A stretch of DNA of 17,115 bases from Escherichia coli (GTDB taxonomy: Bacteria; Pseudomonadota; Gammaproteobacteria; Enterobacterales; Enterobacteriaceae). Below are positions 1-17,115 of the stretch, piece by piece (position 1 is the first letter of the stretch; every line of letters starts with the position of its first letter). A model generated the notes under the pieces. That model saw only the letters and a list, made by a program, of their open reading frames with translations. It was not told where the DNA came from and made no database searches. Position numbers and translations under genes: made by a program. The stretch lies in assembly GCF_003334765.1 (NCBI RefSeq), contig NZ_QOWT01000052.1, one strand, 5' to 3'.

Positions 1-77
1 GTGGCGGCCTCAGTCCGGAACAATTTGAAAACAAGAACCTCGCTTAGGCCTGTGTCCATATTACGTGGGTAGGATCA
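1..77 (-). repeat. Left copy of a perfect 77-bp terminal inverted repeat; reverse complement equals 17039..17115. Likely the terminus of an IS3-family element whose body lies outside the window.
   Basis: Reverse complement of 1..77 is identical to 17039..17115; identity stops at 78 versus 17038. Terminus reads TGATCCTACCCAC...TGGACA, an IS3-family-like end. Confidence 0.6.
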
Positions 78-283
78 CAACGTCTTCACCGGCAGCAACA
101 GCAGTGAGGCTTCCTTCCTGGTATTGTTTCTTCCACTTAAACAACAGACTGGGCTGAATTCCATGCAAACGCGCCACGTGGGACACGGTCATGCCAGGCT
201 CCATAGTCTGTTGAATAATTGCGATTTTTTCCTGAGGTGTTTTTACGTTTACGCACCTCTTTTCCTAACAAAACGCCAGCCAT
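78..283 (-). pseudogene. IS2-like orfA (insC-like), frameshifted in an A-run near 235-245 and 3'-truncated by insertion
   Basis: N-terminal residues are in one frame and the HTH region in another; the ORF terminates in the inserted repeat (..EDVV-ILPT-stop). Confidence 0.5.
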
Positions 284-374
284 CTCAAAATTAGAACTAG
301 TGTTAGACATATATCCAAGCCTATCTCTTATTTTAAGATACATCTACTGTCTGGTATTTCAGGGGGACAGCTCA
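78..374 (-). mobile_element. IS2-like (IS3 family) left-end fragment: IRL-like sequence plus orfA, cut at 77/78 by the terminal repeat element
   Basis: Minus-strand translation gives [14 protein letters not shown]..., then after a frame change [55 protein letters not shown], matching IS2 InsC/OrfA as recalled. Upstream motifs CCCCCTGAA..CCAGACA resemble the IS2 IRL. Homology ends exactly at the repeat boundary. Confidence 0.55.
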
Positions 375-574
375 ACGAATAATCACACAGCAAATAATAA
401 TGACAAACAAGAATATAACTCAAAAAAATATCCAGAATGATGATATCCTGAATATTTTGCCACTACGAATTAATCATATGAACATAATAATTTGACAATA
501 ACCACGCAAAATGTTAAAGAATTACGAACCTATATAATAGACAAAATCGTAAAATAATAGGCTGGAGATATAAG

Positions 575-2023
575 ATGCTAAAGGGCTTTGATATAACAAA
601 AGCAAAAGCACAAGAAGTAGATACAGAACTACTTAAGCGTAGAATTTCCACTGGAAAAGCCATCGCATTCACAGGTGCAGGCTTCTCACTCGGAACAAAA
701 AATGTACTAGGCTCTACCCCCCCAATGGCTGGAGAGCTAGCTAAGAAACTCAGTTTATTATGTAATCTCGAAGAATCTGAAGATTTAATGTTTGCAGCAG
801 ACGTTGCACTTGAGTACGCAGATAATATTTCAGTATTAGACTTACTTAAAGATAATTACACACTAACATCTGTTTCAGAATGTCATGAAAAAATATGTAA
901 ACTACCCTGGAAAAAATTTTTCACAACAAATTATGATAACTCTATAGAACTTGCCTGTCTGAATATAGGTAAACGTATAGAATCAGTTGACTTATCTTAC
1001 AAACCAACAAATTTTTTAAAAAAAAATAATGTTTGCCTTCATATTAATGGAAAAATTGAAAGTGCTGAACCTGAAGATTTAACCTCCAAAATAAAATTAT
1101 CAGATTCATCATACCTGTCTCCAGATTCATTTGTAAATTCTGATTGGTACTATCACTTCAAAAAAGATCTTGAAACCGCAAGTGCTATCGTATTTATGGG
1201 ATACTCCATGTATGATATGGATGTAAAAAAATTCTTGTTCGAAAATCCAGAGTTACAAGAAAAAACTTACTTCGTTGTAAGAGATGGTGCCGATTTTAAA
1301 GAAATATTCACCCTAAGAAAATATGGACATGTTTTGCCAATTGGGGTGGACAGGTTTTCAGATTTAATGAAGGATGTTCAAAAGCAATCACATGAAGATG
1401 GTGTTATCTTCACAGAAACACTAGTCAAATATGAAGTTTTCGACACACAAACAGACTTTAGAGATATTGATAGTGAGCGATTATTTCTTTACGGTGATTA
1501 TGAAATAGAAAAACTCCATGACTCTATCAGAAGAATAGAAACCATTCCGTACTTTATTAAACGCGATATAATTCCTGTTTGTCTTAACAACATTAAAAAT
1601 AATAATAACATTATTATCACTGGCGATCTGGGAAATGGAAAGTCTATAGTTTTAGAAATGTTAGCTTATGAGTTAACTGTAAATGGTTTTCACACATATA
1701 TATTACGAAATAACGATGGTGATTATGTTTCTGATCTTGATCAAATTATCAAACATGAGGGGACGGCCGTAATTATCATTGATAACTGCTCTAATCATCC
1801 GGGTTTGATAAAACATATTTTTGAAGTTAAAGCTGATAACTTAATTTATGTTTTTGCTGACAGAAACTCAAACGACATAAAATTTAATATTTCTCTTGAT
1901 TTTATAGAGCACAATATAGACTTACTATCTAGTGACGAAATCGCAAGCGCAGTAAAAATCATAGATAATTTATCTACATGGCAAAAATTTTCCGCATTAT
2001 CCACTGAGAGAAAAAAAGATTAG
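575..2023 (+). CDS. SIR2-like (SIR2_2-type) domain fused to a P-loop NTPase domain; N-terminal 482-aa segment of a longer frameshifted gene
   Basis: SIR2_2-like motifs: FTGAGFS, TTNYD, LHINGK, VFMGYSMYDMD. Walker A GDLGNGKS and Walker B-like AVIIIDN. RBS GGAG about 8 nt upstream of the ATG. AT-rich codon usage. Confidence 0.7.
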   Translation: MLKGFDITKAKAQEVDTELLKRRISTGKAIAFTGAGFSLGTKNVLGSTPPMAGELAKKLSLLCNLEESEDLMFAADVALEYADNISVLDLLKDNYTLTSVSECHEKICKLPWKKFFTTNYDNSIELACLNIGKRIESVDLSYKPTNFLKKNNVCLHINGKIESAEPEDLTSKIKLSDSSYLSPDSFVNSDWYYHFKKDLETASAIVFMGYSMYDMDVKKFLFENPELQEKTYFVVRDGADFKEIFTLRKYGHVLPIGVDRFSDLMKDVQKQSHEDGVIFTETLVKYEVFDTQTDFRDIDSERLFLYGDYEIEKLHDSIRRIETIPYFIKRDIIPVCLNNIKNNNNIIITGDLGNGKSIVLEMLAYELTVNGFHTYILRNNDGDYVSDLDQIIKHEGTAVIIIDNCSNHPGLIKHIFEVKADNLIYVFADRNSNDIKFNISLDFIEHNIDLLSSDEIASAVKIIDNLSTWQKFSALSTERKKD

Positions 2024-2301
2024 TATATGAAAAATATGACGCACAGCTATCTCTATTGCTTCTGGGATTGATAAATAGTCCAAATATAAAAACAAAAATC
2101 AAACAACAAACCGATTTAATATATTCCAATCCAGATCATAAAAAGAGCGTCTTCTGCATTTGCATTTGTGAAGTCGCTAATGTAGAACCAACATCAAGTT
2201 TAGTATCAGAAATATCAGGAACTAATGCTATTTATCATACATCACTAAGAAACTCCCCCCCCATTCAATCAAATTTTCAAAGTAAATGGAGCAACTATTA
2301 A
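2008..2301 (+). other. Middle fragment of the SIR2/NTPase gene in the +1 frame between two homopolymer frameshifts
   Basis: This frame is open from 2008 immediately after the A7 run (2011..2017) and ends shortly after the C8 run (2255..2262). Confidence 0.4.
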
Positions 2302-3019
2302 ATCAAAATCAAGCATTCTGTCATTATCTTTACTAAACAATACCTTTAGCGATATTTATGTAAGAGATGTACTCCTTGAAATTGTTGAACGTACTGACTC
2401 AATAAAAGACCAGGATATTGAAATAAAAAAAATATTTAAAGCACTATTGAGATTTCATATAGTTGAAAGAATTTTACCGAAGAATCAATCTGCACTAGAC
2501 AGATATTATGAACAGTTAAAATATAGATGCACATGGTTAATGGATAGCCCTCACTATTGGGTTCAATATGCAATGTGTCGACTATCTTTTTCAGATTATA
2601 ATAGAGCACAAAATTACCTAACCAACGCTTATCAAAAAGCAGAAACAAAAAAAGGAAGTTATCATACTGATAACATTGACACTCAACAGGCTCGTCTATA
2701 TTTAAATCAGTGTTTAGATCATAACAACAGTTCTGAGTGTTATAAACTGTTCGATAAAGCACATGCTCTTCTTGTGAAACTCCCCAATGAAGGAAGAAAG
2801 TTTAGACAAGTTCTGTTATATAAAAAAGTTTTTGATTTAAAATACCAAAGTTTCAGTAAAAAAAACAAAACTGATTTTGAACAGGCATGTAAAAAATTAT
2901 TAGATCAGACAAAACCAGATAATGTTTATCCTATAAATACTAATATGGTAAGATTCATCACCTCTGCTGAAGAGGCATTAATTGAAATATTAAACACTAT
3001 TATGCTAGAGCGAACTTAA
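2264..3019 (+). CDS. C-terminal alpha-helical (possibly TPR-like) segment of the SIR2/NTPase gene; the frame is open from 2264 although the ORF caller starts at 2447
   Basis: Same frame as 575..2023, open from just after the C8 run to the stop at 3019, followed by a strong terminator hairpin. Confidence 0.55.
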   Translation, partial: FNQIFKVNGATIKSKSSILSLSLLNNTFSDIYVRDVLLEIVERTDSIKDQDIEIKKIFKALLRFHIVERILPKNQSALDRYYEQLKYRCTWLMDSPHYWVQYAMCRLSFSDYNRAQNYLTNAYQKAETKKGSYHTDNIDTQQARLYLNQCLDHNNSSECYKLFDKAHALLVKLPNEGRKFRQVLLYKKVFDLKYQSFSKKNKTDFEQACKKLLDQTKPDNVYPINTNMVRFITSAEEALIEILNTIMLERT

Positions 3020-3027
3020 CTGTAAAA

Positions 3028-3053
3028 AGCCACCTCCTGAGGAGGTGGCTTTT
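3028..3053. terminator. Rho-independent terminator hairpin, possibly bidirectional
   Basis: Perfect 10-bp stem AGCCACCTCC / GGAGGTGGCT with a 3-nt loop, followed by TTTT and preceded by AAAA. Confidence 0.65.
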
Positions 3054-3096
3054 CAGAATCCCCCCTATAAGGATGGCAAATGTCATATTCCATTTT

Positions 3097-3468
3097 CTAC
3101 TCTAGCAACTCCATCTGCTGTTCATGTGTTTGTTCCATCTTTTCCTGGTACCTCACATATCGTCTGATAATTTCTTCGTTCCCCCCTACCGTATCAACAA
3201 AGTAACCCCTCGACCAAAAATGGTTTCCCCATAACTTCTTCCCGATATGCAGGAATCGATTGTAGAGTCTGATTGCACTGCGGTCTTTCAGCTGCCCCAT
3301 CAGAGTAGATATTGAGATTTTTGGTAGCACTATTACGACAAGATGCATATGATCTGGCTGTACATTTAACTCCAGAGCCTCGCAATCTTTTATTCCGCAA
3401 AGAATAAAGATGGTTCTGTACAGCTCCTTGCCCAATTTATCCCTCAGAATCCTAAAGCGGTACTTTAG
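3097..3468 (-). CDS. tnpA: IS200/IS605-family Y1 (HUH) transposase TnpA; N-terminus apparently disrupted (in-frame stop upstream of the conserved CKYHIV, no ATG)
   Basis: Minus-strand translation CKYHIVWTLKYR...DHMHLVV (HxH)...FWSRGYFVDTVG (catalytic Y region) matches IS200 TnpA. The ORF caller starts at an internal Met (3435). Confidence 0.7.
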   Translation of the reverse strand, partial: LKYRFRILRDKLGKELYRTIFILCGIKDCEALELNVQPDHMHLVVIVLPKISISTLMGQLKDRSAIRLYNRFLHIGKKLWGNHFWSRGYFVDTVGGNEEIIRRYVRYQEKMEQTHEQQMELLE

Positions 3469-3917
3469 CGTCCAGACTATGTGATATTTGCAACACTAAT
3501 ATACATGTGATGAACTTCTGTAAAGCCCTATATCAGTTTGTCTCCTTTTACTTGTGGTGTGTAAGCAGATATATTCAGACATGGACATTCTTCAGGCTAT
3601 AACCTTACAGGAACAATCACCACCTCCACAAGAGGTGAGGTTTTATTTTACCTGTCACTCCCAAAAGAGTATATTAATACATGAATAATGTCTTAGCATT
3701 CTATTTGGCATTCATATTAATTTAACTTCTGCACCCCTAATATTTCATTACTCTCTTTTGAATGTATGCCTGATACAGTATATGATGTTAAAAACTTAAT
3801 TGACGTTGTGTAAATAGACCCGTTTTGGTTACATACATTTTTTGAGATTCCGGAAAGAATTACCCTGTCCCAAAATCAATACAGTGCTAAATCAGAGATC
3901 TTTGTCTTTCCTGAGAC

Positions 3918-4295
3918 TTCAAAAAAATTCAGCCGGCGTCACGTCATTTAATTATGAATGCGTTCTCTCATGATTATATTTCCTGCGCCAGTAATCGAGT
4001 TTGTCTTGTGCATCTTCCAGTTTTCAGCGCCAGTGATATAAGACGGTAATTCGCCATTTGGATTGTCCGCATCCCCATAACGGTCAAACATCGTGGCGTT
4101 GACACAGTGACAGGAACCAGTGAATGTTCAGACACTCATCCCGCAGACTGCCGTTAAACGATTCAATAAACGGTTTATCTGCCAGCTTTCCGGGGGGCGA
4201 GAAGTCCATGTTCACACCGTGTTCATACGCCCCTTTATCCAGACTTTTGAGATAAACTCGCTGCCGTTGTCACCGCCACGATGTTTGACCGTTAT
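3918..4295 (-). pseudogene. IS3-family (IS2-group-like) orfB C-terminal remnant with frameshift and premature stop
   Basis: Minus-strand frames give GGDNGSEFISK, PGKLADKPFIESFNGSLRDECLNIHWFLSLEDAQDKLDYWRRKYNHERTHS, then stop, then TPAEFF: a DDE/integrase core C-terminus. Confidence 0.55.
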
Positions 4296-4327
4296 TTGCC
4301 ATTTTCATGCCCGCTAAGATACTTTCG

Positions 4328-5111
<784 letters not shown>

Positions 5112-5115
<4 letters not shown>

Positions 5116-5780
5116 AACAGCTCCTCATAGGTACTCAGTGGTCGATGTTCCACCTGACTGACCTGCTGCCAGAGCGGGGCGTGATGCTCCGGCACTGTCT
5201 GCCAGCCAGACGATGCCGGACAGAGGCGATGTGAGGCCACCAGTTTCTCATTACTGTAGATCCGCAACTCGTCATCCAGCGATATTCGTATCGATACTGG
5301 CTGACCACACAGCGCTTCGGGAACGCTGTAACGATTACCACCAACCTCGATATAGCTGTCCCAGGACACATGGCGGATGTCGAAGTAACTGGTATCGAAG
5401 TCCGTATCCGGTAACGGCTGCAGATGTTCCTGCTCCAGCGCGAAGCGCTGTTCCGGCGTTTCTTTGAACTGGCGAAGCTCCCGTTTGTCAGCCACATCGG
5501 CTATCCATTGCTCCAGTAGTTGATTAACATGAGTGAAGCTGTCGAACCTGCGGTACCGGACGAAGAAGTTCTCCTTGAGGTATTTCACCATCCGCTCAAC
5601 CTTACCTTTTGTTCTGGCCCTGCGTGGACGGCATGCCCGTGGCAGGAAGTTATAGTGGTCGGCCAGCAACAGGAATCCGGAGTTGAACACGACTTTCCCG
5701 TTGTTATTCTTCAGCACCGCAGCCTTCTGGTTATCAACCAGCACCGTTTTCACACAACCACCGAATTTGATCCCTGAAAA
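5112..5780 (-). pseudogene. istA: IS21-family istA, 5'-truncated (C-terminal part only)
   Basis: Translation ..GIKFGGCVKTVLVDNQKAAVLKNNNGKVVFN... continues in frame upstream of the called start to a stop near 5780. Confidence 0.7.
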
Positions 5781-6018
5781 CTGTCAGCGCTGCGAGGACA
5801 TGGCTGCTTAAAAAAAGAACAAATGGTAGTGTCCGCTATTGCCAGTACACCTCAGATTCTGGGGATAACTGCGAAAAGAATATGTGCCAGGAAAGTCGGC
5901 TCCCGGGAAAAAGACCGCTGGCGGCGCAGCTGCTGGATACGAAAGCTGAGCTGAAAGGATCCCGGGAGGACGTCCGTAAACTTCAGTCCCTGGCCCGTCA
6001 TGACGGGAAGGTGAAAAA

Positions 6019-6660
6019 GTGAATGCGGACACCTGGACCCGCCTGCAGGCCTTCCGACATGCTCTGGAGCTGACTTCCTGTGAGGCTTCTCTCACCGCCG
6101 GGTATGATCACCTGAAGGATTTCCCGGCCGGTTGCAGCGAGCTGGCCAGCCAGACGCTGACTGATTATCTGACGGAAGACGGCAGCAACCTGTACTCCTG
6201 TATTGTCGGTATGCAGTGGGATAATGGTCCTGGCAGATACGGCCACGTCATTGCCGCCCCTGCCAGGGACTATATCGACCTGACCCTTGATCAGTTTCCA
6301 GGCTATCATAACCGGATTGTGGCAGAGCCCGTTGAGTCCGGCGGACAGCTCGCGGCAGACCTCAACAGGGAGCCTGCCATCAGTACAGCTGATGGAATAG
6401 TGGCCAGCGCATCAGATAAGGTTAATTACATTACTGAACAGAAAAATCGCCAGCCAATGGTGATCATTACAGAATGTTACAAACTGATCAGAATGACGGC
6501 AAGATTTATACCAATGTGCCAGTCATCTCAACTCTTCCAGCACCAGATATTCCCTCGCTTATTTATCATTTCAGACGTTGGCTCCTGCAGTTTGTCCAGG
6601 AACACCTTAGATCGTTTAGCTACTGACTGGAAGGTGACACTGTCCGTCCTGTCGCTATAG
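6019..6660 (+). CDS. Hypothetical protein; the C-terminal third may be spurious read-through
   Basis: 213-aa ORF with a GTG start overlapping the stop of a small upstream ORF; GC-rich backbone-like codon usage; no recognisable motifs. Confidence 0.35.
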   Translation: MNADTWTRLQAFRHALELTSCEASLTAGYDHLKDFPAGCSELASQTLTDYLTEDGSNLYSCIVGMQWDNGPGRYGHVIAAPARDYIDLTLDQFPGYHNRIVAEPVESGGQLAADLNREPAISTADGIVASASDKVNYITEQKNRQPMVIITECYKLIRMTARFIPMCQSSQLFQHQIFPRLFIISDVGSCSLSRNTLDRLATDWKVTLSVLSL

Positions 6661-7239
6661 GGCTTGATATAAACCAGGCAGGCAAGGGATCTGGTTAACA
6701 CCTTTCCTTCCATAAAGTGTTTGAAGATCCAGAGATACGTATCCACAAGCTCCAGCCCTGTACTCAGTGTCCCCGACTGGAAGACCTGCGGTTCAGCTGG
6801 TATTTCCGTTACATCCATGACCGGTGTCTGCGCAGCAGTGCCTGTCATCAGGATATTCATGGAGCCAGTCTGTATGCGCCTCTGGCGTTGAAACAAACAT
6901 ATGAAGTGTATTTCGGATATGACTGTACGCTCAGGAAGTACGGCAGATTCCGTCAAAAATTACCTGTAAAGACAGACTTCAGAAAAAACGGTGCTCGCCG
7001 CAGACCGGTGACCGGGCGAAGCCCGCGAACCGGCGAGGAAGCGCAATGGATCTGTAATCACAGTGAGCAGGTACGCCCTGAAGCCTTCATAATCGGTAGT
7101 GTATGCTGTTTTTCCGGAATGATTTATCCACATATCCAGAGGCCCGATCCAGTAAATAGATCCATGAATGATCAATAAAGGATCCATTAAAGATCCCCAT
7201 ATCGCTACAAACCTTGTCACTCATGGGCCGGGACCACGA

Positions 7240-7345
7240 TCACATAAGCTGTGGCATGTTACTGATAAACTGTAATATGCTAATGATAAGCTGTATTCAG
7301 TAATGCATATACTGAAGTAAGCTAATGACATAAACTATGGTCAGT
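7240..7345. repeat. Iteron-like repeats upstream of repA (RepFIB-type origin repeats)
   Basis: Repeated ATAAGCTGT / ATAAACTGTA-type motifs, at least five copies. Confidence 0.5.
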
Positions 7346-7499
7346 ACGCCAGACTCTGTTGTTAAATACAGACTGCAGGTTTTTCTTCAGTCAGTTAGCG
7401 GGGCTCTGACACACGATTTGCTGTTTATTCTTTTACTGTCCACAGGCAGGAGGCTTTCTGGAAAACGAAAATTCAGACATCAAAAAACTGTTCGGCGAG

Positions 7500-8477
7500 G
7501 TGGATAAGTCGTCCGGTGAGCTGGTGACACTGACACCAAACAATAACAACACCGTACAACCTGTGGCGCTGATGCGTCTGGGCGTCTTTGTACCGACCCT
7601 TAAGTCACTGAAGAACAGTAAAAAAAATACTCTGTCACGCACCGATGCCACGGAAGAACTGACGCGTCTTTCCCTGGCCCGTGCAGAAGGATTCGATAAG
7701 GTTGAGATCACCGGCCCCCGGCTGGATATGGATAACGATTTCAAGACCTGGGTGGGGATCATTCATTCCTTTGCCCGCCATAACGTGATTGGTGACAAAG
7801 TTGAACTGCCTTTTGTCGAGTTTGCAAAACTGTGTGGTATACCCTCAAGCCAGTCATCACGCAGGCTGCGTGAGCGCATCAGCCCTTCCCTGAAACGCAT
7901 TGCCGGTACCGTGATCTCCTTTTCCCGCACCGATGAGAAGCACACCCGGGAATACATCACCCATCTGGTACAGTCAGCCTACTACGATACTGAACGGGAT
8001 ATTGTTCAGTTACAGGCTGATCCCCGCCTTTTTGAACTGTACCAGTTTGACAGAAAGGTCCTTCTTCAGCTTAAGGCGATTAATGCCCTGAAGCGACGGG
8101 AGTCCGCCCAGGCACTTTACACCTTTATAGAGAGCCTGCCCCGGGATCCGGCACCGGTATCGCTGGCGCGGCTGCGTGCACGCCTCAATCTGAAGTCTCC
8201 TGTATTTTCCCAGAACCAGACGGTCAGACGGGCAATGGAGCAGTTGCGCGAGATTGGATATCTTGATTACACGGAGATCCAGCGGGGGCGGACAAAACTC
8301 TTCTGCATTCACTACCGGCGTCCCCGGTTAAAAGCACCGAATGATGAGAGTAAGGAAAATCCGTTGCCACCTTCACCTGCGGAAAAAGTCAGTCCGGAGA
8401 TGGCGGAGAAGCTTGCCCTGCTTGAAAAACTGGGCATCACGCTGGATGACCTGGAAAAACTCTTCAAATCCCGCTGA
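7500..8477 (+). CDS. repA: Plasmid replication initiator RepA, RepFIB-type
   Basis: 325-aa ORF beginning [30 protein letters not shown]..., recalled as IncFIB RepA; flanked on both sides by iteron clusters; GTG start. Confidence 0.8.
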
Positions 8478-8478
8478 A

Positions 8479-8747
8479 CATAAACTGTAGTCAGTGAAGA
8501 GTGCTCCTTTACTGACTACAGCTTATATTATCAGGTGCAGTGAGTGGTCTGCTCACTGCAGTTTATATTCAGTTTCCTGCAGTGCTGCCTGTGGCTGAGC
8601 TGCCATCTGCCTGTCCCTTACGTGAGTCACCCCGTAACCTGATGCTGAGGCATTTCTCCCTTTATAAAACATGGTTTACTCACTACAGCTTATCTACCTG
8701 CTCCAGCTTATGTTATGTCTGTTCTGCTGACCACTGCTTATATAAGG
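8479..8747. repeat. Iteron-like repeats downstream of repA
   Basis: Repeated ACTACAGCTTAT / CTGCAGTTTATATT / CCACTGCTTATATA motifs in both orientations. Confidence 0.5.
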
Positions 8748-8755
8748 AAGTGCCG

Positions 8756-9496
8756 TTACTTCAGGGGAGGCAGTGTACGCAGGATCTCCGCAGCATCCCG
8801 CCCGTCACCTGTGAAAGGCACTGCCAGCGTGGCAGCCATATCCAGTGCAAACACTCTGGTATAAACCTCCATAGAACGTGGATCCCTGTGACCAGCCAGT
8901 GCCTGGATGACTTTCCGGGGCTGGCGGTGATAGAGCATGTGCATGATATAGCTGTGCCGGAAGGTGTGTGGTGTGACCGGAATCGAAAAGTGCACCCCGT
9001 CAGCTTCGGCCCGCTTCACTGCCTGTTTCAGCCAGTTCCGCATCGTTTCATCCGTCACAGCCCATAACGGTGCACGGCGCCGGGGCCGGGTGGTGATCAT
9101 CCAGCTCTCCATCTGCCTGACATAGCTTATATCCGTCAGCGGGACCAGGCGGACTTCATCTTTTGGAGGGCGCCCGCGTCGCGCACGCACTTTTTCGGAC
9201 AGGATCCGCACAAACGGTCTTACTCCATCCAGGTCAAATGATTCCGGTGTCAGCATCCGGGCTTCGCCAATACGCATTCCGGTATTCCAGAGGGTGGCGA
9301 ACAGCATATGGTGACGCTGATCCGGCATATAGAAAAGAAGGGCACTCACTTCCGGGGCCAGCAGGTAGGCCGGTGTGGCCCCCGTGGAAGTGGCCATTCT
9401 TCTCAGGGAGAGCGCTGTTGCAAAATCCACCCCTGGCGCAATGGGTAACAGGGAGACGCGTTCTGGTGAATTCTGCAGGGGAATGACATTGTTCAT
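8756..9496 (-). CDS. int: Tyrosine site-specific recombinase (phage-integrase family)
   Basis: 246 aa with C-terminal [12 protein letters not shown]...[16 protein letters not shown], matching the R-H-R-Y catalytic region (LGH...Y motif). Confidence 0.8.
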
Positions 9497-9712
9497 GAGT
9501 TATTTTTCACGTAGCACACGCACTGTTTATGGATACAGTTATTCTGACCTGAACGCACGGATCCTTCCACGACAATAAATCGCAGCGCGCGGATCCTTTT
9601 GTTTGCTTATCACGCATTATTGCGGGTAAAACCAAATACGTAAAGGCGCGTTTTGCCGCAGGGATCCTGTCTTAAGCCAGTCATGGCGCGGGCTGAGAGC
9701 TGGTTTGCCGTT

Positions 9713-9858
9713 TTTGGGAGAATTGGGGTAATGCCAGGACAAACAGGATCGAACCAGAAGGGGGAGGGTGCAGAGAAGGAGAGGAAGCGCTACGTGAATT
9801 CTGACCTGGTACACCCCTGTAACCCTGTCTGTTTCCACGTAGCGCAATGCGGTTACTG
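9713..9858 (+). repeat. Repeat A: about 146-bp element, diverged direct copy of repeat B; contains a 10-bp inverted repeat GCGCTACGTG (9787..9796) / CACGTAGCGC (9836..9845)
   Basis: Start TTTGGGAGAATTGGGGTAAT and the core CGCTACGTGAATTCTGACCTGGTACA are near-identical to repeat B. Confidence 0.5.
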
Positions 9859-9859
9859 A

Positions 9860-10109
9860 CTACTGCCAGTTGAGATGACGCCCGGCATCCTGATGCTGAC
9901 TTAAAATACGGATAATAATAATATCTGTATCAGTCTGAATAAAATAAAGCATATGCCGTTCAACGGGCAGTGCGAAGATATCTTCCACCAGTTCAGGCCG
10001 GGGAGTGCCGATATTATTATCACTCATAACCTGAAAAATGCCGGCACCCGTAATACCAGATATCCTCCAGATCCTGACTGGCTTTAGGTGTGAGTTTAAC
10101 GGTTTTCAC
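9860..10109 (-). pseudogene. parE: ParE/RelE-family toxin, apparently frameshifted near 10050..10055
   Basis: GTG start overlaps the parD stop; N-terminal frame reads VKTVKLTPKASQDLEDIWYY.. then stop; a second frame reads ..PELVEDIFALPVERHMLYFIQTDTDIIIIRILSQHQDAGRHL, a ParE-like C-terminus. No ORF of 60 aa or more was called here. Confidence 0.5.
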
Positions 10110-10362
10110 CGGAAGCCCTCGTACCAGCCTTAACTTTTTTCAGGAACGCGTCCTTTTCCCACGCCACAGGTTCGCCGCTGCTCAGGCCTTCTGCCAGTAA
10201 ATCCCGCAGGGCCTGGAGACGTGACTCTGCCTGTTTCTCGCGCAGGAGACGAAGTGACTCGCGAATCACTTCACTCTGAGTACGATAATCACCTGATTCT
10301 ATGAGAGATTCAATGAATTCACGGAGTTCATCTCCGAGATCCACTGTCATTGTTCTGGCCAT
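10096..10362 (-). CDS. parD: ParD-family (ribbon-helix-helix) antitoxin
   Basis: 88 aa, MARTMTVDLGDELREFIESLIESGDYRTQSEVIRESLRLLREKQ...; RBS GAGG upstream; operon with the downstream toxin. Confidence 0.75.
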   Translation of the reverse strand: MARTMTVDLGDELREFIESLIESGDYRTQSEVIRESLRLLREKQAESRLQALRDLLAEGLSSGEPVAWEKDAFLKKVKAGTRASGENR

Positions 10363-10376
10363 ATTAAAGCCTCAAT

Positions 10377-10399
10377 ATTGTAAGTTTAAATCTTACAAT
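10377..10399. promoter_or_regulatory. Palindromic putative operator ATTGTAAG-N7-CTTACAAT, 15 bp upstream of the parD start
   Basis: 8-bp inverted arms around an AT-rich spacer, overlapping a candidate -10 on the minus strand. Confidence 0.45.
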
Positions 10400-10439
10400 C
10401 AGTTTATTCGATACTCAAGGGCGAGTCCAGTACTGAACA

Positions 10440-10577
10440 TTTGGGAGAAATGGGGTAATACCCAAGATAGACCAAAAAGGGAAGGGAGAAGTAAAGAAGA
10501 AGGTTCGCTACGTAAATTCTGACTTGGTACAAACCTCTATAAAAAAGAAATTTTTCATGTAACACATTTGGGTACTG
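10440..10577 (+). repeat. Repeat B: about 138-bp diverged copy of repeat A, flanked by direct 9-bp CCCAGTACT (10427..10435 and 10592..10600)
   Basis: Alignable to repeat A over its whole length at roughly three-quarters identity by eye. Confidence 0.5.
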
Positions 10578-10641
10578 CCTCCCAGTAAAGGGAGACAGCA
10601 TCCCAGTACTATAATTGTACTATATAATATAATGTAGGTGA

Positions 10642-12579
10642 TTAAAATAAATTATCTAATCCGAGCAAACTTTCTTTTTCCTTTTTTATCATGTTGAGAT
10701 GATTTAGTGATTTTAAATAAATATAATTATACATATCTTCAACCAAGTTTTCTAATACTAGGAAAACCCTGTTTTTTACACCTGCCTGTGTTAATAATTT
10801 ATCTATAAGCATACTGTTTTTATCGTTTATGATTCCATCAGATTTTATTTTATCGAGGCCTGAAATTATCTTTAAACATGAAGGTGTCGTAATTGCATTG
10901 TCAAAAATAATGTCATGCAAAGAGTATGTTGATAATTTTTCTATATCAGAGAAGGCGAGGACATTCAGAATGTTATCATTAAATGGACCGATTGATACAT
11001 CGTGCATAGATTCAAGTTTATTGTTATTTGATTTTCTATCTTTACGTAGTTCTTTATTTTGAACAATAACTCTCGCATCACCGATTAGTTTATAATAGAA
11101 ATTTTCAGCTAATGTGCTCGCTGAAAAATTCTCTTCTTTAAAACCAATCTCTTGCATTAACGGAATGATTAACTCTTCCGTTGTATTTTCCATGTCTATG
11201 TGGTTTAAAAAAACCGCAGTATTCAGCATAATAGAGTTATTTTTTAGTTCCTTTACCAAACTCAGCAATATCTTACTTTTTATACTAGATGCGCTGTTTT
11301 TAATGAATTCAGCCGCATGATACTCTTGAATTGTTTTATGGACAAATGTAAATATTTCGGCGCCATCTCTTCTGATCAAACCTGTGACATCGATATAGTC
11401 ATTAATAAGATCTTCGGCAAAAGTATCAGAATAATTGAGCCCCAAAACTTTAAATGATTTTTTAGTGATATTTTTTAAGTTATCCCATGATAATTGGGAT
11501 GAACTTTTTAGCGATATGTAACATAAAGCACAAAATATTTCTTTTGATTCACTAATTGAGAGGTTTGTTTTTCTATGCCTTTTATAGAAATTTTTTGTTT
11601 TATCATGGCCTTCAAATAGTATATTAAATATTCTATTGTAAAATTCTCTTGCATTTTTAGGCATTGAATCGAGATGCTTTTCACAAACACAAAGCAGTAC
11701 AGCAAGAATTGGAGTATTAATTGAAGAAAGCAATTGTTTATTTTTCTTAAGCGCTGCTATAAGTTGATCAGCTGACTCCTTTGGTAAAAAATTACCTATT
11801 ATGGAAAAAACATCTTTCTCTGTTAGTGGTTCAACATGATAATTATTTATTCCTGCAGTAGTGCATATTTCTGTTCCAGGCCGAGACGTTGATATTAATT
11901 GAGTCTGAAAAGAATCATTTAAATGCAATATTTCTTTTAAAATAGTTTCTCTAATATCAGGGGATATTTCATCAAAACCATCTAGTAGTAATATAATTTT
12001 TTTACTTTTCAGTAACCCCTTTAGGTCAGCATTAGTGCAGTTTAATTCGAGAGTAGTTAATGTTTTTATTAAACTATCTTGTATTGAATTGTTTTCCAAG
12101 TTTCTAAGATCAAAAAAGAATGGTATTTTATTAATTTTTGAATTATTACTTAAAATAGCTAGGAATATTTTTCTTAAAATTGTTGTTTTCCCTTGTCCAG
12201 CAGCGCCAATTATATTTAATATATTTTCATTTTGAATACAAAAATCATTATTAATTAAAAGGTCTTCATTTGTACGGTTGTTTTTTACCGTGAGTGGATG
12301 ATAAAATTCATCTATAAAAGCATCATCATTTAAATTATATAAAGTTCTTACTGACAAGTATCTTTTAATACATAAATCAAAATAATGAGTGAAAGTATCT
12401 TTCTTCAATATTTGTTCAATAAGTACTTTCGCATTATCAGTTCCATGTTTCCACTTTTGTGAAACTACTGAATTTAACAATTCGTAAGTTGATTTTGTTA
12501 AAGATTCACTAAAAGTTTCTACCATTTTATTGGTGGCCACAATACCCAGTGCAGCAGCAGATATTGTTAACGGTTCCAT
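10642..12579 (-). CDS. NACHT-domain NTPase (bacterial NACHT / STAND family), 645 aa
   Basis: Walker A GAAGQGKTT; NACHT-type Walker B ILLLDGFDE; sensor-1 ISTSRP; RBS AAGGAG 6 nt upstream of the ATG; AT-rich. Confidence 0.85.
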   Translation of the reverse strand: MEPLTISAAALGIVATNKMVETFSESLTKSTYELLNSVVSQKWKHGTDNAKVLIEQILKKDTFTHYFDLCIKRYLSVRTLYNLNDDAFIDEFYHPLTVKNNRTNEDLLINNDFCIQNENILNIIGAAGQGKTTILRKIFLAILSNNSKINKIPFFFDLRNLENNSIQDSLIKTLTTLELNCTNADLKGLLKSKKIILLLDGFDEISPDIRETILKEILHLNDSFQTQLISTSRPGTEICTTAGINNYHVEPLTEKDVFSIIGNFLPKESADQLIAALKKNKQLLSSINTPILAVLLCVCEKHLDSMPKNAREFYNRIFNILFEGHDKTKNFYKRHRKTNLSISESKEIFCALCYISLKSSSQLSWDNLKNITKKSFKVLGLNYSDTFAEDLINDYIDVTGLIRRDGAEIFTFVHKTIQEYHAAEFIKNSASSIKSKILLSLVKELKNNSIMLNTAVFLNHIDMENTTEELIIPLMQEIGFKEENFSASTLAENFYYKLIGDARVIVQNKELRKDRKSNNNKLESMHDVSIGPFNDNILNVLAFSDIEKLSTYSLHDIIFDNAITTPSCLKIISGLDKIKSDGIINDKNSMLIDKLLTQAGVKNRVFLVLENLVEDMYNYIYLKSLNHLNMIKKEKESLLGLDNLF

Positions 12580-12867
12580 TTTTGCTCCTTCAAAAAATTA
12601 TAAAGTGACTGTCTAAATTCATTTAGAATAAAAAGGATAATTACTGATTCTTGATATGGAAGTTATAAAGTGGTTCATATTAAGAAATTCCAAAACCTAA
12701 AGTGTTTGTAACTATATAAAAAATAGATAATAAATCAAGGTTGTTGACATAAAATTTGACACGACGAACTGAAACTCAATGTGGACTAAGGAAAGCACTT
12801 ACCCTATTGTAAAGCATTGATTTAAAATGTTATTTTTTATATTTAACATAATCTTTGTTATGCGCAC

Positions 12868-13570
12868 TAAGGGTGTAACAGCAAAGTTGTAATGTCCGCC
12901 TTGGGCTAAGTTAAGATGTCCGGCGTGTATAATCAAGTAAGGATTACCATGACGGCTCTCGCAGCGGAGTTTTTCACTTTGGATGAAGTTAACCGACTCA
13001 AGATTATTCAGGACGTCATCGACCGGCGTCTGACAACACAGATGGCAGCGCAGCGGCTTGGTATCTCCGACCGCCAGTGCCGTCGTCTGCTTGCGCGTTA
13101 TCGTGAAGATGGTCCGCTTGGCATGACCAGCCGCGTGTCGAAATCACTCACTGTGCAGTACGACAAAGTGCTTTACCTCATTGAAGACAATGAGTTCAGT
13201 CGTCGGGCGATTGGTAAATACATTGATGTCTGGCATTACCCTGACGGACATAAAGAGCTCCGGCTTAATGGCGTATCAATTCCCTACTCCACCTATGACA
13301 AACTGTCTGAAATCGATCAGGGTGCCATTGTGGACAATAAACGTCTTGGGCGTGCGCTGGAGATGGCGCAACTTGTGCAGGCCGAACGGGATAATAACCG
13401 GTCACAATCAGTGCCATCCGGTGACGGCCCTTCACGCAGGCGCAAAGCCCCTACGACGAAGAAATCCCAGCGTTCTTTGGACCAGGACGATATGTTCAAT
13501 GCACTTGTAAAACTTCAGACACGAGCTGAGGAGATTTTTGGTGAACGCAACCAAAAATGATGTTTTGATA
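12868..13570 (+). mobile_element. ISNCY/IS481-like IS remnant with an internally deleted transposase gene
   Basis: Left-end sequence AAGGGTGTA... is shared with the full copy at about 15675; the gene lacks the catalytic core. Confidence 0.5.
12949..13560 (+). pseudogene. Internally deleted DDE transposase derivative: N-terminal HTH fused in frame to the C-terminal domain (about 280 aa of catalytic core missing)
   Basis: Residues ..NRLKIIQDVIDRRL..GPLGM and ..LTVQYDKVLYLIEDNEFSRRAIGKYIDVWHYPDGHKELRLNG.. align to both ends of the 415-aa transposase at 15794..17041. Extended -10 TGTATAAT and RBS AAGGA precede the ATG at 12949. Confidence 0.6.
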
Positions 13571-13611
13571 CGAACATTTCAATGGTCAATAGATAGAGTG
13601 GAGATGGGCAG

Positions 13612-14658
13612 ATGATAACGTTTTCTATGGATGAAAGTGGCTATACGGGTTATGACTTACTCCACAAAGAGCAAAAATTCCAAGGCGCGTCATCAATATT
13701 AATAAACCATGATGACGCCAGTCGTCTGATAAAAGAATATTTCCCCAAACTTCAAGCCGATGAATTGAAGTACAGCTCGCTGAAAAGAAGAGATTCCAAC
13801 CGCAAGCCATTATTTGAATTGCAAAAGCATCTCTTATCTAATTACCCATGTATAACATGCGTAGGTGATAAACGCTTTTTACTAATTCTTATGTTCATCG
13901 ATTATGCTGTTGAACCATTCTATTATGATTTTGGGATTAATCTTTATGAGGATGGCGGTAACTTCTCAATGGCATCAATGGTGTATTACGTTGGACCAGC
14001 GTATTATGGCTCTGCCTTTGATGATGTTCTGCTTCAGTTTCAAAATGCTATGAAAGAAAAAACATTAGATTCAGTGAGTTTGCTAATAAGCAAAATAAGG
14101 AGGCTTGACTGGCAAAGGTTAAAAGAGTTTTTTGGTCCTTTGGCATTTAACCACCCAGATTGTATTGATGCCATCATGACTGATGGAATTAGCACTGATG
14201 CCTCATTTACTATTTTAAATGCATTAATTTCTCGCACGGAAATGATGTCCTCTGGAGAGTATGCAATTGAGCATGATCGTTCTAAAAATCTGCTAACTTA
14301 CAATGAACGCCTTAACTTTTTGATCAATTGTGATAAGGAAGGAGAGTTTAAACATTCCGAGATAGCAACTATCTCATTCCCACTAAACCTTAAAAAAGTC
14401 TATCAAATTGATTCGAAAGAAAGCCCAAGCGTGCAATTGTGTGATGTTCTTATAGGTGCATGTATTGAATCAGTTTATCAATTAATGGACTCTAAGGTAC
14501 TCAATCAAAATTCCGTTCTTTCACTTTACCAAGATAGCCAGTTAATACATTTCATACCTGATATAGATTTTGAAGGACAGAAAAAATTTAGGAAAGGCAG
14601 TCAAAGTGAGGAGTATCTTACGTTTATTCAAAATGAAATCTACTCTAGTAAACTTTAA
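13612..14658 (+). CDS. DUF3800-like protein (uncharacterised), 348 aa
   Basis: N-terminal FSMDESGYTG (DESG motif) and C-terminal VQLCDVLIGA (QxxD-like motif), as recalled for DUF3800; RBS GGAG; AT-rich. Confidence 0.6.
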   Translation: MITFSMDESGYTGYDLLHKEQKFQGASSILINHDDASRLIKEYFPKLQADELKYSSLKRRDSNRKPLFELQKHLLSNYPCITCVGDKRFLLILMFIDYAVEPFYYDFGINLYEDGGNFSMASMVYYVGPAYYGSAFDDVLLQFQNAMKEKTLDSVSLLISKIRRLDWQRLKEFFGPLAFNHPDCIDAIMTDGISTDASFTILNALISRTEMMSSGEYAIEHDRSKNLLTYNERLNFLINCDKEGEFKHSEIATISFPLNLKKVYQIDSKESPSVQLCDVLIGACIESVYQLMDSKVLNQNSVLSLYQDSQLIHFIPDIDFEGQKKFRKGSQSEEYLTFIQNEIYSSKL

Positions 14659-14663
14659 AAAAA

Positions 14664-14684
14664 GGCTCTGAAAATCAGAACCTT
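14664..14684. terminator. Imperfect hairpin between the convergent genes (possible bidirectional terminator)
   Basis: GGCTCTGA-AAA-TCAGAACC stem with one mismatch, A-run upstream. Confidence 0.3.
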
Positions 14685-14893
14685 ATCGCACCACCAGACA
14701 TAGAAATGATTCGTGAAGCTATTTTATACAGAACCAAAAACACAAAGGCCAAAACAGTCATGATATCTAATACCATAGGCATTACCTCCACTAACGTATT
14801 CAAGACAAACGCTTTATACCCGCATCAGTCCGTAGACAGGCATCTGTTCGTCAGTTTGTGGATTTCTATGGGTGGTGAGACCGGGTAGAGACA

Positions 14894-15538
14894 TCATACC
14901 TGTTTTCTTAGAAGCTGGTCAATATAGCTGATCGTGTGAAATTCACGTTCGATTTTCATACAAACATTTGGCAACTGTTCGATAAGAAAGTTTTCATCGA
15001 AGCGATCTAGAAGGTACGTGAGGGTAATAGTATCAATTTTATTCAATTTTCTATGTAAAACTGAAGAACGCCTCACAAAATCGTTTTTCCTTAACTCTTG
15101 AATAACATCGATCAAAATAGGGTTGAATAATTCTTTTTCTGGAAAGGACTTGTAAATTTTCGAATCAATAATTTGAGAAGGATCTAAGCGGTTAATTAAA
15201 TTATTACTGCTAACTATGTAGCACTTATCAATCATCAAACCTTCCGTTTTGCAACGGTCTAAATCACAAGCGTTTATTATACATTCTTTAAATACAACAT
15301 GTCGCAGGCTCCCGCCTCTAAAAAGGACTCCTCTTAATAAAGAGGATTGGAAAAGACTGCCAGTAAAGTTACACCATTTCAATGAAGCACCAATAAAAGA
15401 CGTGTTCGTGAATTTTGACTGAAAAAAATTTGAATGGTAACTGTGTGTCTTATTGAAATTTTTATTTATAAAATTCCTACTCGCAACATCACGATTATTG
15501 TAGCTGAAAGCATTTTTGCTCTTCTTATTCCTTGCCAT
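14894..15538 (-). CDS. Pentapeptide-repeat protein: N-terminal pentapeptide-repeat region plus a C-terminal domain of unknown function, 214 aa
   Basis: Residues about 20..95 show a 5-residue periodicity (RNFIN KNFNK .. SNFFQ SKFTN TSFIG ASLKW CNFTG SLFQS SLLRG VLFRG GSLRH VVFKE) with F/L at the centre position. Confidence 0.6.
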   Translation of the reverse strand: MARNKKSKNAFSYNNRDVASRNFINKNFNKTHSYHSNFFQSKFTNTSFIGASLKWCNFTGSLFQSSLLRGVLFRGGSLRHVVFKECIINACDLDRCKTEGLMIDKCYIVSSNNLINRLDPSQIIDSKIYKSFPEKELFNPILIDVIQELRKNDFVRRSSVLHRKLNKIDTITLTYLLDRFDENFLIEQLPNVCMKIEREFHTISYIDQLLRKQV

Positions 15539-15674
15539 ATTTATATCTCAGACTTTATAAGTCTAATGATATTCCCACGAATTGCTTTCCCTGTGAAGTT
15601 TTTGTTGACCAAGCAAAGCAGTTTATGGACATTTGAACTTTGCCCTACCCCGGACATCTGAACTTAGCTTTGAC

Positions 15675-17038
15675 AAAGGGTGTAGAGGCTCAATGCTAAT
15701 GTCTATTTGTGGCTCATTGGAATGTCCAGGCTATAGTTTCTCAGATCCCTATGTCTAGACAACGACTCACTTTTTCCTGATGAGGAGTTTTCTATGGCTA
15801 TAAATGACGCCGGAATGTTCACCGTGAAAGAAATCAATCGCCTCAAAATCCTTCAGGATGTCATCGATCGCAATATCCGTCCTGGACAGGCTGCCGAAAT
15901 GCTGGTCATCACGCCACGTCATTGCAGCCGTCTGCTCAAACGTTATCGCCAGTATGGGCCGCTTGGCATGAACAACCAGAGTCGTGGCCGCACTGGTAAC
16001 CGTCTGTTGCCAGCGTCACTGACAGATCAGGCACTCAGTATAATCCGGGAGCACTACCGTGATTTTGGCCCCACGCTAGCGCGGGAAAAGCTGGAGGAAG
16101 TTCACGGTCTGGTCCTTGGAAAGGAAACCATCCGACGTCTCATGATAAAGGCCGGACTCTGGATTCCCCGCAGACAACGCGCACCGAAAATTCATCAGCC
16201 TCGTTACCGGCGTCCTTGTACTGGCGAGCTGATACAAATTGATGGCTGCGACCACCACTGGTTTGAAAACCGGGGTCGACCCTGTACTGCCCTGGTCTAT
16301 GTTGACGATGCCACCAGTCGCCTGATGCACCTGCTGTTTGTGAAATCTGAGTCCACATTTACCTATTTTGAAGCTACACGTGGCTATATCGAGAAATACG
16401 GTAAACCGATGATCCTCTACAGCGATAAAGCCAGCATATTCAGAGTCAATAATAAGCACGCCACCACCGGCCCCGGCGAAACCCAGTTTGCCAGGGCCAT
16501 GCGCTGCCTTAATATTACTCCTTTGTGTGCTGAAACCAGCCAGGCAAAAGGCCGCGTTGAACGTGCTCATTTGACACTTCAGGACCGACTCGTTAAGGAG
16601 CTCAGGCTTAAGGGGATCTGTACAATAGAAGCGGCCAATGCATTTGCAGAAGAATACATGGCGGATTATAACCGTCGCTTTGCCAAAGAACCCTTGCATG
16701 ATTTTAACGCGCACCGGCCGCTGGCATTAGACGATGACCTTGATGCAGAATTTACCTGGCGAGAGCCTCGCCGGGTATCAAAAAATCTGACTGTACAATA
16801 CGATAAAATGCTCTATCTGATTGAGGACAACGAGTACAGTCGAAGAGCCATCGGCAAGTATATTGATGTCTGGCATTATCCTGACGGACATAAGGAGCTG
16901 CGACTAAATGGCGTGCTGCTGCCCTACTCCACCTATGACCGGCTTTCTGAGGTTGATCCCGTCGCCATTGTAGATAACAAGAGACTTGGCCATGTGTTGG
17001 ATGTTGCCCGTCAGGTCCAGAGAAAACGGGACAATAAT
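15675..17038 (+). mobile_element. ISNCY/IS481-like insertion sequence, 3'-truncated by insertion of the terminal-repeat element
   Basis: Left-end homology with the 12868 copy; the transposase reading frame is cut at 17038/17039. Confidence 0.6.
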
Positions 17039-17041
17039 TGA
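15794..17041 (+). CDS. DDE transposase (integrase-core type, ISNCY/IS481-like), 415 aa, C-terminally truncated by about 45 aa relative to the homolog at 12949..13560
   Basis: N-terminal HTH, central core (..QIDGCDHHWF..YVDDATSRLM..) and C-terminal DVWHYPDGHKELRLNG; RBS GAGGAG. The stop codon TGA is supplied by the first bases of the 77-bp repeat. Confidence 0.8.
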   Translation: MAINDAGMFTVKEINRLKILQDVIDRNIRPGQAAEMLVITPRHCSRLLKRYRQYGPLGMNNQSRGRTGNRLLPASLTDQALSIIREHYRDFGPTLAREKLEEVHGLVLGKETIRRLMIKAGLWIPRRQRAPKIHQPRYRRPCTGELIQIDGCDHHWFENRGRPCTALVYVDDATSRLMHLLFVKSESTFTYFEATRGYIEKYGKPMILYSDKASIFRVNNKHATTGPGETQFARAMRCLNITPLCAETSQAKGRVERAHLTLQDRLVKELRLKGICTIEAANAFAEEYMADYNRRFAKEPLHDFNAHRPLALDDDLDAEFTWREPRRVSKNLTVQYDKMLYLIEDNEYSRRAIGKYIDVWHYPDGHKELRLNGVLLPYSTYDRLSEVDPVAIVDNKRLGHVLDVARQVQRKRDNN

Positions 17042-17115
17042 TCCTACCCACGTAATATGGACACAGGCCTAAGCGAGGTTCTTGTTTTCAAATTGTTCCG
17101 GACTGAGGCCGCCAC
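17039..17115 (+). repeat. Right copy of the 77-bp terminal inverted repeat (IS3-family-like terminus)
   Basis: Identical to the reverse complement of 1..77. Confidence 0.6.

Follow-up and report, generated by a model that had tools for sequence, protein, structure and literature searches.

The locus and its identity with bNACHT23

The window analysed here, a stretch of 17,115 nucleotides from Escherichia coli (contig NZ_QOWT01000052.1), carries an intact open reading frame of 645 amino acids at positions 10642..12579. According to the list of open reading frames and their translation, its ATG is the first start after the upstream stop. The first-pass annotation had described this frame as a NACHT NTPase whose N-terminal region is short and as a candidate antiphage STAND protein. 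The frame is real and complete, but it lies on the minus strand, which had to be corrected. A scan for promoters and terminators around the gene returned a count not above that of shuffled sequence.

The encoded protein is identical (645 of 645 residues) to WP_000433597.1, an annotated coding sequence on plasmid NZ_CP024244.1. Table S1 of Kibby et al. [quoted passage not shown] The corresponding clone, pLOCO2-bNACHT23, contains a 2586-nt region with the native promoter and a one-gene operon for a 645-aa protein (Kibby et al., doi 10.1101/2022.07.19.500537). In supplementary Table S2 of the preprint, its defence, in the sense of lower plating of the phages on E. coli, is listed as 'T2, T5, T6'; the panel comprised T2-T7, lambda-vir, M13, MS2 and Qbeta, with the genes under their native promoters (Kibby et al., doi 10.1101/2022.07.19.500537). 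The 399 residues printed in Table S2 coincide exactly with residues 1-399 of the window protein. At the nucleotide level, the cloned region agrees with the window without a mismatch over its first 399 nt, from position 12948 downwards. This comparable stretch covers early coding sequence and the 369 nt upstream of the window frame, with which the functional clone begins.

The window gene is bNACHT23, which has already been cloned and reported as antiphage, and is not new. The proposal of an antiphage protein is thereby borne out but, because the two proteins are identical, the gene no longer counts as an uncharacterised candidate. Robbins et al. (doi 10.1101/2024.12.17.629029) likewise include bNACHT23 to represent clade 14 where they align SNaCT domains and N-termini. 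The features of the locus are as follows.

10363..12948 (-): counterpart of the cloned 2586-nt region; 399 nt were matched, and position 10363 is an extrapolation based on the length given by Kibby et al.
12585..12591 (-): strong Shine-Dalgarno sequence GAAGGAG, read from the sequence, 5 nt 5' of the ATG
10642..12579 (-): bNACHT23 coding sequence (645 aa plus stop codon), 645/645 identity with WP_000433597.1
12403..12579 (-): N-terminal effector extension, residues 1 to ~59, with MEPLT (1-5), the uncharged run P3-N17 and then helices
Residues 6-19 of this extension: segment after MEPLT, ISAAALGIVATNKM
11293..12255 (-): NACHT module (nucleotide-binding, helical and winged-helix parts), residues 109-429, boundaries of Kibby et al.
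12181..12207 (-): Walker A, GAAGQGKTT, residues 125-133
11968..11991 (-): Walker B, LLLDGFDE, residues 197-204
11881..11889 (-): sensor-1, TSR, residues 231-233
10657..11199 (-): SNaCT sensor domain, residues 461-641, boundaries of Kibby et al.
10981..10995 (-): S529-I530-G-P-F533, end of the second hairpin strand, counterpart of bNACHT11 S518/I519/F522
10645..10665 (-): C-terminal tail LGLDNLF, residues 639-645, counterpart of the bNACHT11 tail 633-639

A small unannotated open reading frame (10404..10601, minus strand) lies downstream of the bNACHT23 gene and inside the cloned region; RefSeq holds no annotation for it, and no sign of its conservation was seen.

Domain architecture and family placement

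The canonical motifs noted at first reading are all present in the protein. In the family alignment (A1), Walker A residues G125, A127, G128, G130 and T133 are invariant and K131 is nearly so. Also invariant in this alignment are D200, G201, D203 and E204 of Walker B, the sensor-1 arginine R233 and the winged-helix histidines H414 and H421. Profile searches, a check proposed in the first-pass annotation, support the NACHT fold. The Pfam NACHT model (PF05729) matches residues 123-265 with an i-E of 1.8e-13, and the NB-ARC and nSTAND models of Pfam match the same stretch more weakly. The top phmmer match among PDB sequences is NLRC4 (9e-9), in a library that does not hold the bNACHT11 structure 9ORF. 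An AlphaFold2 (AF2) model of the 645-aa protein (mean pLDDT 82.8, pTM 0.73) matches NLRC4, NOD2 and NLRP3 in Foldseek with E-values of 3e-12 to 1e-10, likewise against a structure library without 9ORF. The NACHT assignment is far above chance.

When the whole protein was scanned with Pfam, NCBIfam and PADLOC, matches were confined to the NACHT/P-loop core, with none in residues 1-110 or 431-645. None of the Avs models of PADLOC matched; PDC-S60 did so on the NACHT core (1e-14), and mad8, mad3 and PtuA gave weak P-loop matches. Membership of PDC-S60 was rejected, as its match reflects likeness in the NACHT core only. The same holds for EruA, whose NCBIfam model reached 34.6 bits where the cut-off is 1000. 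The gene could also have been a remnant of a larger disrupted frame, a caveat raised at first reading. It is not a fragment, since hundreds of relatives of similar length (580-650 aa) align with it end to end, initial residues and C-terminal tail included.

Placement against the published bNACHT families yields clade 14 (Kibby et al. Table S1). By blastp, similarity to the tested clade-14 members spans the first ~415 residues of the window protein. Over the first 400 residues, identity amounts to 37% with bNACHT11 (8e-96), 37% with bNACHT02 (4e-90), 38% with bNACHT01 (8e-81) and 38% with bNACHT12 (3e-79), against 25-28% with bNACHT04 and bNACHT22. bNACHT23 bears the marks of the clade: it is a listed member with NACHT motifs, a short N-terminal extension that has an M-[DE]-P-[IL]-[TS] start and lacks a recognisable enzymatic domain, a SNaCT-type C-terminus and a stand-alone gene. 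At the C-terminus, it is a short SNaCT domain that takes the place of repeats or of an FGS domain. Across the family, the NACHT core is conserved whereas residues 1-59 and 481-645 change fastest; compared with the relative P0002, for instance, identity is 90% in HD1-WHD, 64% in the N-terminus and 65% in the C-terminus. Fast divergence at both ends is compatible with diversifying pressure on sensor and effector, of the kind seen in an arms race. Given how far these ends have diverged in sequence, the activators of bNACHT23 would almost certainly be other than those of bNACHT11.

The first-pass annotation had left about 300 C-terminal residues unassigned and considered effector and sensor domains beyond assignment from sequence. 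The former figure was too high, as residues ~253-430 still form the helical and winged-helix subdomains of the NACHT module (alignment A1, AF2 model), but a separate domain does follow at ~431/461-645. Both ends can now be assigned, to a C-terminal SNaCT sensor and a MEPLT-type N-terminal effector extension. The C-terminus is a SNaCT sensor domain and is modelled as a compact helical domain with a beta-hairpin, ~200 aa in size and devoid of repeats (AF2 domain model, pLDDT 87.4). A profile of the C-termini of the bNACHT23 subclade aligns with bNACHT11-like C-termini in hhalign with a probability of 95% (E 4e-8), and weakly with bNACHT01-like C-termini (66%). No Pfam SNaCT model (e.g., SNaCT1 PF22710, SNaCT8 PF22714) matches the protein, even at E <= 10; such models do match P0036 and P0042, which are more distantly related. 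A precomputed SNaCT match is likewise absent from P0021 (bNACHT01-like) and P0013 (bNACHT11-like), so the Pfam SNaCT models do not cover the founding members. A search of PDB sequences with the C-terminal-domain profile gave no match at E <= 10 and hence no solved relative, in libraries without 9ORF.

To transfer functional residues of bNACHT11, we mapped them through the relative P0013, which is 83% identical to bNACHT11. Residues S518/I519/F522 correspond to S529/I530/F533 of bNACHT23, and I549/I553 to F559/I563. In the AF2 models, the beta-hairpin ends in SIGPF, the counterpart of the activator-binding strand of bNACHT11; G531 and P532 are invariant and F533 is nearly so (alignment A2). Changes at S518/I519/F522 and at I549/I553 are reported to weaken bNACHT11 (Robbins et al., doi 10.1101/2024.12.17.629029). 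Hydrophobic or aromatic tails line up across the family in alignment A1, with LGLDNLF in bNACHT23 and KEILGF in P0013. The tail of bNACHT11 (633-639), which that protein requires, docks into the neighbouring protomer, and a tail deletion has been reported (Robbins et al., doi 10.1101/2024.12.17.629029). By analogy, LGLDNLF would function in the same way.

At the other end, the protein starts with MEPLT, a motif of the MDPIT/MEPIS type. We placed the end of this extension at residue ~59 by adding an insertion of ~14 residues to the 45 residues of bNACHT11. In bNACHT11, D2 and P3 of the MDPIT start are essential (Robbins et al., doi 10.1101/2024.12.17.629029). MEPIS-type motifs have been reported in Bab, Bell and Hell domains, in Avast2 and in bNACHT02, bNACHT11 and bNACHT23 (Ibarlosa et al., doi 10.1101/2024.11.07.622273), and bNACHT23 is part of the published alignment of this motif (Robbins et al., doi 10.1101/2024.12.17.629029; Ibarlosa et al., doi 10.1101/2024.11.07.622273). 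AF2 confidence falls below 50 for residues 1-19, as could be expected, since the structure of bNACHT11 does not resolve the counterpart segment (Robbins et al., doi 10.1101/2024.12.17.629029).

The ~14-residue insertion follows the motif in bNACHT23 and its close subclade (P0002-P0012), as compared with bNACHT01-, bNACHT02-, bNACHT11- and bNACHT12-like proteins (alignment A1). It creates a run of 15 uncharged residues rich in Gly, Ala and Ile, P3-N17 (PLTISAAALGIVATN), the counterpart of which in bNACHT11 counts four residues. The maximum Kyte-Doolittle hydropathy of the N-terminus over 19 residues is 1.05. The usual cut-off for a transmembrane helix on this scale is ~1.6 over 19 residues, so the uncharged segment falls short of a classical transmembrane helix. 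An insertion unique to bNACHT23 was considered and rejected: uncharged helices of this kind at the N-terminus are common in distant family members, which makes it a family variant. The segment would have been lost or made charged in bNACHT01, bNACHT02, bNACHT11 and bNACHT12.

Plasmid setting and distribution

The gene has a G+C content of ~29-30%, against ~50-55% in the surrounding plasmid backbone. It belongs to an accessory patch of low G+C content (~10460-15700), which it shares with an ISNCY fragment, a DUF3800 gene and a pentapeptide-repeat gene. On its far side, the patch is bordered by another ISNCY copy, and on its near side by ParD, a tyrosine recombinase and RepB. In plasmids that do not carry the bNACHT23 gene, similarity to the window ends at ~10460. 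Compared with the description by Kibby et al., in which protein, comparable nucleotides and single-gene NACHT and SNaCT composition are the same, the window adds this plasmid context: an IncF-type plasmid, with RepB, the recombinase and ParD beside the gene. The relatives P0003 and P0009 occupy a comparable place on IncF plasmids, between traI or a recombinase on the one hand and a toxin-antitoxin pair and repA on the other. No conserved partner gene was found, as the neighbours differ between the window and the loci of the relatives (L002-L005).

The window is 100% identical to the E. coli plasmids NZ_JBQGLE010000005.1 and NZ_OZ547039.1. The copy on NZ_OZ547039.1 carries Q598L and, because of this substitution, has an accession of its own (WP_021562738.1); a literature search by that accession gave no match. 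NZ_CP024244.1 is a conjugative IncFIA/IncFIB plasmid of E. coli O128:H27. The exact bNACHT23 protein occurs on 628 contigs and the full gene in 13 of 5426 complete E. coli genomes, while the family as a whole is present on 182 plasmids in PLSDB, mostly conjugative plasmids of Klebsiella and Escherichia.

Proposed mode of action and its alternatives

The closest described model is bNACHT11 of Klebsiella pneumoniae (WP_114260439.1, structure 9ORF), which shares clade 14 and the three-part layout with bNACHT23, with 37% identity over residues 1-415. Common to both are the SIGPF strand, the C-terminal tail, the M-[DE]-P-[IL]-T start and the pair K115/R214, which equals K131/R233 in bNACHT23 (the offset between R214 and R233 was worked out from alignment A1). 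K115 is reported to be necessary in bNACHT01 and bNACHT11, and R214 contacts ATP in bNACHT11 (Robbins et al., doi 10.1101/2024.12.17.629029). The two proteins differ most at their ends. The last 165 residues share only ~18% identity, and after the motif bNACHT23 is longer by 14 residues, with a 15-residue uncharged run that is absent from bNACHT11. The phage spectra differ as well (T2, T5 and T6 for bNACHT23; T2, T4 and T6 for bNACHT11). The likeness of the bNACHT11 fold to NLRC4 and NOD2, as reported by Robbins et al., agrees with the Foldseek matches of bNACHT23.

Mammalian NLRC4, NOD2 and NLRP3 have the same NACHT fold and are likewise switches that oligomerise in an ATP-dependent manner, with the effector at the N-terminus and the sensor at the C-terminus. 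Sequence identity is only 13-18%, and bNACHT23 lacks LRR, CARD and PYD domains; it has a SNaCT sensor of ~200 aa and a peptide effector of ~50 aa. The Bell/Hell/HeLo and Bab domains share the N-terminal MEPIS-type motif, followed by a hydrophobic helix of small residues, and are likewise tied to cell death in which membranes are altered (Ibarlosa et al., doi 10.1101/2024.11.07.622273). The comparable part is limited to the first ~15-20 residues, with no Pfam or other profile match that would indicate domain-level homology. In bNACHT23, the motif sits directly on the NLR-related protein, whereas in Bell/Hell/HeLo/Bab it belongs to a separate helical-bundle protein.

bNACHT23 is very probably a single-gene, plasmid-borne, NLR-related abortive-infection protein, composed of a clade-14 NACHT module and a SNaCT domain, that works by a bNACHT11-like mechanism. 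For bNACHT23 itself, the defence phenotype has been reported; every mechanistic step beyond it is carried over from bNACHT11, at 37% identity. bNACHT11 forms an ATP-dependent heptamer that is stabilised by docking of the C-terminal tail, and its activation leads to plasmolysis (Robbins et al., doi 10.1101/2024.12.17.629029). By analogy, the SNaCT domain of bNACHT23 would bind at least one phage protein through beta-augmentation on the exposed strand S529-I530-G-P-F533, together with nearby hydrophobic residues. Binding of the activator would free the ATP-bound NACHT module (K131, D200/D203/E204, R233) to assemble into a wheel-like oligomer, and tail docking would presumably aid this ATP-dependent assembly. 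The oligomer would then cluster the short N-terminal extensions (MEPLT and the uncharged helix) at the inner membrane. Loss of osmotic control, plasmolysis and cell death could follow before the phage cycle ends, i.e., abortive infection. How clade-14 N-termini act on the membrane was left open by Robbins et al. (doi 10.1101/2024.12.17.629029), as the N-terminus of bNACHT11 is not hydrophobic. It is conceivable, albeit doubtful, that the uncharged segment P3-N17 is a membrane-inserting, pore-lining element such as in Bell/HeLo domains.

Sensing may also proceed differently, if bNACHT23 guards a host factor that is perturbed by the phage, as bNACHT25 does with DnaJ, instead of binding a phage protein directly. 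Indirect sensing exists among bacterial NACHT proteins, as stated in published abstracts, and such a role would be compatible with a SNaCT domain that is highly divergent from that of bNACHT11 and for which the literature searched reports no activator. Nevertheless, we consider it unlikely: bNACHT25 belongs to another clade (6) and has another C-terminal domain (REase+NACHT+NCH1), whereas bNACHT23 has kept the S-I-G-P-F strand with which bNACHT11 binds its activator. The genomic setting raises a different question, namely whether the main role of the protein is to benefit the plasmid, by shielding pilus-bearing hosts from plasmid-dependent phages, by acting on rival mobile elements or by helping to maintain the plasmid. 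Conjugative IncF plasmids do carry the gene and its near relatives, with genes for replication, recombinases and toxin-antitoxin pairs beside them. In Klebsiella and Escherichia, the family is frequent on plasmids, most of them conjugative, and the clade-14 relatives bNACHT02 and bNACHT12 are reported to defend against the F-pilus phage MS2. However, bNACHT23 is recorded against T2, T5 and T6 and not against MS2 or Qbeta, both of which were in the panel. Nothing ties its function to the adjacent toxin-antitoxin genes and its neighbours are not conserved among relatives, which renders a primarily plasmid-serving role very improbable.

There is hardly any room left for the reading that the window copy has lost its activity and is decaying in a part of the plasmid riddled with insertion sequences. 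Broken genes do surround it (a SIR2-STAND gene and ParE, both frameshifted, and fragments of ISNCY, IS21 and IS3). Yet the frame is full length, its product is identical to the tested protein and found unchanged on 628 contigs, all catalytic motifs are intact and the 369 nt upstream equal the start of the functional clone, by which this reading is already largely refuted. A bNACHT11-like abortive-infection mechanism is the reading that we retain for bNACHT23.

For genome scans, the right annotation of this gene is bNACHT23, an experimentally tested antiphage protein related to NLRs, and not a fresh candidate. Its place on IncF-type plasmids, beside replication and maintenance genes, shows that conjugative plasmids of pathogenic E. 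coli carry this defence gene along. The functional residues of bNACHT11, as mapped here onto bNACHT23, provide ready-made mutants. With its longer uncharged N-terminus, bNACHT23 may suit studies of the effector step better than bNACHT11 and, if the segment P3-N17 were indeed pore-lining, the protein would show how clustered clade-14 N-termini damage the membrane.

Polymorphism and short reading frames beside bNACHT23

Codon 598 of the NACHT gene bNACHT23 (window 10786..10788) reads differently on the otherwise identical E. coli plasmid NZ_OZ547039.1. The resulting Q598L exchange, which separates WP_021562738.1 of that plasmid from WP_000433597.1, is a single-residue polymorphism within the C-terminal SNaCT sensor domain. 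Two short reading frames lie downstream:

10404..10601 (-), unannotated 65-aa ORF, past the NACHT stop codon and ahead of parD
10096..10362 (-), intact ParD antitoxin gene, within ~9860..10362 (-)

The ORF falls inside the region cloned as bNACHT23 and encodes a hydrophobic, aromatic-rich product; the RefSeq records examined leave it unannotated, and it is probably spurious. The ParD antitoxin may be orphaned, since the matching RefSeq record marks the adjoining RelE/ParE toxin as frameshifted and no intact ORF of at least 60 aa occupies the toxin position in the window.

Other accessory and defence-type genes

The low-GC patch holding bNACHT23 also comprises two genes flanked by ISNCY elements:

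12916..13560, ISNCY transposase fragment
13612..14658 (+), DUF3800 protein gene
14894..15538 (-), pentapeptide-repeat protein gene
15794..17041, near-full ISNCY copy

Neither the DUF3800 nor the pentapeptide-repeat protein convincingly matched defence-family profiles, the sole match being a weak one of the former to PDC-M04A. Elsewhere in the window, a defence-type gene is disrupted, as seen by comparison with plasmid NZ_AP028871.1:

575..3019 (+), SIR2-STAND gene (SIR2 + nSTAND3)

In NZ_AP028871.1, the same 2445 nt form a single 814-aa CDS ('SIR2 family protein'). In the window, the frame shifts between about 2018 and 2255, so that the ORF ends after 482 aa and stop codons follow, and the annotation of NZ_OZ547039.1 splits the region into three CDS. 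This disruption may reflect either real decay or an assembly indel.

Location of relatives on IncF plasmids

Close relatives with 50-63% identity to bNACHT23 occur at four loci on IncF conjugative plasmids:

L002, 6001-7932
L003 and L004, 6001-7941
L005, 608-2548

All occupy a similar site, directly past traI, a DsbA-like gene and a tyrosine recombinase, with a toxin-antitoxin pair and IncFII repA on the other side. This shared site suggests that bNACHT23-type defence genes have a recurrent insertion spot on IncF conjugative plasmids.

What the first reader, a model, noticed from the sequence alone, without database searches (positions are those of the whole stretch)
12868..13570. Internally deleted transposase retaining HTH and C-terminal domains in frame, with intact promoter and RBS
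The 12949..13560 ORF aligns to the N-terminal HTH region and to the last 90 or so residues of the 415-aa transposase at 15794..17041 but lacks the catalytic core, and the two halves are joined in frame. An extended -10 (TGTATAAT) and an RBS are preserved, and its C-terminus is longer than that of the full copy, which is itself cut by the 77-bp repeat. Such derivatives can act as transposition inhibitors or DNA-binding regulators; it is co-directional with and 50 bp upstream of the DUF3800-like gene.
Basis: partly seen in the sequence, partly recalled or inferred. Interest (0 to 1): 0.45.

Follow-up and report, generated by a model that had tools for sequence, protein, structure and literature searches.

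The report
Core-less transposase in a dif-targeting IS
The ORF is the remnant of the transposase gene of a 3.6-kb cargo-carrying insertion sequence (IS1202 family) that sits next to a Xer recombination site; a recent 795-bp in-frame deletion removed its catalytic core, and everything I could test points to ordinary decay rather than a new regulator.

Summary
ORF 12949-13560 (203 aa) is an in-frame, internally deleted transposase gene. Its true parent is not the neighbouring 415-aa copy. It is a 468-aa transposase found intact in the same element on other plasmids. The deletion is exactly 795 bp (codons 63-327), between GCCGC repeats. It removes HTH2, the whole DDE core and the first beta-barrel strand.

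The ORF belongs to a 2,802-bp element (12874-15675; 3,597-3,598 bp when intact) of the IS1202 family, xrs-targeting ISAba32/ISAjo2 subgroup. The element has TGT...ACA ends, paired inner binding sites and a 5-bp duplication (AAGGG). It lies 5 bp from the XerC arm of a dif-like site. The DUF3800 and pentapeptide-repeat genes are its cargo. It lies in tandem with an older relative cut by IS3.

The deletion is one recent event: 13 records, one IncF context, and the ORF has no differences in the five carrier loci compared base by base. In an unbiased sample of 59 family copies, 12 had internal deletions and only 2 were in frame. So an in-frame remnant with the native -10 and RBS is what chance predicts. 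The inhibitor or regulator function is untested and unsupported. The finding is ordinary: a new non-autonomous member of a known family.

The parts
12841..12868 (.). dif-like Xer recombination site (xrs): XerD arm ATTTAACATAA, spacer TCTTTG, XerC arm TTATGCGCACT
   Evidence: Read directly. The same site (C arm GGTGCGCATAA, spacer CAAAGA, D arm TTATGTTAAAT) is listed as an ISKpn21/ISKpn65 target in Harmer 2023, Table 8. Related sites precede at least 34 of 59 family copies.
12869..12873 (.). left copy of the 5-bp target-site duplication, AAGGG
   Evidence: The same pentamer follows the IRR at 15676-15680.
12874..12897 (+). IRL, the outer terminal inverted repeat, TGTAACAGCAAAGTTGTAATGTCC
   Evidence: Homology among independent insertions begins here. 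It matches the reverse complement of the IRR at 18 of 24 positions (my count from the ends printed).
12905..12921 (+). inner repeat of the IR core (GCTAAGTTAAGATGTCC), the presumed second transposase-binding site; it covers the -35 position of the tnp promoter
   Evidence: An inner second site is a described family feature.
12928..12933 (+). TATAAT -10 hexamer of the native tnp promoter (putative)
   Evidence: Conserved in six related copies. Not called by the two-hexamer scan.
12949..13560 (+). internally deleted transposase ORF (203 aa): residues 1-62 fused to 328-468 of the 468-aa parent
13130..13134 (+). deletion junction; the microhomology GCCGC is present at both parental breakpoints (7 of 9 over ACCAGCCGC / GCCCGCCGC)
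13612..14658 (+). cargo gene 1: DUF3800-domain protein (348 aa)
   Evidence: Lies inside the IS in all intact copies.
14894..15538 (-). cargo gene 2: pentapeptide-repeat protein (214 aa)
15627..15642 (-). inner repeat at the right end (GGACATTTGAACTTTG)
15652..15675 (-). IRR, the outer terminal inverted repeat, GGACATCTGAACTTAGCTTTGACA
   Evidence: Independent insertions end exactly here.
15676..15680 (.). right copy of the target-site duplication, AAGGG
15681..17038 (+). older tandem IS1202-family element ('copy 2'). IRL TGTAGAGGC... starts at 15681. Its tnp (15794-17041, 415 aa) lacks the last ~53 codons and the IRR.
17039..17115 (.). end of an IS3 copy that truncates copy 2; an inverted twin lies at 1-77

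Best explanation
The ORF is a decay product, not a new gene.

Origin of the element: a 3.6-kb 'transporter' insertion sequence of the IS1202 family (xrs-targeting ISAba32/ISAjo2 subgroup, ISKpn21-like) inserted 5 bp from the XerC arm of a plasmid dif-like site. It carries a transposase gene followed by two cargo genes, DUF3800 and a pentapeptide-repeat protein. It landed between that site and an older resident relative, and it duplicated AAGGG.

The deletion: later, a single RecA-independent event (slippage or illegitimate recombination between GCCGC repeats) removed 795 bp of the transposase gene. It happens to be in frame. It removed HTH2, the entire DDE/RNase H core and the first strand of the beta-barrel. 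HTH1, most of the barrel and the C-terminal helices remain.

Why the signals look intact: the deletion is internal and recent, so the native -10, RBS, both terminal repeats and all four presumed binding sites are unchanged.

Consequences: the element can no longer move by itself. It is non-autonomous and at best mobilisable in trans. The ORF is probably still transcribed and translated at the native low level, and transcription probably still reads through to DUF3800. These last two steps are inferred, not shown.
For: 1. Parent and junction. An intact 468-aa gene sits in the same element elsewhere. The window lacks exactly 795 bp, with GCCGC at both breakpoints.
2. Element boundaries. There are TGT...ACA ends, paired inner sites and an AAGGG duplication. 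Three independent intact copies of 3,597-3,598 bp have their own perfect 5-bp duplications (AATTT, TAACG, AATTT). They lie next to xrs sites or to another IS end.
3. Family identity. The parent scores 512 bits on NF033594 (cutoff 250); the remnant scores only 72 bits. The published family description matches point by point. The fold resembles IstA, TnsB and MuA.
4. Domains removed, mapped on an AF2 model with pLDDT 83.
5. Single recent event. The junction occurs in 9 of 5,426 E. coli genomes and 5 of 72,556 plasmids (13 accessions). All five carriers whose annotated region was fetched share the ParDE-(NACHT)-xrs context (NACHT is IS1-disrupted in one and unannotated in another). The ORF has no differences in the five carrier loci compared base by base. 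It differs from intact parents by only 2-3 nt in 612, and the IRL and IRR are identical to those of two of the three parents.
6. Neutral expectation. Among 59 family copies sampled by the C-terminal tail only, 29 are intact and 7 carry a frameshift or stop. A further 12 have internal deletions keeping HTH and tail; 2 of these are in frame, 5 are simple out-of-frame and 5 are multi-lesion. The remaining 11 are 5'-truncated. P(<=2 of 12 | 1/3) = 0.18.
7. PGAP annotates the ORF as two pseudogene fragments.
Against: - The ORF is intact, with an unaltered native -10 and RBS, so a protein is probably made.
- AF2 still predicts two confident compact domains in the remnant: HTH1 with pLDDT 85-94 and the beta domain with 85-90.
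- Similar in-frame HTH-plus-C-tail remnants recur with at least eight different junctions. Two are widespread at the chromosomal dif site: K. pneumoniae P0109 in 401 index blocks and K. quasipneumoniae P0068 in 131.
- The remnant ORF stayed identical in carriers where Tn10 later destroyed the DUF3800 gene.
- None of this is distinguishable from recency and sampling, but it does not exclude function. No expression data were available.
Confidence: 0.78

Rival explanations
1. The remnant is a functional trans-acting protein. It would bind the IS ends through HTH1. It would then repress the tnp/DUF3800 promoter, poison transpososomes of related elements, or occupy the Xer-bound target. This would resemble Tn5 Inh, IS1 InsA, IS911 OrfA or the P-element KP repressor.
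For: - The ORF is intact with native signals.
- The inner binding site 12905-12921 lies over the -35 position, 7 nt upstream of the -10, so binding there would repress (read from the sequence).
- HTH1 and the beta domain are still predicted as folded.
- In-frame remnants recur at dif/xrs sites in several species.
- IS1202-family cores are present in about 30% of E. coli genomes, giving possible targets.
Against: - HTH2, half of the bipartite end-binding module in TnsB/MuA-type transposases, is gone, and so is the first barrel strand.
- The only family member in cis (copy 2) is itself dead: it has no IRR and no C-tail.
- There is no in-frame enrichment in the unbiased census.
- It is a single lineage in 13 records, with too few substitutions to show any constraint.
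- The remnant has no PADLOC hit.
Confidence: 0.1
2. The protein itself is irrelevant, but the in-frame state was favoured. It keeps ribosomes on the mRNA up to 51 nt before DUF3800. This avoids Rho-dependent polarity and preserves cargo-gene expression from the tnp promoter.
For: - DUF3800 is co-directional, 51 nt downstream, and has its own SD (GGAG). No separate promoter was called between 13400 and 13611.
- This arrangement is ancestral in all intact copies.
Against: - DUF3800 was later destroyed by Tn10 in at least three carriers (L007-L009). By annotation pattern this applies to six of the nine E. coli-genome carriers. So the cargo is dispensable there.
- The census shows no in-frame bias, although cargo presence was not scored.
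Confidence: 0.08
3. The ORF is a chimera made by recombination between the two tandem IS copies, or an assembly artefact.
For: Chimeric remnants do occur in this family. In L025, L026, L027 and L064 the N-terminal parts are 37-61% identical to the reference transposase and the C-terminal parts 74-99%.
Against: - Both halves of the window ORF are 99-100% identical to one parent. They are only 57% and 81% identical to copy 2. Copy 2 is still present downstream.
- The same junction is found in 13 independently assembled records from Brazil, the USA, the UK and South Korea.
Confidence: 0.01

Closest known systems
IS1202 family, ISAba32/ISAjo2 subgroup, especially the 'transporter' IS tISKpn21, tISKpn65 and tISRel10 (Harmer, Pong & Hall 2023, PMC10132070; Siguier et al., bioRxiv 10.1101/2022.12.17.520857)
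   Same: - The transposase family is the same.
- The termini are TGT...ACA, with ~24-bp imperfect TIRs and a second inner copy of the IR core at each end.
- There is a 5-bp TSD.
- Insertion is 5 bp from the XerC arm, with the IRL facing the site.
- Tandem arrays are separated by the same 5 bp.
- Cargo ORFs are present.
   Different: - At 3.6 kb with two cargo genes, it is larger than the listed tIS (1,980-2,528 bp).
- PGAP gives its transposase only the generic name 'ISNCY family', so it may be unnamed.
- The window copy has lost codons 63-327 and is non-autonomous.
- Internal-deletion derivatives are not discussed in either paper ('truncated' does not occur and the single 'deletion' refers to an IS-mediated host cps-locus deletion; 'remnant' and 'partial' do not occur).
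Truncated or alternative transposase products that inhibit transposition: Tn5 Inh, IS1 InsA, IS911 OrfA and the P-element KP repressor (from established knowledge)
   Same: A shorter protein that shares the DNA-binding and/or multimerisation parts of the transposase but lacks catalysis.
   Different: Those are programmed products (alternative start or frameshift) or have experimentally shown activity. This ORF arose by one accidental deletion, keeps only one of two HTH domains, and shows no sign of selection.
Non-autonomous deletion derivatives of DNA transposons (Ds-type elements, precursors of MITEs)
   Same: The ends are intact and the interior is deleted at a short microhomology, so the element could be mobilised in trans by an autonomous relative.
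   Different: This is a bacterial IS with cargo genes. There is only one lineage and one locus, with no evidence that it has moved since the deletion.
Tn7 TnsB, phage Mu MuA and IS21 IstA transposases
   Same: [quoted passage not shown]
   Different: No partner ATPase (TnsC, MuB or IstB) is encoded. Targeting is presumed to work through Xer proteins bound at the site, an inference made in the literature.

Membership tests
IS1202 family, ISAba32/ISAjo2 (xrs-targeting) subgroup | Transposase homologous to the family (NCBIfam NF033594 ISNCY_2) | tested here: met
   The intact parent scores 512 bits and copy 2 scores 479 bits (cutoff 250). The remnant matches only at its two ends (72 bits), as expected after the deletion.
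IS1202 family, ISAba32/ISAjo2 (xrs-targeting) subgroup | [quoted passage not shown] | tested here: met
   IRL is TGTAACAGCAAAGTTGTAATGTCC (12874-12897). IRR is GGACATCTGAACTTAGCTTTGACA (15652-15675). They match at 18 of 24 positions (my count).
IS1202 family, ISAba32/ISAjo2 (xrs-targeting) subgroup | A second, inner copy of the IR core near each end | tested here: met
   The inner copies lie at 12905-12921 and 15627-15642, at matching spacing. The feature is described.
IS1202 family, ISAba32/ISAjo2 (xrs-targeting) subgroup | 5-bp (5-6 bp) target-site duplication | tested here: met
   AAGGG flanks the window element. AATTT, TAACG and AATTT flank three independent intact copies.
IS1202 family, ISAba32/ISAjo2 (xrs-targeting) subgroup | Inserted 5-6 bp from the XerC arm of a dif-like site, with the IRL facing the site | tested here: met
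   The xrs at 12841-12868 is followed by 5 bp and then the IRL. The same geometry holds in L084, L085, L012, L016, L019 and L020, and in at least 34 of 59 census loci.
IS1202 family, ISAba32/ISAjo2 (xrs-targeting) subgroup | Intact DDE catalytic triad (an autonomous element) | tested here: not met
   Residues 63-327, which include the columns D150, D211 and E256 (D150 and D211 invariant, E256 nearly invariant in A6), are deleted in the window copy. The window copy is therefore a defective derivative of a member, not an autonomous member.
Transposase-derived transposition inhibitor or regulator | Retains the full end-binding module | tested here: inconclusive
   HTH1 is kept but HTH2 is lost. 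Whether HTH1 alone binds the ends cannot be judged in silico.
Transposase-derived transposition inhibitor or regulator | Evidence of selection for the short form (in-frame excess, constraint after the deletion) | tested here: not met
   In-frame forms are 2 of 12 (2 of 7 simple cases) in the unbiased census. The ORF has no differences in the five carrier loci compared, and differs from parents by only 1 synonymous and 1-2 non-synonymous changes, so there is no power.
Transposase-derived transposition inhibitor or regulator | The product is expressed and reduces transposition or promoter activity | not testable with these tools
   No transcript, proteome or functional data are accessible here.
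Transposase-derived transposition inhibitor or regulator | A cognate active element is present to act on | tested here: inconclusive
   The only relative in the window (copy 2) is truncated by IS3 and lacks an IRR. Family cores exist in 1,643 of 5,426 E. coli genomes, but the carrier strains could not be checked individually.

The most novel reading that the evidence does not exclude
Core-less 'HTH plus C-terminal tail' proteins left by IS1202-family elements beside dif/xrs sites might be retained because they work. This would cover the window ORF and the independent remnants P0109, P0068, P0089 and P0002 at chromosomal dif. For example, they could act as trans-dominant inhibitors or site-occupying 'immunity' factors. 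Such factors would limit further Xer-site-targeted insertions, or they could act as repressors of the cargo genes.
Probability: 0.08. Interest if true: 0.6.

Novelty: new member of a known kind. Interest (0 to 1): 0.22.

Why it matters
The practical value is in annotation.

- The region 12841-17038 is one coherent structure: an xrs site, a defective cargo-carrying IS1202-family element, then an older tandem relative. The DUF3800 and pentapeptide-repeat genes should be read as IS cargo delivered to a Xer site.
- The intact 3.6-kb form is larger than the 'transporter' IS listed for this family, and it is spread over Klebsiella, Citrobacter, Salmonella and E. coli plasmids.
- The family-wide census gives a usable baseline. 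About one copy in five carries an internal deletion, often a chimera between tandem copies, with reading frames as expected by chance.
- That baseline argues against reading in-frame transposase remnants as regulators without direct evidence.

Tried and rejected
1. I looked for inverted repeats bounding only the tnp ORF, or the segment of homology with L002 (12839-14708). None was convincing. The true IRR lies 1 kb further on, at 15652-15675. L002 has a different right-hand part, and no IRR was found in it.
2. My first coordinates for the ends were off by one. This was corrected.
3. The two-hexamer promoter scan found no sigma-70 site upstream of the ORF. The three terminator-like hairpins are no more than chance predicts.
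4. Pfam detects only the HTH region, even in the intact parent, and gives no rve hit.
5. PADLOC gave no hit for the remnant or the pentapeptide protein, and only a weak short hit for DUF3800.
6. I first read the many in-frame remnants found with the remnant as query as possible evidence of selection. I rejected this as ascertainment bias after the tail-anchored census.
7. I wrongly noted L064 as a decayed copy of the P0089 remnant. One search showed it is a different, distal copy, so multi-lesion loci were set aside as indeterminate.
8. A syn/non-syn comparison with the parents has no power, with only 2-3 differences.
9. I tried to see whether the nine carrier genomes hold an intact cognate copy. 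The listing could not be filtered by strain.

Full report
**Observation.** The window holds an ORF at 12949-13560 (203 aa). An in-frame ATG at 12916 would give 214 aa. BLASTP against the 415-aa ORF at 15794-17041 gives two collinear blocks. Residues 6-61 match 6-61 at 57% identity, and residues 62-150 match 327-415 at 81%. NCBIfam places the 415-aa protein in NF033594 (ISNCY_2) at 479 bits. The short ORF matches only at its two ends, at 72 bits against a cutoff of 250.

**Source and true parent.** The window is 99.98% identical over its whole length to E. coli plasmid pANT_425. There, PGAP annotates the ORF as two pseudogene fragments. Other plasmids matched the same query in two pieces spanning an extra ~0.8 kb. 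In NZ_CP024236 an intact 468-aa 'ISNCY family transposase' lies at the same position, 51 nt upstream of the same DUF3800 gene. Base-level comparison shows that the window lacks exactly 795 bp, or 265 codons. GCCGC is present at both parental breakpoints (ACCAGCCGC|CGTCGT and GCCCGCCGC|GTGTCG). In the window the junction is at 13130-13134. The parent is therefore this 468-aa protein. The 415-aa neighbour is a paralogue.

**The element the ORF belongs to.** Independent insertions of the transposase unit share sequence starting at TGTAACAGC... (12874). In four different contexts they are preceded by ATTTAACATAA-N6-TTATGCGCAC, a XerD-arm/spacer/XerC-arm site. Two papers describe exactly this arrangement for the IS1202 family, ISAba32/ISAjo2 subgroup:
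- Insertion is 5-6 bp from the XerC arm, with the left end facing the site.
- The target-site duplication is 5 bp.
- The ends are TGT...ACA, with ~24-bp imperfect terminal repeats.
- A second inner copy of the repeat core lies near each end.
- Tandem copies are separated by the same 5 bp.
- A few 'transporter' IS, such as ISKpn21, carry an extra ORF.

The motif GCTAAGTTAAGATGTCCGG (12905-12923) recurs inverted at 15650-15668, where 0.01 matches are expected by chance. Reading the ends directly gives the following order:
- xrs at 12841-12868
- AAGGG at 12869-12873
- IRL at 12874-12897, with its inner site at 12905-12921
- the inner site of the right end at 15627-15642, then IRR at 15652-15675, ending ...TTTGACA
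- AAGGG again at 15676-15680
- the IRL of the second copy, from 15681

**Confirmation from intact copies.** A search with 12780-15790 found intact copies whose matches start at the IRL and end at the IRR. Three were fetched:
- K. pneumoniae pS166-1.1: 3,598 bp, duplication AATTT
- C. braakii pF217-2: 3,597 bp, duplication TAACG
- K. pneumoniae pLH94-1: 3,598 bp, duplication AATTT

Each has a perfect 5-bp duplication, and each lies beside an xrs or beside another IS end. The DUF3800 gene (13612-14658) and the pentapeptide-repeat gene (14894-15538, minus strand) are thus cargo of the IS. Copy 2 was there first and was later cut by IS3. Inverted IS3 copies flank the whole window.

**What the deletion removed.** An AlphaFold model of the 468-aa parent was built from a 45-sequence alignment (pLDDT 83.4, pTM 0.66). 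It shows these parts:
- HTH1: helices 11-24, 30-37 and 41-59
- a linker
- HTH2: helices 76-119
- an RNase H-like core, 146-296, including the columns D150, D211 and E256 (D150 and D211 invariant, E256 nearly invariant)
- a beta-barrel, 322-381
- C-terminal helices 383-416 and 444-462

Foldseek places the model with IstA, TnsB and MuA, in agreement with Harmer et al.. The deletion (63-327) starts three residues after HTH1. It removes HTH2, the whole catalytic core and the first barrel strand. A model of the remnant still shows HTH1 and the beta domain as confident compact units (pLDDT 85-94). AlphaFold is not a test of stability, however.

**Expression signals.**
- TATAAT (12928-12933) and the AAGGA RBS (12939-12943) are identical in intact relatives.
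- The TG abuts the hexamer, so this is not the canonical extended -10.
- No acceptable -35 is present, and the consensus scan called nothing there.
- The inner binding site lies over the -35 position. This would allow autoregulation, which is an inference.
- The ATG at 12916 lies upstream of the -10 and is out of frame in L002, which has a 2-bp indel. So 12949 is the start.

**Age and spread.** A junction-spanning query found the deletion in 9 of 5,426 complete E. coli genomes and 5 of 72,556 PLSDB plasmids, 13 accessions in all. All are E. coli IncF plasmids. All five carriers whose annotated region was fetched share the ParDE-(NACHT)-xrs context, although NACHT is IS1-disrupted in one and unannotated in another. 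They come from Brazil, the USA, the UK and South Korea. In at least three, Tn10 has since cut the DUF3800 gene. The 612-bp ORF has no differences in the five carrier loci compared base by base. It differs from the intact parents by 2-3 nt (1 synonymous, 1-2 non-synonymous; L375I is specific to the window). The terminal repeats are identical to those of two of the three parents. This is one recent event, and it has no power for a selection test.

**Is an in-frame remnant special?** A search with the remnant found other short proteins of 147-240 aa, with at least eight different junctions. Four were examined:
- P0109 in K. pneumoniae, 401 index blocks
- P0068 in K. quasipneumoniae, 131 index blocks
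- P0089 in E. coli
- P0002 in Salmonella

All four sit 5 bp from the canonical chromosomal dif sequence. One of them is a complete defective element with the duplication TTGAT, lying in tandem with another IS.

That search was biased towards in-frame forms. I therefore sampled the family by the C-terminal tail alone, in species-representative genomes (59 loci). Each gene was classified by tblastn frames and stop-to-stop ORFs:

| State of the transposase gene | Loci |
|---|---|
| Intact | 29 |
| Full length, with a frameshift or stop | 7 |
| Internal deletion keeping HTH and tail | 12 |
| 5'-truncated or at a contig edge | 11 |

Of the 12 internal deletions, 2 are in frame (L037, L068) and 5 are simple out-of-frame cases (L025, L026, L027, L074, L079). 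The other 5 are multi-lesion and indeterminate. This fits the 1/3 expected by chance (P(<=2 of 12) = 0.18; 2 of 7 among simple cases). Several remnants are chimeras between tandem copies. The window ORF is not one. At least 34 of the 59 loci have a dif-like site 5-6 bp before the TGT.

**Verdict.** The finding is real and correctly described. It is best explained as a recently inactivated, non-autonomous copy of a cargo-carrying, Xer-site-targeting IS1202-family element. The in-frame junction and the preserved signals are what a recent internal deletion gives one time in three. The inhibitor or regulator idea cannot be excluded without experiments. It has no positive support and some evidence against it: HTH2 is lost, no live partner lies in cis, and there is no in-frame enrichment in the family.

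Noticed in passing
window 12841-12868: This is a dif-like Xer site (ATTTAACATAA-TCTTTG-TTATGCGCACT). It is the same site, with spacer CAAAGA, that is listed in the literature as a target of ISKpn21 and ISKpn65. In carriers L007 and L009 the XerD-arm/spacer side reads differently (TTTTTATATTTAACTTATG...), which could reflect an indel or a Xer-mediated exchange.
   Followed up: partly
window 12874-17038; L016 3924-6110; L083 1480-1500: Tandem arrays of different IS1202-family elements sit at one xrs/dif site, separated by the same 5 bp. The site-proximal element is the later arrival. Several remnants in other genomes (L025, L026, L027, L064) look like chimeras made by deletions running from one tandem copy into the next.
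   Followed up: partly
window 13612-14658 and 14894-15538; L003 3010-3927; L012 4787-5338; L016 4758-6001: Members of this IS group carry varied cargo: DUF3800 plus a pentapeptide-repeat protein here, an S-4TM 'pore-forming effector' in L003/L004, a GNAT acetyltransferase in K. pneumoniae, and GrpB plus DJ-1/PfpI in K. quasipneumoniae. DUF3800 is described as an RNase H2-like effector domain of type VII retrons (PMC7736814). The function of the cargo pair here is unknown.
   Followed up: partly
window 1-77 and 17039-17115: The window is bounded by the ends of two inverted IS3 copies, forming a perfect 77-bp inverted repeat. The whole 17-kb segment therefore looks like the interior of a composite IS3-flanked unit. 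It contains RepFIB, a tyrosine recombinase, ParDE, NACHT, SIR2 and the IS array.
   Followed up: partly
window 575-2023 and 10642-12579 (minus strand): Two defence-like genes lie in the window. One is a SIR2-family protein. The other is a 645-aa NACHT-domain protein, with PADLOC PDC-S60 at 1e-14 and a weak hit to the NCBIfam antiphage EruA model. The ParE toxin gene next to ParD is annotated as frameshifted in the matching record.
   Followed up: no
E. coli chromosomes at about 2.2-2.5 Mb (one search hits H237-H260): Distant IS1202-family cores, which PGAP names 'IS1202-like element ISEsa1', are found in many E. coli chromosomes. In total, 1,163 chromosomal places gave some match to the core. 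Many listed hits lie at positions compatible with the terminus/dif region. I did not check how close they are to dif.
   Followed up: no
window 15670-15675 (end of IRR) and 12874-12897 (IRL): The IRR ends in a perfect -35 hexamer (TTGACA). If the ends were abutted in a circle with a 5-bp spacer, it would lie 19 nt from TGTAAT in the IRL. This may be a weak junction promoter of the kind used by copy-out-paste-in IS. Circles are reported for ISKpn21.
   Followed up: no
L007-L009 (carriers), locus positions 4243-5521: In several carriers of the deletion, IS10/Tn10 (tetR(B)-tet(B)) has inserted into the DUF3800 cargo gene. Only a 204-bp stub is left, while the transposase remnant upstream is unchanged.
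   Followed up: yes
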